Source of the DNA: Myxococcota bacterium
GTDB taxonomy: Bacteria; Myxococcota_A; Polyangia; Polyangiales; Sandaracinaceae
Direction: 5' to 3'
Assembly (NCBI GenBank): GCA_036149055.1
Contig: JAYZQJ010000128.1
Coordinates: forward strand, 32,001-96,000
Length of the DNA: 64,000 bases
Positions 1 through 64,000 of this stretch are shown here, in pieces. The notes under the pieces were generated by a model. The model ran no database searches and was not told the DNA's origin. It saw only the letters and a program-made list of their open reading frames with translations. Numbering within the stretch: position 1 is the stretch's first letter; the number at the start of each line of letters is the position of its first letter. The position numbers and the translations under genes were made by a program.

Positions 1-1561
1 TGGTGTACTGCCGGACCTCGGGCTCCGGGCTCTCGGTGAAGCCGACGACCAGGCTCAGCGTCCGCGGGCTCCGCATGTTGCCGATCGCGCCGAAGACGGG
101 CCTCAGATCGAGCGGCTCCTCGGCGGTGGCCAGCCCGTCCATGATGGCGTTCTCCGCCACCCCGCCGATGGCGTCGTCGCTCGGGTGCTGCCCGGCGATG
201 GCGCCCACCGCGAGCATCGCCTCCCGGGCGAGGATGCGCTCCGACGGCTCGTCGCTGGTGATCGCCGCCGCCTTCGACGCCATGTACTGCGCGTCGCTCA
301 CGTCGACGTCGTCTCGGTCGATCAGCGCGAACATCGCTCGCGTCCGCTCGAAGCTCGGCGCCGCCTCGTCGTGCATCACCTCTCGCAGCACCCCGAGGGC
401 CTCGGGGGTACGGGTGCGGGAGAGCGCCACGTAGGCGCCCGCGGTCGCGTTGGTCGGGAGCTCGCCGTCGCGCATCGACCGAACGAGCCGCGCGGCCGCC
501 TCGGGGCGCGCCTCGAGGTAGTCCGTGAGCGGCGGCCAGGTGTCCTGGAAGCCGACGTCTCGCTCGACGCGGCCGAGGTAGCTCGCCAGCGTCTGGGGAT
601 AGGTGTGCTGTCGCACCGCGTCCTGACGGCGACGATCCGCGAGGGTGAGCGGCCGGCCCGCGCGGCGCTCGAAGGTGCGGGGCAGGAGGTTCTCCCAGAC
701 GTACGCGTCGAGCTCGCGGGCCGCGCCCCGCATCACCGAGCCGCTCGAGGCGAGCGCGCGAGCGCTGACCCGGGTGCGGGTGAAGCCGCCGTCGCCGCGA
801 AGCTCCAGCGTCGACTCGAGGTCCGCGAAGAAGGGCCCCTGGCCCAGCTCGATCACCGCGTGACTCGCGACCGGCGCGGCGGCGAGCTCGGCCGGCTGCC
901 AGAAGCGGTCGTATCGCGTCACCCGACGGAGCACCTGTCGCGCCGAGGCGTCGCCGGCGGGCTCGAAGGTGGCCGTGAACGCGCCGAGCGCGTCCATCCG
1001 CTCGGCCGAGACCCGGTCGGTCTCGGGCCAGACGAAGCCGAGCTCCGCCGAGAGCGACTGCTGGATGCGCGCGTCGGCGCGGAGGGTGTCCTCGTGGCGT
1101 CCGAACGCCTCGATCGCGCAGTCCTCTCCGACCCGCAGGACGAAGGGAGCGAGCAGGCGGTGCGCCCCATCGATCGCGCTCGCCTCGAGGCGCGCGATCC
1201 GGGCGAGCAGCACCGCGCCCTCATCCGACGTCGGTCGCAGCGTCTCGAAGTGGAGGCGGAACGCCGCGCGCTGCTCGAGCTCGAAGGACCGTCGCTCCGC
1301 TCCCGGGACATCCGAGCGCTCGGCGCGGGTGACGACCTCGACCTCGTACGCCAGCCGGTCGTCCGCCGAGAACCGGCAGCCCCAGCTTCGGCCCGACGAC
1401 GCGTGCGACGACGGGTCGGCGCTCGGCCGCGGGGCCGCGAAGACGGGCGTCGCGGGCTCGGAGGTCGCTCCGGTCGGCGCGGACGAGTCCCCGGCGGCGA
1501 AGTAGACGATGGTTGCGGCTGCGGCCAGCGCCGCGCCGATCGGGAGGGCGTGTCTCCTCAT
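1..1561 (-). CDS. Secreted/membrane-anchored beta-sheet + HEAT-like helical repeat protein (possible Vitellogenin_N/LLTP-like); 3' end beyond window
   Basis: Absent from the ORF track because it has no stop in the window. ATG at 1561-1559 overlaps the TGA of the upstream gene (ATGA). Manual translation is open to base 1: MRRHALPIGAALAAAATIVYF..., a beta-rich region, then helical repeats ending ...LRPVFGAIGNMRSP...SPEPEVRQY. Confidence 0.8.
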   Translation of the reverse strand, partial: MRRHALPIGAALAAAATIVYFAAGDSSAPTGATSEPATPVFAAPRPSADPSSHASSGRSWGCRFSADDRLAYEVEVVTRAERSDVPGAERRSFELEQRAAFRLHFETLRPTSDEGAVLLARIARLEASAIDGAHRLLAPFVLRVGEDCAIEAFGRHEDTLRADARIQQSLSAELGFVWPETDRVSAERMDALGAFTATFEPAGDASARQVLRRVTRYDRFWQPAELAAAPVASHAVIELGQGPFFADLESTLELRGDGGFTRTRVSARALASSGSVMRGAARELDAYVWENLLPRTFERRAGRPLTLADRRRQDAVRQHTYPQTLASYLGRVERDVGFQDTWPPLTDYLEARPEAAARLVRSMRDGELPTNATAGAYVALSRTRTPEALGVLREVMHDEAAPSFERTRAMFALIDRDDVDVSDAQYMASKAAAITSDEPSERILAREAMLAVGAIAGQHPSDDAIGGVAENAIMDGLATAEEPLDLRPVFGAIGNMRSPRTLSLVVGFTESPEPEVRQYT

Positions 1562-4500
1562 CGGAACCTCTGGAAGTAGGGGAAGCTCTGCTCGTAGAGG
1601 CTGCCCTCGGCGATCACGTGCCCCTGGTACTTGATGATCGGCCAGCCGAAAGTGAGCGTGGTGAGGAGGAGCGGGATGCGGACCTCGGCCCGGATCTCGC
1701 CCTCGAGCGCCCGGACCTCCCACGGCACCTCGACGCCGTAGGCGCCCGCGATGCCGGTGGAGTCGTCCGCGAAGGTGAGGTGGTGGATCGTGTTGCTCAG
1801 CGTCGGCGTGAGCTTCGCCGAGATGAAGGTCACCGACGCCGTCACGCAGACGCCGGCTTCGTCGCTCGGCGAGCAGACGGCGAGGCCGACGCCAGCTCCG
1901 GCCGCGAGCTCGACGCCGAGCGACATCCGGAAGAAGTCCGCCTGACGCACCCGGTCGAACTGGCAGACGAAGGGGAGCTCCTCCGTCATCGGGGTCGGCC
2001 TGAGGGCGGGGGCGGCAGAGCCCTCGACCGCGACCATCGCGAGCCCGGTGGGCGTCGTGCCGGTCGGCATCAGCGTCCCGCGCGAGAAGCTGCGCGCCAG
2101 GCCCCCGTCGACGTAGGTCAAGGCGCCCGCGCCAGTACCGGCCGCGAGCTCGCCCCCGTTCGACAGCCACCGCATCGAGGTCTGCAGCTCGGAGCCGCAG
2201 CGGGTGGCGTCGTAGTTGGAAGCGCACTGCGCGTCCGGGTGGTAGGTGGCGCTCTGCCCGCCCACCCAGGCGGCGACGCCCGCCAAGGCCGCGAGCGCCT
2301 CGGCTTCGGCCGCGGACTGCGGCTCGGCGAGACGGCCGCCGAGCTCGGCGCACGCGTCGGAGGCCGCCTGGAACGCGGCCGTCTCCTCCCCCGACGGCAC
2401 CAGGCAGCCCTGCGCGATCGACGCGCCGGCGGGGTAGGCGGTGTCGGGCGCGGCCCCGCCGACCGTCTGGATGCAAGGGAACGCCTCGTCGTCATCTTCG
2501 CTGGGCGCGAACTGGGCGCCCAGCTTGAGCGCCACGCCGACCCCCGCCGAGACGACCGCGACGACCGTGACGGGCAGTGGGCCGATGGTGAGCTTGGTCT
2601 TGACGCCCACCGCGAGCCCGAGGCCCTCGACGCCCGCGTACCGGCCGCGGGACCACTCCCGGATGAGCGGCGCCGGAGGCGTCCGGCGGGAGGCGTTGAG
2701 GGACGCGATGATCGGATCCCATGGGGGCTCGATGGAGACCTCGACCGGCTCCGACGCGTCGACCGCGGGCGGGCGCGCCAGGTCGGCCTCGATGCGGTCC
2801 ATCGTCATCACGCCGGCGACCTCGACCACCTGCCCGGTCTCGGCCGCCATGACGTCGCTGGAGCCGCGTTGGTGCTGGCTGGACGCGTCGACCGCGTAGA
2901 GCGACTGCGCGAAGTCTCCCCCCGTCGCGGCGTCGGCGGAGAAGTCGTTCTCACAGCCCGCGTTGGTGCACGCCTGGGCGACGCCTTGATCCGTGTCGGC
3001 CGAGGCGTTCGTCGCCCGGTCCCCGCGGCCCTCGCCGCCGCCTTCCCAGAGCGGGCCCTGACCGACCACGGGCTCCACGAAGCGGTCGCGGACGATGCGG
3101 AGCGAGGTGCTCAGTCCCCGATACTCCCAGGGCACGCGGATGGGCCCGGTTCGCGCGCTGTCTCGGAGCACGTAGTAGACGAGGTCCACGGGGAGGTCGA
3201 CGTCTTCGTAGGCGTCGGGGAGCTCCATCAGCGTTCGGCGCCCCTCGCGGGAAAGGGAGAAGGTGCTTCGGGCGTTGAAGCTCCTCCCGTCCCAAGGCAT
3301 CTGCGCCACGCCGAGCGGGATCGGGGAGCGATAGGGCTCGCCCTCCAGCGTCGGGATGCGAAGCGAGCCGGCGACCCGGAGCACCGGGTCGGCGGGGCCG
3401 TCCGGCGTCGCCCAGGAGTAGGGGTTGGCTGGGTTGTCGCCGATGACCGAAATGTCCGACTCCACCTCGATGACCACCTCGCGGTTGGGCCGCGTGTTCA
3501 CCGAGAGCAGCGGCTCCACGACGCGCGCCGCCTCCGGGAGAACGATGACGTGGGAGGCGGGGCCGCCGAGCAGATCGATCCGTGAGTCGGAGACCACGCG
3601 CTGGAGGTAGTAGCCGGCGAGGTCGTATCGCTGGGTCCGCGCGTCGTAGAAGAAGGCGGGCGGGTTGATGGCGCACTGGTCGTCGCCCGATTGGTAGTAG
3701 GTGCCCGAGGTCAGCGAAGCCAAGAGCCGCGCGCGGTCGATACGCCCAAGCCGCCCACAGGACAGCGGTATGCGCGCGCTGAGGCGCTCGCCGTCGGCGT
3801 CGGTGGGCGCGATGACGCGCCGACCGATCGAGCAGACGTGGGTGTAGCGAGTGGTCTGCGACGCCTGGTCCCACTCGGGTCTCGCGATCCAGAGGTCGAC
3901 CGGGATCGACTCCTCTGTCGTGTTCCGGACGAGGAGGCCGAACTCGGCCCCGGGCGCGTAGTGGTCTCCTCCGTCGGAAGAATAGTTGATGCTGCGGCCG
4001 TCCTCTCGGAGGACCTCCGGACTGGGGATGATCTCGAACCCGGTGATGCCGAGGGTCCCGCCGGGCATGGGCCGGCGGCCGTCCGAGCCGGTGATGACCT
4101 GCATCGTCTCGTCGGCCACGCAGTTCATCATCTCGTCGCGGCGCGAGGGGCCGTAGCAATGCGCGGGCACGCACGCGCTCCGAGGCGCGCTCGGGGTCAC
4201 GGCGCGCTCCGGCGGGTTGCAGGTCACCTGCCAGGTGTCGATGCCGTCGGTGTCGTCGAGGGGCGCCGCGGTGTCGTAGACGATCTGGTATCGTCGGGGG
4301 GCGCTCGTCTCGGGATCGATGTCGCCCAGGCCGCAGTTCCAGCGCACCGTGCGGGCGCCCGGGTTGTCGCAGGCGACGGTGAAGTCGCAGGTCCCGCGGC
4401 TCCCCGCGCAGGCACGGCGCGCGGCGGCCGTCGACGCCTCGGCGGTCTCGGTGCCCTCGTCGTCGTCGCAGGTCACCGCGTCGATGTCGATCGCGACGGG

Positions 4501-4740
4501 GATGGGCAGGGGCCCGTCGAAGGTCGCGTCCCCGTCGTCGACGTCGAGCCGATCGGGGTTCCTCAGCTGCTCGTCGATGAGCTCGGCGGGGGGGTGGGTC
4601 CGGTAGTTCCACCCGATGAAGCCCTCGGGGCACTCGAGGGTCGGGTCGAGCCCGCTCTCGTCCGCGGTCACGTCGTCGCCGGCGCAGCCACTGACCGCGA
4701 GGCCCGCCAGCAGCGTCAGGCGCATCATCGTTCTGCTCAT
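1558..4740 (-). CDS. Large lipoprotein (~1060 aa) with Cys-rich N-terminal part, C-type lectin-like domain and beta-strand-rich C-terminus
   Basis: 3' part of ORF 1558..5490. Start re-placed at MSRTMMRLTLLAGLAVSG-C (lipobox) after AGAGG; GTG at 4746 is an alternative. CTLD-like motifs FQAASDACAELGGRLAEPQS, AWVGG, RWLSNG, LPFVCQ. Confidence 0.8.
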   Translation of the reverse strand: MSRTMMRLTLLAGLAVSGCAGDDVTADESGLDPTLECPEGFIGWNYRTHPPAELIDEQLRNPDRLDVDDGDATFDGPLPIPVAIDIDAVTCDDDEGTETAEASTAAARRACAGSRGTCDFTVACDNPGARTVRWNCGLGDIDPETSAPRRYQIVYDTAAPLDDTDGIDTWQVTCNPPERAVTPSAPRSACVPAHCYGPSRRDEMMNCVADETMQVITGSDGRRPMPGGTLGITGFEIIPSPEVLREDGRSINYSSDGGDHYAPGAEFGLLVRNTTEESIPVDLWIARPEWDQASQTTRYTHVCSIGRRVIAPTDADGERLSARIPLSCGRLGRIDRARLLASLTSGTYYQSGDDQCAINPPAFFYDARTQRYDLAGYYLQRVVSDSRIDLLGGPASHVIVLPEAARVVEPLLSVNTRPNREVVIEVESDISVIGDNPANPYSWATPDGPADPVLRVAGSLRIPTLEGEPYRSPIPLGVAQMPWDGRSFNARSTFSLSREGRRTLMELPDAYEDVDLPVDLVYYVLRDSARTGPIRVPWEYRGLSTSLRIVRDRFVEPVVGQGPLWEGGGEGRGDRATNASADTDQGVAQACTNAGCENDFSADAATGGDFAQSLYAVDASSQHQRGSSDVMAAETGQVVEVAGVMTMDRIEADLARPPAVDASEPVEVSIEPPWDPIIASLNASRRTPPAPLIREWSRGRYAGVEGLGLAVGVKTKLTIGPLPVTVVAVVSAGVGVALKLGAQFAPSEDDDEAFPCIQTVGGAAPDTAYPAGASIAQGCLVPSGEETAAFQAASDACAELGGRLAEPQSAAEAEALAALAGVAAWVGGQSATYHPDAQCASNYDATRCGSELQTSMRWLSNGGELAAGTGAGALTYVDGGLARSFSRGTLMPTGTTPTGLAMVAVEGSAAPALRPTPMTEELPFVCQFDRVRQADFFRMSLGVELAAGAGVGLAVCSPSDEAGVCVTASVTFISAKLTPTLSNTIHHLTFADDSTGIAGAYGVEVPWEVRALEGEIRAEVRIPLLLTTLTFGWPIIKYQGHVIAEGSLYEQSFPYFQRFR

Positions 4741-4775
4741 CTTCACGTCGCCTCTCATCGCCGGTTCGTCCACGC

Positions 4776-7700
4776 TCAGGGCACGCATCGGATCACCACG
4801 CAGCCGTCGCCACCGTACGTCGTGCCGACGCCGCCGGGCTCGCTCGCCGCCGCCGATCTCCGCGCGGTGCAGAGGGCGTAGTCCGGGGACCCCGTGTTGA
4901 CGGCGTTGCCGGTCGACGAGCTCATCGGGGTGAGCCCTCCGCTGAGCACCCCGAAGGCGCCGCCGCTCGCGTCGGTGAAGGTGAAGGCGGAGCCGCCGAC
5001 GCCGCCGGGCTCGCCCGCGCCGCCGCCGCCGCCGCCGTCTCCCGACGGCGCATCCTCGCCGCTCGGGCCGGTGGCTCCGCCGCTGGTGGCGTCGCCGCCG
5101 CTGCCGGCCGGCGCCGCGAACGCGTCGCTGGAGCCGCCGCCTCCGCCGGGGACCGAGAACTGCAGCGTCGCGCTGCCGGTCTGGCGGACGGAGGTGAGCC
5201 CGCCGCCGCTGCCCCCGCCGGCGCTGAAGCTTCCGTCGCCGTCGCCGTCGCCCCCGCTGGCGGGGGTGCCGTAGAGCGAGCCGATCGACGCGGTGCCGAA
5301 GACCGCCGACACCCCGGCCATCTCGCCGCCCTGGCCGACCCACACCGTGAACACGTCGCCGGGCGTGACCGGGAGCGTGCCCTCCACGTAGCCGCCCGCG
5401 CCCCCGTAGGAACGGTCGGGGGGGAAGCCGGTCTCCTGACCGCCCGCGCCGCCGCCGGCGCCCCACGCGGCCACGAAGACCTGGGTGCACATCGCGGGCA
5501 CGGTGAAGGTGCCGGACGGCGCGACCCCGTCGGCGGTCGGCACGTCGAAGACGGCCGAGCAGCCGCTCATGCAGCTCGGCGGGGGTCCGCTGTCCACGCC
5601 GCTGTCCACGCCACTGTCGGCCACCATGCCGGCGTCACGCCCCCCGTCGACGCCGGCGTCCATGCCCACGCCAGCGTCCCCGGTCGGGCGGCTCGTGACC
5701 GAGCAGCGCAGCGCGACGCTCTCGGGGCGCGAGGGCATGCGGAAGCCGGTGTCGGTCACCAGCGCGCCGCCAACATCGAAGTTGCAGGTGGTGTCCACCA
5801 GCGAGCCCCCGTAGGTGACGGGATCGGGCTGCGTCGGGATCGTGAGCCGGTAGCTCACCGCGCTCCCGAGCGTGAACAGCCCGTTCTGGTTGAAGCTCAC
5901 CGTGTCGGCGGTCCCGTCGAGGTCACGGGTGATTCGTAGGACCGCGCCGGGCGGGAGCCCCTGAACGTTCGCCCGGACCGCGGCCGTCGCGTAGGAGCAG
6001 TCGATGGTCGCCACGTCGAGGCGGTCGAAGTGGACCGTTCCGGAGAGGTTGGGGGAGCCGTCACCCGTCCACCCGAAGGCGGCGCGCGTGAAGACGCAGC
6101 TGAGCCCGGGGTCGCTGTTGTCGAGCCGCAGGTCGTAGGCGTAGCCGCGCGGCAGCACGTGCGTGAAGTCCGCGCCGGTCGACGGAGACAGGGCCTGGCG
6201 GGTGGAGACGCCGTCGACTGTGACGTCGATGCCCAGCGTCGAGCCCGGCGAGAGGCCGCGAACCAAGAACCTCGGCGAATATGTGGCTCGGCACGTCGCT
6301 TCGACGCAGATCCCGTCCTCACAGTCCGAGCCCTCGCGACACGAGTCATGCACTATGCAGCGTCCACAGAGGGTGCCTCCGCAGTCGATGTCCGACTCGG
6401 TCCCGTTCAGAATGCGGTCCTCGCAAGTATCGTTGCGGCACGTCCCCCGCGAGCAGAATCCGTTGCAGTCCGCGTTCTCCTCGCATGACAGGCCCACGTC
6501 GCAGCCGCCGCAGACGGCGCCGCCGCAGTCCACGTCGGTCTCGCCGGTGTCCTGGACGCCGTTGGCGCAGAGCTGCGAGAGCTCGACGCCGGTCGTCTCG
6601 CCGGTCTCCGGGTCGACGGAGACCCGGCTCGTGTCCTCGCCGTCGCTGGTGTAGCTGGTCTCGCTGGTGGTCGCGGTGCCGTCGGGCTCGCGCCGGGTCA
6701 CGGTGACCTGCGTGGTCTCTCCTTCGTCGACGCCGGTGCTGTCGACCTCGACCTTGCCCTCGGGGGTGAGGCGCACCGAGACGCTGTCCGCGCCGTCGTC
6801 GACCACCACCGTGACCTCGACCTCGCCGTCTTCGGTCTGGTAGGTGACCCGCGCCCGGACCGGGGTCCCCGATCGCGAGGCGACGGTCAGCTCGCCGCCT
6901 TCGGTGACCCGGACCGTGTCCTGCTCGGAGGCGTCTCCGTCGATGCCGGTGATCTCCACCGAGAAGTGGCCGGGGCGGTTCACGACGACGCTGCCGCCGC
7001 CCTCCTCGTCCATGCCGATCCCGCCCGAGTAGGTGAGCTCGACGTCGCTGCCGCCGCTGGCGGGGATCGTCATGCGCATCGGGCCGCGCGAGCCGCAGCG
7101 GCAGCTGGCGAACACCGGCACGAGCGCCGCGCCGTTCTCCTCGATGACCGCGCCGCCCTGGACGCCGACCCGCGCGTCGCCGACCGACGCGAGCGCCGAC
7201 AGGCCGCCCTCGGTCGAGACGGAGATCCCGTCGCGCTCGAAGGGCGCGGGCAGCACCCCGCGGCGGGCCGCGATCGGCGCGAAGTAGAGCGCGTTGCCGT
7301 TCTCTCGCGTGCCCTCGTAGAGCACGGAGCTGCCGTCGGGCAGCGGCATGTCGTAGGTCCAGGTGCCGGCGCCCTCGTCGATGCGGATCACCTGCTCGAG
7401 CTGCGGGCGGTTGCTGTCGTAGACGCGGAGGAAGTAGAGGTCGGCGCGCTCGCCGCGGTAGTAGCCGATGGGCACCAGGGCGTGGGCGAAGTCGAACCCG
7501 GCCTCGGTGCGTCGCGCGATCGCCAACCGGTAGCGCTCGCCGCCCTCGGCGAAGGCCTCCTCGACGAGGAACTGCATCACGTCCTCGGCGATGAAGCGGC
7601 GGTTGGTCGTGGGGGGCAGCGCGTACTGCGACGCCGACCAGTAGGCGAGCTCGGCCTGCAGCGCGAGGTTGCCGGGCAGCACCAGCTCCGCCGCGGTCTC

Positions 7701-8066
7701 GGCGCCGAAGTCGGACGGGGAGAGGTCCCCGGTCGCGAACAACATCGAGAGGATCGCGAAGCCCTCGCTGTAGCCGGCCCGCAGCGCGATGTTCGACTCC
7801 GCGATCCAGGCGGCGGCCTCGGGCGTCGGCGTGCAGGGGAGCGCGCCCCCGACGCAGGTGACGTCGGCGCCGAACATGCGCGCCGCCAGATCGGCGCTCA
7901 TCGGCATCCCGCGGTCTTCGAGCGCGAAGTTCTCGAAGGTGAAGGCGTCGCGCCGGAAGTCGTACTCCCAGGCGAGATCGGGGGGATGAGAGTCCCCCGA
8001 GCAGCCGGCCCCGGCGAGGGCGATGAGAAGCAGTAGAGACGAGGCGGTGAAGCGGGGTGAGGTCAC
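4776..8066 (-). CDS. Large surface lipoprotein (1096 aa): papain-like N-terminal domain, myxobacterial Cys-rich repeats, DAG/DSG linker, C-terminal glycine-rich domain
   Basis: Lipobox LAGAG-C; two C-x-NG/DR-x-ET/SD-x-DCGG repeats; C-terminal VFVAAWGAGGGAGG...GGAGGYVEGTLPVTPGDVFTVWVGQGG typical of ALK/LTK-like Gly-rich domains. Confidence 0.85.
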   Translation of the reverse strand: MTSPRFTASSLLLLIALAGAGCSGDSHPPDLAWEYDFRRDAFTFENFALEDRGMPMSADLAARMFGADVTCVGGALPCTPTPEAAAWIAESNIALRAGYSEGFAILSMLFATGDLSPSDFGAETAAELVLPGNLALQAELAYWSASQYALPPTTNRRFIAEDVMQFLVEEAFAEGGERYRLAIARRTEAGFDFAHALVPIGYYRGERADLYFLRVYDSNRPQLEQVIRIDEGAGTWTYDMPLPDGSSVLYEGTRENGNALYFAPIAARRGVLPAPFERDGISVSTEGGLSALASVGDARVGVQGGAVIEENGAALVPVFASCRCGSRGPMRMTIPASGGSDVELTYSGGIGMDEEGGGSVVVNRPGHFSVEITGIDGDASEQDTVRVTEGGELTVASRSGTPVRARVTYQTEDGEVEVTVVVDDGADSVSVRLTPEGKVEVDSTGVDEGETTQVTVTRREPDGTATTSETSYTSDGEDTSRVSVDPETGETTGVELSQLCANGVQDTGETDVDCGGAVCGGCDVGLSCEENADCNGFCSRGTCRNDTCEDRILNGTESDIDCGGTLCGRCIVHDSCREGSDCEDGICVEATCRATYSPRFLVRGLSPGSTLGIDVTVDGVSTRQALSPSTGADFTHVLPRGYAYDLRLDNSDPGLSCVFTRAAFGWTGDGSPNLSGTVHFDRLDVATIDCSYATAAVRANVQGLPPGAVLRITRDLDGTADTVSFNQNGLFTLGSAVSYRLTIPTQPDPVTYGGSLVDTTCNFDVGGALVTDTGFRMPSRPESVALRCSVTSRPTGDAGVGMDAGVDGGRDAGMVADSGVDSGVDSGPPPSCMSGCSAVFDVPTADGVAPSGTFTVPAMCTQVFVAAWGAGGGAGGQETGFPPDRSYGGAGGYVEGTLPVTPGDVFTVWVGQGGEMAGVSAVFGTASIGSLYGTPASGGDGDGDGSFSAGGGSGGGLTSVRQTGSATLQFSVPGGGGGSSDAFAAPAGSGGDATSGGATGPSGEDAPSGDGGGGGGAGEPGGVGGSAFTFTDASGGAFGVLSGGLTPMSSSTGNAVNTGSPDYALCTARRSAAASEPGGVGTTYGGDGCVVIRCVP

Positions 8067-8148
8067 GTCGAGGCGCCGACGCGAACGGGAAATCGGCTCG
8101 GCGCCGCGCTCGCGTACCGCAAGGTACGGCAGTCCGAGCGGAATCCGT

Positions 8149-8178
8149 ACCCTATTTGTAGAAAATTCTACGACTCAA
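8149..8178 (-). promoter_or_regulatory. Putative sigma70-type promoter with operator-like palindrome in the spacer
   Basis: Minus strand TTGAGT-N18-TAGGGT in an AT-rich patch ~80 bp upstream of the 8066 start; GTAGAA-AA-TTCTAC inverted repeat at 8158-8171. Confidence 0.5.
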
Positions 8179-8276
8179 TACGGTGGTACCCTGCAGAGGA
8201 CAGTCATTCACGCAGCTCCCCCTCCACGCGGGGGTCCGCCGAGCCGCACAAACGCTGGTAATCCTGAGGTTTTCCG

Positions 8277-8654
8277 CTACTGGACGCGGCCGAGCAGGGT
8301 CTCGGCCTCCTCGGCGTCGAGACCGAGCGCGCCGGCCACCTCGAGCACGCGGTCGCGCTCGATCTGGTGCACGCCGTGGCTCCGCGCCTCCTGCACCGCG
8401 CAGACGAGCGCGTCGCGCGTCGACGCGAGGTCGGCGTCCGCGGCCGCGTCCCGGACCCACTCGAGCGGGTCCTCCATCGCCATCTCGGTGAGCACCTCGA
8501 CGATGTGCCGGTCGATCGTGCCCGGCGGCAGCGGGGCGCGCTTGACGATGAGCTCCCGGAGCACCCGCCGCTCGTCGGCGTCGAGCTCTCGGTCCGCGAA
8601 CGCGACGTAGATGCACGCGCCGATGAGCAACCGCAGCGAGGGATCCATGAGCAC
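8277..8654 (-). CDS. TerB-like (tellurite resistance family) protein
   Basis: VAFADRELDADERRVL...ERDRVLEVAGALGL pattern typical of the TerB fold. Confidence 0.7.
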   Translation of the reverse strand: MLMDPSLRLLIGACIYVAFADRELDADERRVLRELIVKRAPLPPGTIDRHIVEVLTEMAMEDPLEWVRDAAADADLASTRDALVCAVQEARSHGVHQIERDRVLEVAGALGLDAEEAETLLGRVQ

Positions 8655-8680
8655 AGCCTAGATCCGCTCGGCGCCGAGCG

Positions 8681-9634
8681 TCACTCTCCCCGGGCGAGGG
8701 CGGCGACCTCGTCCCGGGAGAGGGCGCGGTCGAAGACGTGGATCTCGTCGAGGACCCCGTCGAGCGGGAAGACGAGGCGCGAGCCGTCGTTCTCGTCGGC
8801 GCCGATCAGCACGTCCTGGTTGCTGGGGATGACGGTCTCGCCCTCGGCGCGCGCGACCTCCACTCCGTCGACGTACACGAGCTTGTCGCCCCCGGCGTAG
8901 ACCAGCGCGACGTGCGTCCAGCGCTCGAGGGTCAGCGGGTCGGTGGCGTACACGGAGCGGATCTCCACGTCGTTCGTGGTGATGAAGCCGGGCCGCGGCG
9001 CGCCGGACGAGGCGTTGAGGAAGAGCTGCCACACGTTGGCGGAGCCCGAGCCGGCGGGGAGCCCGATGGCCGACTGGCTCCTCACGGTCTCGGGCGCGGG
9101 GTCGTGGAGGTAGAGCCAGAGCGCGACGCTGAAGTCGACGCCGCTGCCCGGCGGGACGTCGGGCACGAAGACCGGGTCGTACGACACACGCAGCCGGCGC
9201 GACTCGGCGGTGAAGTCGCAGCCGTTCCCCACCCGGCCGGCGACCACGTCGGGGCAGCCCGCGGCGTCGCAGCGCCCGTCCCGCGCGGCCCCGCTGACGT
9301 CGCGCACGAAGGCGCCGTCGAGCGCCTCGCAGGCGTAGCTCGCGACCGGACCGGCGGGGCCGGCGTCCGGCGCGCCTCCGTCCCGACCAGCGTCCCGACC
9401 GCCGTCTATCAGGCCTCCGTCGGCGGGGCCTCCGTCTCGACCGGCGTCGTCGGGAGGCCGGCCGGCGTCGGGCGCGTCTCCGGGCAGGCACACGCCGCTC
9501 GGGCCGCAGTGATGGCCGGGCGCGCAGGGGCACGGGCGGTCTTCGAGCACGTCGGCCGGCACGACGCAGCCCACCGCGAGCAGGGCCGAGAGCGTCAGCC
9601 GAGCCGCCTGGAGGCCGCGAGACCAGGTCGTCAC
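8681..9634 (-). CDS. LamG/concanavalin A-like domain lipoprotein
   Basis: Lipobox LAVG-C, Cys-rich start, DAG/DGG linker, FSVALW...WTHVALVY...VYVDG...GVLDEIHVFDRALS. Confidence 0.85.
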   Translation of the reverse strand: MTTWSRGLQAARLTLSALLAVGCVVPADVLEDRPCPCAPGHHCGPSGVCLPGDAPDAGRPPDDAGRDGGPADGGLIDGGRDAGRDGGAPDAGPAGPVASYACEALDGAFVRDVSGAARDGRCDAAGCPDVVAGRVGNGCDFTAESRRLRVSYDPVFVPDVPPGSGVDFSVALWLYLHDPAPETVRSQSAIGLPAGSGSANVWQLFLNASSGAPRPGFITTNDVEIRSVYATDPLTLERWTHVALVYAGGDKLVYVDGVEVARAEGETVIPSNQDVLIGADENDGSRLVFPLDGVLDEIHVFDRALSRDEVAALARGE

Positions 9635-9690
9635 CGGGACAGTCTACCAGCGCCGCTCGACGGAGGCGCCGTGGGGGCTAGCTCCGGAGC

Positions 9691-10044
9691 ATGCTGCACC
9701 TGCGCGAGCGGAACGGGAGCCGGGTCGTCGTCGAGGCCACCGGGAAGCTGACCGAGGCGGACTACCACCGGCTCGTGCCGCAGCTCGAGCACGCGATGGA
9801 GCTCGGCGGGAAGCTCCGCATGATGGTGCGCCTGCTCGACTTCAAGGGCTGGACGGTGGGCGCGCTGATCGAGGACCTGGGCTTCGACCTCCAGCACCGA
9901 AACGACATGGAGAAGATCGCGGTGGTCGGCGAGCGGCGGCTCGAGGCGTTCGGCGTCGCGCTCTCCAAGGCGCTCTTCAGCGGCGAGCTGCGCTACTTCG
10001 AGGACGAGGCGAGCGCCCTCGCCTGGCTCGACGCGGACGCGTAG
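9691..10044 (+). CDS. STAS/SEC14 (SpoIIAA-like) domain protein
   Basis: GKLTEADY...FKGWT...KIAVVG...LRYF...ALAWL; GGAG RBS. Confidence 0.85.
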   Translation: MLHLRERNGSRVVVEATGKLTEADYHRLVPQLEHAMELGGKLRMMVRLLDFKGWTVGALIEDLGFDLQHRNDMEKIAVVGERRLEAFGVALSKALFSGELRYFEDEASALAWLDADA

Positions 10045-10053
10045 CCTCGGGGC

Positions 10054-10605
10054 GTGCCGCGATACGCCCCGATCGATCCCGACGCGCCCGACGTGCTGAC
10101 CGTGGACGGCCTCCTCTCCGCCGAGGAGTGCGCGCGCGTCATCGCCGACGCGGAGCGGCGCGGCTTCGAGGCGGCGACCATCGCCTACCGGGACGGCGCC
10201 CGGCTGAACCCCGAGGCCCGGAACAACACGCGGGTCGACCTCGAGGACGCGGCGCTCGAGCGCCTGCTCTTCGAGCGGGCCGGGCCGGCGCTGCCGACGC
10301 TGCACGGCGAGCGCGCGGTCGGCCTGAACCCGCGGCTGCGGGTGTACCGATACGGACCGGGCGAGCGCTTCGCGACGCACCGCGACGGCTGGGTGGAGCT
10401 CGACGGACGGCGCAGCCGGCTGACCCTGATGGTCTACCTCTCGGCGGTCGAGGAGGGCGGGGAGACGACCTTCACCCGCCTGGCGCGCCGGGTCGCCCCG
10501 GCCCCGGGACGCGCCGTGCTCTTCCAGCACTCGCTCCTGCACGCGTCGGAGCCGGTGGTCCGTGGGACGAAATACGTGTTGCGCACCGACGTGCTCTTTG
10601 GCTGA
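10054..10605 (+). CDS. 2OG-Fe(II) oxygenase (prolyl 4-hydroxylase-like)
   Basis: RVYRY..GERFATHRDG (HxD), GGETTF, LLH...KYVLRTD. Confidence 0.9.
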   Translation: MPRYAPIDPDAPDVLTVDGLLSAEECARVIADAERRGFEAATIAYRDGARLNPEARNNTRVDLEDAALERLLFERAGPALPTLHGERAVGLNPRLRVYRYGPGERFATHRDGWVELDGRRSRLTLMVYLSAVEEGGETTFTRLARRVAPAPGRAVLFQHSLLHASEPVVRGTKYVLRTDVLFG

Positions 10606-10707
10606 CCGGGGCAGATCGCCGCATGGAGATCACCAGAAAGGGGCGCAGACGGGAGGCGGCACGACGTGTGATCATGGGGAAGGCCGAAACCCTCTGATGG
10701 AGATTTC

Positions 10708-10860
10708 ATGAGCGCCATCCTGACCCTGCCCATCACCTGCGTCCTCTGCGGAAAGCGCCGCATGGAGAGCCTCCGCCCGGCGGACGCGTGGGAGTGCCGC
10801 GACTGCCGCGACACCAAGAAGGAGAAGGAGTCCTCGTCGGACTGGAAGGCGGCCGGATGA
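10708..10860 (+). CDS. Small CxxC-x15-CxxC zinc-ribbon-like protein (50 aa)
   Basis: GGAG RBS 5 nt before ATG; MSAILTLPITCVLCGKRRMESLRPADAWECRDCRDTKKEKESSSDWKAAG*; GC-rich third codon positions; below the ORF-track cutoff. Confidence 0.7.
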   Translation: MSAILTLPITCVLCGKRRMESLRPADAWECRDCRDTKKEKESSSDWKAAG

Positions 10861-10965
10861 TCACCTGATGCGATCGAGGCGGGCACCGCGTGTACGCGGT
10901 CCCCCTCGGTCGACATCGACGCGCCGGGTCCGACCGCGGGCACGCGCGTTGCCGATCGAGCGGTC

Positions 10966-11712
10966 ATGCGACGGATCGGCATGGGCGCGGCGTGGGTCCT
11001 CACGCTGCTGGTGGGGGCGCTCCTTCTCTCGGGCTGGCTGGGCTGGCTCGACATGGAGCGGGCGCTGGAGCTGGTGATGGGCGCGGTGTCGCTGGGCGGG
11101 CTGTGGCTCGTGGTCTGGCTGCCGTGGGATCTCTACTTCGGCGCGCGCGGGCTCGCGGCGGAGCAGGCCGACGGAACCGCGCGGGGCATCGAGGTCAGCG
11201 AGGCCGACCGCGCGGAGGCGAGGCGGCTCGCGCCCCGGCTGCTCGCCCTGTGCCTCTCGCTCCACGTCGGCGCGGCCGGCGGCCTCGCGCTCACCGCCTG
11301 GCTCACCGAGGGCGCGCTCGGCTACTGGTTCGCGGCCGCCTACCTCGTGGCCATCGGCCTGCGACCGCTCGGCGCCTTCTACCGCCACGTGAGCGCGCGC
11401 CTCGACGCGCTGCACGCCCGCACCCGTCACCCGCGCGAGGACGTGGTCGCGCTCCGCCATCGGGTGGAGACCCTCGAGCACGAGCTCTCCGCGCTGCGAG
11501 AGCGGGAGCTGCCGGCGCTTCGCGACCGGGACGACGCGCTCGAGGCGCAGCAGAGCGCCGATCGACACGAGGCGCGCTCCCGCCTCACCGCGGTGGACGC
11601 GAAGATGGACGAGGTGCTGCTCGAGCTCGAGCGCTCGGTGGCCCGCCTCACCCGGGACCGCGAGCTCCTGCAGGGGATCCGCGCCTTCGTGCGGGCGGTG
11701 AAAGAGGCGTGA
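10966..11712 (+). CDS. Membrane protein with C-terminal coiled coil
   Basis: Four hydrophobic segments, WLPWDLYF motif, heptad-rich C-terminus. Confidence 0.75.
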   Translation: MRRIGMGAAWVLTLLVGALLLSGWLGWLDMERALELVMGAVSLGGLWLVVWLPWDLYFGARGLAAEQADGTARGIEVSEADRAEARRLAPRLLALCLSLHVGAAGGLALTAWLTEGALGYWFAAAYLVAIGLRPLGAFYRHVSARLDALHARTRHPREDVVALRHRVETLEHELSALRERELPALRDRDDALEAQQSADRHEARSRLTAVDAKMDEVLLELERSVARLTRDRELLQGIRAFVRAVKEA

Positions 11713-11747
11713 GGAATGCTTCGGGGCGCCCGTGGCATTCTCTGTCC

Positions 11748-12368
11748 ATGAGCCGGCGCGTCCTGGATCTCGTGCTCGCGGGCGGAGCCACCGGGTTCTT
11801 CCTGCCGCTCCAGCTCGGCGCGGCCGCGCTGATCCGCCTGGAGGACGGCGGCCCCGCGATCTTCCGGCAATCGCGCCTCGGCAAAGACCGCGTGCCCTTC
11901 GTGGTGCCGAAGCTGCGCACCATGCGGGACGGGGAGGTCACCCGGGTCGGGCGCTGGCTGCGGGCCACCGGGATCGACGAGACGCCGCAGTTCCTCTGCG
12001 TGCTGCGCGGGGACATGGCGATCGTCGGGCCGCGGCCGCTCACCGCCGCCGACGTGGCGCGCCTCGGCTGGACCGGGCCCGAGCACGACGCGCGCTTCGC
12101 GGTGCCGCCCGGGATCACCGGGCTCGCGCAGGTCTTCGGGGGCGTGAGCGCCCGGCACTCGCGCGCGCTCGACGCCCTCTACGCCCGGCGCGCCTCGGTG
12201 GGGCTGGATCTCTGGCTCATCGGCGTCTCGTTCGCGATGAACCTCGCCGGCAAGCGGCGGGTGCGCGGCTGGCTCAGGCGGGCCCCACGACCGCTCGGCG
12301 CCCGCTCGCGACCGCTCGGTCGATCGGCGGCAACGTTCCGGCCCGACCGGCTGTCCGAGTCGCGATGA
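11748..12368 (+). CDS. Minimal bacterial sugar transferase (monotopic phosphoglycosyl transferase)
   Basis: 3' part of ORF 10890..12368: RRVLDL, DGGPAIFRQSRLG, KLRTM, GIDETPQF, VGPRP, PGITGLAQV. Confidence 0.85.
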   Translation: MSRRVLDLVLAGGATGFFLPLQLGAAALIRLEDGGPAIFRQSRLGKDRVPFVVPKLRTMRDGEVTRVGRWLRATGIDETPQFLCVLRGDMAIVGPRPLTAADVARLGWTGPEHDARFAVPPGITGLAQVFGGVSARHSRALDALYARRASVGLDLWLIGVSFAMNLAGKRRVRGWLRRAPRPLGARSRPLGRSAATFRPDRLSESR

Positions 12369-13915
12369 CCATCGCCCCCGACGCCCCCTTCCGCGAGCAC
12401 GTGAAGCCGCGCCCGCTCCCCCGGCCCTTCCGCGAGCCGCCTCCCCTGCCCCGCGCGGCCGGCCGGCCGAGGCCGAAGACCGCGCTGCTGATCAACCCGT
12501 TCTACCCGAAGGATCCACACGCCAGCTTCGGCAAGCACGTGCTGACGCCCACCCTCGCGCTCACCAGCGTGGCCGGCGCGACGCCGCCCGACTGGGAGGT
12601 GGCCTACTGGGACGAGAACCTGCTGAGCGGCGCCGCGCCGGCGGACCCGCCGCCCGCGGTGGTGGGGATCACCGTGCACCTCACCTTCGCCGACCGCGCG
12701 TTCGCGCTCGCTCGGGCCTACCGGGCGATGGGGTCGAAGGTCGTGCTCGGCGGGCTGCACGTGATCTCCTGCCCGGAGGAGTGCGCGCCGCACGCCGACG
12801 CGCTCGCGCTCGGCGACGGAGTCCAGCTCTGGGGCCGGATCCTGGGCGACGCGGCCGCCGGCCGGCTCGCGCCTCGCTACGAGGTCGACTTTCGCAGCGA
12901 CTACGCCGCCGATCCCGCGCCCCGCCGCGACCTGCTGAAGCGGCGCGCGTTCCTCACGACCACGAGCCTCAACGCGACCCGCGGCTGCCACAACCGCTGC
13001 GGCTTCTGCTACCTCGCCACCGACGGGCTGCGCATGCCCTACCGGATGCGCGAGCCGGCGCAGATCGCGCGCGAGATCGAGGAGGACGGCCAGCCCTACG
13101 TCGTCTTCACCGACAACAACCTCGGCTCCTCCAAGCGCTACCTGCACCAGCTCTGCGAGGCGCTGCGCCCCCTGGAGATCATCTGGAGCGCGGCGGTGAC
13201 CATCGACGTGACCGACGACCCGTCGCTCGTCCGCGCGATGGCGCTCAGCGGCTGCACCGGCGTCTTCATCGGCTTCGAGAGCCTCTCGGGCGAGAACCTC
13301 GACGACGCCCGCAAGAAGACGCCGCGGCCGGAGGACTACGCGCGCCGGGTGCGCCTGCTCCACGACCACGGCATCCAGGTGAACGGCAGCTTCGTGGTCG
13401 GCTTCGATCACGATCGCGCCGACTGCTTCGCCGAGCTCGCGAGCTGGGTCGAGGACAACCGCCTCGAGAACGCGACCTATCACATCCTCACGCCCTACCC
13501 GCGCACGCCGCTCTTCCGGCAGCTCGAGGCCGAAGGCCGCATCCTGCACCGGGATTGGCGACGCTACGACACCGCGCACGTCGTCTTCCGTCCGAAGCAC
13601 CTGCGCCCGGACGAGCTGCAGCGCGGCTACGAGTGGCTCTACCAACGCACCTTCGGCGCGGCCTCGATCTGGCGACGCCGGCCGGACGACCCGCGCGCGG
13701 TGCCGCCGTACCTGGCGATGGCCTACCTCTACAAGCGCTCGAACCCCCTCTGGCGCCTGCTCATCGAGCGGGACCTCACCCAGTGGGCGTGGCGGCCGCT
13801 CGTCGAGTGGACGCGGCTCCGGCACGTGCGGAGGCGGGCCGAGCTGGCGGCGAGGCCGCTCGAGGGCGCGACCACGAAGGTGCGCCTCCCCACGGTGGTG
13901 CACGCCAGCGTGTGA
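12365..13915 (+). CDS. B12-binding domain radical SAM protein
   Basis: ATGA overlap with upstream gene; KVVLGGLH, TRGCHNRCGFC (CxxxCxxC), FTDNN, IGFES, GFDHD, TPYPRTP. Confidence 0.9.
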   Translation: MTIAPDAPFREHVKPRPLPRPFREPPPLPRAAGRPRPKTALLINPFYPKDPHASFGKHVLTPTLALTSVAGATPPDWEVAYWDENLLSGAAPADPPPAVVGITVHLTFADRAFALARAYRAMGSKVVLGGLHVISCPEECAPHADALALGDGVQLWGRILGDAAAGRLAPRYEVDFRSDYAADPAPRRDLLKRRAFLTTTSLNATRGCHNRCGFCYLATDGLRMPYRMREPAQIAREIEEDGQPYVVFTDNNLGSSKRYLHQLCEALRPLEIIWSAAVTIDVTDDPSLVRAMALSGCTGVFIGFESLSGENLDDARKKTPRPEDYARRVRLLHDHGIQVNGSFVVGFDHDRADCFAELASWVEDNRLENATYHILTPYPRTPLFRQLEAEGRILHRDWRRYDTAHVVFRPKHLRPDELQRGYEWLYQRTFGAASIWRRRPDDPRAVPPYLAMAYLYKRSNPLWRLLIERDLTQWAWRPLVEWTRLRHVRRRAELAARPLEGATTKVRLPTVVHASV

Positions 13916-14581
13916 TCAGGCGCGGCGCGACCGGCCGACCCAGCTCTCCATGCGATCGAGGGACGCGAGGAAGCGCTCGTGGATGTCCTCCACCGTGCTC
14001 TTCTTCACGCTCTCGCGGGCGAGCAGGTGATCGCGCCAGCGCTGCACGTTCGGGAAGCCGGCGAAGACGTCGATCGAGTCGTCGACCGCGTCCATCCAGG
14101 TCAGCCGCTGCAGCCCCGGCGCGGTGGCGCTGTCGACCAGCGACATCTCCGCCCCGTAGAAGAAGGGCCCCTTCACCTCGGCGTCGAGCTTCTCGAGCCG
14201 CTTCCGGACCTCCGCGAGCGCCTCGGTCGCGGCCTCCTCGTCCTTGGCCGACTGCAGGCGCCAGGCGTCGCCGAGCAGGGTGGAGGAGAGCTCGATCCAG
14301 GCGCGCCCGTAGGCGCGCTCGAGCGAATCCTCGGGCAGCATCCGGCCCTCGGTCACCTCGTCGAGGTACTCGTTGATGACCGCCGACTCGAAGAGCACGG
14401 TGTCTTCGTCGACGATCAGCACCGGCACCTTGCCGAGCGGAGAGATGTCGAGGAACCAGTCCGGCTTGTCCTTCAGGCTGATGTAGCGGATGTCGAAGGG
14501 GACGCCCTTCTCGTTCAGCGTGATCACGCTGCGCTGCACGAAGGGACAGAGCTCGAAGCTCACCAGCTCGAAGTGGGGCAT
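13916..14581 (-). CDS. Glutathione S-transferase family protein
   Basis: CPFVQRS, SPLGKVPVL, LFESAVINEYLDE. Confidence 0.93.
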   Translation of the reverse strand: MPHFELVSFELCPFVQRSVITLNEKGVPFDIRYISLKDKPDWFLDISPLGKVPVLIVDEDTVLFESAVINEYLDEVTEGRMLPEDSLERAYGRAWIELSSTLLGDAWRLQSAKDEEAATEALAEVRKRLEKLDAEVKGPFFYGAEMSLVDSATAPGLQRLTWMDAVDDSIDVFAGFPNVQRWRDHLLARESVKKSTVEDIHERFLASLDRMESWVGRSRRA

Positions 14582-14644
14582 GCCCGCTCTCTAAGGCCGA
14601 CGCGCGGCGTTGCCACCCGGGATCTCGGGCTCCAAGCTCCCCCG

Positions 14645-15061
14645 GTGACCGAGCCGCGCATCACCGCCGACGAGCTGTCTCGCCTGCTGCGGGAGACGAT
14701 CCCGCTGACCACGCAGGTGGGGCTCCGCGTGACCTCCATCGGCTGGGGCACCTGCTCGGTGCTGCTCCCGGCCAGCGACACGACCCTGCGCGCGGGCGGG
14801 ACGGTCAGCGGACCGGCGATGTTCGCGATCGCCGACACCGCCCTCTACGGCGCGGTGCTGAGCCGGATCGGCATGGAGCCGCTCGCCGTCACCAGCGACC
14901 TGACGCTCCGGTTCCTGCGCAAGCCGCCCCGCGCGGACCTCCACGGAGAGGGCCGCCTGCTCCGGCTCGGCCGCCGCCAGGCGGTGGGTGAGATCCAGAT
15001 CTTCGGCGACGATCGAGAGACGCTCGTCGCCCACGCGACCGGCACCTACGCCCTGCCCTGA
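14645..15061 (+). CDS. PaaI family thioesterase (hotdog fold)
   Basis: 3' part of ORF 13979..15061 from GTG; GGTVSGPAMFAIAD, LTLRFLRK, VAHATGTY. Confidence 0.88.
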   Translation: MTEPRITADELSRLLRETIPLTTQVGLRVTSIGWGTCSVLLPASDTTLRAGGTVSGPAMFAIADTALYGAVLSRIGMEPLAVTSDLTLRFLRKPPRADLHGEGRLLRLGRRQAVGEIQIFGDDRETLVAHATGTYALP

Positions 15062-15063
15062 TC

Positions 15064-18000
15064 CTACTCGGCGCGGACCTCGACGACCCGGAGGTCGTCC
15101 ATGCCGATGAGGGCCATCGCGTCGGTGACCGACATCGGCACGTGCGCGCCCGCGACCGTCGAGAGGCCTCCGGTGGGGTCGATCTCCCGGAAGCGCTCGC
15201 CGTCGTGGTAGGTGACCCAGGCGTGCGCGACCAGCTCGCGCGCCGCGATCGCGAAGCCGTCCCGCTCGGTCGCCGGGATGCCGCGGCTCCGCAGCAGCGC
15301 CACCGCGAGCCGCGCGTGCTCGGTGCAGTCGCCGCGGCCGCGCGCGAGGATGGTCGAGGCGTCGAGGTTCTCGCTCGTCAGCTCGTAGCGCAGCCGCTCG
15401 GACACGAAGCGCGAGACCGCCGCGGCCACCTCCGCGGGCGAGGCGTCGGCCGGGGCGAGCGCGGCGGCCGCCTCGGTGATCGACGCGGCGCGCAGGTCGA
15501 GGATCGGGTCGGCGTGGAGCAGGCGCGTCCGCTCGTCGTCGCTCAACGACGCGGGCTCGGCCTCGGTGGCCACCGTGACCTCGAGCCGACGGGGGCCGAC
15601 GACCCGCGCGCTCACCCGGCGCCGGCGGCCGAAGAGGCGCGCGGCGACGAGCTCGGGATCCGAGGTCTCGATCACGAGCGTCAGCGCGCGATCCTGCTCG
15701 GCGTCGCGGACCCGCCGCGGCAGGGCGATCGCGTTGCGCGGGCTCTCGAGCGCGCGGTCGATCACCAGCCGCGTGTCGCCCTCCTCGGCCAGGTTGGGGA
15801 GCGCGCGCGTGACGACGCGGACCGTGTCTCTCTCCACCGTCGCCTCGAACGACAGCTCGCGCCCGAGGCCGACCATCGCGCCGAGGAACCCCAGGCCGTT
15901 GCGGCGGCGATCGTCGGCGGAGAGCGCGCCGGCGAGGCCGAGCACCATCGCCGAGGCGCGCGCGCCGTCGAGCGAGCCGGAGGCGACCCGCGGCTCGGTG
16001 GCCCCCGGCGCGCGGTCCCGGGTGGCGACCACGTCGGCCTCGTGGGTGCCGACCACGAGGAGCGCGCCGCGGCGGGCGTAGCGGAGGCCTTCGTGCGTGA
16101 CGAGCTGGCCGTCGGCCGGGTACGGGATCTCCGCGTCCCCGAACGCCGCCTCCATCTCCTCGCCGGCCCGCACCGCGGCGACCCAGCGGTCCCAGAGGCC
16201 CTCACCGACCGTCGGGTACCAGCCGAAGGCGAAGCCCTCGGCCCGAGACAGCAGCGGGTACGGCGGGCGCAGCGGCTCGTCGCCTCGGTCGTAGGGCGTC
16301 GCGAGCCCGGCCGCGGTGCCCGCGTCGATCGCCAGCGCGATGCGGGCCACCGCGCCGTCCGGGAGGCGGGCCGCGAGGTCGCTGACGTCGGCGAGCGCCT
16401 CGTCCTCCGCCGGGAGCGTGATCTGGGTGGTGATGCCGGCGCCGTCGGCGACCATCTCCAGGCTCACCTCCGACCACGGCATCGGCACGCTCTCGTCGAG
16501 CTCCACGTCGACGTTGGCCATCTGGAGCACCGCGCCCTCGGACCAGTCGCGGGTGAGCCGGCGGAAGGTGCGGTCGCCGGCGAGCGTGCGCGAGCGCGGC
16601 AGCGGCCGGCCGAGGAGCGCGCGGGCCATCGTCTCGAGCCCGAAGAACATCACCCGGTCGCCGGTGAAGAGGTAGTGCTCGGTGTCGATCGAGCCGTCGC
16701 CGCCCTCACGCACCTGGAAGGTGGCGAAGCGCTCGAAGGTCACCCCGCCGAGGTCCACCACCCCGCGCGAGCGCTCCTGGGCCAGCACGCCGCCGCGCGG
16801 CGGGACGCCCGAGGGCTCCTCCGGGGCCGGCGGATGCAGCATCGCGTCCACCGCCGAGGGGAGCGCGCCCGCGATCGAGGGGAGCGACGCCGCCAGGCTC
16901 GAGACCTCGAGCTGGAGCGCGACGCCGCTGTTGGTCCCGAAGGGGCGCCGGGCGAGGATCTCGCGCACCCGATCGCGGTCGCGCACGTAGGCGGTGCACA
17001 CCCACGAGGGCGGGAAGCGATCCGAGCGCGCGCACTCCACCGGGCGCTCGAGGTCCAGGCCGCCGTCGGGCCCGAGCAGCTCGCCGCCCATGTTCTCGAC
17101 CATCATCGCGATCGAGCGCCGCGCGATCGCGGTGTCCATCGCGCTCCCGGAGCGCAGGCGATCGTGGAGCTGCTGGAGCGTGGCCAGGAAGAGGCCCGGC
17201 TGCGGCACGCGGGTGTAGGTCCAGTGGCCGCCCGGGAGCACCTCGGGGAGCGGCGCGGTCGCCATGCGCTGCACGAGGCTGCGGGACAGCCGCGCGCGGT
17301 GACGCACCGGCTGGGCGGCGCGCCAGTCCTCGGCGATGCGCTGCACGCGCGAGTTCTCGGAGCGCTCGCGGCCGAGCGCGTGGCGGAGCGCGGTGAGGTT
17401 CCAGTCGAGCCGGTTGTGGAGCGCGCGGAGCGCCGGGTCCTCGCTGCCGTCGGTGGCGTCGAAGGCGCGCTGCAGCCGGGGCAGGTCGTCCGGATCGAGC
17501 TCCCGCGCGAGCAGCCAGGAGAGGGTCTGGGTGAGGCGCCGGTCGGCGTCCTGGCCGTAGTCGGTGATCGCGTCGAAGCGCGCGCGGAGCGCGGTCACGT
17601 CCTCCGGCTCGAAGGACTGGTAGAACGAGTGGAGCGCGTGCATCGCGTCCTCCGGTCGCCCGGTCCGCACGATCTCTCGCATGCGCTCTCGCGGCACCGT
17701 GTCGCCCACCGCGTAGTTGGAGGCGAACGCGAGCGCGCGGACCCGCTCCTCCGCGTGGCCGAGGAGCGCGCTGGTGACCGACACGCGCTGCGCGGGCGGG
17801 AGCGCGCCGATCATCTCGACGAGCCCCATCGGCGGCAGCCGGGTCTCCATGCGCCCCGTGCCCGACGCGGCGCGCTCCGGCGGCAGCTCGGCGATCGCCG
17901 TCACCAGGGCCTCGGCCGTCTCCGCGTCGGCGCGGACCGCCGCGACGCCGAGGTCGTGGATGCGCGGATCGGGGTCGAGCGTGGCCGCGAGCCCGAGCGC

Positions 18001-21000
18001 TCCGTGACGACCCTCGGACGGATCGACGCACGCCATCAGCCGCCGGCGCCGGGCGACGTCGAGCTCGGTCAGGAACAGCGCGCGGACGAGCCCGGCGCGG
18101 GCCGCCGGGTCCGCCACCGCGGCCAGGGGCTCGGTGATCGGGCAGCCGTCGCCCTCGCTCGCCTCGAGCGCGAGGCGCGCGGTCCAGAGCGCTCCCGTCC
18201 ACGACGGCTCGGCGGGCGCCTCTCCGCGCAGCGCCTCGCTCCCCCGCGGGCCGATGACGACGTCGGTGGGCCGGAAGGTCAGCTCGTAGACGCGCAGGGC
18301 TCGCCCCACCCAGCCGACGTCGGCGATCGGGCCGCCGCTGATCAGGGTGATCACCCGGGTGCCCACGGGGACGACGCTGAGGAAGATCGCGGTCGGCCCG
18401 CGGGTGAGCAGCACGCGACGGCCCTCGCCGATCGGGAGCGAGACCGGCGCGGTCCAGCGGTGCACGAAGCCCGCGCGGGTGAGCTGGGGCACGACCTGGT
18501 CGACGCAGCTGTCGGCCTCGCAGTCCGAGTGCCGCGGATCGAACGCGACGCGGGCGCGCACGTCGCCGCGGCTCGACCCCGTCCCGCCGTCGGCGGTCAG
18601 ACCGGACGTCAGCCAGACCTCGAGCCCCTGGGTCGCGTCGACGGCGCGGGTGCTCGTGGCGAGCTCCTCCGCGCTCAGCTGCACGGCCTCCATCTCCGCG
18701 GTGGCCGACTCCGGATCGGCGATCCACGGGGGCAGCTCCACCTCGGGCAGGAGGGTCGCGGTCTCGAGCCGCGGGTCGTCGGCGAAGTCCTCGCGCAGCG
18801 CGGCGAGCGCGCGGTCCACCTCCTCCTCGCCGAAGGTGGTCACCCAGATCGGCAGCGCGTAGAGCAGCGCGCTCGGCCGCGGCGCGCGGTCGTAGAGGTG
18901 ATGGAGCGCCCGCGCGGCCTCGACCGGCCGCCCGCCCTGCTCCTGCGCGAAGACCGCGCCGGCGAAGGTGGCGAGCCGCGCGTCGGGGTGCGCCTCGACG
19001 AGCGGCAGCACCGACTCGCGGGTGAACCCGCTCGCGCGCGCCCGGACGTACGCGTTGAGGCCGTCGCCGTCGATCTCGCCGGCCTCGAGGTCCTGGCGAG
19101 CCCAGGCGATCAGATCGCGGGCGAGGTAGGCGAGCGCCCGGGCCTGCTCGCGGTGGTCCTCGGAGGCCGGGAACGCGAGGGCGAGGTCGAGGTAGGCCTC
19201 GGCGAGCGGCAGATCCCCCTCGGCGAGGGCCAGCATCGATCGCTCGGTGGCGCGCTCGATGAAGTCGAGGTTGGCGGGCACCTGGGAGCGGACCGAGACG
19301 CCGCGGTAGGGCGTCTGCGAGACGTCCTCCGGCTCGATCTGCCAGGACTCGGTCGAGTGGGCGAGCTCGCGGAGACGCCAGACCGCCGCGCGATCGGGAT
19401 CGCCGCGCTCGCCGTGCCAGCGCCGGATCTGCCCGAGCAGGAAGACGTCCGAGGAGGCCTCGGCCGCGGGCTCGATCCGGGCGAAGAGCCGTGCGACGTC
19501 GATGCCCGCGGCGCGCGCGCGATCGGGGGCGTGGCGCACCACCCAGGTGAGCCTCGTCGACATCGACGCCGGGGGCGACGGGAGCCGCCAGGCGCGCCAG
19601 CACGGCTCCACCGCCTCGGCCGCGTCCCCGGCGAAGGCGACCTGGGAGCAGGTGAGCGGCTGCAGGCGCGGGTCGGCGTCGGCGTGCGCGACGAGCCACG
19701 CCGCGACGGCTTCGGTCTCGACCTCCGCGTCGACCCAGCGCTGGTAGAGGATCCAGGCGTGCGCCGGGAGGAGCGCCTCGCGCGCGAGGGCGAGCTCGGT
19801 CAGATAGCCGACGGAGCGGTGGTCGGGGTGGGCCTCGGCCAGCTCGCGGATCGGAGCCACGTCACCGGCCAGCCAGGCCAGCATCGCCCGGTCGGCGACG
19901 GCGACGGTGTCGCGCGGCGACGGCGGCACGAGGGCGAGCTTCTCCAGCGCCTCGCGCGCGCGCCTCGCGGCCAGGGTCGCGTCGGTGCTCTCGCCCACCC
20001 AGGCGAGCAGCTGGCGCTCCCAGCGGTAACGCGCGCGGGCGTGGAGCAGCGCCACCAGGCGCGGATCCGATTCGTGGTCGTACGCGTAGGCGTCGTCGAC
20101 CCGCGCGTGGAGCTCGGCCGCGCTCGAGGCCAGCCCGGCCGCGACGACGCGATCGGTCAGGGAGAGCCGGCCGGTGGCGTAGCGCACCCAGGGCGCCGCC
20201 GCGGCGGGGGTCGCGGCGGCGTCGAGCGAGGCTCGGATCGCGCCGACCCCGCGCCGGATCTGATCCGACCCCGGCCGACGCAGCGCGGCGGCGCGCTCGA
20301 GCCGGAGGGCCTCCTCCCCCGGCCCCGCGGCGCGGGCCGCGAAGTGGAGCGCCTCGGCCGAGCGAGGCGCGTGCGCCTGGAGCGCGGCCGTCCACCGCCG
20401 CTCGTCCTCGGCGTCGCCCCGCCGCGCCGCCGCGACGGCGAGGTGGCCCAGCGCGAGGGTGCGCGCGTCGCCCGACAGCGCGTCGACGACCTCCGCGAGG
20501 CCCCCGAGCTCGGCGGCGCGCCGGTAATGGCTCGCGCGCGAGGCCTCCAGGAGCCGGGCGAGCGGCGAGCCCTCGAGCGCGACCGCCTCGCCCGGGGTCC
20601 GCAGCTCGCCCTCCAGCGGCTCGGCCAACCCGAGGCGCTCGGCGTGCGCGGCCGGATCCTCGCCCGGCGCGAGGGCGGCGGCGAAGGCCGCCCGGGTGGT
20701 CCGCGAGAGGAGCGCGCCGCGCTCGCGGAGGATGCGCCGCGCCGCCTCCAGGTCGCCGTCGCGGATCGCGATCAGCGCGCTGGCCCGGACCCACTCGCCG
20801 CGCAGGGCCACCTCGGTCCCCGCGTAGCTGGCGAGCCAACGGCGCACCTCCGCGCGCTGGGTGTCCGGGGCGAAGGGGGCCTCCTGGATCGCGCTCACCG
20901 TCGCCGGGCCGCGCGCTCCGATCGTCTCCACGACGTCGGTGTCGGCGGGCCAGCCCCCGTAGAGCTGCTCGGTCAGCGCCTCGCGCGCCTCGCAGCGCTC

Positions 21001-22293
21001 CTCCGTCAGGCGGCGCGTCAGGCAGGTGGCGAGCGCCGGCGCGAGGTCCGGCCGCGACTCGGCGACGACGTCGAGGGCTCGGCGACGGAGCCCCGCGTCC
21101 GCCGCCGGATCGGCCACCACAGCGCGCACCGCGCGATACGGCGCGCCCCGTCCCCAGGCGTCGACCTGAGCGCGCGCCAGCTCCCGCAGGGTCTCGCGCG
21201 TCTCGTCCGACGCCCCCGCGAGGTCGTGGAGGTAGGAGACCAGCCGGTAGAGGAACGACGAGCGGGCCACCTCGCCCCGGTCCCGAGCGAGCGCGCGAAT
21301 CTCCGCCGGGCGGTCCGCGTGGAGCGCGCCGAGGGCGACGATCACCCGCGCCGCCAACCGCGTCTCGTCGTCCCGGGCCCGCGCTCGCGCCCGCTCCGCC
21401 AGCCGCGCGGCGTCGGGGTGCTGCCCGTAGAGGCTCGCGGCCCAGGCGCTCGCGAGGGTGAGGATCGGATCGTCCCGGCGGCCGCGGCGGGCCAGCTCGA
21501 GGTGCCCGACGTCCTCGAGATCGACGTTGCCGAGCGGCATGTGCAGGACCAGTTCGCGGGTCCGTGGCTCGGCCGCGAGGCGGAGCGCGATCCACGCCGG
21601 CACGTGCGCCGGGTCGAGCCGGTGCAGGGCGCGCGCCGCCTCCACCGCGCCCTCCAGGTCGCCGCTGGCGCGCGCGTGGTCGTAGCGTCCCCCGAGGGCT
21701 TGCGTCGCCCCCGCCCCCACCGAGGCGAGCGCCTCGATCGAGGGCCAGCGCGCCTCGTGGGTGACGTCCGGGCGCGATCTCCAGGCCCACGCGTGCGGCG
21801 GGAGCGCGGCCACCACGTGGTCGGGCGTGTCCACCAGGCGGCCGACGTCGCGCAGACGCCCCAGCCGGGCGATGGCGTCGCGGTAGGGCGCGAGGTCCGG
21901 CGCGTCGGCGAGCGCGTCCAGCGCGAGGCGGTCGTCGCTGGCCTCGGCCGCCATCGCGACGACCCAGCCCCGCGTCTCCTCCACGCGGGCCCGCGCCGCC
22001 GCGGACTCGGCCCCCCGCGCGGTCGCCAGGTCGGCGCGCGCCAGGCCCATCGCGAGGCGGAGGGTGCGGGTCGCCGCGTCGGGCTGCCCCAGGGCGAGCT
22101 CGAGCTCGGCGAGGCGGCGCAGCCGGGCGAGGTCGCGGACGGGTTCACCGACCAGATCGCCCCGGTGACCGAGCGCGAGACGGGCGCGGGTCTGGGCGTC
22201 GGTGACGGGCGGCAGCTCGGTGCGCAGCGCCACGAGGTGACTGGGGGCGCAGCCGGCGGCGGCGAGCGCGAGGAGACAGAGGAGCCGGTGCAT
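15064..22293 (-). CDS. Giant lipoprotein (2409 aa) with helical/TPR-like repeats and C-terminal transglutaminase-like domain
   Basis: Lipobox LAAAG-C; C-terminal GDCTEHA...HAWV...IDPT Cys-His-Asp triad; protein-like composition on this strand, not on the mirror ORF. Confidence 0.85.
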   Translation of the reverse strand: MHRLLCLLALAAAGCAPSHLVALRTELPPVTDAQTRARLALGHRGDLVGEPVRDLARLRRLAELELALGQPDAATRTLRLAMGLARADLATARGAESAAARARVEETRGWVVAMAAEASDDRLALDALADAPDLAPYRDAIARLGRLRDVGRLVDTPDHVVAALPPHAWAWRSRPDVTHEARWPSIEALASVGAGATQALGGRYDHARASGDLEGAVEAARALHRLDPAHVPAWIALRLAAEPRTRELVLHMPLGNVDLEDVGHLELARRGRRDDPILTLASAWAASLYGQHPDAARLAERARARARDDETRLAARVIVALGALHADRPAEIRALARDRGEVARSSFLYRLVSYLHDLAGASDETRETLRELARAQVDAWGRGAPYRAVRAVVADPAADAGLRRRALDVVAESRPDLAPALATCLTRRLTEERCEAREALTEQLYGGWPADTDVVETIGARGPATVSAIQEAPFAPDTQRAEVRRWLASYAGTEVALRGEWVRASALIAIRDGDLEAARRILRERGALLSRTTRAAFAAALAPGEDPAAHAERLGLAEPLEGELRTPGEAVALEGSPLARLLEASRASHYRRAAELGGLAEVVDALSGDARTLALGHLAVAAARRGDAEDERRWTAALQAHAPRSAEALHFAARAAGPGEEALRLERAAALRRPGSDQIRRGVGAIRASLDAAATPAAAAPWVRYATGRLSLTDRVVAAGLASSAAELHARVDDAYAYDHESDPRLVALLHARARYRWERQLLAWVGESTDATLAARRAREALEKLALVPPSPRDTVAVADRAMLAWLAGDVAPIRELAEAHPDHRSVGYLTELALAREALLPAHAWILYQRWVDAEVETEAVAAWLVAHADADPRLQPLTCSQVAFAGDAAEAVEPCWRAWRLPSPPASMSTRLTWVVRHAPDRARAAGIDVARLFARIEPAAEASSDVFLLGQIRRWHGERGDPDRAAVWRLRELAHSTESWQIEPEDVSQTPYRGVSVRSQVPANLDFIERATERSMLALAEGDLPLAEAYLDLALAFPASEDHREQARALAYLARDLIAWARQDLEAGEIDGDGLNAYVRARASGFTRESVLPLVEAHPDARLATFAGAVFAQEQGGRPVEAARALHHLYDRAPRPSALLYALPIWVTTFGEEEVDRALAALREDFADDPRLETATLLPEVELPPWIADPESATAEMEAVQLSAEELATSTRAVDATQGLEVWLTSGLTADGGTGSSRGDVRARVAFDPRHSDCEADSCVDQVVPQLTRAGFVHRWTAPVSLPIGEGRRVLLTRGPTAIFLSVVPVGTRVITLISGGPIADVGWVGRALRVYELTFRPTDVVIGPRGSEALRGEAPAEPSWTGALWTARLALEASEGDGCPITEPLAAVADPAARAGLVRALFLTELDVARRRRLMACVDPSEGRHGALGLAATLDPDPRIHDLGVAAVRADAETAEALVTAIAELPPERAASGTGRMETRLPPMGLVEMIGALPPAQRVSVTSALLGHAEERVRALAFASNYAVGDTVPRERMREIVRTGRPEDAMHALHSFYQSFEPEDVTALRARFDAITDYGQDADRRLTQTLSWLLARELDPDDLPRLQRAFDATDGSEDPALRALHNRLDWNLTALRHALGRERSENSRVQRIAEDWRAAQPVRHRARLSRSLVQRMATAPLPEVLPGGHWTYTRVPQPGLFLATLQQLHDRLRSGSAMDTAIARRSIAMMVENMGGELLGPDGGLDLERPVECARSDRFPPSWVCTAYVRDRDRVREILARRPFGTNSGVALQLEVSSLAASLPSIAGALPSAVDAMLHPPAPEEPSGVPPRGGVLAQERSRGVVDLGGVTFERFATFQVREGGDGSIDTEHYLFTGDRVMFFGLETMARALLGRPLPRSRTLAGDRTFRRLTRDWSEGAVLQMANVDVELDESVPMPWSEVSLEMVADGAGITTQITLPAEDEALADVSDLAARLPDGAVARIALAIDAGTAAGLATPYDRGDEPLRPPYPLLSRAEGFAFGWYPTVGEGLWDRWVAAVRAGEEMEAAFGDAEIPYPADGQLVTHEGLRYARRGALLVVGTHEADVVATRDRAPGATEPRVASGSLDGARASAMVLGLAGALSADDRRRNGLGFLGAMVGLGRELSFEATVERDTVRVVTRALPNLAEEGDTRLVIDRALESPRNAIALPRRVRDAEQDRALTLVIETSDPELVAARLFGRRRRVSARVVGPRRLEVTVATEAEPASLSDDERTRLLHADPILDLRAASITEAAAALAPADASPAEVAAAVSRFVSERLRYELTSENLDASTILARGRGDCTEHARLAVALLRSRGIPATERDGFAIAARELVAHAWVTYHDGERFREIDPTGGLSTVAGAHVPMSVTDAMALIGMDDLRVVEVRAE

Positions 22294-22355
22294 CGGAGCC
22301 GAGGAGCCTTGCGCAGCACAGCGCAGGAAGCAAACCTCGCTTCAGCCCCCGCAGG

Positions 22356-23225
22356 TCACAGCCCGCGATGACGCTCGTCGCGCAGCGGGATGTCTCCGCG
22401 CAGCGCCGCGTCGATCACCGACACGATGCGCTCCCGGTCGCGCGGCAGCCGGCCACCGAGCGGGAGGTAGTTGCTCGCGTGGTTGGTGCGAAACACCGCG
22501 TCGGTGGGGCGCGCCAGGTCGACCATGGTGCGCAGCTCGCGGAGCAGCGCGGGCACCGCCGGGACCTCGAACTTGCCGCGCGCCCGCAACGTGGCGAGCG
22601 GCGTGCCGGGGACCACGGTGACGGTGAGCGCGGCGAAGTAGGCCGGGTCCATCTCGGTGACGAGCCGGGCGGTGGCCTCGGCGTGGGCCTCGGCGCGCTC
22701 GGGCGCGATGCCGAGGAGCGCGATCACGCTGAGCTTCATGCCGGCCGCGTGCGCGCGCCGCGCCGCCTCGACGTGGCCCTCGAAGGTGTCGCCCTTGGCG
22801 ATGCGCTTGAGCGTGACGTCGTCGCCCGACTCGGGGCCGATGTAGAGCGTGGTCAGGCCGTGCTCGCGCAGGGTGCGCAGCTCGTCGTCGGTCTTGCCGG
22901 CGACGTTGCGGGCCATCGCGTAGCAGCTCACCCGCCGGAGGCGCGGGAAGCGCGCACGCGCCCGCTCCAGGATCGGCAGCCAGTGATCCATCGGCATGAT
23001 GAGCGCGTCGCCGTCGGCGACGAAGAGCTTCTCGATCCGATCGCCGGCCGCGTCGGCCGCCGCGTCGAGGTCCTCGAGGCTCTCCTCGAGCGGCCGGAGC
23101 GCGAACTCCTTGTCGCGGTACATGTCGCAGTAGGTGCAGTGGTTCCACGAGCACCCGATCGTCGCCTGGAGGATGTAGGCGTCGGCCTCGGACGGCGGGC
23201 GGTAGATGCGACCCTGGTAACGCAC
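22356..23225 (-). CDS. Radical SAM protein
   Basis: Probable GTG start at VRYQGRIYRPPSEA; GCSWNHCTYC; YIGPESG; FRTNHASNY. Confidence 0.9.
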   Translation of the reverse strand: MRYQGRIYRPPSEADAYILQATIGCSWNHCTYCDMYRDKEFALRPLEESLEDLDAAADAAGDRIEKLFVADGDALIMPMDHWLPILERARARFPRLRRVSCYAMARNVAGKTDDELRTLREHGLTTLYIGPESGDDVTLKRIAKGDTFEGHVEAARRAHAAGMKLSVIALLGIAPERAEAHAEATARLVTEMDPAYFAALTVTVVPGTPLATLRARGKFEVPAVPALLRELRTMVDLARPTDAVFRTNHASNYLPLGGRLPRDRERIVSVIDAALRGDIPLRDERHRGL

Positions 23226-23308
23226 GGCCCCCGGGATGTCGCGTCCGGCGGCGACGTGCAAGGGCGCGGGGCGCGGATTACCCTCCGCGGCCTGTGCACC
23301 ACCACGCA

Positions 23309-25021
23309 GTGAACCAGGACGCAGTGATCTGTGGCGGCGGGCTCGCGGGGCTCACCCTCGCCCGTCAGCTCCGTAGGCAGCTCCCGGAGATCTCCGTCGC
23401 CGTCGTCGACCGTCAGGCGCGGCCGCTCCCGGAGGCGACCCACAAGGTCGGCGAGTCCAGCGTCGAGCTGGGCAGCCGCTACTTCGAGCACACCCTCGGC
23501 CTGCGCGAGTACCTGCTCGAGCAGCACCTGGTGAAGAACGGGCTCCGCTTCTTCCCGGGCGGCGGTCACCTCCCGCTCGCGGCCCGCACGGAGCTCGGTC
23601 CGCCGCAGCTCCCGGTGGTGCCCTCGTTCCAGCTCGACCGCGGCCGCCTCGAGAACGACCTGCGCGGCTTCTGCGAGGCCGACGGGGTCACCCTGATCGA
23701 GGGCGTCGGGGTGAAGGACATCCGGCTCGGGGACCCCCACGAGGTGGAGCTCGAGGACGGACGGGTCCTGTCGGCGCGTTGGGTGATCGACGCGACCGGC
23801 CGGCGGCGCATGCTCTCGCGCAAGCTCGGGCTCGGCCGGGACAGCGGCCATCACGCGCACGCCGCGTGGTTCCGGCTCGACGGCCGGCTCGACGTCGGCG
23901 ACCTGGTGCCGGAGGAGGAGTCCGCCTGGCACGGGCGCGACCTCGACCGCATCCGCTGGCTCTCGACCACCCACCTGATGGGCGAGGGCTACTGGGCGTG
24001 GATCATCCCGCTCTCGAGCGGCAAGACCAGCATCGGCGTCGTCGCGCACGGCGAGACGCACGGCTTCGAGACCCTGAACACCCTCGAGCGCGCGCTCGGG
24101 TGGCTCGCCACGCACGAGCCGGTGCTGCGCGAGAAGATCGACCGCTTCGAGGTCGCCGACTTCCGCTGCCTCAAGGACTACAGCTACACCTCGGAGCGCT
24201 GCCTCTCGGCCGAGCGCTGGGCCGCGGTCGGAGAGGCCGGCCTCTTCGTCGACCCCTTCTACAGCCCGGGCTCCGACTTCATCGCGCTCGCCAACGTGCA
24301 CACCGGCGAGCTGATCCGCCGCGACCTCGCGGGCGAGGACATCGCGGCGCACGCCGAGTTCGTCGACTGGTTCTACCGCCGGCTCGCCGCGATCTCGACC
24401 GAGACCTACGCCCACGCCGCGAAGGCCTACGGGCAGCCGCGGGTGATGGCGGCCAAGATCTACTGGGACAACTTCAATTACTGGTCCTTCGTCTGCCAGT
24501 ACTTCTTCCAGTCGATCTGGGCGCTCGACCTCGAGGGCCAGCGCCGCTTCGTCGACGTCGCCCAGCGCTTCGCGTCGCTCAACATCCGCGCCCAGCGCTT
24601 CTTCGCCGCGTGGGCCGCCCGCGCCGACGACGCCCCCGACGGCAAGAACGTCATCCTGCCGCCGATCCCGTCGATGCTCGCCAACCTCCACCTCGACCTC
24701 GAGCTGGAGATGACCCCGGACGAGACGCTCGCCTACATGAACGAGAAGGCGGCGCTCGCCGAGGAGCTGCTGACCGATCTCCTCCTGCGCGCCGCCGCCG
24801 AGGTCGGCCCCGAGGTCGTCGACGCCGCCGGCGCCCGGGACTGGCCCCTCGCCGGCCTCGACGCCCGGGTCGCCGCCGAGGACGGCCCCAAGCGCGGCCG
24901 CCGCCGCCGCCTCAGCAAGCTCGCCCGCGACGTCGAGCGCTGCCTCGGCCCGGCCGAGGGCTCCGTGCTCGAGGCCGGCCGCCGACTTCTCCCGCAGCGT
25001 CCCCTCGCCACCGCGCCGTGA
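23309..25021 (+). CDS. Flavin-dependent halogenase-like FAD oxidoreductase
   Basis: GGGLAG, KVGES, DATGR, WAWIIPL (WxWxIP), FVDPFYSPG. Confidence 0.82.
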   Translation: MNQDAVICGGGLAGLTLARQLRRQLPEISVAVVDRQARPLPEATHKVGESSVELGSRYFEHTLGLREYLLEQHLVKNGLRFFPGGGHLPLAARTELGPPQLPVVPSFQLDRGRLENDLRGFCEADGVTLIEGVGVKDIRLGDPHEVELEDGRVLSARWVIDATGRRRMLSRKLGLGRDSGHHAHAAWFRLDGRLDVGDLVPEEESAWHGRDLDRIRWLSTTHLMGEGYWAWIIPLSSGKTSIGVVAHGETHGFETLNTLERALGWLATHEPVLREKIDRFEVADFRCLKDYSYTSERCLSAERWAAVGEAGLFVDPFYSPGSDFIALANVHTGELIRRDLAGEDIAAHAEFVDWFYRRLAAISTETYAHAAKAYGQPRVMAAKIYWDNFNYWSFVCQYFFQSIWALDLEGQRRFVDVAQRFASLNIRAQRFFAAWAARADDAPDGKNVILPPIPSMLANLHLDLELEMTPDETLAYMNEKAALAEELLTDLLLRAAAEVGPEVVDAAGARDWPLAGLDARVAAEDGPKRGRRRRLSKLARDVERCLGPAEGSVLEAGRRLLPQRPLATAP

Positions 25022-25039
25022 TTCCGTCGAGCGGGGTCC

Positions 25040-25507
25040 TCAGAACCGCCCGCCGGCCCGCAGCATCACCGCGTGCCGGGTCACCACGGGCTGGACGTCG
25101 ACCGTCCCGCGTTCGCTCCCCAGCGCGACCGCGGCGATCAAGAGCCCCAAGCCGGTCGCCTGCGCAAGGCCCGTGGCGATCAGATACGCCGGCCAGGTGT
25201 CGCCCTCGCTCGGCAACACGGCCAGCTGAATCCAAGGCCCGGCCACCGGCGCGACCCCGGCCCATCGAAACGAGGTCCACTCGGGGCGATCGCAGTCCAG
25301 GTTCGCGAGCGGGACCGCTCGGCACCCCGCGAAGACGCCGGCCACCATCGTCGAGATCCAGGCGACCCCGAGCACCGGCCCTCCGGCGACGGCGAGGTGC
25401 GCCGGGGTGTGATCTGGCGCGGCTGCCGCCGACGTCGGTCGGTCGTCCGCGCGTGCGTGGGGCGAGGAGAGCAGCAGGAGGGTGACGGCGAGCGGGAGGA
25501 GGCGCAT
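25040..25507 (-). CDS. Hypothetical secreted/membrane protein
   Basis: Signal peptide MRLLPLAVTLLLLSSPHARA; hydrophobic segments; PVAGPW motif; C-terminal GGRF. Confidence 0.65.
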   Translation of the reverse strand: MRLLPLAVTLLLLSSPHARADDRPTSAAAAPDHTPAHLAVAGGPVLGVAWISTMVAGVFAGCRAVPLANLDCDRPEWTSFRWAGVAPVAGPWIQLAVLPSEGDTWPAYLIATGLAQATGLGLLIAAVALGSERGTVDVQPVVTRHAVMLRAGGRF

Positions 25508-25628
25508 CGCCGGCGCTGGAGCAGGACGCGGGCCAAGCATCGGAGCCGCACCGGGCGAGCCCCGAGCGTGCCCGATCCGCCACGCGGCGTGAGATCCGTT
25601 CACACGCGGCGCCTGCTAGGATCCGCCG

Positions 25629-28549
25629 ATGCGGTGGTTCTTGGCTTGCCTCGCGGCGCTCGCCGTCGGCTGCGAGAGCGGGTGCCTCGATGGTGAAGAG
25701 GGGTGCGTGATCGCCTCGCCCTGCGCGGAGCTCGCCTTCGAGTGCGACGCGCCGCGGGTGGAGGTCCGGATCCTCGAGGCGGGGGATCCGATCCCGGGCG
25801 GGATCGACGCGCTCGCGGCGCCCGGCGACGTGATCCTGACCAACGGCGTGGCGACGGCGGTGATCGACGCGATCGATCACCCGCACTACGTCGCGCCGAC
25901 CGGCGGCAACCTGCTGGACCTGGTCAGCGCGAGCGGCGACGACGACTCGCTCACGCACGTGTTCCAGGCGGTGGGGCTCCTGCCCGAGGACTCGTTCGCC
26001 TACGAGCGGCTGACGATCGAGCGCGGTGACATCGAGCGCGGTGACGGGGTGGCGGCGGTGCAGGTGGTCGGCGCGCTCGCGGGCTGGCCCGACGTGCGGG
26101 TCGCGACCCGCTACGAGATGCGCCCCTGCGAGCCGGGGATCCGGGTGCGCACCGAGATGCGACACGCCGGGCCGGAGCCGCGCAGCTGGGCGCTGGTCGA
26201 CGCCTGGTACTGGAGCGGGCGCGAGGCGGTGCCCTTCGCGCCGGGGCGCGGCTTCGACCAGCCGGGCATCGTCTCGCCGGTGCACGAGTCGTGGGAGGCG
26301 CAGCCCTGGTTCGCCGCCGCCGCGCACGCCACGCCCGCCGCGAGCTACGTGGAGATCGCCTGCGACGAGCGCGAGCTCTTCGGCTTCCACTCGGAGCAGA
26401 TCACCGGCGTGGGGCGCGCGCCGCGGGTCGCGCAGCCGGGCACGGTGGAGGTCTTCGAGCGCTTCATCGGCGTGGCGCCCGGCCGCTCGATCGCGCCCGC
26501 CTCGGACATCGCCGCCGCCGTCCGCACCCAGGCACACGACGAGCGCTACGTCACCCTGAGCGGCGTCGTCGAGGGCGACGGGCTGGGCGACGAGGCGCGC
26601 GCGACCCTGCAGATCGCCCGCGGCGGCGAGCCCTACACCCAGATCACGCCCGACGCGGAGGGGCGGTGGTCGGCGCGGGTGCCGCACCGGGGCGAGTACA
26701 TGGTGCGCCTCGAGGCGTTCGGCCGCCCGGTGGACGAGGCGACGCTGACGCTGACCGGCGAGGACGCGGTCGCGCCGACGCTCACCGCCGCGCCCGCCGC
26801 CTCGCTGACGCTCGCGGTGACGGTCGACGGAGCGGCCGACCACGCGCAGGTGCTGCTCTACCCGGCCGACGACGCGACCGAGGACGCGGTGGTCGCGAAG
26901 CTGTTCGACTCCTTCACCGACTGCGCGCCGCTCCTCGGGGCGCCGCACGGCGGCTCGCCGGCGTGCAACCGGGTGCTGGTGCGCGAGCCGGTGACGGTGC
27001 GCCTGCCCGCGGGCCGCTACGACCTGTTCGCGACCGGCGGCCCGTTCGTCAGCGTGGCCCGGGAGACGGTGACCCTCGGCGAGGGCGAGGCGCGCGAGGT
27101 GACGCTCGCGATCGAGCGGCTCGACGCGCAGCCCGCCGGCACGCTCGGCAGCGACTTCCACGTGCACGGCGGCGCGAGCTTCGACTCGACGGTCCCCGAC
27201 TTCGACCGCGTGCAGGCGTTCCTCGCCGCCAACGTCGACGTGATCGTCGCCACCGATCACGACGTCGTCTGGGACTACGCGGACGCGCGCGAGGCGCTCG
27301 GCGCCGACGACCGGATGCAGATCCTCGTGGGGCTCGAGACGACCGGGCACGTGCTCTTCGATCTCACGCCGGGCAACGACATCCCGCAGGTCATCGGGCA
27401 CTGGAACGTCTGGCCGCTCGCCTTCGAGCCGTCCGGGCCGTACCGCGGCGCGCCCTGGGACGAGCTGGTCGAGCCGGGGGCGCTCTTCGATCGCTTCGTC
27501 GAGGCCGGCTGGCCGCGCGAGACCGGGATCATCCAGCTCAACCACCCGTGGGCCGCCGCGCAGTTCGGGCGCGACCTCGGCTTCCCGCGCGCGGTCGGCG
27601 TCGACGCGCGCGAGCCGCTGCCGACCGAGTTCGACGGCACCGGGCAGTCGATGATCCTGCGGACCCCGCCGGGCGCGAGCTTCGGCAACGCCGACTACCA
27701 CGCGCAGGAGGTGATGAACGGGACCGAGAACGAGGACCTGCTCCCGTACCGGGCCTACTGGTTCTACCTGCTCGATCAAGGCATCTTGCGCGCGGGCACC
27801 GCCAACAGCGACTCGCACGGCCTGGTCGACAACGTGCTCGGCACGCCGCGCACCCTGGTCTACACGGACGTGACGCTCGACGCGTTCGACGAGGAGGCCT
27901 TCCACGCCGCCATCCGGGCCGGGCGCATGACGGGCACGAACGGCCCGGTGATCGAGGCGTCGATCGGCGCGCGCGGCCCCTCGCTCGAGCCGTTCACCCC
28001 GGAGGCGGGCGCGGCGCTCTCGATCCGGGTGAGCGCGGCCGCGTGGGTGCCGGTCGACGAGATCCGGATCGTGGTGAACGGGGAGGTCGCGCGCACCCTG
28101 GCGGCCGAGCTGACCCACCCCGCCGACCCGCTCGCCCCCGAGGTGGTCACGCGCTTCGAGGGAGAGATCGCCCTGAGCGAGCTGGTCCCGGGCGGCGAGG
28201 ACGCGTGGATCGTGGTCGAGGCGGGCGCGCCGCTGCCGCTCAGCGGAGACCTGGACTGCGACGGGATCCCCGACACCAGCGACAACACCGGCGACGGCGT
28301 GGTCGACTGGCGCGACGTGGACCGCAACGACGACGACGTGGTCGACGCGCTCGACCTCGAGGAGGGCGAGCCCGACGCCTGCGACCCGGACCAGGAGCTC
28401 GGGCCGATCGGCCACGCGGCCCGGCCGGACCGGGGCAGCGCGGCCTACGTGTTCTGGGCGGTGACCCCGGGCGGGTACCCGGCGGCGTTCACCAACCCGA
28501 TGGTGATCGACTGGGGCGGGGACGGGTTCGACGCGCCGGGGGTGCGGCG

Positions 28550-28553
<4 letters not shown>
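25629..28553 (+). CDS. CehA/McbA-family PHP metallohydrolase lipoprotein
   Basis: Lipobox LAVG-C; DFHVH, ATDHD, QLNHPW, ANSDSH, AFTNP; three DxDxDG-like motifs near the C-terminus. Confidence 0.85.
26016..26045. repeat. Perfect in-frame 15-bp tandem duplication (IERGD x2)
   Basis: atcgagcgcggtgac twice. Confidence 0.9.
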
Positions 28554-29622
<1,069 letters not shown>

Positions 29623-29623
<1 letters not shown>

Positions 29624-29640
29624 GCCGGGCGGCTTTTTTT
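29623..29640 (+). terminator. Possible intrinsic terminator
   Basis: Short stem AGCC-GGGC-GGCT followed by a T run right after the stop; the stem is weak. Confidence 0.45.
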
Positions 29641-29642
29641 AC

Positions 29643-29752
29643 TCTCGCAAAGGCGCGAAGCCGCAGAGGGGCTGACGGGCAGCGGGGTGGAGGCTCGCCG
29701 CCGGATTCCGAGCTGCGATTGAATTTCTCGCAGAGGCGCAGAGACGCAGAGG
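29643..29752. repeat. Two copies of a (CGCAGAG)-type intergenic repeat
   Basis: tctcgcaaaggcgcgaagccgcagagg (from 29643) and tctcgcagaggcgcagagacgcagagg (29726-29752) between convergent genes. Confidence 0.7.
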
Positions 29753-29824
29753 CGCTGGGGGGCGGCGGGGTGGAGGGTCGCCGCCGGGTTCCGAGCGGCA
29801 GTTCGTTGCTCGCAGGGGGGCGCG

Positions 29825-30343
29825 TCACTGGCGGACAAAGGTGACGCGGTAGCGCACGGGGGCGCCCAGGCGCTCGCTCTCGAGGCGCACGTCGAGCAGG
29901 AGGCGGCGGCCGTCCTCGGACAGGCGGTAGACGGTCGTGTTGACGCCGTTCTCGCCCCGGGCGGTGACCACCAGGCGCTCGCCGTCGCGGCGCACGGTCA
30001 TGACGCCGGACCCGCGCTCGCCGGAGACCTCCGTCGGGGTGCCGTCGGTGGGGAGCGTGACGTTGCGGCCGTTCGCGCCGAAGGTGACGCGCACGCCCTG
30101 GTCGGTCACCCGCAGGAGCGGCGGCGGCTGGGTCGCAGACCGGATGCGGCCGCGCGCGGCGCCGCGCACGAAGACGTTCAGGCTCTCGGTCGCCCGGTCG
30201 ATCGCCGCGTAGCGCGCGTCGCGCTCGGCTTCGCTGCCGCTGGGGCGCCAGTCGCCCGAGAAGCCGGGCTGCGCGGAGGCCGAGGCCGCCATCGTCAGCC
30301 CGAGGATCACCGCGAGCGCTCCATGAATGGGTTCCACCTTCAC
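29825..30343 (-). CDS. Hypothetical secreted beta-rich protein
   Basis: Signal peptide ending ASA-Q; FSGDW start; beta-strand pattern. Confidence 0.75.
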   Translation of the reverse strand: MKVEPIHGALAVILGLTMAASASAQPGFSGDWRPSGSEAERDARYAAIDRATESLNVFVRGAARGRIRSATQPPPLLRVTDQGVRVTFGANGRNVTLPTDGTPTEVSGERGSGVMTVRRDGERLVVTARGENGVNTTVYRLSEDGRRLLLDVRLESERLGAPVRYRVTFVRQ

Positions 30344-30399
30344 CCTTCACACTGTGGTCCGCGTGGACGGGCCCACGCAACGACTCCTGCGCTGCGTTT

Positions 30400-30413
30400 C
30401 GTAGCGAACTGTA
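30400..30413 (-). promoter_or_regulatory. RstA-box-like direct repeat (TACA-N6-TACG)
   Basis: Minus strand TACAGTTCGCTACG in the divergent intergenic region before the RstA-like regulator. Confidence 0.5.
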
Positions 30414-30456
30414 GAGGGCCTTGATCGCCCTCGGGGGGCGCGATCACGATGCGGGG

Positions 30457-31161
30457 GTGAGCTCGACGTCCGACGGCGAGAGGCGCCTGCTGCTCGTCGA
30501 GGACGACGACGCGCTCGCGGCCCTGCTCGCGGAGTACCTCGGTCAGCGCGGGCTGTCGGTGTCGCGGGTGGCCACGGGCCACGAGGGCGTCGCGCGCATC
30601 CTCGAGGAGAAGCCCGACCTCGTCGTCCTCGACCTCATGCTGCCCGGGCTCGACGGGCTCGACGTCTGCCGCCGCGTCCGCGCCGAATACGAGGGCGCCA
30701 TCCTCATGCTCACCGCGAGCCAGAGCGAAGCCGACCATGTCGCCGCGCTCGAGATCGGCGCCGACGACTTCGTGACCAAGCCGATCGAGCCGCGGGTCCT
30801 GCTCGCCCGCATCCGCACCCAGCTGCGGCGCCTCGAGCCCGCCCCGCGCGAGGAGGCGAGGACCGTCGAGGTCGGCCCGCTGCACATCGACACCGCGGCG
30901 CGCGAGGTCCGGGTCGACGGCCGCGAGGTGTCGCTGACCTCGATGGAGTACGACGTGTTGCTCATGCTCGCACGGGGCGCCGGGACCGTGGTCCAGCGCG
31001 AGGACCTCTACGCCCAGGTCATGGGCACGAGCTACGACGGCCTCGATCGCGGCATGGACGTGCACGTCAGCCGGGTGCGCAAGAAGCTGCAGCGCTCGGG
31101 CTTCGACACCGCCCAGCTGAGGTCGGTGCGCGGGGTCGGCTACCTGCTGGTGCCCCGATGA
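30457..31161 (+). CDS. OmpR/PhoB-family response regulator (RstA-like)
   Basis: LLLVEDD, VVLDLMLPG, GADDFVTKP, winged helix MDVHVSRVRKKL...VRGVGY. Confidence 0.92.
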   Translation: MSSTSDGERRLLLVEDDDALAALLAEYLGQRGLSVSRVATGHEGVARILEEKPDLVVLDLMLPGLDGLDVCRRVRAEYEGAILMLTASQSEADHVAALEIGADDFVTKPIEPRVLLARIRTQLRRLEPAPREEARTVEVGPLHIDTAAREVRVDGREVSLTSMEYDVLLMLARGAGTVVQREDLYAQVMGTSYDGLDRGMDVHVSRVRKKLQRSGFDTAQLRSVRGVGYLLVPR

Positions 31162-32402
31162 TCGCGATGCGCCGCTCCTTCGTCCGGCTGGTCGTCAGCA
31201 CCGTGCTCCTGTGCTGGGTGGTGGGCGGCGTCATCGTCTTCGCCTACGCGCGCAGCCTGTCCTGGACCGACGAGCGCGCGCGAGAGGAGGGAGTGTTCCT
31301 GATCCACGCGCTCCTCGACGAGACGCCGGCCGCCGAGCGGGAGGCGCGGCTGGGCGCGCTGCGGTCCCACACGTCGGTCCCGCTCGCGCTGATGCCCCGG
31401 GCCGAGGTGGAGCGACGCGTCGGCCGACCCGCGCGCCCGGGCGAGGCGATCCCGCTGCGCGCCTCGGCCCGCGAGGAGTGGTACTTCCTCGTCTTCGGCG
31501 ACGGGGAGCGCGCGCTCGCCGCCGGCCCGGTGAACCCTGCGCACCCGCGCGGCTTCGTGCCCATCGGCGTCATCCTGCTGATCCTCGGGGTGCCGGTGCT
31601 GGCGGCGTGGATCGCGCTGCGGGTGGAGCGCCGGCTCACCAAGGTCGAGCGGGCGAGCCAGGCGCTGGCGACCGGCGAGCTGACGGCGCGCGTCGACGAT
31701 CCGGACAGCGAGCTGGCGGCGAGCTTCAACGAGATGGCCGAGCGGGTGGAGGGGCTGATCCGCAGCCGCCACGAGCTGGTGCAGGCCGTGTCCCACGAGC
31801 TGGGGTCGCCGCTGAGCCGGCTGCGCTTCCACCTCGAGCTGCTCGAGGGGCGCGCGGACGAGGCGCGGGTGGCGGCGATGGCGCGGGAGCTCGACGCGCT
31901 CGACGAGCTCGTGGCCGAGCTCCTCTCCTACGTGCAGTCGGACGACGTCGCGCTCGACCGCGCCGACTTCGCGCCGCGGACCGCGCTGAGCGACCTGGCC
32001 GAGCTCGCGCAGCTCGACGCGGACGCCGAGCTCGAGGTCTCGGTCGAGATCCCGCCGGGCGCGCGCCTCGTCGCCGACCAGCGGCTCTTCCTCCGGGCGA
32101 TCGAGAACCTGCTCCGCAACGCGGTGCAGCACGCGCGCGCCCGGGTGCGACTCGAGCTCGAGGACGGCAAGAGCGAGGTCCGGGTGACGATCCACGACGA
32201 CGGCCCGGGGATCGAGGAGGCGCTGCGGGAGAAGGTGACGCAGCCCTTCTTCCGCCCGAGCTCGGAGCGCGACCGAAGGACGGGCGGCGTCGGGCTCGGC
32301 CTGGCGATCGTCCAGCGGATCGTGCGAAGGCACGGCGGCGCGCTGAAGATCGGGCGCTCGCCGCTCGGCGGTGCGATGGTGGAGACGGAGTGGCCGCGGT
32401 GA
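31158..32402 (+). CDS. Membrane sensor histidine kinase (RstB-like)
   Basis: Two TM segments, HAMP, VSHELGSPL, NLLRNA, DDGPG, GVGLGL; ATGA overlap. Confidence 0.92.
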   Translation: MIAMRRSFVRLVVSTVLLCWVVGGVIVFAYARSLSWTDERAREEGVFLIHALLDETPAAEREARLGALRSHTSVPLALMPRAEVERRVGRPARPGEAIPLRASAREEWYFLVFGDGERALAAGPVNPAHPRGFVPIGVILLILGVPVLAAWIALRVERRLTKVERASQALATGELTARVDDPDSELAASFNEMAERVEGLIRSRHELVQAVSHELGSPLSRLRFHLELLEGRADEARVAAMARELDALDELVAELLSYVQSDDVALDRADFAPRTALSDLAELAQLDADAELEVSVEIPPGARLVADQRLFLRAIENLLRNAVQHARARVRLELEDGKSEVRVTIHDDGPGIEEALREKVTQPFFRPSSERDRRTGGVGLGLAIVQRIVRRHGGALKIGRSPLGGAMVETEWPR

Positions 32403-32419
32403 TGGAGTGGCCGCGGTGA
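32387..32419. repeat. Tandem duplication (period 17) of the kinase 3' end including its stop
   Basis: ggagtggccgcggtga-t-ggagtggccgcggtga. Confidence 0.9.
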
Positions 32420-32442
32420 CGCGGACGAAGGGGACGGACGAG

Positions 32443-34125
32443 ATGATGCAGAGATGCGCGAGCCTGGCGATCGGCCTGGCGATGCTGGGGCTGGTCGGTT
32501 GCGACGGTGACGAGGGCGGCGTGCTGCGCCCGGACGGAGGCACCGCGGGCCCGCCCGCGACCTACTACGCCGACGTGCTCCCGCTGCTGCAGCGCGAGTG
32601 CGTGAGCTGCCACGTCGAGGGCGGCATCGGCCCGTTCCCGCTCGACACCTACGAGCGCGTGCGCGACGAGGCCGAGAACGTCACCGCCGCGGTCGAGGCC
32701 GGCCTCATGCCGCCGTGGCTCCCGGACGACGCGTGCCGCGAGTACGCGCACGGCCGCGGGCTGAGCGACGAGGAGCGGCGGGTGTTCGCGCGCTGGCTCG
32801 CCGCCGGCACGCCCGAGGGTGACCCGGCCGACGCGCCGCCGCCCCCGGAGGGCCGGCCCACCTTCGAGCCGACCGACGTCGCGCGCATGGCCGAGCCCTA
32901 CCTGCCCGACGCGACCCGGCCCGACGACTACCGCTGCTTCGTGCTCGACCACGACTTCGCGGCCGACACCTTCCTCACCGGGAGCGAGGTCGTGCCCGGC
33001 GCCGGCGCGCTCGTGCACCACGTGCTCGTCTACGGCGTGCGCCCCGACCAGCTGGCGAGCGTCGAGGCGGCCGACGCGGCCGACGAGGGCCCGGGCTACA
33101 CCTGCTTCGGCGGCCCCTTCGCGGAGAGCGGCGAGGAGAGCGGCTCGCTCGGGCTCATCAGCCTGGGCGGCTGGGTCCCGGGCCAGGTGCCGCGCGTCTA
33201 CCCGGAGGGCCGCGCGGTCTACGTGCCGGCGGGCTCGAAGATCGTCATGCAGGTGCACTACAACCTGCTCTCGTCGGAGCCGATCGAGGACGAGACCGAG
33301 TTCCGCATGACCCTCACCGACGCCGAGCCCGAGCTGCGCGTCTCGAGCTTCCCGGCCGCGATCCTCGAGCTGTCCATCCCCGCGGGCGAGCCCGAGGCGC
33401 GCCACCGCGCGGTCTTCCGGAGCTACCGCTCGGCGCCGCTCCGGCTCACCGGGGTCACCCCCCACATGCACCTCCTCGGCACGGAGATCGGCATGCGGCT
33501 GCTGCCGCCCGCCGGGAGCGAGGCCGAGCCGCAGTGCCTGGTCGACATCCCGCGCTGGGACTTCAACTGGCAGGAGGGCTACGGGTTCCGCGCCGAAGAC
33601 GAGATCGTGCTCGAGCCCGGCGGCGGGGTCGAGCTGACGTGCGTCTACGACAACTCCGAGACCAACCAGCCGGTCGTCAACGGCGAGCGCCTGACCCCGC
33701 GCGACGTGACCTGGGGCGAGGGCACGCTCGACGAGATGTGCCTGACCTACGTCGGCTTCGAGGAGGCCTGGGACGGACCGCCGCCGCAGGGCTGCGAGGC
33801 GCTCGAGGGCTGCATGGCGGCGTGCGACGCGAGCGACACGCAGTGCCTGCTCGACTGTGAGGGCCTCGGCGCCGACTGCCGGGTCTGCGCGCTCGAGGGC
33901 ACGCTGGGCTGCGCCCGGGACAGCTGCCTCGCGCAGCTCGCGCCGACCGTGCCGTGCCTCGACACCTGCATCCTGAGCTACGCGATCATCGGCGGCAGCT
34001 TCGAGCAGTGCATGGCCACCGAGTGCCCGGACAGCTGGCCGGCGGCGCGCGACTGCGCGGCCGAGGTGGTGGGCGCCGGCACCTGCGACACCCAGCTCGA
34101 GGCGTGCGGCATCAGCTTCCGATAA
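32443..34125 (+). CDS. Copper type II ascorbate-dependent monooxygenase-like lipoprotein with c-type heme motif
   Basis: Lipobox LVG-C; CVSCH; HHVLVY; MQVHYN; PHMHLLG; WDFNWQ; DEMC; Cys-rich helical tail. Confidence 0.85.
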   Translation: MMQRCASLAIGLAMLGLVGCDGDEGGVLRPDGGTAGPPATYYADVLPLLQRECVSCHVEGGIGPFPLDTYERVRDEAENVTAAVEAGLMPPWLPDDACREYAHGRGLSDEERRVFARWLAAGTPEGDPADAPPPPEGRPTFEPTDVARMAEPYLPDATRPDDYRCFVLDHDFAADTFLTGSEVVPGAGALVHHVLVYGVRPDQLASVEAADAADEGPGYTCFGGPFAESGEESGSLGLISLGGWVPGQVPRVYPEGRAVYVPAGSKIVMQVHYNLLSSEPIEDETEFRMTLTDAEPELRVSSFPAAILELSIPAGEPEARHRAVFRSYRSAPLRLTGVTPHMHLLGTEIGMRLLPPAGSEAEPQCLVDIPRWDFNWQEGYGFRAEDEIVLEPGGGVELTCVYDNSETNQPVVNGERLTPRDVTWGEGTLDEMCLTYVGFEEAWDGPPPQGCEALEGCMAACDASDTQCLLDCEGLGADCRVCALEGTLGCARDSCLAQLAPTVPCLDTCILSYAIIGGSFEQCMATECPDSWPAARDCAAEVVGAGTCDTQLEACGISFR

Positions 34126-35255
34126 CGCTGGCGCTCCTCTCGATCGCCTCCGGCGCGCGGGCGCACGGCCCGGCGCCGGTGGCGCTGTCGGTGCTGACCT
34201 TCGAGGGCGAGGCGGCGGGCGTGGTGCACACCAACGTCGGCCTCGCGAGCGCGCGCGGCGACGGGAGCTACGCCTACGTCTGCCCGTCCCGCTGGGACGG
34301 CAACCCGCGGGCGCTCGCCTTCGGGGTGCAAGACGCGGTGCTCGTGCAGAGCCTCGGGGTCGCCTACCTCTCGCGCGACGCGGGCTGCACCTTCGCGCCC
34401 CTCGACCTCGCCGACTACGTCGTGCGCGCCGCCGCGTGGGAGGGCGGGTTCGCGCTGCTCGTCGAGGGCCCGGGCGGCCGCGAGGTGCTCCGGGTCGACG
34501 CCGCCGGCCGGACCACGCCGCTCCCGCTGGCCCTGCCGGCCGACCCCGACGGCCTCCACCCCGCCGGGAGCGCCCTCTGGCTCGCCGGCGCCGGCCCGCC
34601 CGCCTTCGTGGCCCGCTGGGACGGCGAGGTCGAGGTCGTCTGGCAGGGCGCGCTCCCCGGGAGCCGCGCCATCCCGGTGGCGGCCGAGGCGGGCGCGGCC
34701 TGGCTCGAGACCAGCGACGGCGCCCTCGTGCGCGTCGACGCCGAGGGCCCCGGCCCCGCGCGCGCCTTCGATCGCTCCCGCCACGGCCCCATCCGGCTCG
34801 GCGATCGCACCGTCGCCCTCTTCGACGGCGTGCTGCACGAGTGGCGCGACGGCGCCTGGCGCCCGGACGGCGAGCGCCCCTGGACCTGCCTCGAGGCGCG
34901 CGGCGATCGCGCCTTCGCCTGCTCCCTCGACGGCACCTACGAGCTCACGAGCGGCGAGCCCACCCCCTTCTTCTCCCTCCGCCAGCTCGCGCCGCCCGAC
35001 ACCTGCGGAGCCGCCGAAGCGGAGCCGGAGTGCGCGCGCGAGTGGGCCCACTTCGGCGGAGAGTCCGGCTGGCTCGAGACCGACCCCGCCCTCGACCCCC
35101 GCTCCCCCCGCCGCCCCCGAGGCTGCGCCGCCGCCCCCGGCCGAAGCTTCCGGTGGCCCCTGCTCCCCCTCGCCCTCCTCGGTCTCCGAATACGGAGCAG
35201 GGGACGGTCTCCGAATACGGAGCAGGGGACGGAGTTGACTTGTGAACTTACGTAG
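34104..35255 (+). CDS. Secreted beta-propeller-like protein with MYXO-CTERM-like tail
   Basis: Likely GTG start MRHQLPITLALLSIASGARA-H; SRDAGCTF BNR-like box; GCAAAPG...PLLPLALLGLRIRSR tail; the frame runs into the downstream repeat. Confidence 0.65.
   Translation: MRHQLPITLALLSIASGARAHGPAPVALSVLTFEGEAAGVVHTNVGLASARGDGSYAYVCPSRWDGNPRALAFGVQDAVLVQSLGVAYLSRDAGCTFAPLDLADYVVRAAAWEGGFALLVEGPGGREVLRVDAAGRTTPLPLALPADPDGLHPAGSALWLAGAGPPAFVARWDGEVEVVWQGALPGSRAIPVAAEAGAAWLETSDGALVRVDAEGPGPARAFDRSRHGPIRLGDRTVALFDGVLHEWRDGAWRPDGERPWTCLEARGDRAFACSLDGTYELTSGEPTPFFSLRQLAPPDTCGAAEAEPECAREWAHFGGESGWLETDPALDPRSPRRPRGCAAAPGRSFRWPLLPLALLGLRIRSRGRSPNTEQGTELTCELT
35181..35230. repeat. 25-bp tandem duplication, each unit with a CTCCG-AATA-CGGAG hairpin
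   Basis: ggtctccgaatacggagcaggggac twice. Confidence 0.9.
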
Positions 35256-35268
35256 GCCGAACACCTAC
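35225..35268. repeat. Partial copy of the REP/MITE-like element at 58262-58332
   Basis: ggggacggagttgacttgtgaacttacgtaggccgaacacctac aligns with the reverse complement of the 58262 element; inner GTAGG...CCTAC hairpin. Confidence 0.8.
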
Positions 35269-35279
35269 AACCGGGCGCC

Positions 35280-36167
35280 TCAGGCCAGGCGCGCCCGGAG
35301 GTCGCGGGCGTAGGCGGCGGGGCTCGCGCCGTACCGGGCCTTGAAGTCGCGGGTGAAGTGCGAGGGGCTCGCGTAGCCGACCGCGAGCGCGGCCTCGGAG
35401 GCGCCGAGCCCGTCGCGCAGCATGCGCAGGCGCGCCTGTCCGAGGCGCACGTTCTTCACGTATCGCATGGGGCTCATGCGCGCGACGTCGCGGAAGCGGT
35501 GCGCGAAGTGCGACGGGCTCATCGCCACGCTCCGGGCCAGCTCCTCCACCGTCAACGCGTCGGCGGCGTGATCGCGCACGTAGCGCATCGCCTGCCGGAT
35601 CCGCGGTTCGTCGGCCCGGACCGCGCTCCGGAGCGGCCCCGCGTGCGGGCTGCACAGCAGCCGGAACACGATCTCCCGCACGATCAGCGGTGAGACCACC
35701 CGGTGCTCGAGCGGGTCGTCGACCGACTCCAGCAGGCGACAGAACGACTCCGCGAGCTTCGCGTCCATGCGCTCCGCCCACGCGTCGGTGTCGTCGCCCG
35801 GGTCGGCGCCCCGCGCGTCATCGATGGCGAGCACCGTCTGCGCGATCACGTCCGGATCGATCGTGAGGCCCACCGAGAGGTACGGCCGCCCGGGGCTCGC
35901 CCCCTCGATGAACGAGGTGTAGCGGGTCTCGCGCGTGACGAAGAGGTAGTCGCCCGGCCCGTACCGCAGCCGCCGGCCATCCGACATCTCCAGGGTCTTC
36001 GAGCGCTCGGCGACGACCGCCATGATCACCCCGCTCGTGCTCACCGGCTTGGGCCCGACCGGACCGTCGGCGCGGAAGTAGTAGAGGTCGGGGAACATCG
36101 AGTCGGTGCGCCCCGGCCGGACGGCGTGGGCGCGCACGTGCTCGCGGATCCTCTCGAGCGGCGTCAC
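35280..36167 (-). CDS. AraC-family transcriptional regulator (YqhC-like, AraC_N)
   Basis: [22 protein letters not shown]...SPMRYVK...[18 protein letters not shown]; divergent from an aldo/keto reductase. Confidence 0.92.
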
Positions 36168-36295
36168 GCGATCGTTCTATCCCGGGCCGGCGCGGGGGAC
36201 GAGCGGATCGCAGGATCGGGCAAGACGTTCGCAGCCCTCGCCCTGGCGACGCGCGCCGCGCGGGACGACGTTCCCCGCTCACCAAGGAGGACGAG

Positions 36296-37276
36296 ATGCA
36301 GAAGCGACAGGCGAAGCAGGGCGGGCTCGAGGCGGCGGCGGTGGGCCTCGGCTGCATGGGCATGAGCGAGTTCTACGGGCCGAGCGACGACGCGAAGTCG
36401 ATCGCGGTCATCCACCGGGCGCTCGAGCTCGGCGTGACCTTCCTCGACACCGCCGACATGTACGGCTCCGGCGCCAACGAGCGCCTCGTCGGCCGGGCGC
36501 TCGCCGATCGGCGCGACCGGGCGGTGCTCTGCACCAAGTTCGCGATCCAGCGCGGCGAGGGCGGCTCGTTCGCGGGCGTCAGCGGCCGCCCCGAGTACGT
36601 CGCGCAGGCCTGCGAGGACAGCCTGCGGCGCCTCGGCGTCGACCACATCGACCTCTACTACCAGCACCGCGTCGACCCCGAGGTGCCGATCGAGGACACG
36701 GTCGGCGCGATGGCCGATCTAGTGAAGCAAGGCAAGGTACGTCACCTCGGCCTGAGCGAGGCGGCGCCCGCGACCCTGCGCCGCGCGGCGGCCGTGCACC
36801 CCATCGCGGCGCTCCAGACCGAGCTGTCCCTCTGGAGCCGGGCGCCCGAGCGCGAGCTGCTCGCCACGTGCCGGGAGCTGGGCACCCTGTTCGTCGCGTA
36901 CAGCCCGCTCGGCCGGGGCTTCCTCTCGGGGAACATCCGCTCGCGCGCCGACCTGAGCGAGGGTGACTTCCGGCTGAGCATGCCGCGCTTCTCGGAGGAG
37001 AACTTCGCGGACAACCTCGCGCTGGTCGACGGCGTGCGCGCGCTCGCCGAGGAGAAGGGCTGCACCCCGGCCCAGCTCGCCCTGGCGTGGGTGCTCACCC
37101 GCGGCGACCACGTCGTGACCATCCCGGGCACGCGCAGCCTGGAGCGGCTGGCCGAGAACGCGGCCGCGGTCGACGTCGCGCTCACCGAGGCGGAGCTCGC
37201 CGCGCTCGACCGCGTCCTCCCGCCCGAGGCCGCCGCCGGCGATCGCTACGCCAGCATGGCCCTGGTCGATGGGTGA
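36296..37276 (+). CDS. Aldo/keto reductase
   Basis: [47 protein letters not shown]. Confidence 0.95.
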
Positions 37277-37307
37277 GTGGTCGATGGGTGAGTGGTCGAT
37301 GGCTGAG
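37263..37307. repeat. Three tandem 15-bp copies of the AKR 3' end including its stop
   Basis: tggtcgatgggtgag x2 plus tggtcgatggctgag. Confidence 0.9.
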
Positions 37308-37327
37308 GCTCGGGTCACGATGCGAAG

Positions 37328-37705
37328 GTGATCGCGCTTCGCATCCTCGGCGGCGTCCTCGTCCTCGCCGGCCTCGTGCTCTCGGTCGCGCCGACGCTGG
37401 CGCTCGATCCCGGCGACGCGCCGGACCTCTTCGAGGCGATCGAGCGCCACGTCCGGTGGGGGCTGCTCATCGGGATCGGGCTCCTGCTCGCCGTGCGCAC
37501 GAGCCTCCGGCCCTGGCGCGTCACCTTCGCGCACCTCGTCTGCTGGGTCAGCGCCGGCTACCTCGTCGCGCGGCTGATCGGGATCGCGCTCGAGGGCGCG
37601 TCGAGCGGCCGGCAGTGGCTGTGGGTCGGCGTCGAGGTCGCCATCTGCCTCGTCGCCGGCGGCTACCTCGTCCGCAAGCGCGACGGGGCCCGGGGCGAGC
37701 GCTGA
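37328..37705 (+). CDS. Small integral membrane protein (DUF4345-like)
   Basis: Four TM segments; ARLIGIALEG motif. Confidence 0.7.
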   Translation: MIALRILGGVLVLAGLVLSVAPTLALDPGDAPDLFEAIERHVRWGLLIGIGLLLAVRTSLRPWRVTFAHLVCWVSAGYLVARLIGIALEGASSGRQWLWVGVEVAICLVAGGYLVRKRDGARGER

Positions 37706-37717
37706 TAGGATGGGCGG

Positions 37718-39241
37718 ATGCGCCGCTCGCTGGCCCTCTGCCTCGCCCTGCTGACGCCCTGGCTCCACGCCTGCGCCGGGCAGGAGTGCGACCTCAACTC
37801 CGACTGCCCGAGCCCGGGCTACTGCGCCTTCGGGCGGTGCGAGCGTGACTGCGCGGCCGACTTCGACTGCGCGGAGGGCTTCGTGTGCTCGGTCATCGGG
37901 CAGTGCGTCGACCCGGACGCCGTCGACGCCTCGGTGCCTCGGGACTCCGGCGCCAGAACCGACTCGGGGATCACCCGAGACTCCGGGGTCGTGCGCGACT
38001 CCGGAGTCGTCCGAGACTCGGGGATCGCGCGCGACTCCGGCGTGGTCCGCGACTCCGGCGTGCGGACGGACGCGGGCCCGAGCGACGCCGGCCCGCCGCC
38101 CGACGCCGGAGGCCCGCCCGGGCCGGTCGCGCGCGGCACCTACCGCTACGGCGCGCTGCCCATCGGCGGCCGCGAAGGCATCCGCGTCGCCTTCCACCCC
38201 GACGGCAGCTACGCGGTGATCCTCGAGCGCTACGACGTCATCCACGTCTACGACTGGGCCACGCGCACCACCCAACGGGTGGACCTCGACCCGCCGGGCT
38301 CGGCGCACGTCTACTTCCACGACCTCGCCTTCGAGCCGGCGGGCGGCTTCGCCTACGTGGTCGGCGCGAGCGTGGACGGCGGGGCCGAGACCGGCGTGAT
38401 CTTCCGGATGGACGACGCGGCGGTGCGGGCCGGCATGGCGAGCGCCGCCTTCACCCAGTCGAGCGAGACGCGCGCGGGCGAGCGCTTCGCCGCGATCGAG
38501 TGGCCGGCCCCGTTCCGCTCGGGCCCGCCGGTGCTGCTCTCCACCACGACCCGCTCGCCCTACATCGCGCGGCTCCGCGAGCTCGACCCGACCACCGACG
38601 CCTTCACCGGCCTCGTCACCGCGAGCCCGCGCAGCGCCGGGTGCATGGACCTCGCCTTCGTCGAGAACGAGTTCGGCGACTGGGGCGTCGTCGTGGTCTG
38701 CGGCATCAACGGCGGCGACGCGCCGTACTACACCGAGATCGGCAGCCCCCCGCACGCCTGGCGCGACGGCCCGAGCGCGACCCTCGGCAACGTCTACCGC
38801 GCGGCCGCGCACCCGAGCGGGGGCTACGCGATCGCGATCGGCGCGTCCGGCCGCGGCAACCTCCACCGCCTCGAGGCCGGCGCGTGGCGCCCCGGCTCGA
38901 GCTCCCCCTCGATCGGGCGCGGGCTCTGGGGCGTGACCTTCCAGGAGGGCGGCCAGCGGGCCCTCGCCTACGGCCGCGCCGCCGGCACCCCGCTCACCGC
39001 GACGGTGGTCGAGTACCGCCACGACCTCTGGTCGAGCGCCGAGCTCACCGACGTCTCGATCCCCGGCTTCGACGCCGCCCCCTACCTCGGCGGCTCGAAC
39101 ACCTTCCTCAACGACGCCGCCTTCCGCCCCGGGTGCGACGGCGGCCTCCTCGTCGGCGGCGAGAGCGACTTCCGTGGCAGCCGCGGCCTGGTCATCGAGT
39201 TCCGGATCGAGGGCCTCCGCGACTGCGGCGGCACGCTGTAG
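37718..39241 (+). CDS. Lipoprotein with Cys-rich N-terminus, RDSG repeat linker and beta-propeller-like domain
   Basis: Signal ending LHA-C; CDLNSDC...CAADFDC; VAFHPDG, LAFEPAG, AAHPSG, AAFRPG blade motifs. Confidence 0.82.
   Translation: MRRSLALCLALLTPWLHACAGQECDLNSDCPSPGYCAFGRCERDCAADFDCAEGFVCSVIGQCVDPDAVDASVPRDSGARTDSGITRDSGVVRDSGVVRDSGIARDSGVVRDSGVRTDAGPSDAGPPPDAGGPPGPVARGTYRYGALPIGGREGIRVAFHPDGSYAVILERYDVIHVYDWATRTTQRVDLDPPGSAHVYFHDLAFEPAGGFAYVVGASVDGGAETGVIFRMDDAAVRAGMASAAFTQSSETRAGERFAAIEWPAPFRSGPPVLLSTTTRSPYIARLRELDPTTDAFTGLVTASPRSAGCMDLAFVENEFGDWGVVVVCGINGGDAPYYTEIGSPPHAWRDGPSATLGNVYRAAAHPSGGYAIAIGASGRGNLHRLEAGAWRPGSSSPSIGRGLWGVTFQEGGQRALAYGRAAGTPLTATVVEYRHDLWSSAELTDVSIPGFDAAPYLGGSNTFLNDAAFRPGCDGGLLVGGESDFRGSRGLVIEFRIEGLRDCGGTL
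37940..38065. repeat. Seven 18-bp coding repeats, (R/T)DSGxx
   Basis: cgggactccggcgccaga ... cgcgactccggcgtgcgg, with synonymous variation between copies. Confidence 0.9.
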
Positions 39242-39271
39242 CTCGGCGCGCCGTCGCCACAGTCGGGAAGC

Positions 39272-39985
39272 TCAGGGATTCACGGCGCACGCGGGATCGT
39301 CTTCCCACATGCACATGGAGTTGCACAGCCGGTCGGTGCCGGTAGGCGGATCGCACTGTCGTGAGCCAGGGCTGCATTCCCCGCGGGGCACCACGACGGC
39401 CCAATCCCCCCAACTGCAGTCCACCTGACAGATCCTCTGGTTCACCCCACACCGGCCGCGGTCCATCATCTCCGTCTCGCCTGGGGCACACGGCCCCTCG
39501 TTGAGGCAGTCCGAGGTCGACATCCAGGTTGCGTCCGTGCAGCGCTGGGCCATCTCGCCGCAGTTCCCGCACGTGATGACGCGCATCTCGTCCGCCGTCT
39601 CGCACAGACAGTCGGTGGGTGCCGTGCAGGCAGCCCACTCACCGTCGGTGCAGGTCTCGGTTCCATCACCGCAGGCGTTGCTGCAGTCGCGCTCGGCGTC
39701 CGCCCCGACGGCGGCATCCGCCGGATCACAGTCACTGTCGTCGGGTACACCGTCGCCATCGCCGTCCGGCGGGCCCGCGTCCATCGACGAGCCCGCATCG
39801 ACGCCGCCGTCGTCGTCGGGGCCGGCGTCAGGGGCCGACGCGTCCATCGATTCCGGGAGCCCAGAGTCCGCCGCCACGCCCGAGTCCGTGGCCTCGGGCG
39901 ACGCGTCATCGCACGCCACGTAGAAGAGCATCGCGCACAGGACCGTCACCCTCGTATCGAGCACCTTCATCACTACTCCGTCCAT
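39272..39985 (-). CDS. Cys-rich lipoprotein with DAG linker
   Basis: Lipobox YVA-C; DGDGDGVPDDSDCDP; repeated C-G-x-C-G modules. Confidence 0.8.
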   Translation of the reverse strand: MDGVVMKVLDTRVTVLCAMLFYVACDDASPEATDSGVAADSGLPESMDASAPDAGPDDDGGVDAGSSMDAGPPDGDGDGVPDDSDCDPADAAVGADAERDCSNACGDGTETCTDGEWAACTAPTDCLCETADEMRVITCGNCGEMAQRCTDATWMSTSDCLNEGPCAPGETEMMDRGRCGVNQRICQVDCSWGDWAVVVPRGECSPGSRQCDPPTGTDRLCNSMCMWEDDPACAVNP

Positions 39986-40129
39986 CAGGACGACCGCTTC
40001 CGGTCGTCACGGTACGCCAAGAAGGCTGGATATTGACAGGAAGGTTCGCTTCTGGAAAGCACGCTTCTCCACGCAGCGCTGGAGGACGCGTCCGTTGACG
40101 ACGCCGCGAGGAGGCACCAGCATCCCGCG

Positions 40130-40615
40130 ATGCTGTCGATCGACGCCGTCACGCGCGCCCTCCTCGGGGACGACCCTCCGCGGGTCGAGTCCGACGATTA
40201 CGACGTCTGGGGTCGGGAGGGCACCACGCCGCACTACGTGGCGCTCGTGCCCGAGCCGGTCGAGGACACCGCGGAGGCGCTCGTCGAGGCGGCGGAGTCG
40301 ATCCTCGAGGCGTTCGGCGACGAGGCGGGGCTGCTCCCGGGGTTTCGCCACTACTACGACGGCAGGATCGAGGAGGCCGAGATCCGCCGGGGCGCGCGAG
40401 GCTTCGTCATCTCCGGGACGGTGGTGTCGGTCGACGGCGACGAGGCGATGTGGTTCGACGCGGCGATCACCGCCGTGCCCGAGGGTCCGGTGATCGCGGT
40501 GGCCTTCTCCCACCAGCCCCGGCGCGCCGAAGATCCGACGCTCGACCTCGACGCGCTCGACCTCGGGGCGCTGCGCTCGGAGCGCTACGCGAGCTTCACC
40601 GTCGGCGCCGGCTGA
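40130..40615 (+). CDS. Hypothetical acidic protein
   Basis: 161-aa ORF with host-like codon usage filling the gap; no motif recognised. Confidence 0.65.
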   Translation: MLSIDAVTRALLGDDPPRVESDDYDVWGREGTTPHYVALVPEPVEDTAEALVEAAESILEAFGDEAGLLPGFRHYYDGRIEEAEIRRGARGFVISGTVVSVDGDEAMWFDAAITAVPEGPVIAVAFSHQPRRAEDPTLDLDALDLGALRSERYASFTVGAG

Positions 40616-40673
40616 GGGTCGCGGGAGGCCGCGGTAACCGAGCTTCGAGTCGCGAATACGCGGAGGTGACTCG

Positions 40674-41540
40674 ATGGACGCAACGCCCAAGCCGCTCTTC
40701 GCCTCCGCGCTCACCGCCGCGGCGCTCGTCGCGTTCGCGGCGAACTCGGTGCTGTGCCGGCTGGCGCTGGCGGACGGCTCGATCGACCCGTGGGCGTTCA
40801 CCGGGCTGCGCATCGGAGCGGGGGCGGTGACGCTGCTGCTCCTGGCGATGCGGCGCGATCGCGGCGACGCCGGGTGGGCGGACTGGCGGCGCGCGGCGCT
40901 CCTGCTCGTCTACGCGCTGCCCTTCTCGCTCGCCTATGTGGCCCTCGATACGGGCACCGGCGCGCTGCTCCTGTTCGGCGCGGTGCAGGCGACGATGCTC
41001 CTGCTCGGCATGCGCGCGGGGGAGCGGCCGGGCGCGCTTGAGTGGGGGGGGCTGCTCGGCGCGTTCGGCGGGCTGATCTACCTGGTCTCCCCCGGGCTCA
41101 GCGCCCCCGATCCGCTGGCCGCGGGGCTCATGATCGCGGCGGGGATCGGCTGGGGCGCGTACTCGGTGGCCGGCAAGGGCGCGGGCGAACCCCTGCGGGT
41201 CACCGCGAGCGCCTTCGCCCGGGCCGCGCTGCTGCTCGCGCCCATCCTGCTGATCACGCACCTACGGGTACAGGACGGATTGCACGTCGAGCCGAGCGGG
41301 GCCGCGCTGGCGGTCGTCTCCGGCGCGGTCACCTCGGGCGTGGGCTACGCCGTCTGGTACGCAGCCTTACGCCACCTCACGGCGACCCGCGCCGCGCTGC
41401 TCCAGCTCTCGGTCCCGGTCATCGCCGCCGCGGGCGGCGTCGCCCTGCTCGCCGAGGCGATCACGCCGCGGCTCGCCATCGCGGGGATCGTGATCCTCGG
41501 GAGCATCGGCCTCGGCGTGCTCGGCCGAGCCCGCGCTTGA
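40674..41540 (+). CDS. DMT/EamA family transporter
   Basis: GGAGG RBS; ~10 TM segments; FAANSVLCRLAL, GYAVWYAAL, QLSVPVIAA. Confidence 0.9.
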   Translation: MDATPKPLFASALTAAALVAFAANSVLCRLALADGSIDPWAFTGLRIGAGAVTLLLLAMRRDRGDAGWADWRRAALLLVYALPFSLAYVALDTGTGALLLFGAVQATMLLLGMRAGERPGALEWGGLLGAFGGLIYLVSPGLSAPDPLAAGLMIAAGIGWGAYSVAGKGAGEPLRVTASAFARAALLLAPILLITHLRVQDGLHVEPSGAALAVVSGAVTSGVGYAVWYAALRHLTATRAALLQLSVPVIAAAGGVALLAEAITPRLAIAGIVILGSIGLGVLGRARA

Positions 41541-41603
41541 TCGTCCCGCGGGCGCTCGCGCTCTGCCCATCGAGCCCGGGTTCGGGCCCGAGAATCCTCG
41601 CTC

Positions 41604-41651
41604 GCTCAGCCATCCAACCCAGGTCCTGCTCAGCCATCCAACCCAGGTCCT
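41604..41651. repeat. 24-bp perfect tandem duplication downstream of the HUH transposase gene
   Basis: gctcagccatccaacccaggtcct twice. Confidence 0.9.
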
Positions 41652-41843
41652 GCCCGAAATTCTCACTCGCGCCCCGCCCCGCGGCGGGGCTCGACCGGGC
41701 TCCTGGGTGCCCGACGCTGGTTCGCGACCTCGATCCCGCGTCTCCGCCTCGATCTCGTGCACACACAGCGGATTTGTCCGGAGTACCCTCGGGAGCGCAC
41801 GCACCGATGCGCGGCTCGAGCCGTCATCGAGCCGCGCAGGAGC

Positions 41844-43112
41844 CTAGTTTTCGGAGGCTGGGTCCGGCGGCTCGTCGTCGTCCCGCGCGTCGCGAGGGGA
41901 GGGGCGGGGCGGCGTCGCGCGGCCGACCTCGCGGAGCGTGACCACCTTCTTTCCGGCTTCGAGCGCGACCTTCGGGGAGTCGCGGCGGTCGACGGTGGCC
42001 TCCGTCGTCGCGTCCAGCCGGGTGGCGAGGTCGTCGTCGAGCGCCTCCTCGTCGACCTGAGAGGCGAGCGCGCGCACGCGTCCGATGATGGCGTCCCGAA
42101 GCTCCTCGGTCAGTCGCTCGTCGACGTCTTCGAAGCGCTCGCCCACCGCGAGCACGGAGTCCTCCGCCGGCGGCTCCACCTCGGCTCCGAACTGGACCTT
42201 CATCAGATACGTACCCGCCGGGAACACGGCCGGCTCTCCCCGACGGACGCTCTCCCGCGCCCGGTCGTACGCCTCACCGAACGCCTTCACCTCACGCTTG
42301 CACAGCGCCTCGAGCTCGTCGTCGTCCACCACCATGAAGGTCTCGACCGGGCCGGGCTTGGGCTTCTTCCGGGGCGCCGCCGGCTCGGCCCACGGGTGCT
42401 GGGCCAGGAGCCGGGTCGCGCCGAGCACCGGGCGCTTCCGCGCCGCCGCGTGCGCGCGCTCGGCGTCGCTCCGCGACTTCCGGATCGTGTAGATCGTGCG
42501 CACCGTGCCGAGCACCCGCTTCAGCTCGGGGACCATGCCGAAGCGGAGCTTCGACGTCTCCGGCCACACGCGCGGGTTCAGCCCGAACGGCGGCCGCGCG
42601 AGCTTCAACGACGCGCCGGCCATCATGCCCGGATCGCTGGTGAACCCCGGGTAGTGCTCGACCTTCTCCACCAGGCCGTCCTTCACCACCTGGATGTCGG
42701 AGTAGTGCAGCCACTCCAGCATCGCGGCCGCGTTCACGAGCTGCTTCTGGTGCGCCTGCCCGCTGCCGAAGACGAGCTTCGGCGCCTCGAACCCCCGCCT
42801 CTCCAGGGCCTTCTTCACGAAGCCGCCGACCTCCCCGTGGAACAGCCGCTTGAGCGTCGGGAGGTTCGCCACGGTGACCGTGACCACGTAGTGGATGTGG
42901 TTCGGCTCGATGGTGGCCTGATGGAGGATCGCGCCCGTCTTTCGCACCGCCTCGGCCAGGAAGTAGAGGATCCACGCGTGCAGCTGCGGCGCGAACGGCG
43001 TCAGCAGCAGCTTCCGAAAGAGGCAAGGCACGGTGACGGCGTACGTCGCCGGCGCCTGGATCTTCGCGCGGGTCACGGCGCGCTGCAGACACTCAAGATT
43101 CGATCCGCCCAC
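41844..43112 (-). mobile_element. Divergent Y1/HUH transposase, REP-associated tyrosine transposase (RAYT)-like
   Basis: TYAVTVPC, NHIHYVV (HUH), LHY...VVKDGLV...YPG, C-terminal FPAGTY; start may be GTG at 43076. Confidence 0.72.
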
Positions 43113-43265
43113 GATCGGGGCGGATCGACTCCGAAGTCACGGCTCGAGGGTGGCGGTCCGCCGGCCGAGGGGTGGCGGCCGCCACCGAAAGGCGCCTCCG
43201 AGGGAATTGCTGCCCGCGTTCAGCGTATTCACGCGGCAACTCCCCTTTTGGAGACGGAGACGGAC

Positions 43266-44210
43266 GTGACGAGCCAGCTACGGGCCCTGCGCGACGACGC
43301 GCGGTTTCAGCACTTCATCACCGCGGTGATCCTCTTCGCGGGCTTCCTCGTGGGGCTCGAGACGTATCCGTCGGTGGTCCACGCGCACCACGGGATCCTG
43401 CACCTGCTCGACCAGGTGGTGCTGTGGATCTTCGTGGCCGAGGTGGCGGTGAAGATGGGCGCCGAGGGGCGGCGGCCGTGGCGCTACTTCCGTGATCCGT
43501 GGAACGTCTTCGACTTCGTGGTCGTGGCGGCGAGCTTCCTGCCCTTCGCCGGTCAGATGGTGGTCGTGCTCCGGCTGGTCCGCCTGCTGCGCGTCCTGAA
43601 GCTCGTCCGGGCGCTCCCGCGGCTACAGCTGCTGGTGAGCGCGCTGCTCAAGAGCATCCCGTCGATGGCCTACGTGTCGGTGCTGCTCTTCTTGCTGTTC
43701 TACGTCTACGGCGTCGCCGCGGTGTTCCTCTTCGGCGAGAACGACCCGGTGCACTTCGGCTCGCTCCAGGTGGCGCTGCTCTCGCTCTTCCGCGCGGTCA
43801 CCCTCGAGGACTGGACCGACCTCATGTACATCCAGATGCAGGGCTGCGCGGGCTACGGCTACGACGGCATGGCTGCGCTCTGCACGCAGTCCACCGCGCA
43901 CCCGATCGTCTCGCCGGTGTTCTTCGTCTCGTTCGTGCTGCTCGGCACGATGATCATCCTCAACCTCTTCATCGGCGTCATCATGAGCGGCATGGAGGAG
44001 GCGCAACAGGAGGCCCAGGACGAGGCGCGCGCGCTCGCCGGCGACGAGGCGCCCTCGTCGATGGAGCTGTCCGACCTGGTCCGCCAGCTCGGCGATCTCC
44101 AGGACGCCCTGTCCCGGGCCCAGCGTCGGGTGGCCCGCGAGGAGCGCGAGGCCCGCCGCCCGGTCTCCGACGCCCCGCCCCCGATGGTGATGCTCGACCC
44201 GGCCGAGTGA
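43266..44210 (+). CDS. Voltage-gated cation channel (BacNav/NaChBac-like)
   Basis: 3' part of ORF 41757..44210; DPWNVFDF, S4 LRLVRLLRVLKLVR, filter TLEDWTD, LNLFIGVI, C-terminal coiled coil. Confidence 0.92.
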   Translation: MTSQLRALRDDARFQHFITAVILFAGFLVGLETYPSVVHAHHGILHLLDQVVLWIFVAEVAVKMGAEGRRPWRYFRDPWNVFDFVVVAASFLPFAGQMVVVLRLVRLLRVLKLVRALPRLQLLVSALLKSIPSMAYVSVLLFLLFYVYGVAAVFLFGENDPVHFGSLQVALLSLFRAVTLEDWTDLMYIQMQGCAGYGYDGMAALCTQSTAHPIVSPVFFVSFVLLGTMIILNLFIGVIMSGMEEAQQEAQDEARALAGDEAPSSMELSDLVRQLGDLQDALSRAQRRVAREEREARRPVSDAPPPMVMLDPAE

Positions 44211-44213
44211 TCC

Positions 44214-44579
44214 TCAGCGATACGGGGCCGAGGCGGGGTCCGGCTTCACGACCAGGCGCGTCTGGACCGGGAAGGTGGCGTTGGCGGGCATCGTGACCAC
44301 GGTGCACGCGAGCACGCGCCCGAGGAGCGCCCGCTCGAGCCGGAGCGTCTCGGGCGGCTCCTCGGCCAGCTGCGACAGCTCGCGCACGCCGTCGTCGCCC
44401 ATCGCGTGCAGCGCCCAGCCGGGGGCGTAGACGATCTCGGTCTCGAGGTCGTCGACGATCGGCTGCTTGGGGCGCCGGAGCAGCGGGCCGGCCCCACCCT
44501 TCGGCGCGAGGTACCAGCGCACGCGCACGCGGTGCCCGACCGGGACCGGGCAGGCGAAGTGAAGCCGGATGACCTCCAC
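44214..44579 (-). CDS. Hypothetical protein
   Basis: 121-aa ORF with plausible composition; no motif recognised. Confidence 0.6.
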   Translation of the reverse strand: MEVIRLHFACPVPVGHRVRVRWYLAPKGGAGPLLRRPKQPIVDDLETEIVYAPGWALHAMGDDGVRELSQLAEEPPETLRLERALLGRVLACTVVTMPANATFPVQTRLVVKPDPASAPYR

Positions 44580-44644
44580 GTCATCATGGTAGCGGCCGCG
44601 GAAAAGTTGGGGGGCGGAGATCGCGGGATCAGGATGCGCGCGAG

Positions 44645-45886
44645 GTGAGAGAGCCGGGAAAGAGTCCGTCGTTCTGGGACGCGTTCCGCGATCCGCGCCT
44701 GGCGCTGATGCTCGGCCTCGGCTTCTCGTCCGGGCTGCCGAACCCGCTGACCGGCAGCACGATGACGGCGTGGCTCGACACGTTCGACGTCGACATGGCC
44801 ACGATCGGCTTCTTCGCCTGGGTGCACCTGCCGTTCAACTTCAAGTTCGTCTGGGCCCCGGTGATGGACCGCTTCTCCTTGCCCTGGGGCGGGCGGCGGC
44901 GCGGCTGGATGCTGCTCACCCAGCTGGTGATCCTGGTGAGCGTCGGGGTGATGGGCAGCTTCGACCCCAAGGCCGCGCCGTGGCTGGTCGCGGGGCTGGC
45001 CGTCTGGACGGCGTTCTTCACCGCCTCGCAGGACATCGCGGTCGACGCCTTCCGGACCGATCTCCTGCCACGGGAGGAGCGCGCGAGCGGGACCGCGATC
45101 TTCGTGGCCGCCTATCGCGGCGCGCTGATCGTCGCCGGCGCGGGCGCGCTGATCCTCAGCGATCACCTGCCCTGGTCGACGGTCTACTGGATCCTCGCGG
45201 CGCTGATGTCGGTCGGCATCCTGACCACGCTGCTCTCGCCCGAGCCCGAGACCCAGGCGCAGGCGCCGAAGACCCTGGTCGACGCGGTGTGGAGGCCGCT
45301 GAAGGAGCTGGTCACCCGGCGCGACATCGGCGTCTACCTGGCGATCATCATGCTCTACAAGGCGGGCGACGTGGTCGCCGGCCACTTCCTGATCCCGTTC
45401 CTCACCGACACCGGCTTCTCGCGCAGCGAGATCGGCGCGGTGTTCAAGGGCCTCGGCCTCGCGGCGACGATCTTCGGCGCGCTGCTCGGCGGCGGCCTGG
45501 TCGCGAAGTGGGGGCTCCGGCGCGCGCTCATCGTCTTCGGCGTGGCCCAGGCGATCGCGAACCTCCTCTACTGCTGGCTCGCCTTCGCCGGGAAGGACTA
45601 CGCGCTGATGACGACGGCGATCACCGTCGATCATCTGATGAACGGCATGGGCACCGCGGCGTTCGTCGCCTTCCTCATGACCCTCTGCGACAAGCGCTTC
45701 ACCGCGATGCAGTACGCGATCTTCTCGAGCCTGATGACCGTGCCCGGCCGCGTGCTCGGCGGCTTCTCCGGCTTCCTGCAGGAGAGCGTCGGCTGGCCCG
45801 GCTTCTTCCTCACCACCATCGTGCTCGCGGCCCCCGCCGTGCTGCTGCTCAGCGTGGTCGAGATCAGGGAGCCCGAGTCGCAATGA
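44645..45886 (+). CDS. ampG: AmpG-family muropeptide MFS permease
   Basis: LGFSSGLP, KFVWAP, GRRRGWML, ASQDIAVDA, FTAMQYAIFSSL. Confidence 0.9.
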   Translation: MREPGKSPSFWDAFRDPRLALMLGLGFSSGLPNPLTGSTMTAWLDTFDVDMATIGFFAWVHLPFNFKFVWAPVMDRFSLPWGGRRRGWMLLTQLVILVSVGVMGSFDPKAAPWLVAGLAVWTAFFTASQDIAVDAFRTDLLPREERASGTAIFVAAYRGALIVAGAGALILSDHLPWSTVYWILAALMSVGILTTLLSPEPETQAQAPKTLVDAVWRPLKELVTRRDIGVYLAIIMLYKAGDVVAGHFLIPFLTDTGFSRSEIGAVFKGLGLAATIFGALLGGGLVAKWGLRRALIVFGVAQAIANLLYCWLAFAGKDYALMTTAITVDHLMNGMGTAAFVAFLMTLCDKRFTAMQYAIFSSLMTVPGRVLGGFSGFLQESVGWPGFFLTTIVLAAPAVLLLSVVEIREPESQ

Positions 45887-46911
45887 GCCCCGAAGAGATC
45901 TTGAAGCGCGCGGTCGAGCGGGGGGATCCGCCGGCGGCGGCGGCGTGCGCGCTCCATCGCGGGGCGGTGGTCTTCGAGGCGGCGTTCGGGGCGGAGCCGG
46001 ACAGCGTCTTCGACGTGGCGTCGGTGACGAAGGTGGCGGCGACGACGAGCGTGATCGCGACGCTGGCGCGGGACGGCGCGCTCGGGCTCGACGACGCGGT
46101 CGCGACGCATCTGCCGGCGTTCGGGCGGCGCGGCAAGGCGCGGGTGACCGTGCGGGAGCTGCTCGGGCACCGCTCGGGGCTGCCGGCGTGGGCGCCGCTG
46201 TTCCTCGGCGGCGACGTGATGGAGGGCGTGTTCGACGCGCGGCTCGAGACGCCGGGGCGGCGCGTCTACTCGGACCTCGGCTTCCTCGCGCTCGGCGCGA
46301 TGGTGGAGGCGATCTGCGGAGACCTCGCCGAGGCCTGCCGGGCGAGGGTCTGGGGGCCGCTCGGGATCGCCGACCTCGGCTACGCGGGCGCGTGGCTCGA
46401 CGGAAGGCACGTGCTCCCGACCGGCACGACCCGCCCGCGCGAGCCGGCGCCGGGGCAGGAGCACCTCTACGCGGTGCCGCCGCAGACGCCGGCCCCGGAT
46501 CCGGGCCAGGTCGACGACGACAACGCCTTCGCGCTCGGCGGGGTCGCCGGGCACGCCGGGGTGTTCGGCACCGCGCGCGCGGTCGCGACGCTGGGCGAGG
46601 CGTGGCGCACCGGGAAGATCGGCGGGCCGGAGTTCCTGTCGATCGACCCGGCCGAGGGGCCGCCGCGGGGGCTCGGCTTCGACGTGCCCACCGGGCCGCG
46701 CTCGAGCTTCGGGAGCGCGCTCGGCCGCGGGCGCGCGTTCGGCCACCTCGGCTTCACCGGCTGCTCGCTCTGGATCGACCTCGACCGCGAGGTCACGGTC
46801 GCGCTCCTCACCAACCGCACCTTCCCCGGGCGCCACCGGGTCGACGGAATCCGCGCCCTACGCCCCGCCTTCCACGACGCCCTCGCGGCGCAGCTGGACG
46901 AGCGCGCGTAG
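45883..46911 (+). CDS. Serine hydrolase, beta-lactamase family
   Basis: ATGA overlap with ampG; SVTK (SxxK), LLGHRSGL, YSD, GHAG, GHLGFTG. Confidence 0.9.
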   Translation: MSPEEILKRAVERGDPPAAAACALHRGAVVFEAAFGAEPDSVFDVASVTKVAATTSVIATLARDGALGLDDAVATHLPAFGRRGKARVTVRELLGHRSGLPAWAPLFLGGDVMEGVFDARLETPGRRVYSDLGFLALGAMVEAICGDLAEACRARVWGPLGIADLGYAGAWLDGRHVLPTGTTRPREPAPGQEHLYAVPPQTPAPDPGQVDDDNAFALGGVAGHAGVFGTARAVATLGEAWRTGKIGGPEFLSIDPAEGPPRGLGFDVPTGPRSSFGSALGRGRAFGHLGFTGCSLWIDLDREVTVALLTNRTFPGRHRVDGIRALRPAFHDALAAQLDERA

Positions 46912-47295
46912 CCGGGGCTCGTCCTCGCCGACGACCTGGAAGCCGAGCGCGCGGTAGAAGGCGACCGGCGCCGGGGACGCGTCGGTCAGCAGGGTGAAGC
47001 GGGAGATCTCCGGGTGGTCGGCGAGGCAGCGCTCGACGAGCGCCCGACCGATCCCGCGCCGCTGGTGCGAGGGCGCGACGAGCAGGTCGTGCACGAAGCA
47101 GAGGAAGACCGCGTCCGCGCTCGCCCGGATCAGCCCGACCAGCGCGTCGCCGTCCCAGGCCGCGCGCACGTAGGTCGAGGCCTCGATCGCGCGCCGCAGC
47201 CGGGCCGGGTCGGCGGCGTGCCCGGTCCAGCCGACCGACGCGTAGAGCGCGGCCAGCGCGTGGTCGTCCGGGAGGTCGGGGAGGATCTTCGTCAT
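46858..47295 (-). CDS. GNAT family N-acetyltransferase
   Basis: LLVAPSHQRRGIGRAL, FYRALGF. Confidence 0.88.
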   Translation of the reverse strand: MTKILPDLPDDHALAALYASVGWTGHAADPARLRRAIEASTYVRAAWDGDALVGLIRASADAVFLCFVHDLLVAPSHQRRGIGRALVERCLADHPEISRFTLLTDASPAPVAFYRALGFQVVGEDEPRLRALVQLRREGVVEGGA

Positions 47296-47324
47296 TTCGG
47301 CATCCTTGGTGAGACGATGGTGGC

Positions 47325-49118
47325 ATGGACACCATCGTCGAGGGGGGCCCGGGGCCGGTGCCGTTCGAGGCGCCGCTGCTCGATCCGGGCGACGAGCGCT
47401 ACACCGTGGAGGGCGAGATCGGGCGCGGGGGCGTGGGCACGGTGCTGCTCTGCGCGGACCGCCAGATCGGGCGCCGGGTGGCGCTCAAGGCGCTGCGCGA
47501 CCCGGGGCCGGACCGGGAGGCGGGCTTCGTGCGCTTCATCCGCGAGGCGCGCATCCAGGGCCAGCTCGAGCATCCGTCGGTGGTGCCGGTGCACGACCTC
47601 GCGGTGCACGACGAGCTCGGCGTGTACTTCACGATGCAGCGGGTGAAGGGGATCACCCTGCACGAGCTGCTGCGCCGCCTGGGCGACGGCGACCGGGACA
47701 GCGCCGTGCACTGGTCCCGGCGGCGGCTGCTCGAGGCGTTCGGCCGGGTCTGCCTCGCGGTGGACTACGCACACCAGCACGGCGTCTTGCACCGCGATCT
47801 CAAGCCCGCGAACATCATGTTCGGCGACTTCGGTGAGGTCTACGTGCTCGACTGGGGGCTCGCGGGGCTCGACCCGAGCCGGGACGCCGCGGTCGATCTC
47901 GGCGGCGACGAGGAGACCACGCGGCCGGGCATGATCTTCGGGACGCCGGGGTACATGCCGCCCGAGCAGGTGCACGGCTTCCACGACCGGCTCTCGCCGG
48001 CCAGCGACGTGTACGCGCTGGGCGCGATCCTCTTCGAGCTGCTCACCTTCACCCCGCTGCACGAGGGGGACACCCCCGAGGCGCGCTACGCGTCGACGAT
48101 CGGCCGGCTCGACGCCCGCCCCTCGAGCCGGGCCCCGGGCGCCTACGTGCCGCCGGAGCTCGAGGCGATCGTGGTGCGCGCGGTCGACCGGCACCCGGAG
48201 GAGCGCTTCCCGAGCGCGCGGGCCTTGCAGCGGGCGATCGAGCGCTACCTCGACGGCGAGCAGGAGGAGGAGCAGCGGCGCAAGCTCGCCACCCGGCACG
48301 CGGAGATCGCGAAGGACGCGGCGGAGAGCCTGCGCGAGGATCCCGACGACCGGCCGACCCGCGAGGAGGCGCTGCGCGAGCTCGGCCGGGCGCTCGCCCT
48401 CGACCCGTCGAACCGGGCCGCGCTCGAGACGCTGGTGGAGGTGATGGGGACGCCGCCGCGGCGGGTGCCGGCCGAGGTGAAGGCGCGGCACCAGGCGGAG
48501 CTCGACGCGCGGCTGCGCAAGGTCTCCCGGGCCGCGATGGCCGCCTACGCGAGCATGTTCGCCTACCTGCCGTTCATGGTCTGGGCCGGGCTGCGGGCCC
48601 CCGGGCCGATCGTCTGGCTCTACGCCTGGGTCGGCGCGGCGATCGCCATGTCCTTCGCGTGCTCGCGCTCCGAGGGGCCTCCGCAGCGCTGGGCGATGGC
48701 CGCGATGCTCTGCAGCAACGTCGGCATCGCCGCGACCGCCTCGATCTTCGGCCCGCTCTTCCTCACCCCGGCGGTGCTCGGGAGCAACACCGCGGCCTAC
48801 GCCCTCCACCTCGACGGCGCGCGCCGCTGGATCGCGATCGGCAGCGCGGTGGTGCTCCTGCTCGCGGTGACGATCCTGTTCTTCCTCGGCGTCTTGCCCG
48901 GCGCCTACGCGGTGGAGGGCGGCGCCCTCGTCATCGCGCCCGGCGCGGTGGAGCTGGTCCCGTCGGTCTACGCGCTCCTGCTCGTGCTCGGCCTCGGGGT
49001 GGTGCTGACCGGGTCCATCGTGACGGCCCAGACCCGCGACCAGCTGGTCCGGGCGGAGCTCGGCCTGCACGTCCAGCGCTGGCAGCTCTCGGCGCTCGCG
49101 CCGGCGGACCTACGTTGA
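47325..49118 (+). CDS. Ser/Thr protein kinase with C-terminal multi-TM domain
   Basis: GRGGVG, VALK, HRDLKPAN, DWG, GTPGYMPPE; 5-6 hydrophobic helices at the C-terminus. Confidence 0.93.
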   Translation: MDTIVEGGPGPVPFEAPLLDPGDERYTVEGEIGRGGVGTVLLCADRQIGRRVALKALRDPGPDREAGFVRFIREARIQGQLEHPSVVPVHDLAVHDELGVYFTMQRVKGITLHELLRRLGDGDRDSAVHWSRRRLLEAFGRVCLAVDYAHQHGVLHRDLKPANIMFGDFGEVYVLDWGLAGLDPSRDAAVDLGGDEETTRPGMIFGTPGYMPPEQVHGFHDRLSPASDVYALGAILFELLTFTPLHEGDTPEARYASTIGRLDARPSSRAPGAYVPPELEAIVVRAVDRHPEERFPSARALQRAIERYLDGEQEEEQRRKLATRHAEIAKDAAESLREDPDDRPTREEALRELGRALALDPSNRAALETLVEVMGTPPRRVPAEVKARHQAELDARLRKVSRAAMAAYASMFAYLPFMVWAGLRAPGPIVWLYAWVGAAIAMSFACSRSEGPPQRWAMAAMLCSNVGIAATASIFGPLFLTPAVLGSNTAAYALHLDGARRWIAIGSAVVLLLAVTILFFLGVLPGAYAVEGGALVIAPGAVELVPSVYALLLVLGLGVVLTGSIVTAQTRDQLVRAELGLHVQRWQLSALAPADLR

Positions 49119-49162
49119 CGAGGCTTGCAAACCGCGAGCGTGATACGAGATCTACGGACGAC

Positions 49163-50647
49163 ATGCCCCCTCCGGAACACGCCGATCCGCCCCTCCGCGT
49201 CCTCGCGGACAACATCCCGCAGCTGGCCTGGATCGCCGACTCGGAGGGCTGGATCTTCTGGTACAACCGGCGCTGGTTCGACTACACGGGCACGGCGCTG
49301 GAGGAGATGCAGGGCTGGGGCTGGAAGGCCGTGCACCACCCCGACCACATCGATCGGGTGGTCGAGAAGTTCCGCGGCTGCATCGAGCGCGGCGAGGCCT
49401 GGGAGGACACCTTCCCCCTCCGCGGCGCGGACGGGCAGTACCGGTGGTTTCTCTCGCGCGCCACGCCCATCCGGGACGCGAGCGGCGCGGTCGAGCACTG
49501 GTTCGGCACCAACACCGACGTCACCGAGCATCGACAGCTCGAGGTGGCGCTGAAGGAGGCCGACCGGCGCAAGGACGAGTTCCTGGCCACGCTCGCGCAC
49601 GAGCTGCGCAACCCGCTCGCCGCGGTGCACGGCGCCCTCGAGGTGCTGCGAGACGGGTCGGGCGACCCGGGCTGGGCGACGGCCACCGGGCTGCGTCACG
49701 TCGCGCACCTCGAGCACCTCATCGACGACCTCCTGGACGTGTCCCGGATCACGCGCGGCAAGATCCAGCTGCGGGTCGAGACGGTGCGGGTGCGGGAGGT
49801 GCTCGATCGCGCCGCCGACGCGGTGCGGGGGCGGCTCGCGGCGCGGGGCCAGCGCCTGGAGGTCGCGCTCGACGACGAGACCGCCAGGGTGCGGGGGGAC
49901 GTGGTGCGGCTCACCCAGGTGGTCAGCAACCTCCTGACGAACGCCTCCAAGTTCTCGCCGCCCGGCACGCGGGTCGCGCTCCGGAGCGCGGCCGAGGGCG
50001 ACACCCTGGCCATCGAGGTCGAGGACGAGGGCCGCGGCATCCCCGACGACGAGCTGGACCGCGTGTTCGAGATGTTCACCCAGAGCCGCGCCAGCGACGG
50101 CGACGGGCTGGGGATCGGGCTCACGCTGGCGCGCCACCTCGCCGAGCTGCACGACGGGTCGCTCACCGCCCGCAGCGACGGGGCGGGCGCGGTCTTCACC
50201 CTGCGGGTCCCGGCGCTCCGGGAGCCCTCGGACGTCCCGGCGCCCGAGCCGCAGGCGCCAGAGCTGCGCCGCCACCGGATCCTGGTCGTGGACGACAACG
50301 AGGACCTCGCCGAGCTGACCGCGCTCCGGCTGCGCGCGCGGGGACACGACGTCGAGGTGGCGAACGACGGCGAGCAGGCGCTGAGCGCGGTGACCGCCGG
50401 CCGACCGGGGGTGGTGCTGCTCGACATCGGCCTGCCCGACCTCGACGGCTACGAGGTCGCGCGCCGGATCCGCCGCGACCCCGCGCTCGAGGGCACCGTG
50501 CTGATCGCCGTGACCGGCTGGGGGCAGGACGCCGACCGGCAGCTCGCGCGAGAGGCGGGCTTCGACCATCACCTCACCAAGCCGGCGTCGGTCGAGGACG
50601 TGAGCCGCCTGCTGGCCCAGGTTCCGGATCGGGAGACGAGCGGGTGA
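49163..50647 (+). CDS. Hybrid sensor kinase (PAS-HisKA-HATPase-REC)
   Basis: 3' part of ORF 48659..50647; WYNRRWFDYTG PAS, LAHELRNPL, NLLTNASKF, GLGIGL, VVDDN...LDIGLP...TKP. Confidence 0.92.
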   Translation: MPPPEHADPPLRVLADNIPQLAWIADSEGWIFWYNRRWFDYTGTALEEMQGWGWKAVHHPDHIDRVVEKFRGCIERGEAWEDTFPLRGADGQYRWFLSRATPIRDASGAVEHWFGTNTDVTEHRQLEVALKEADRRKDEFLATLAHELRNPLAAVHGALEVLRDGSGDPGWATATGLRHVAHLEHLIDDLLDVSRITRGKIQLRVETVRVREVLDRAADAVRGRLAARGQRLEVALDDETARVRGDVVRLTQVVSNLLTNASKFSPPGTRVALRSAAEGDTLAIEVEDEGRGIPDDELDRVFEMFTQSRASDGDGLGIGLTLARHLAELHDGSLTARSDGAGAVFTLRVPALREPSDVPAPEPQAPELRRHRILVVDDNEDLAELTALRLRARGHDVEVANDGEQALSAVTAGRPGVVLLDIGLPDLDGYEVARRIRRDPALEGTVLIAVTGWGQDADRQLAREAGFDHHLTKPASVEDVSRLLAQVPDRETSG

Positions 50648-50703
50648 GAAGCACAGTGAGCCGCGCAGTGAGCCGCGCAGTGAGCCGCGGAGTGAGACGC
50701 GCA
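50644..50703. repeat. Five 12-bp units each beginning with GTGA
   Basis: gtgagaagcaca gtgagccgcgca gtgagccgcgca gtgagccgcgga gtgagacgcgca. Confidence 0.88.
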
Positions 50704-50706
50704 GGG

Positions 50707-51348
50707 ATGAGCGCCGCCGCGCTGGCGCTGCTGCTGGCCGCCTGCGGGGGTCGCCCGCCGCCCACCGCGCCGCCGCCGCTGGACGAGGAGCTCGGCGAGG
50801 AGGCGGACGGCGACGGGCTGCGCATCGCGGGCATCGCGCTGCCGCGGCTCCCGCTCGAGGTGTCCGCGACCGAGCCGCCGCTCGCGGACGGCTGGGCGCG
50901 CGCCGAGGCGGCGCTGACGATGCCGACGCCGAGGCCCCCGGAGGGGGAGGCCTGGGAGGTCGAGGGCTGGGCCGACGGAGAGCTCGGGGACTGGATGCGG
51001 CGCCGGGCCGAGGTCGTCGGGGCGGCCCAGCGCGCCCTCGAGCCGGCGCGCGAGGGGCGCCCCGAGCACTCGGTCGTGGCCTCGCTCCTGCTCGGCCTCG
51101 CCTACAGCCGCTTCGCGCTCGATCTGCGCGGCATCGAGACGCCGCTCGCGTTCTCGAACGATCCGGAGCGCGCCCAGGCCTTCCGCGCCGCGATGGAGCA
51201 GGCGGCGCGCCCGCTGTGGCTCCGCGCGCTCGACGCGTTCGGGAGCTGCGCCGCCGTCGCCGCCGAGGCGCCCGCTCACTCCCTCGCGCGGTGGCGAGAG
51301 CGCTGCGACGCCGAGCTCCGCGCGGTCGAGCCGATGCTGCCCGAATAG
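50707..51348 (+). CDS. Hypothetical helical lipoprotein
   Basis: MSAAALALLLAA-C lipobox; could also start at any upstream in-frame GTG of the 12-bp repeat. Confidence 0.72.
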   Translation: MSAAALALLLAACGGRPPPTAPPPLDEELGEEADGDGLRIAGIALPRLPLEVSATEPPLADGWARAEAALTMPTPRPPEGEAWEVEGWADGELGDWMRRRAEVVGAAQRALEPAREGRPEHSVVASLLLGLAYSRFALDLRGIETPLAFSNDPERAQAFRAAMEQAARPLWLRALDAFGSCAAVAAEAPAHSLARWRERCDAELRAVEPMLPE

Positions 51349-51887
51349 TCGGGCGCGGCGAACACCCGCTGGTGCAGCCAGGGCTCGTCGTCGAGCTCGG
51401 GGTGGAACGTCGCGCCCCAGATCGTCCCCGCGCGGACGAGCACCGGCTCGCCGTCCAGCGTCAGCTCGACCGACACGCCGGCGCCCACCCGAGTCACCCG
51501 GGGCGCGCGGATGAGGGTGATCGGGCGGCCGTCGTCGGCGCGCCGCTCCGCGCTGTGCACCTGACGGCCCCAGCCGTTGCGCGCCACGGCGACGTCGAGC
51601 CAGCCGAAGCTGGGCTGCGCCGGTCGGACCTCGGACGCGGCGAGGATCAGCCCGGCGCAGGTGGCCAGGGTGGGCTTGCCGGCGGCGGCGTGGCGCCGGA
51701 GCGCGTCCTCGAGCGGTCGGTCGAGCAGGCGGAGCATCGCGCCGCTCTCGCCGCCGGGAAGGACGAGGCCGTCGAGCGCCTCGACCTGCCCGGCGGCGCG
51801 GAGCTCGATCGCGTCGACGCCCAGCCGCGCCAGCGCGTCGAGGTGAAGCGCGAAGCCGCCCTGCAGCGCGAGGACGCCGACCCTCAT
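51276..51887 (-). CDS. pdxT: PLP synthase glutaminase subunit
   Basis: [38 protein letters not shown] overlap with pdxS. Confidence 0.95.
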   Translation of the reverse strand: MRVGVLALQGGFALHLDALARLGVDAIELRAAGQVEALDGLVLPGGESGAMLRLLDRPLEDALRRHAAAGKPTLATCAGLILAASEVRPAQPSFGWLDVAVARNGWGRQVHSAERRADDGRPITLIRAPRVTRVGAGVSVELTLDGEPVLVRAGTIWGATFHPELDDEPWLHQRVFAAPDYSGSIGSTARSSASQRSRHRARE

Positions 51888-52762
51888 CACCAGCCCCGCT
51901 GGGCGAGGCGCTGCTCGTCGCGGAGCGCGGCGCTCTCGGTCCCGCGCATCGCCTCGCCGAGCCCGGCGCTGAGCTCGGCGAGCTTCGCCGCGTCGCGCCA
52001 GTGGGTCACCGCCTCGACCACCGCCCGCGCCCTCCGGGCCGGCTCGGCGCTCAGGAAGATCCCGCTGCCGACGAAGACCGACTCGGCGCCGAGGGCCATG
52101 CACAGCGCCGCGTCCGCCGGCGTCGCCACCCCGCCGGCCGCGAACCGCGGCACCGGCAGCTTCCCCTCCCGCGCCACGTAGCGCACCTGCTCGAGGGGCG
52201 CGCCCAGCTCCCGCGCCTCGGCGACGAGCTGCTCCTCCGACAGCCCCTGGACGCGCCGGATCTGGGCCTGCACCGCCCGGAGGTGACGCACCGCCTGGCT
52301 CACGTCCCCGGTGCCCGCCTCGCCCTTGGTCCGGATCATCGCCGCGCCCTCCGCGATCCGGCGGAGCGCCTCCCCGAGGTCGGTGCAGCCGCAGACGAAG
52401 GGCACCCGGAAGGCGTGCTTGTCCACGTGGTGCGCCTGATCGGCGGGGGTCAGCACCTCGGACTCGTCGACGAAGTCGACCTCGAGCGCCTCGAGGATGC
52501 GCGCCTCCATCAGGTGCCCGATCCGGCACTTCGCCATCACCGGGATGGTCACCGCCTCCTGGATCCCCCGGATCATCTCCGGGTCGCTCGCCCGCGCGAC
52601 GCCGCCCTCGGCCCGGATGCGCGCCGGCACCCGCTCCAGCGCCATCACCGCCACCGCGCCCGCCTCCTCGGCGATCCGCGCCTGCGCCGGATCGACGACG
52701 TCCATGATGACGCCGCCCTTCAACATCTCGGCCAGCCCGACCTTGGTCTTCCAGTCTTTCAT
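51887..52762 (-). CDS. pdxS: PLP synthase lyase subunit
   Basis: [45 protein letters not shown]. Confidence 0.98.
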
Positions 52763-52778
52763 CGAACGCAGCTCTCCC

Positions 52779-52868
52779 TCGGGGGCGCGAGCGCCCCCGA
52801 CCGTGCCCGTGGCCCTGCCCGAGCAGAACCCCAGGATCCGTCTGTTCCAGGGCGCGAGCGCCCCGACC
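52779..52868. promoter_or_regulatory. Hairpin and direct repeat in the pdxR-pdxS spacer
   Basis: TCGGGGGCGC-GA-GCGCCCCCGA at 52779-52800; a second gggcgcgagcgccccgacc copy at 52850-52868. Confidence 0.55.
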
Positions 52869-52870
52869 TC

Positions 52871-54379
52871 TCACACCAGGTCGACCACCGCCGCCTCACC
52901 GCGCGGCGCCTCGCGCACCGCCTCGATGGCCTCGGCCACCCGCGCGGCCCCGAGCCGCAGCCGCTCCTCGGGCTCGGCGCAGAAGTTGAGGCGCAGCCCC
53001 GGCCGCGTGCCCTCGTCGACCGCGAAGTGCCGACCGGGCGAGACCACCACGCCGCGGCTCAGCCCCTCCTCGAACACCCGCCCCGGATCGACCCGCCGCG
53101 GCAGCTCGAGCCAGACGCTCAACCCACGCACGGGTCGTTGCCAGCGCACGTCGCGCGGGAGGTGCTCGCGGAGCCCGTCGCAGAGCGCGTCGCGGCGGCC
53201 GCGGTAGAACGGCCGGAGCTTGTTGAGGTGCGCCGCGAGGTAGCCGCGCTCGAGCAGCTCGGCGAGGGCGAGCTGGGTCAGCGCGGAGCTGCCGAGATCG
53301 CTCGTGTGCTTGAGCGCGAGCAGGTACGGCTGCAGCGCCGGGGGCACCACCAGGTAGCCGATGCGCAACGCGGGGATGAGGCGCTTGCTGAAGGTGCCGA
53401 CGTGGATCACGTCCGCGTCGAGCGCCCGGAGCGCGGGCGGGGGAGGCTCGTCCTCGAGCTCGAGATCGGCCGCGTAGTCGTCCTCGATCACCGCCACCTG
53501 CGCGTCGCGCGCCCAGTCGAGCACCGCCTGCCGCCGGGCCGCGGTCATGCACGCGCCGGTCGGGTTGACGTGGTTGGGCATCAGGTAGAGCGCCTTCGGC
53601 CGGCGGGCCCCGAGCCGCCGCAGCGCGCCGACGTCCGGGCCCTCCTCGTCGCTCGGCACGCCGACCACATGCGCGCCGGTGGCGGCGAAGACCTGGAGCG
53701 CGCCCGCGTAGGTGGAGGCGTGGGTCAGCACCACGTCGCCCGGCCCGAGGAGGGCGCGCGCCATCAGATCGAGCCCCTGCTGGCTGCCCGTGGTCACGAG
53801 CACGTCGTCCGCTGCGCAGGGCACCGCGAGCCGCGCCAGGTCCTCGACGATCGCCTGACGCAGGCGCCGGAAGCCCTCCTTGGGCGCGTAGCCGAGCGCC
53901 TTGGCGCCGTTGGTGCGCAGCACGTGCTCGACGCACCGGCGGAAGAGCTCGGTCGGCAGCAGCTCCGGGGGCGGCTGCATCCGGGTGAGGTCGACCGCGC
54001 CGTGCGGCACCGAGGTCCGCCGGGCCCGGCGGAAGCGCTCCATCGGCTCCGCCCGCGCCGCCTCGCTCACCATCGACGGCCAGGGCAGCCCCCGCCGCCG
54101 CGCCGGGGCGCTCGGGGCGTCGTCCGCGAAGCGCGGCGCCTTCACGAACGACCCGCGCCCCACGGTGGAGCTCAAGAAGCCGGCCGCCTCCAGCTCGGCG
54201 TAGGCGCGGACCACCGTGTTCCGGTGCAGGCCCAGCTCCGAGGCGAGCGCGCGGGTCGGCGGGAGGCGGTAGCCGTCGGGGAACGCGCCGCAGCGGATGC
54301 GCTCGGCGATCTGCTCGAAGAGCTGCTGGTAGAGCGGAGCCCCACCCCGGGTCTGGACCGCGATGCCGAGCGCGTTCAT
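52871..54379 (-). CDS. pdxR: MocR/GabR-family regulator (GntR HTH + aminotransferase-like domain), probable PdxR
   Basis: 3' part of ORF 52871..57040 from MNALG; LPPTRALA...RNTVVRAY, GSQQGL, NPTG, IEDDY, GTFSK, LRIGY; adjacent to pdxST. Confidence 0.88.
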   Translation of the reverse strand: MNALGIAVQTRGGAPLYQQLFEQIAERIRCGAFPDGYRLPPTRALASELGLHRNTVVRAYAELEAAGFLSSTVGRGSFVKAPRFADDAPSAPARRRGLPWPSMVSEAARAEPMERFRRARRTSVPHGAVDLTRMQPPPELLPTELFRRCVEHVLRTNGAKALGYAPKEGFRRLRQAIVEDLARLAVPCAADDVLVTTGSQQGLDLMARALLGPGDVVLTHASTYAGALQVFAATGAHVVGVPSDEEGPDVGALRRLGARRPKALYLMPNHVNPTGACMTAARRQAVLDWARDAQVAVIEDDYAADLELEDEPPPPALRALDADVIHVGTFSKRLIPALRIGYLVVPPALQPYLLALKHTSDLGSSALTQLALAELLERGYLAAHLNKLRPFYRGRRDALCDGLREHLPRDVRWQRPVRGLSVWLELPRRVDPGRVFEEGLSRGVVVSPGRHFAVDEGTRPGLRLNFCAEPEERLRLGAARVAEAIEAVREAPRGEAAVVDLV

Positions 54380-54389
54380 GGGGAGAGCC

Positions 54390-54487
54390 TGGTCCAATAC
54401 CGGGTCGCGCTCAATGGACAAGCGCCGGTTCGGGGGTGTTCGGGGCGACCAATCGCCACGAATTGGACCACTGTGGCGTGCCAATAC
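54390..54487. promoter_or_regulatory. Putative MocR/PdxR operator array
   Basis: TGGTCCAAT (54390-54398) and inverted ATTGGACCA (54462-54470); AATGGACAA (54413); CCAAT(AC) at 54394, 54449 and 54481. Confidence 0.6.
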
Positions 54488-54589
54488 ATGCAGAGAGAGC
54501 GGACCAAACCTCCGCCAAGCGATTGGAAACGTTCCACGCGACGGGCGGCGCGGCGGCCCGGGGTCGCCGGAGCCGGCATGATGATCGGC

Positions 54590-56176
54590 ATGGACGAGCT
54601 CGATCTCGGACCGGTGGAGGCGATGCCCGAGGGCGCGCCGACGCTGTGCAAGGCGGCCGACGGACGGCGCTTCGTGTGCGTGCGGCGCGGCGGCGACGTG
54701 CACGTGCTCGACGACCGCTGCCCCCACGAGGGCTACCCGCTCTCGCAGGGCGAGGTCCGGGGCGACGTGCTGACCTGCTGCTGGCACAACTGGAAGTTCG
54801 ACCTCGCCTCCGGCGACTGCCTGTTCGGCGGCGAGCCGGTGCGGCGCTATCCGGCGTGGGTCGAGGCGGGGCGGCTGCGGGTGGACGCGCGGCTGGATCC
54901 GGCGCGAGAGCGGGCGCGGGTCGCGGCGTCGATGCGAGGCGCGCTCCGGGAGGGCTCCCTCGGCAGCGTGATGCGCGACGCGCTCCGCCTCGACGCGCTC
55001 CAGGGTGGGCTGGACCCGGCGATCGAGGTGCTGGCGCGAGACGCGGCCCGGCGCGCGCCGTGGGGCTTCGAGCACGGGCTGGCGCTCATCGCCGAGGCGG
55101 CGCCCTGGATCGATCGCGCCGGCTTCGCCGCGCTGAGCGCCCACGTCGCCGAGCCGCTGCTGAACGCGCCGGAGCGAGAGGCGGCGGCGCCGAAGGAGGG
55201 CTCCCCCGGCGACCTGCTCGAGGCCCTGCGCGACGAGCGGCGAGGGGACGCGGAGGCCCTCGCGCGCCACCTCGCTGACCAGCCCGCGCTGTTCGACGAG
55301 GCGCTGCTCCCGTGGCTCTCCGAGGACCTGACCGACTACGGCCACGGCGCGATCTACGCGTTCGAGGCGCGCCAGCTGATCGCGCGCTTCCCCGCCCTCG
55401 CCGAGGACGTGGCCGCGGCCCTCGTCGTCTCGCTCTCGTGGGCCACCCGGGACAGCGCGCTGCCCGGCTGGGGGGCGACCCACCGCGGCGTGCGCGAGGC
55501 CGCGGCGGTGGGGAGCGCGCCGGCCGACGACGCCTACGTGGACGAGGTGCTCGCCTCGGAGCGCCAGGCCGTCGAGGCGTGCCTGGCGCGGCTGCGGGCG
55601 GGCGTGGATCCGCGCGATCTCCTCCGCCTCTCCGCGCGGGCGGCGGCCGAGCGCCTGCGCCGCTTCGACCCGGCGTGGGAGCGCCGCCTCGACGCACCGG
55701 TGACCGTGCTCGACGTCAGCCACGCGCTCACCTTCACCGACGCCGCGCTCGCGCTGTCGCCGAGCCCGGAGCTGGCCGCGCGCTTCGCGGTCCAGAGCGC
55801 CGGGTTCGTCGGCAAGCTGCGCGCCGCCGACGGAGAGCCGCCGCGCCCGAGAGACGGCGGGACGCTCGACGCGGCGCTCGCCGCGCGCGACCTGGAGGGC
55901 GCGCTCGGCGCGCTCGAGACGCCGGGCTTCTACGAGATGCTCCGCCCGTTCGCGCTCTCGAGCGCGTTCGTCCGCCCCATCTTCGCGGCCCACGCGGTGA
56001 AGACGGCCGAGGCCTGCCGGCGTCTGGAGGCCGAGGATCCGGAGGCCGCCGCGCTGCACCGAGCGGCGGCGGTCACCCTCTCGGTCCCGCGGCGACCCGA
56101 GCGCTTCTTCGACCGCACCGCCGAGGTGGCCGAGCGCTTCCTCGAGACCGGCAAGCCGCCGCCCGGGCTCTATTGA
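54590..56176 (+). CDS. Rieske (2Fe-2S) domain fused to a long helical His-motif domain
   Basis: 3' part of ORF 52001..56176; CPHEG...CCWHNWKF; alternative ATGs at 54578 and 54581. Confidence 0.85.
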   Translation: MDELDLGPVEAMPEGAPTLCKAADGRRFVCVRRGGDVHVLDDRCPHEGYPLSQGEVRGDVLTCCWHNWKFDLASGDCLFGGEPVRRYPAWVEAGRLRVDARLDPARERARVAASMRGALREGSLGSVMRDALRLDALQGGLDPAIEVLARDAARRAPWGFEHGLALIAEAAPWIDRAGFAALSAHVAEPLLNAPEREAAAPKEGSPGDLLEALRDERRGDAEALARHLADQPALFDEALLPWLSEDLTDYGHGAIYAFEARQLIARFPALAEDVAAALVVSLSWATRDSALPGWGATHRGVREAAAVGSAPADDAYVDEVLASERQAVEACLARLRAGVDPRDLLRLSARAAAERLRRFDPAWERRLDAPVTVLDVSHALTFTDAALALSPSPELAARFAVQSAGFVGKLRAADGEPPRPRDGGTLDAALAARDLEGALGALETPGFYEMLRPFALSSAFVRPIFAAHAVKTAEACRRLEAEDPEAAALHRAAAVTLSVPRRPERFFDRTAEVAERFLETGKPPPGLY

Positions 56177-56652
56177 GGAGCGGGCGGGAAGTCGGTGAGG
56201 ACCCGCCTCGCGGCCGCGCGCAGCTCGTCGTCGCCGAGCGACCGCACGTCGTCCGAGGAGACCGCGCCCTGCCAGAAGGTCGCGCCGGTCTCTCGCTCGA
56301 CCGCGCGCAGCTCGAGGCGGCCGGCCTGATAGCGCCGCTCCACGCGCCGCTCGCCGCGGACGAAGCGGCCTTCGAACGAGTAGGTGTCGCGCTCGACCCG
56401 CTCGCCGATCTTGGCCTGCCCGAGGATCCACACGTCGGCCCGGTCTCGCGGCGCCGCGCGCCAGCCCCGGGCGTGGAGCTCGCGGCGGAGCTGCTCGCGA
56501 AACGAGCCCCCGCGCTGGTCGGTCGGCTCGCGATGCACGAGGGCGTAGCTCCGAGCCCGGGCCGGGGCCGGCTGCACGACGGCGGACTCCACATGCAGGC
56601 TCGCGCCGCACGCGACGAGGAGGACGGCCAGGGCGGGGAGCAGGCGGCGCAC
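56170..56652 (-). CDS. DUF4136-like lipoprotein
   Basis: LLVA-C lipobox; ELHARGW, YQAGRLEL...FWQG, DFPP. Confidence 0.75.
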   Translation of the reverse strand: MRRLLPALAVLLVACGASLHVESAVVQPAPARARSYALVHREPTDQRGGSFREQLRRELHARGWRAAPRDRADVWILGQAKIGERVERDTYSFEGRFVRGERRVERRYQAGRLELRAVERETGATFWQGAVSSDDVRSLGDDELRAAARRVLTDFPPAPQ

Positions 56653-56753
56653 GTCCCGGAGCTAGGGTCGCGGGCGGCCGACACAAGCCGCCGGACTTGC
56701 CACCGATCGCGCCGCGAGAGCGACATCGAGGGCGATTGCTGCGACGATGTCGC

Positions 56754-58250
56754 ATGCACCGCGCCGCGCTCCCCTTGCTGCTCACCCTCGCGCTGGGCTG
56801 CGACCCTGGCGAGATGACCTTCGACGCCGGACCCGACGGGCGCCGTGACGCCGGGGGCGACGCCGCCAGTGACGCGGCGACCGACGGAGGCGACGAGGAC
56901 GCGGGCCCGATCGACGCCGGGCCGCCCCCGGAGCCGGAGCCGGCGACCGAGCTCGGCGATCCGATGCAGGAGGAGTGGGTCTTCGTGCAGAGCCACCTGC
57001 ACACCACCGGCTTCCACACCTGCGCCGACGCGCCGACCATGCCGACCGGCCCGGAGGCCGACTGCTACACCAGCGAGGGGATCACCGCGTTCCTCGAGGA
57101 GGCGCTGGCGCGCGACGCGAGCGACATGGTGATCACCGACCACAACAACATCGACGCGTGGTTCGACCCGGCGTTCGTGCCGCTCGCCGACGAAACCCGC
57201 ACCCGCTACGCGACCCCGCTGCGCGGCACCGAGTGGAGCAGCCGCGACGGCCACATGACGCTGCTCTTCCCGTCGGAGGTGGTGAGCGACAACATGGCCG
57301 CCATCGCGAACGGCTGGGTCTTCGCCGCGGGCAACCGCGTGCCGGTCTCGGGCGCGTCCGACTACGAGATGGCGATCGACAGCGTGCACGCGGTCGGGGG
57401 CATCGCGATCATCAACCACCCCGAGCTGCTCATCCACGCGTTCCCCGAGGACAGCCTCGACGCGGACGGGGTGGAGGTGGGCATCCCGCCGAACCCGCTC
57501 GACGACGTCGGCGGCGGGGCGGTCAGCGCGCACTCCTCGGCCGAGGCGCGCCGCTACTGGCAGCGCCGGCTGGTGAGCGGGCAGCGGCTCGCGGGCACCG
57601 CGGGCGCGGATCATCATCACGGCGGCGGAGACATCCCGGGCCTGGAGTCGCCGACCTTCGGGCTGGCGGTGAACCTCATCCGCGTCGACCCCGCGCTGCC
57701 GAACACCGTCGACGTCGAGGCCGCGCTCGCCGATCCCGCGACCACCATCGACCAGCGCACCGCGATCGTCATGGACGCGATCCGCCGCGGGCACGTGATG
57801 GTGGTGGAGGACGAGGGGGCGGCCCGGGTCTTCGTCGGCGCCGACGTCGACGGCGACGGGCGCTTCCACGACGCGCGCGCCGGGGACTGCGTGCTCGAGG
57901 CCGACGGAGAGCTGCGCCTGCGCGTGCGCATCGAGGGCGCGTCCGCCTCGTTCGGCAGCGGCCACTACAACCTCGAGGTGTGGACGCACGCGGACGACGC
58001 GTCGCCCGAGTGGTTCGTGGAGGTGGACTACGACGACGGCTTCCCGGCCGACCCGCGCTACGAGGTCGACCCCGTCGACCCGTTCACCATCGAGCTCACC
58101 CTCCCCTACGCCGCCGACGAGGCGCGCTTCGTCCGCTTCGTGCTCGTGCGCGACGTGGTCGGCCCGGTGAACGACACCGAGGTGGTGACGAACCCGGTCT
58201 ACTACGGCGCCTGGGGCGCCGAATGCGACGGCGCCTCTCCTCTGTACTGA
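56754..58250 (+). CDS. CehA/McbA-family PHP metallohydrolase lipoprotein
   Basis: LALG-C lipobox; SHLHT, ITDHN, GTEWS..GH, IINHP, GADHH, VTNPVY. Confidence 0.85.
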   Translation: MHRAALPLLLTLALGCDPGEMTFDAGPDGRRDAGGDAASDAATDGGDEDAGPIDAGPPPEPEPATELGDPMQEEWVFVQSHLHTTGFHTCADAPTMPTGPEADCYTSEGITAFLEEALARDASDMVITDHNNIDAWFDPAFVPLADETRTRYATPLRGTEWSSRDGHMTLLFPSEVVSDNMAAIANGWVFAAGNRVPVSGASDYEMAIDSVHAVGGIAIINHPELLIHAFPEDSLDADGVEVGIPPNPLDDVGGGAVSAHSSAEARRYWQRRLVSGQRLAGTAGADHHHGGGDIPGLESPTFGLAVNLIRVDPALPNTVDVEAALADPATTIDQRTAIVMDAIRRGHVMVVEDEGAARVFVGADVDGDGRFHDARAGDCVLEADGELRLRVRIEGASASFGSGHYNLEVWTHADDASPEWFVEVDYDDGFPADPRYEVDPVDPFTIELTLPYAADEARFVRFVLVRDVVGPVNDTEVVTNPVYYGAWGAECDGASPLY

Positions 58251-58261
58251 AACGGGGACCC

Positions 58262-58332
58262 GGGGACGGAGTGAACTTGTGAACCTGCGTAGGCGTTCGG
58301 ACTACATGAGTTAACAAGTTCACTCCGTCCCC
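58262..58332. repeat. REP/MITE-like palindromic element
   Basis: 23-bp inverted arms (ggggacggagtgaacttgtgaac / gttaacaagttcactccgtcccc, 1 mismatch) enclosing GTAG-gcgttcgga-CTAC; between convergent genes. Confidence 0.88.
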
Positions 58333-58359
58333 CCGTCCTCGTTCGAGGGCTCGCGGGGC

Positions 58360-59028
58360 TCAGGTGGCGACGAGGCCGGGCTCGAAGCGGGGGCGGAGGC
58401 CGTCGGGGGTGCGCGCGGCGGGGTAGACGTCGCGGTCGTCGGCGAAGAACCAGAGGGGCTCGGAGGTCGCGTCGGGGAGGAGCGTGACCGGGCGGTGCGA
58501 GCCGCGCCAGGCCTGGAGCAGGGCGTCGAGGGCGTCGAGGTCCGCGGCGAGGTCGGCGCCCGGGCCGGCGACGAAGCGCTCGCGGTCGACGCGCAGCTCG
58601 GCGGGGAAGCGCCCGAGGAGCGGGTCGAGCTCCATCTGCAGGCAGCGCACCGCCTCGTCCCGGGTGAACGGCGGCAGCTGGCCGGGCAGCTCGGGGAGCA
58701 CGCGGCGCAGGGCGGCCTCGTCGGCGACGAAGACGCCGTGTCGAGCGACGGTCCAGGACGGCCGGTAGAGGGGCCACCGGTCCTCCTCGATCTCCCGGGC
58801 GAGCTCGTCGAGCGGCGGCATGAGCAGGACGAGGTCTCCCGCGCGCCGCGGCGAGACGAAGGCGCCGCCGCAGTCGGGGCTGCCGCACATCTCGCACGCC
58901 TCGAGGTTGACCGGCGGGTCGCTCCAGTCGGAGAGATCGAGCGTCTTGGCCAGCTCGACCCCGTCGGCGTAGAGGCCGTCGCGACCGATCGAGCGACGTC
59001 GGCGGCCGAGCTCCGCGGGCTTCCACAC
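58360..59028 (-). CDS. Hypothetical protein with CxxC-x3-C motif
   Basis: 3' part of ORF 58360..61383; GTG 2 nt after the pssA stop; ACEMCGSPDCGG. Confidence 0.65.
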   Translation of the reverse strand: MWKPAELGRRRRSIGRDGLYADGVELAKTLDLSDWSDPPVNLEACEMCGSPDCGGAFVSPRRAGDLVLLMPPLDELAREIEEDRWPLYRPSWTVARHGVFVADEAALRRVLPELPGQLPPFTRDEAVRCLQMELDPLLGRFPAELRVDRERFVAGPGADLAADLDALDALLQAWRGSHRPVTLLPDATSEPLWFFADDRDVYPAARTPDGLRPRFEPGLVAT

Positions 59029-59030
59029 GG

Positions 59031-59696
59031 CTACGGCTTCGGGATGCGCAGGGTGGCGCTCACCATCGCGGTGCCGCTCAGCGCATACATCAGGACGATG
59101 GGGTGCAGCTGCCAGGGGCCGAGCTGGATTGCGCCGAGCCAGAGGGCGTCGTGCACGGCCGAGGTGCCGAACGCGACGGCCAGCACCGCGACGAGGGCGA
59201 GGCTGGTCGGGATGGGCGTGCCCTCGAAGTGGCTGACCTTGCCCTCGTCGGTCATCAGGTCGTTCGCGGTGACGTTGAAGCGCGCGAGCCGGCTGATGCC
59301 GCAGCCGACGAAGTAGATCAGCACCACCGCGTCCCAGCCCCCGCGCAGGCCGAGCGCGAAGCCGAGCGCGGCGGGGGCGACGCCGAAGGAGACCACGTCG
59401 GCCAGCGAGTCGAGGTCGGCGCCGAAGGGCGAGCTCCGCTTGCGCCACCGGGCGACGCTGCCGTCGAGCACGTCGGCGGCGAGCGAGATCGGGAACAGGC
59501 CCAGGGCGGTCCACATCAGGACCCGGTCGAGCGAGGCGACGTACGCCATGCAGAGCAGCACCGCGCCCATGCCGGCCGCGCCGTTGGTGAGCGTGATGAA
59601 GTCCGCGAGCGAGAAGCTCCGGAGCATGGTGAGGCGCTTTGGCCGCGGCCGGGGCTCGTCCGCTTCGAATCCGTCCTGCTTCATCGTCTCGTCCAT
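59031..59696 (-). CDS. pssA: CDP-diacylglycerol--serine O-phosphatidyltransferase (CDP-alcohol phosphatidyltransferase family)
   Basis: DVLDGSVAR...FGADLDSLADVVSFGVAPA, RLARFN, FEGTPIP, MVS..RIPKP. Confidence 0.88.
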   Translation of the reverse strand: MDETMKQDGFEADEPRPRPKRLTMLRSFSLADFITLTNGAAGMGAVLLCMAYVASLDRVLMWTALGLFPISLAADVLDGSVARWRKRSSPFGADLDSLADVVSFGVAPAALGFALGLRGGWDAVVLIYFVGCGISRLARFNVTANDLMTDEGKVSHFEGTPIPTSLALVAVLAVAFGTSAVHDALWLGAIQLGPWQLHPIVLMYALSGTAMVSATLRIPKP

Positions 59697-59769
59697 GCGG
59701 CCCCGGTCTTGCGCCACGGCCCGCGGCGACCACTTTCCCCGTAGACACGTGTCTCGCGCAAGCAACGCG

Positions 59770-61116
59770 GTGGAGACGGCCCTCTTCGGGCCGGACGACG
59801 AATACCCGCTTCACATCCGATTGGCGCGCCGCACGGCCCGAGTGCTGTGGCTGGCGGGGCGTGGCTTCGTGCGCGACGAGGGGTTCCACCACGCCTCCGC
59901 CCTCGCGTTCGACACCGTGCTGGCTCTGGTGCCGCTGCTGATCATCGTGGCCGGGGTGCTGCGGGCGCTCGGCGCCTGGAACCAGTTCCTCGCCTCGACC
60001 ATCGAGCCCTGGCTCGAGATGACCCTCGGCCAGAGCCCCGAGAACATGGTCACGATGCGCGAGGCCTTCGTGAAGGTCATCGAGCTCGGCGAGAAGGCCG
60101 ACGTGACCGCGCTCGGCTTCATCGGCGTGATCGCCCTCCTCTACCTCGTGCTGATCCTGCTCACGACGGTAGAGACCACCCTCAACCGCATCTGGGGCGC
60201 GCGCCGGCCGCGGAGCCTGGTGCGGCGGGCCGCCGACTACGCGGCCATCCTCTTCGTGATCCCCTTCGGGCTCGTCCTGGCGACCGCGATGGGCGCCGGC
60301 CTCGGCGACTTCGCCTGGCTCGGCGGCTTCCGCGGCTTCGTCCGGGAGGTCGTCGCGATGCTCGCCGTCTCCGGCGTGCTGACCTTCCTCTACCTCGTCA
60401 TGCCGGCGGCCCGCAGCCGCTTCCGCTCGGCCCTGATCGGCGGCCTGGTGGCGGGCGCCTTCTGGCACCTCGGGCTCGAGGCCTACGCCCAGCTCCAGAT
60501 CGGGGTGGCCCGCTACAACGTCATCTACTCCGGCTTCGCCACCCTGCCGCTCTTCCTGGTCTGGATCTTCGTCAGCTGGCTGCTCGTGCTCTTCGGCGCC
60601 GAGCTCGCCGCGGCCCACCAGGACGAGAGCGGCTTCCGGTGGCGGGTGCGCGACGGCGAGGCGAGCGCCCGGACCCGGCATCGCCTCGGGGTGCGCTTCA
60701 CCGCCGAGATCGCCCGGTCGTTCGTCCGGGGAGAGCCGCCCCCCGACGTGCGCCAGCACGCCGAGGAGTCGTCGATCCCGACCCGCCTCGCCGAGGACGT
60801 GCTCGACGACCTCGCCCGGCACGGCATCGTCCTGCGCGCCCACCGCGACGGCGTCCCGACCTACGTGCTCAGCCGCGATCCCCGCACCCTCCGGCTCAGC
60901 GACGTGCTGCTCGCCCTCGACGAGTCCGCCGACCCCTACGAGCTCGGCCACCCCCGGAGCGACGAGGAGGCCAAGCAGCTCGCGGCCCTGGTCGACGACC
61001 TCGAGAAGGCCCCCGAGGGCGCGCCCGCCAACCTCAGCCTCCGCGAGCTCGTCGAGTGGCTCGAGGCCGAGCACATCGAGCCCGAGACCCGCCGCGTCAC
61101 GACGACGCATCATTGA
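59770..61116 (+). CDS. YihY/BrkB-family membrane protein with C-terminal winged-helix (Rrf2-like) domain
   Basis: ASALAFDTVLALVP, LNRIW, YNVIYSGFATLPLFLVWI...LFGAE; C-terminal YVLSRDPRTLRLSDV. Confidence 0.88.
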   Translation: METALFGPDDEYPLHIRLARRTARVLWLAGRGFVRDEGFHHASALAFDTVLALVPLLIIVAGVLRALGAWNQFLASTIEPWLEMTLGQSPENMVTMREAFVKVIELGEKADVTALGFIGVIALLYLVLILLTTVETTLNRIWGARRPRSLVRRAADYAAILFVIPFGLVLATAMGAGLGDFAWLGGFRGFVREVVAMLAVSGVLTFLYLVMPAARSRFRSALIGGLVAGAFWHLGLEAYAQLQIGVARYNVIYSGFATLPLFLVWIFVSWLLVLFGAELAAAHQDESGFRWRVRDGEASARTRHRLGVRFTAEIARSFVRGEPPPDVRQHAEESSIPTRLAEDVLDDLARHGIVLRAHRDGVPTYVLSRDPRTLRLSDVLLALDESADPYELGHPRSDEEAKQLAALVDDLEKAPEGAPANLSLRELVEWLEAEHIEPETRRVTTTHH

Positions 61117-61276
61117 GGCCGGGTCCGGCGGCGACGGAAGAAGCCGATCCAAACAGACGCTTGTGGCCGGGTGCCCCGGGTCTAAGGAGGGGCGTTGGAG
61201 GTGGCGGTTGAGCAGTCCGGACGACACGGCGACGGTGCGACGACACGACGCGGCGGTGCTGAGGAGCGGTGAGCGC

Positions 61277-63181
61277 ATGAAGGACGGCGTGGCTCCGGGC
61301 GGGATGCCCATCGACTTCCAGGCCCTGGTGGAGGGCATCGAGGCCATCACCTGGGAGATGGACACCGACGAGTGGCTCTTCACCTACGTGAGCCCTCAGG
61401 CCGAGGCGATGCTCGGCTACCCCCAGGCGCGCTGGCTCGAGCCGGCCTTCTGGAACGAGGTGCTCGTGCACCCCGACGACGCCGTCTGGGCCGTCGACTT
61501 CTGCGTCGCCGCGACCCAGCGCAACGAGGACCACGAGTTCGAGTACCGCGCCAAGGCCTCGGACGGCCGGACGGTGTGGCTCAAGGACCTGGTCCGAGTG
61601 GTGCCGCGGCCGGGTCGCTCTCCGCTCCTGCGCGGGGTGATGATCGACATCACCGCCGAGAAGCAGGCGCAAGCCGAGGCCGAAGAGCTCCGCCGCGAGC
61701 TGCTCGAGGCCCAGGAGCTGGCCCACATCGGCTCGTGGCAGTGGATCGTGGGTGATGACAAGGTCACCTGGTCGGACGAGCTCTACCGGATCTACGGCCT
61801 CGACCCGAAGGCGTTCGGGGCGAGCTTCGGCGCCTACCTGGAGCGGGTGCACCCGGACGACCGGGAGCGGGTCCAGCAGACCATCGGCGGGCTCGTCCAG
61901 CAGGGCGGCTTCTTCGACTTCGAGGAGCGCATCGTGCGGCCGGATGGCGACGTGCGGCACCTCCGCAGCCGCGGCCAGGCGGTGGTGGAGGCCGGGCGGG
62001 TGGTCCGCCTGGTGGGCAGCTGCCAGGACGTCACCGACCAGAAGGAGTCGGAGGAGCGCAGCCGCAAGCTCCTGGTCGAGAAGTTCGCGCGCAAGCAAGC
62101 CGAGCAGGGGCGGCAGCGCCTGCAGCGCCTCTTCGAGCAGGCCCCCGCGGCCATCGCGGTGGTGACCGGGCCCGACCTGGTCTTCGAGTCGATCAACGAC
62201 GACTACGACGAGCTGCTCGGCGGCCGCGACGTGCTGGGCAAGCCCATGCACGAGGCGCTCCCCGAGGTCGAGAGCCAGGGCTTCATCGAGCTGATGCGCA
62301 ACGTCTACCGCAGCGGCGAGCGCTTCATCGGTGTCGAGACCCCGGCCACCTACCGGCTCGGCGACGGATCCTGGCGCACCGGCTACTTCGACTTCGTCTA
62401 CGAGCCGCTCACCGACGACGACGACCAGGTCTACGGCGTGATGATGCACGCGGTCGACGTCACCGAGAAGGTGGCGGCGCGGCAGGAGCTCGAGCAGCTC
62501 ACGCAGCGCCTCCAGGCGACGAACGAGGAGCTGGAGCAGTTCGCCTACGTGACCTCTCACGACCTCCGGGCGCCGCTCCGAGGGATCGCGAGCCTGGCCA
62601 CCTGGATCGAGGAGGACGTCGGCGACGCCCTGCCCGACCGGAGCCGCGAGCACCTGGAGCTGCTCCGCTCGCGGGTCTCCCGCCTCGAGGGGCTGATCGA
62701 CGGCATCCTCCAGTACTCCCGGGCCGGGCGCCTGCGGGCCGAGCCGGAGACGGTGGACGTGCGCGAGATGGTGGAGGGGATCGTCGACCTCCTCGCGCCG
62801 CCCGAGGGCGTGATCCGGATCGAAGGTGAGCTGCCGGTCGTGCAGGCCGAGCGCGTCCCCTTCCAGCAGGTCCTCCAGAACCTGATCGGCAACGCGCTCA
62901 AGCACGGCGCGAGCGACGACCCGCGGGTGACCATCAGCGCGACCGAGCGCGAGGACGAGCACGAGATCGCCGTCGCCGACAACGGCCCCGGCATCGATCC
63001 CCGGTATCAAGATCGCATCTGGACCATCTTCCAGACGCTCAAGACCCGGGACGAGGTGGAGGGGACGGGCGTCGGTCTCTCGCTCGTGAAGAAGATCGTC
63101 GAGTCGCGCGGCGGCCGAGTGGCTCTAGAATCGCAAGTGGGTCAGGGAGCGTCTTTCTCTTTCACCTGGCCCAAGGGGTGA
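61277..63181 (+). CDS. Multi-PAS sensor histidine kinase (Cph1-like transmitter)
   Basis: Three PAS domains; LEQFAYVTSHDLRAPL, QNLIGNALK, DNGPG, GTGVGL. Confidence 0.93.
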   Translation: MKDGVAPGGMPIDFQALVEGIEAITWEMDTDEWLFTYVSPQAEAMLGYPQARWLEPAFWNEVLVHPDDAVWAVDFCVAATQRNEDHEFEYRAKASDGRTVWLKDLVRVVPRPGRSPLLRGVMIDITAEKQAQAEAEELRRELLEAQELAHIGSWQWIVGDDKVTWSDELYRIYGLDPKAFGASFGAYLERVHPDDRERVQQTIGGLVQQGGFFDFEERIVRPDGDVRHLRSRGQAVVEAGRVVRLVGSCQDVTDQKESEERSRKLLVEKFARKQAEQGRQRLQRLFEQAPAAIAVVTGPDLVFESINDDYDELLGGRDVLGKPMHEALPEVESQGFIELMRNVYRSGERFIGVETPATYRLGDGSWRTGYFDFVYEPLTDDDDQVYGVMMHAVDVTEKVAARQELEQLTQRLQATNEELEQFAYVTSHDLRAPLRGIASLATWIEEDVGDALPDRSREHLELLRSRVSRLEGLIDGILQYSRAGRLRAEPETVDVREMVEGIVDLLAPPEGVIRIEGELPVVQAERVPFQQVLQNLIGNALKHGASDDPRVTISATEREDEHEIAVADNGPGIDPRYQDRIWTIFQTLKTRDEVEGTGVGLSLVKKIVESRGGRVALESQVGQGASFSFTWPKG

Positions 63182-63185
63182 CCGC

Positions 63186-63599
63186 GTGGACAAGCAGCTG
63201 AAGATCCTCCTCGTCGAAGACGACGAGGTGGACGTGATGAACGTGAAGCGCGCCTTCGACAAGGCGCGCATCCAGAACCCGCTGCACGTCGCCAAGGACG
63301 GCGTGGAGGCGCTCGAGCTCCTCAAGGACGACGGGTTCTCCAAGGAGCGGCTCCTCCTCCTGCTGGACATCAACATGCCGCGCATGAACGGCATCGAGCT
63401 GCTCCGCGAGATCCGCAAGAACGAGAAGCTCCACTCGCTCCCGGTGGTGGTCCTGACGACCTCCGACGACGAGCGGGACAAGTTCGACGCCTACGACCTC
63501 AACGTCGCCGGCTACCTCCTCAAGCCCGTCACCTTCCCCAAGTTCGTCGAGATCCTCGACGTGCTCAACCGGTACTGGACCCTGGTGGAGTGGCCCTGA
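63186..63599 (+). CDS. Single-domain response regulator (Rcp1-like)
   Basis: ILLVEDDEVD, LLDINMPRMNG, VVVLTTS, GYLLKP, RYW. Confidence 0.93.
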   Translation: MDKQLKILLVEDDEVDVMNVKRAFDKARIQNPLHVAKDGVEALELLKDDGFSKERLLLLLDINMPRMNGIELLREIRKNEKLHSLPVVVLTTSDDERDKFDAYDLNVAGYLLKPVTFPKFVEILDVLNRYWTLVEWP

Positions 63600-64000
63600 T
63601 CATCCCAGAGCGGTCCCTTCGGGTGCTGATCGTCGACGACGATCGGGTGGATCGGCTGTGGGCGCGGCGCGCCCTGGAGTCGCTCTGCGAGCCCGACGGG
63701 ATCGGCGAGGCGGCCGACGCCGCCGAGGCCGAGCTGCTGCTCGGGACCTCGAGCTGGGACTGCGCGCTCATCGATCACCAGCTCGGCGCCGACACCGGCC
63801 TCGAGCTCACCCAGCGCCTGCGCGCCGCCGGCCTGCGGACCCCGGTGGTGATGTTCACCGGCCACGGCGACGAGCAGGTCGCGGTGGCGGTGATGAAGGC
63901 GGGCGCCAGCGACTACCTCTCCAAGAACGAGCGCACGCCCGAGGGGGTGCGGCGCGCCATCCGCAACGCGGTGGAGCTCGCGCGCTCGGCCGCCGAGCGA
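63590..64000 (+). CDS. Receiver-domain protein, partial (continues beyond window)
   Basis: Manual translation from GTG: RVLIVDDDRVD...ALIDHQLG...MFTGHGDEQVAVAVMKAGASDYLSK; open to the window end. Confidence 0.85.
   Translation, partial: MALIIPERSLRVLIVDDDRVDRLWARRALESLCEPDGIGEAADAAEAELLLGTSSWDCALIDHQLGADTGLELTQRLRAAGLRTPVVMFTGHGDEQVAVAVMKAGASDYLSKNERTPEGVRRAIRNAVELARSAAER

Follow-up and report, generated by a model that had tools for sequence, protein, structure and literature searches.

A candidate split, MTP-like large lipid transfer module encoded by two overlapping genes in a member of the Myxococcota

Gene Organization of the Locus

The window analysed here is a stretch of 64,000 nucleotides from a Myxococcota bacterium of the family Sandaracinaceae (GenBank assembly GCA_036149055.1, contig JAYZQJ010000128.1), at the beginning of which three genes, here called A, B and C, are found on the minus strand. 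Genes B and C share an ATGA stop/start overlap, which suggests translational coupling, and in this respect the locus is as the original prediction had described it. That the downstream gene had been missed by the open reading frame track was also confirmed: gene C starts at window position 1561, runs 401 nt past the window to its end at C128:31600 (653 aa in all), and was lost by the track because no stop codon occurs inside the window. The features discussed below are as follows, in window coordinates.

1..1561, minus strand: gene C, residues 1–520 of 653 within the window; Vitellogenin_N-like, with a predicted half-barrel and helical clamp
1490..1549, minus strand: hydrophobic N-terminal segment of gene C, about residues 5–24; probable signal anchor (sequence and model)
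695..1378, minus strand: N-terminal sheet of gene C, residues 62–289; in the model, 12 strands (69–289) round helix 161–172, with Cys62 and Cys148
1..643, minus strand: helical superhelix of gene C, residues 307–520 in the window (to 638 in the genome); Pfam HEAT_2, model and conservation
1558..1561, minus strand: ATGA stop/start overlap of genes B and C
1558..4740, minus strand: gene B, a 1060 aa lipoprotein with a variable N-terminal passenger and a conserved C-terminal amphipathic beta domain carrying a lectin insert
4684..4740, minus strand: putative lipoprotein signal peptide of gene B, lipobox Cys19; lipidation probable from sequence
2506..2982, minus strand: first part of the beta domain, about residues 587–745; model strands, family HMM match 580–827
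1951..2454, minus strand: predicted C-type lectin-like domain, about residues 763–930, inserted in the beta domain; Pfam Lectin_C E 0.005–0.012 and structural matches
1561..1944, minus strand: second part of the beta domain, residues 933–1060, with long amphipathic strands; pLDDT 78–92, family HMM match 941–1040
4776..8066, minus strand: gene A, a 1096 aa lipoprotein with Cys-rich repeats and a Gly-rich tail

The start codon of gene B may alternatively be one of three nearby in-frame ATGs. Only in this subfamily does gene A head the operon, being found upstream of B here and at four other loci, and gene D, a further lipoprotein gene, is ATGA-coupled downstream of the B–C pair, beyond the window. 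Gene D matches a pullulanase carbohydrate-binding-type domain weakly (E 0.1), and one of nine gene D sequences has a CBM_20 match (E 0.18). Together, A–B–C–D probably form a four-gene operon for exported proteins, inside which a promoter and terminator scan gave nothing above chance. In RNA-library contigs from one sample of a close relative, all four genes are covered by a single piece of 9.3–9.4 kb, which begins about 40 nt before gene A and has a depth of 27–33 vs. 0–5 on its flanks; these contigs provide a weak hint of an A–B–C–D unit.

Gene C and the Large Lipid Transfer Proteins

The signal or anchor, the two cysteines and the FGAIGNM motif that had been read in gene C are all present. 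Its hydrophobic N-terminus is followed by a Pro/Ser/Ala linker (residues 23–53) of low model confidence. A hydrophobic N-terminal window occurs in 92 of 122 full-length relatives and a lipobox-like motif in 4 of the 122; read by eye, the N-terminus looks like an uncleaved membrane anchor with a flexible linker in most relatives. Among 127 aligned relatives, Cys62 is kept in 122, Cys148 in 126, and Asn495 of the motif (residues 490–496, window 94–74) in 125, and none of the best 150 relatives is longer than 711 aa.

At the level of sequence families, HEAT_2 matches the helical part (E 1.3e-9), a search of PDB sequences returned HEAT proteins only, and an NCBIfam search gave nothing for either gene B or gene C. 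PF01347 (Vitellogenin_N; cut-off 24 bits) matches neither the window's gene C nor its 10 closest relatives. It exceeds the cut-off in 9 of 54 scanned, more distant relatives, where mainly the helical part is matched, and in 39–75% of the members of the Atlas clusters nearest gene C.

The gene C model (pLDDT 90.3, pTM 0.80) has a half-barrel and a helical clamp, the 12-stranded N-terminal sheet preceding helices 307–638 just as a beta-rich region followed by helical repeats had been foreseen. According to extracts of PMC6717300 and PMC12214520, large lipid transfer proteins (LLTPs) begin with a half beta-barrel of about 13 strands round a long helix, and the former divides MTP into barrel (21–297), helical (298–603) and lipid (604–884) domains. 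Both LLTP features, the half beta-barrel and the directly adjoining helical superhelix, are present in the gene C model. The Foldseek comparison with lipovitellin and MTP that the original prediction had proposed placed large lipid transfer proteins at ranks 1–11 (MTP, lipovitellin, bee vitellogenin and apoB, E from 3e-14 for MTP to 2e-5), with repeat proteins only thereafter, none having an E below 8e-5. A second structural search, independent of Foldseek and covering 48,161 chains, placed lipovitellin first (Z 17.0 over 526 aligned residues, rmsd 10.5) and apoB second (Z 16.6); of its best 50 matches just the four LLTP ones span both domains. The barrel aligns with apoB, MTP and lipovitellin from their first strands (apoB barrel 9bd8: Z 16.8, rmsd 8.8, 283 aligned, model 59–391 vs. 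41–393), and helices 307–638 are collinear with MTP to 613 and with lipovitellin to 637. The alignment to MTP covers 26–613 and ends where the MTP lipid domain begins.

These matches could be superficial: gene C might join HEAT repeats to a barrel of other origin, and B and C might be envelope proteins under common regulation that stand outside the LLT relationship. The LLTP alignments have rmsd 9–16 Å and 10–14% identity, HEAT/ARM repeat proteins reach comparable Z, an autotransporter barrel matches the N-terminal sheet at Z 11.7, and the sequence search returned the HEAT proteins noted above. A barrel disulfide said in part of PMC6717300 to be common to MTP (174–194), lipovitellin and apoB is, judged from spacing, not reproduced in gene C, where Cys62 and Cys148 both precede the central helix, at a spacing of 86 residues. 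Against such a coincidence stand the alignments to four LLTP families, which run collinearly through both domains for about 500 residues, the PF01347 matches in relatives and Atlas clusters, and a B–C pairing that is kept despite reversed gene order (see below), and we consider it quite improbable. Sequence and model together support a Vitellogenin_N architecture for gene C beyond generic HEAT repeats; a protein with generic HEAT repeats only is ruled out by the two-domain match.

Gene B, Its Lectin Insert and Beta Domain

The claim that gene B ends in amphipathic strands stood for the motifs that had been quoted, at 718–735 and from 942 onward, but the lectin domain between them (about 763–930) had been overlooked. 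Compared with shuffles, amphipathy reaches z 3.4 at 699–745 and z 3.2 in the second part of the beta domain, vs. z 0.4 at 587–670, and exceeds z 3 in 35 of 40 B domains. The B-domain profile has 301 positions and describes a conserved amphipathic beta domain of about 300 residues, a family that the window's gene B joins only at 28 bits or a profile probability of 53% (second part against the family profile, profile–profile E 1.4e-4).

The gene B model is of moderate confidence (pLDDT 67). Its lectin insert gives C-type lectin structural matches with Z up to 10.7 (rmsd 3.7, 119 aligned), and 48 of the top 50 matches of the model are CTLD-fold proteins covering model positions 213–393. The predicted fold of this insert is thus that of C-type lectins such as ASGPR (6yau) and SP-A (1r13), matched at Z around 10, unlike which it sits inside the beta domain of a bacterial lipoprotein. 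Lectin_C occurs in 7 of 34 aligned B tails, and SUEL, LamG or CBM96 modules are carried by other B proteins. For the sheet, fold searches gave generic barrels beside the lectins, and no LLTP was among the top 50 matches, lists filled by the lectin domain; B-domain profile searches against PDB sequences yielded nothing meaningful, and an Atlas search with residues 600–1060 found low-score lectin clusters only.

The amphipathic strands raise another reading, in which the C-terminal strands of gene B would either form a beta-barrel in the outer membrane or insert into the membrane as a hairpin bundle, serving as anchor or pore, with the lectin in an outer loop and gene C as assembly factor or guard. 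The modelled sheet matches the TamAB hybrid barrel with Z 8.4 over 108 aligned residues (rmsd 3.7) and CarO with Z 8.2 over 159 (rmsd 5.5), and OMP_b-brl is found in 1 of 40 B domains (E 0.2); on the other hand, a Z of about 8 is common background for the structure search used. A C-terminal aromatic beta-signal is a feature of autotransporters and BAM-inserted outer-membrane barrels, whereas the last residue is F, W or Y in just 12 of 81 B proteins and Arg in the window's, and many B proteins continue into Cys-rich tails. Membrane-spanning strands are typically shorter than the 15–29 residues of the modelled B strands. We therefore give this membrane barrel little credence, and an autotransporter is ruled out because the C-terminal beta-signal is absent.

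Does Gene B Supply the Lipid-Binding Sheets?

In vitellogenin, PF01347 and PF09172, the open beta-sheet family, are consecutive domains, according to part of PMC10799875. Of 84 B domains, 4 match PF09172, mostly from one close subfamily and at best with E 1e-4 and 22.1 bits vs. a cut-off of 23.7; the match is absent from the window's own gene B. Among 40 insert-free B domains it is the sole Pfam family matched by more than one (3 of 40, best E 1e-4), at model positions 128–148 and 201–280. All four weak PF09172 matches in a 5-genome scan fall inside B domains, as collinear pairs, and in a 401-genome scan one of 61 weak matches falls in a listed B domain, while four fall in the B-like tails of long proteins whose retrieved surroundings contain no C gene. 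Part of the signal may therefore come from amphipathic composition. Scans with PF19444 (MTP lipid-binding) gave no match within the listed B domains.

The B profile is about the size of the 281-residue lipid domain of MTP. Homology of the B beta domain to the lipid-binding C/A sheets of LLTPs is suggested from sequence, not proven. Complex prediction with C 61–622 and B 622–1059 scored 0.00 in both runs, from trimmed chains, a B alignment of 34 rows and controls that did not fold; under the calibration of the method such a score counts neither for nor against a complex. Among 14 bacterial-type proteins from a weak B-profile search of longer proteins, no fused B+C form was present (no PF01347 or HEAT matches). 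The claim that the two genes are the two halves of an LLT module therefore holds for the C half, with its Vitellogenin_N architecture, while the B half stays below threshold.

Pairing and Distribution

The expectation that gene adjacency is conserved was borne out. In 401 genomes we counted 117 B-domain matches, 95 of these outside the profile-building set, and a C gene lies near 104 of the 117 (82 of the 95 not used for the profile). C comes first in 7 pairs and the genes are on opposite strands in 3; in all loci read, B and C are separate reading frames. B–C co-occurrence is thus almost obligate and survives gene-order reversal, with orphan C genes at loci L043 and L053. The similarity matrices of B and C correlate (rho 0.50, 76 pairs, shared ancestry not removed). 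Gene C was found in 2 of 24 same-family genomes, and neither gene in a same-genus genome, a patchy distribution that rules out a core envelope transporter. Besides Myxococcota, it is Planctomycetota or Pseudomonadota in which clusters related to gene C are most frequent; predation is therefore not a needed context, and a predation-specific system is ruled out. Together with the anchor-like N-terminus of gene C, these taxa leave the proposed surface particle and the scavenging of lipids from prey unsupported, as lipid binding itself also is.

Much of this pattern would also be expected if gene C were a dedicated periplasmic folding or export chaperone, whose clamp shields the hydrophobic face of the B beta domain while B, a lectin-type adhesin, travels to the surface; the fit would be LLT-like, with no lipid cargo. 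B passengers are variable (349 to >3,300 aa) and carry lectin modules, the middle of gene B (about 232–578) has diverged in close relatives between well conserved flanks, a genome may hold as many as five B matches, which, where examined, nearly always have a C of their own, and the pair is patchy among kin. Moreover, extracts of PMC6717300 present the MTP barrel and helical domains as the proposed apoB-binding parts. However, what weak sequence similarity B shows is with a family of lipid-cavity sheets, and its domain is about as large as the missing MTP domain; a reconstituted pocket fits these two points better than a generic client does. We regard the chaperone, the main rival, as unlikely.

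Comparison with Known Systems and Proposed Model

The large subunit of MTP (PDB 6i7s, 8eoj) shares with gene C the half-barrel round a helix and the helical clamp, its lipid domain (281 residues in the extracts of PMC6717300) resembles the conserved domain of B in size, and both systems are exported from the cytoplasm, for the bacterial pair presumably so. In contrast to MTP, the bacterial version is divided between two genes, the C protein is probably anchored in the membrane and has a different Cys pair, no PDI partner is seen, PF19444 is unmatched in B, and B has large variable passengers and the inserted lectin domain. Vitellogenin/lipovitellin (PDB 1lsh, 9enr, 9ens) is the best overall structural match of C and corresponds in PF01347 among C relatives and weakly in PF09172 among B relatives, but the bacterial pair is two chains, shows no large funnel, DUF1944 or vWD domain, and has no yolk or receptor context. 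The beta-alpha1 region of apoB-100 (PDB 9bd1, 9bd8) aligns with C through its barrel and first helical region (Z 16.6–16.8); the long lipid-wrapping belt is lacking in the bacterial pair, and nothing suggests a large lipoprotein particle. As C ends at 653 aa, the C/A sheets are not in the same polypeptide as the barrel and helical domain, and we therefore file B–C as a split relative of the LLTPs rather than a member.

Based on the sequences and models, we favour, with moderate confidence, the reading of B and C as a split, envelope-located, MTP-like large lipid transfer module. Gene C would provide the half-barrel and helical clamp, ending at the border where the MTP lipid domain starts, and the B beta domain would probably supply the missing fat-holding back half. 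Both chains may be exported by Sec, C staying tethered to the inner membrane via its N-terminal helix and flexible linker, and the B sheets would dock into the clamp and barrel pit of C, closing a narrow, MTP-like hydrophobic pocket for one or few lipids or acyl chains. The lipid anchor and variable lectin-type modules of B could aim the module at glycans. While B is being exported or displayed, the module would most likely load or exchange lipids in the envelope much as MTP does, and it would be an accessory system and not a core lipid highway.

A more tentative and rather doubtful extension is that the pair works as a two-chain lipid-transfer module and preserves the ancestral LLTP state, so that MTP, vitellogenin and apoB would have arisen by fusion of C-type and minimal B-type genes, while in bacteria B would have diversified into envelope proteins loaded with lipid and tipped with lectins. 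The C-then-B order required for such a fusion is present in 7 loci, and the shortest B proteins have 349–381 aa.

Implications

PMC12214520 treats LLTPs as an animal solution to circulatory lipid transport whose emergence is tied to multicellularity, and PMC10799875 places their ancestor before the cnidarian–bilaterian split. Our full-text literature search, with most subscription journals outside its reach, found no paper on bacterial LLTP homologues. Bacterial PF01347 proteins are already labelled in databases, so the front half is visible, though undiscussed in the literature searched, and the B partner domain is without a family of its own. From sequence and models, bacteria seem to possess, divided between two proteins, a design that has been credited to animals. 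If this is true, a two-gene version that is widespread in bacteria and divided at the border of the helical and lipid domains would make the fold far older in origin, and its small, separately expressible halves would be suited to studying clamp/sheet assembly and lipid loading. It would also suggest that Myxococcota and other bacteria have in their envelope a system for lipid handling or protein display that has yet to be described.

Genomic locus

The window, C128:32001-96000, belongs to a 9.9-Mb genome of 73% GC, and the genes considered here, A to D, follow one another on the minus strand (C128 denotes contig JAYZQJ010000128.1):

Gene A: window 8066-4776, minus strand, lipoprotein of 1096 aa
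Gene B: window 4740-1558, minus strand, lipoprotein of 1060 aa
Gene C: window 1561 to C128:31600, minus strand, 653 aa; its stop codon falls outside the window
Gene D: C128:31603-31097 (14097-14603 of the fetched stretch L001), minus strand, small lipoprotein of 168 aa

The original prediction described two genes coupled by ATGA, and B and C do overlap in this way, as do C and D; the sequence motifs it quoted from B and C are all present. B, C and D each occur in one copy in the window's genome (tblastn), and the same genes are found in relatives recorded as Sandaracinus, Polyangiales, Myxococcales and Myxococcaceae.

Fold and family of gene C

HEAT_2 was the sole Pfam family found in gene C, and likewise in nine of the 11 proteins that were aligned first; C did not reach the cut-off of Vitellogenin_N (PF01347). 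PDB sequence searches likewise led to HEAT-type proteins. Among its relatives, 54 of the 127 aligned were scanned; PF01347 exceeded its cut-off in nine and appeared at E ≤ 0.05 in 23, the matches lying for the most part in the helical region. The Atlas groups gene C, at 0.97-0.98, with bacterial clusters that have Vitellogenin_N in 39-75% of their members, and a profile search with C recovered 1008 proteins at E ≤ 0.001, the best 150 of which are all 711 aa or shorter.

A structure model built from 127 sequences (pLDDT 90.3, pTM 0.80) begins with a helix and a disordered linker, continues with 12 strands arranged about a helix at 161-172, and then forms a helical superhelix at 307-638. When it was compared by Foldseek with known structures, a check proposed in the original prediction, the large lipid transfer proteins (LLTPs) MTP, lipovitellin, bee vitellogenin and apoB took places 1-11 (E 3e-14 to 2e-5), with repeat proteins ranking below. 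Realignment gave Z 17.0 for lipovitellin (rmsd 10.5, 526 aligned residues, 63-649 against 17-637), Z 16.8 for the apoB barrel and Z 16.1 for MTP (rmsd 11.9, 498 aligned, 62-628 against 26-613). A Foldseek-independent search again placed lipovitellin and apoB on top. In this second search repeat proteins reached Z values similar to those of LLTPs, but over the helical part of C only, one autotransporter barrel matched its N-terminal sheet (Z 11.7), and the four LLTP rows alone, among the 50 listed, covered both domains. We consider it very unlikely that the LLTP likeness of B and C is superficial.

MTP is divided into a barrel (21-297), a helical domain (298-603) and a lipid domain (604-884) in PMC6717300; because C aligns to MTP 26-613, it ends, on that division, at the border of the lipid domain. 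Both the fold and this border are established by computation. Gene C lacks the barrel disulfide conserved in LLTPs and has a Cys pair of its own (Cys62/Cys148). Asn495 of its FGAIGNM motif, in the original prediction a putative equivalent of the LLTP 'ALGN' motif, is kept in 125 of 127 aligned relatives.

The beta domain of gene B

The genes adjoining C relatives encode proteins of 349 to more than 3,300 aa, yet share a strand-rich C-terminal domain of 301 profile positions, amphipathic at z>3 in 35 of 40 cases; this amphipathic domain is established computationally, as are the export signals. Against a profile built without its own subfamily, the window's B aligns in two collinear pieces (580-827 and 941-1040, 28 bits), and a profile-profile match covers the last 80 columns (probability 53%, E 1.4e-4), which together mark it as a diverged member of the B family. 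Confidence in its model is moderate (pLDDT 67), with values of 78-92 in the last sheet. We regard it as very unlikely that B is a membrane-inserting barrel, since the sheet matches TamAB and CarO no better than Z ~8 and just 12 of 81 B proteins end in an aromatic residue.

Whether B supplies the lipid-cavity sheets was addressed with PF09172 (vitellogenin open beta-sheet) and PF19444 (MTP lipid-binding). In an all-Pfam scan, PF09172 was the sole family matched more than once among 40 insert-free B domains, with three matches, the best at E 1e-4 and 22.1 bits against a cut-off of 23.7; one of 44 further B domains matched at E 0.31. The matches cover model positions 128-148 and 201-289. All four weak PF09172 matches in a five-genome scan, two of whose genomes share one genus, lay inside B domains. 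Against the link, only one of 61 weak matches across 401 genomes lay in a listed B domain, and PF19444 scans gave no link to listed B domains. Twenty of the weak PF09172/PF19444 sites from the 401-genome scan were fetched for inspection, and four of the weak PF09172 matches fell in B-like tails of long proteins lacking a nearby C gene. Such strand-rich proteins, in open frames of up to 4647 aa that end in B-like amphipathic sheets with weak PF09172 matches and have no C gene on the fetched stretch, are seen at L132, L133, L134 and L135. Because PF09172 stays below threshold, with 1 of 61 in listed B domains, and PF19444 is unlinked, homology of B to the LLTP lipid-cavity sheets is suggested by sequence rather than established. 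Of the predicted two halves, the two-domain LLTP fold of C holds; B as the sheet half stands at a sub-threshold PF09172 link.

The beta domain is interrupted by a C-type lectin domain in the subfamily of the window and in several further ones; elsewhere among B proteins there are SUEL lectin, LamG, CBM96 or Dictyostelium-type repeats (Pfam match in 5 of 14 scanned). Such lectin modules may confer target specificity. An alternative, in which C is a lipid-free chaperone for a surface lectin, appears to us the less likely account, though a serious one. A passenger segment of the window's B, about residues 232-578 (window about 3009-4045), has diverged much more strongly among close relatives than other parts of the putative operon; in a close relative's RNA runs it is largely unalignable at 90% while its flanks align well, which suggests a hypervariable or swapped module. 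In locus L006 a run of N (about 7480-7830), probably an assembly gap, breaks the B gene near its 3' end.

Co-occurrence of B and C

The B profile was run against 401 genomes from the phylum and gave 117 matches in 65 of them, up to five in some. Of these, 62 lay within 7 kb of a listed C match, 52 of them upstream of C, 7 downstream of it and 3 on the opposite strand, and 42 of the other 55, all of them fetched, had a C gene on the stretch, a few partial. The adjacency that the original prediction asked about is thus conserved, with C beside 104 of 117 B matches (82 of 95 once 22 profile seeds are removed) and in either gene order; for six of the 13 without C, the contig or the fetched stretch stops a short way downstream. 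Starting from C instead, 89 C matches were counted (84 at E ≤ 4e-16 and five weaker long ones, short HEAT-only matches being dropped): 61 have a listed B, nine more a B upon inspection, six no B on the stretch read, and 13 lie outside the stretches read. L043 and L053 are clear orphans, with full-length C and no B on the fetched stretch. The pairing is near-obligate. Similarity among the B proteins correlates with that among the C proteins (rho 0.50), as it could through shared ancestry alone. The system is patchy in distribution: neither gene was found in the same-genus genome, and of 24 genomes from the same family, two gave distant matches to the gene C protein.

Genes A and D and a possible operon

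Genes A and D are confined to the window's subfamily, D following C in nine loci and A preceding B in five, the window counted. Two RNA runs from one sample of a close relative gave single contigs of 9.3-9.4 kb spanning A-B-C-D into the next gene; they start ~40 nt before gene A, at a depth of 27-33 against 0-5 in the flanks, where a DNA contig continues on both sides. Since contigs are no proof of a single transcript, these data hint weakly at an operon. The next gene downstream (C128:30469-31044), partly covered by these contigs, looks by eye like a rhomboid-type membrane protease.

Residues 1-330 of gene A (window 7077-8066) form a conserved N-terminal domain without a Pfam match, in which a His-Ala-Leu motif is followed further along by a Tyr-Asp motif; it may resemble papain-like peptidases, with Ser in place of the expected catalytic Cys. 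Contig C97 carries a paralogue (E 7e-29). Residues ~500-640 (window 6150-6570) hold Cys-rich repeats, without a Pfam name, that recur in at least eight other parts of the genome. Gene D, present only after C genes of the window's subfamily, has a CC motif, two further conserved Cys and a weak likeness to starch-binding-type domains.

A proposed split lipid-transfer module

We somewhat favour the reading that B and C form a split large lipid transfer module that binds lipid. By analogy, the pair may work like the front and back of MTP. In most relatives an uncleaved helix together with the linker would tether C to the inner membrane; at some C-first loci its N-terminus looks cleavable by eye. 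The B sheets would occupy the clamp and barrel pit of C, the place taken in MTP by the C- and A-sheets, and would form a narrow apolar pocket. The surface particle scavenging prey lipid that was originally proposed is one sub-case of this reading and is unsupported.

By definition the pair falls outside the LLTP family: that family has its sheets in the same chain and a shared barrel disulfide, whereas here the sheets are in a separate chain, the disulfide is absent from C, and C is below the PF01347 cut-off. PMC12214520 describes LLTPs as proteins of animals, linked with multicellularity. Our literature search, with subscription papers and supplements outside its scope, found no account of bacterial LLTP homologues; databases already label some bacterial proteins Vitellogenin_N. 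To these labels we add the pairing counts, the PF09172 link below threshold, the lectin domain within B and the context of four genes, and the two-gene observation is real.
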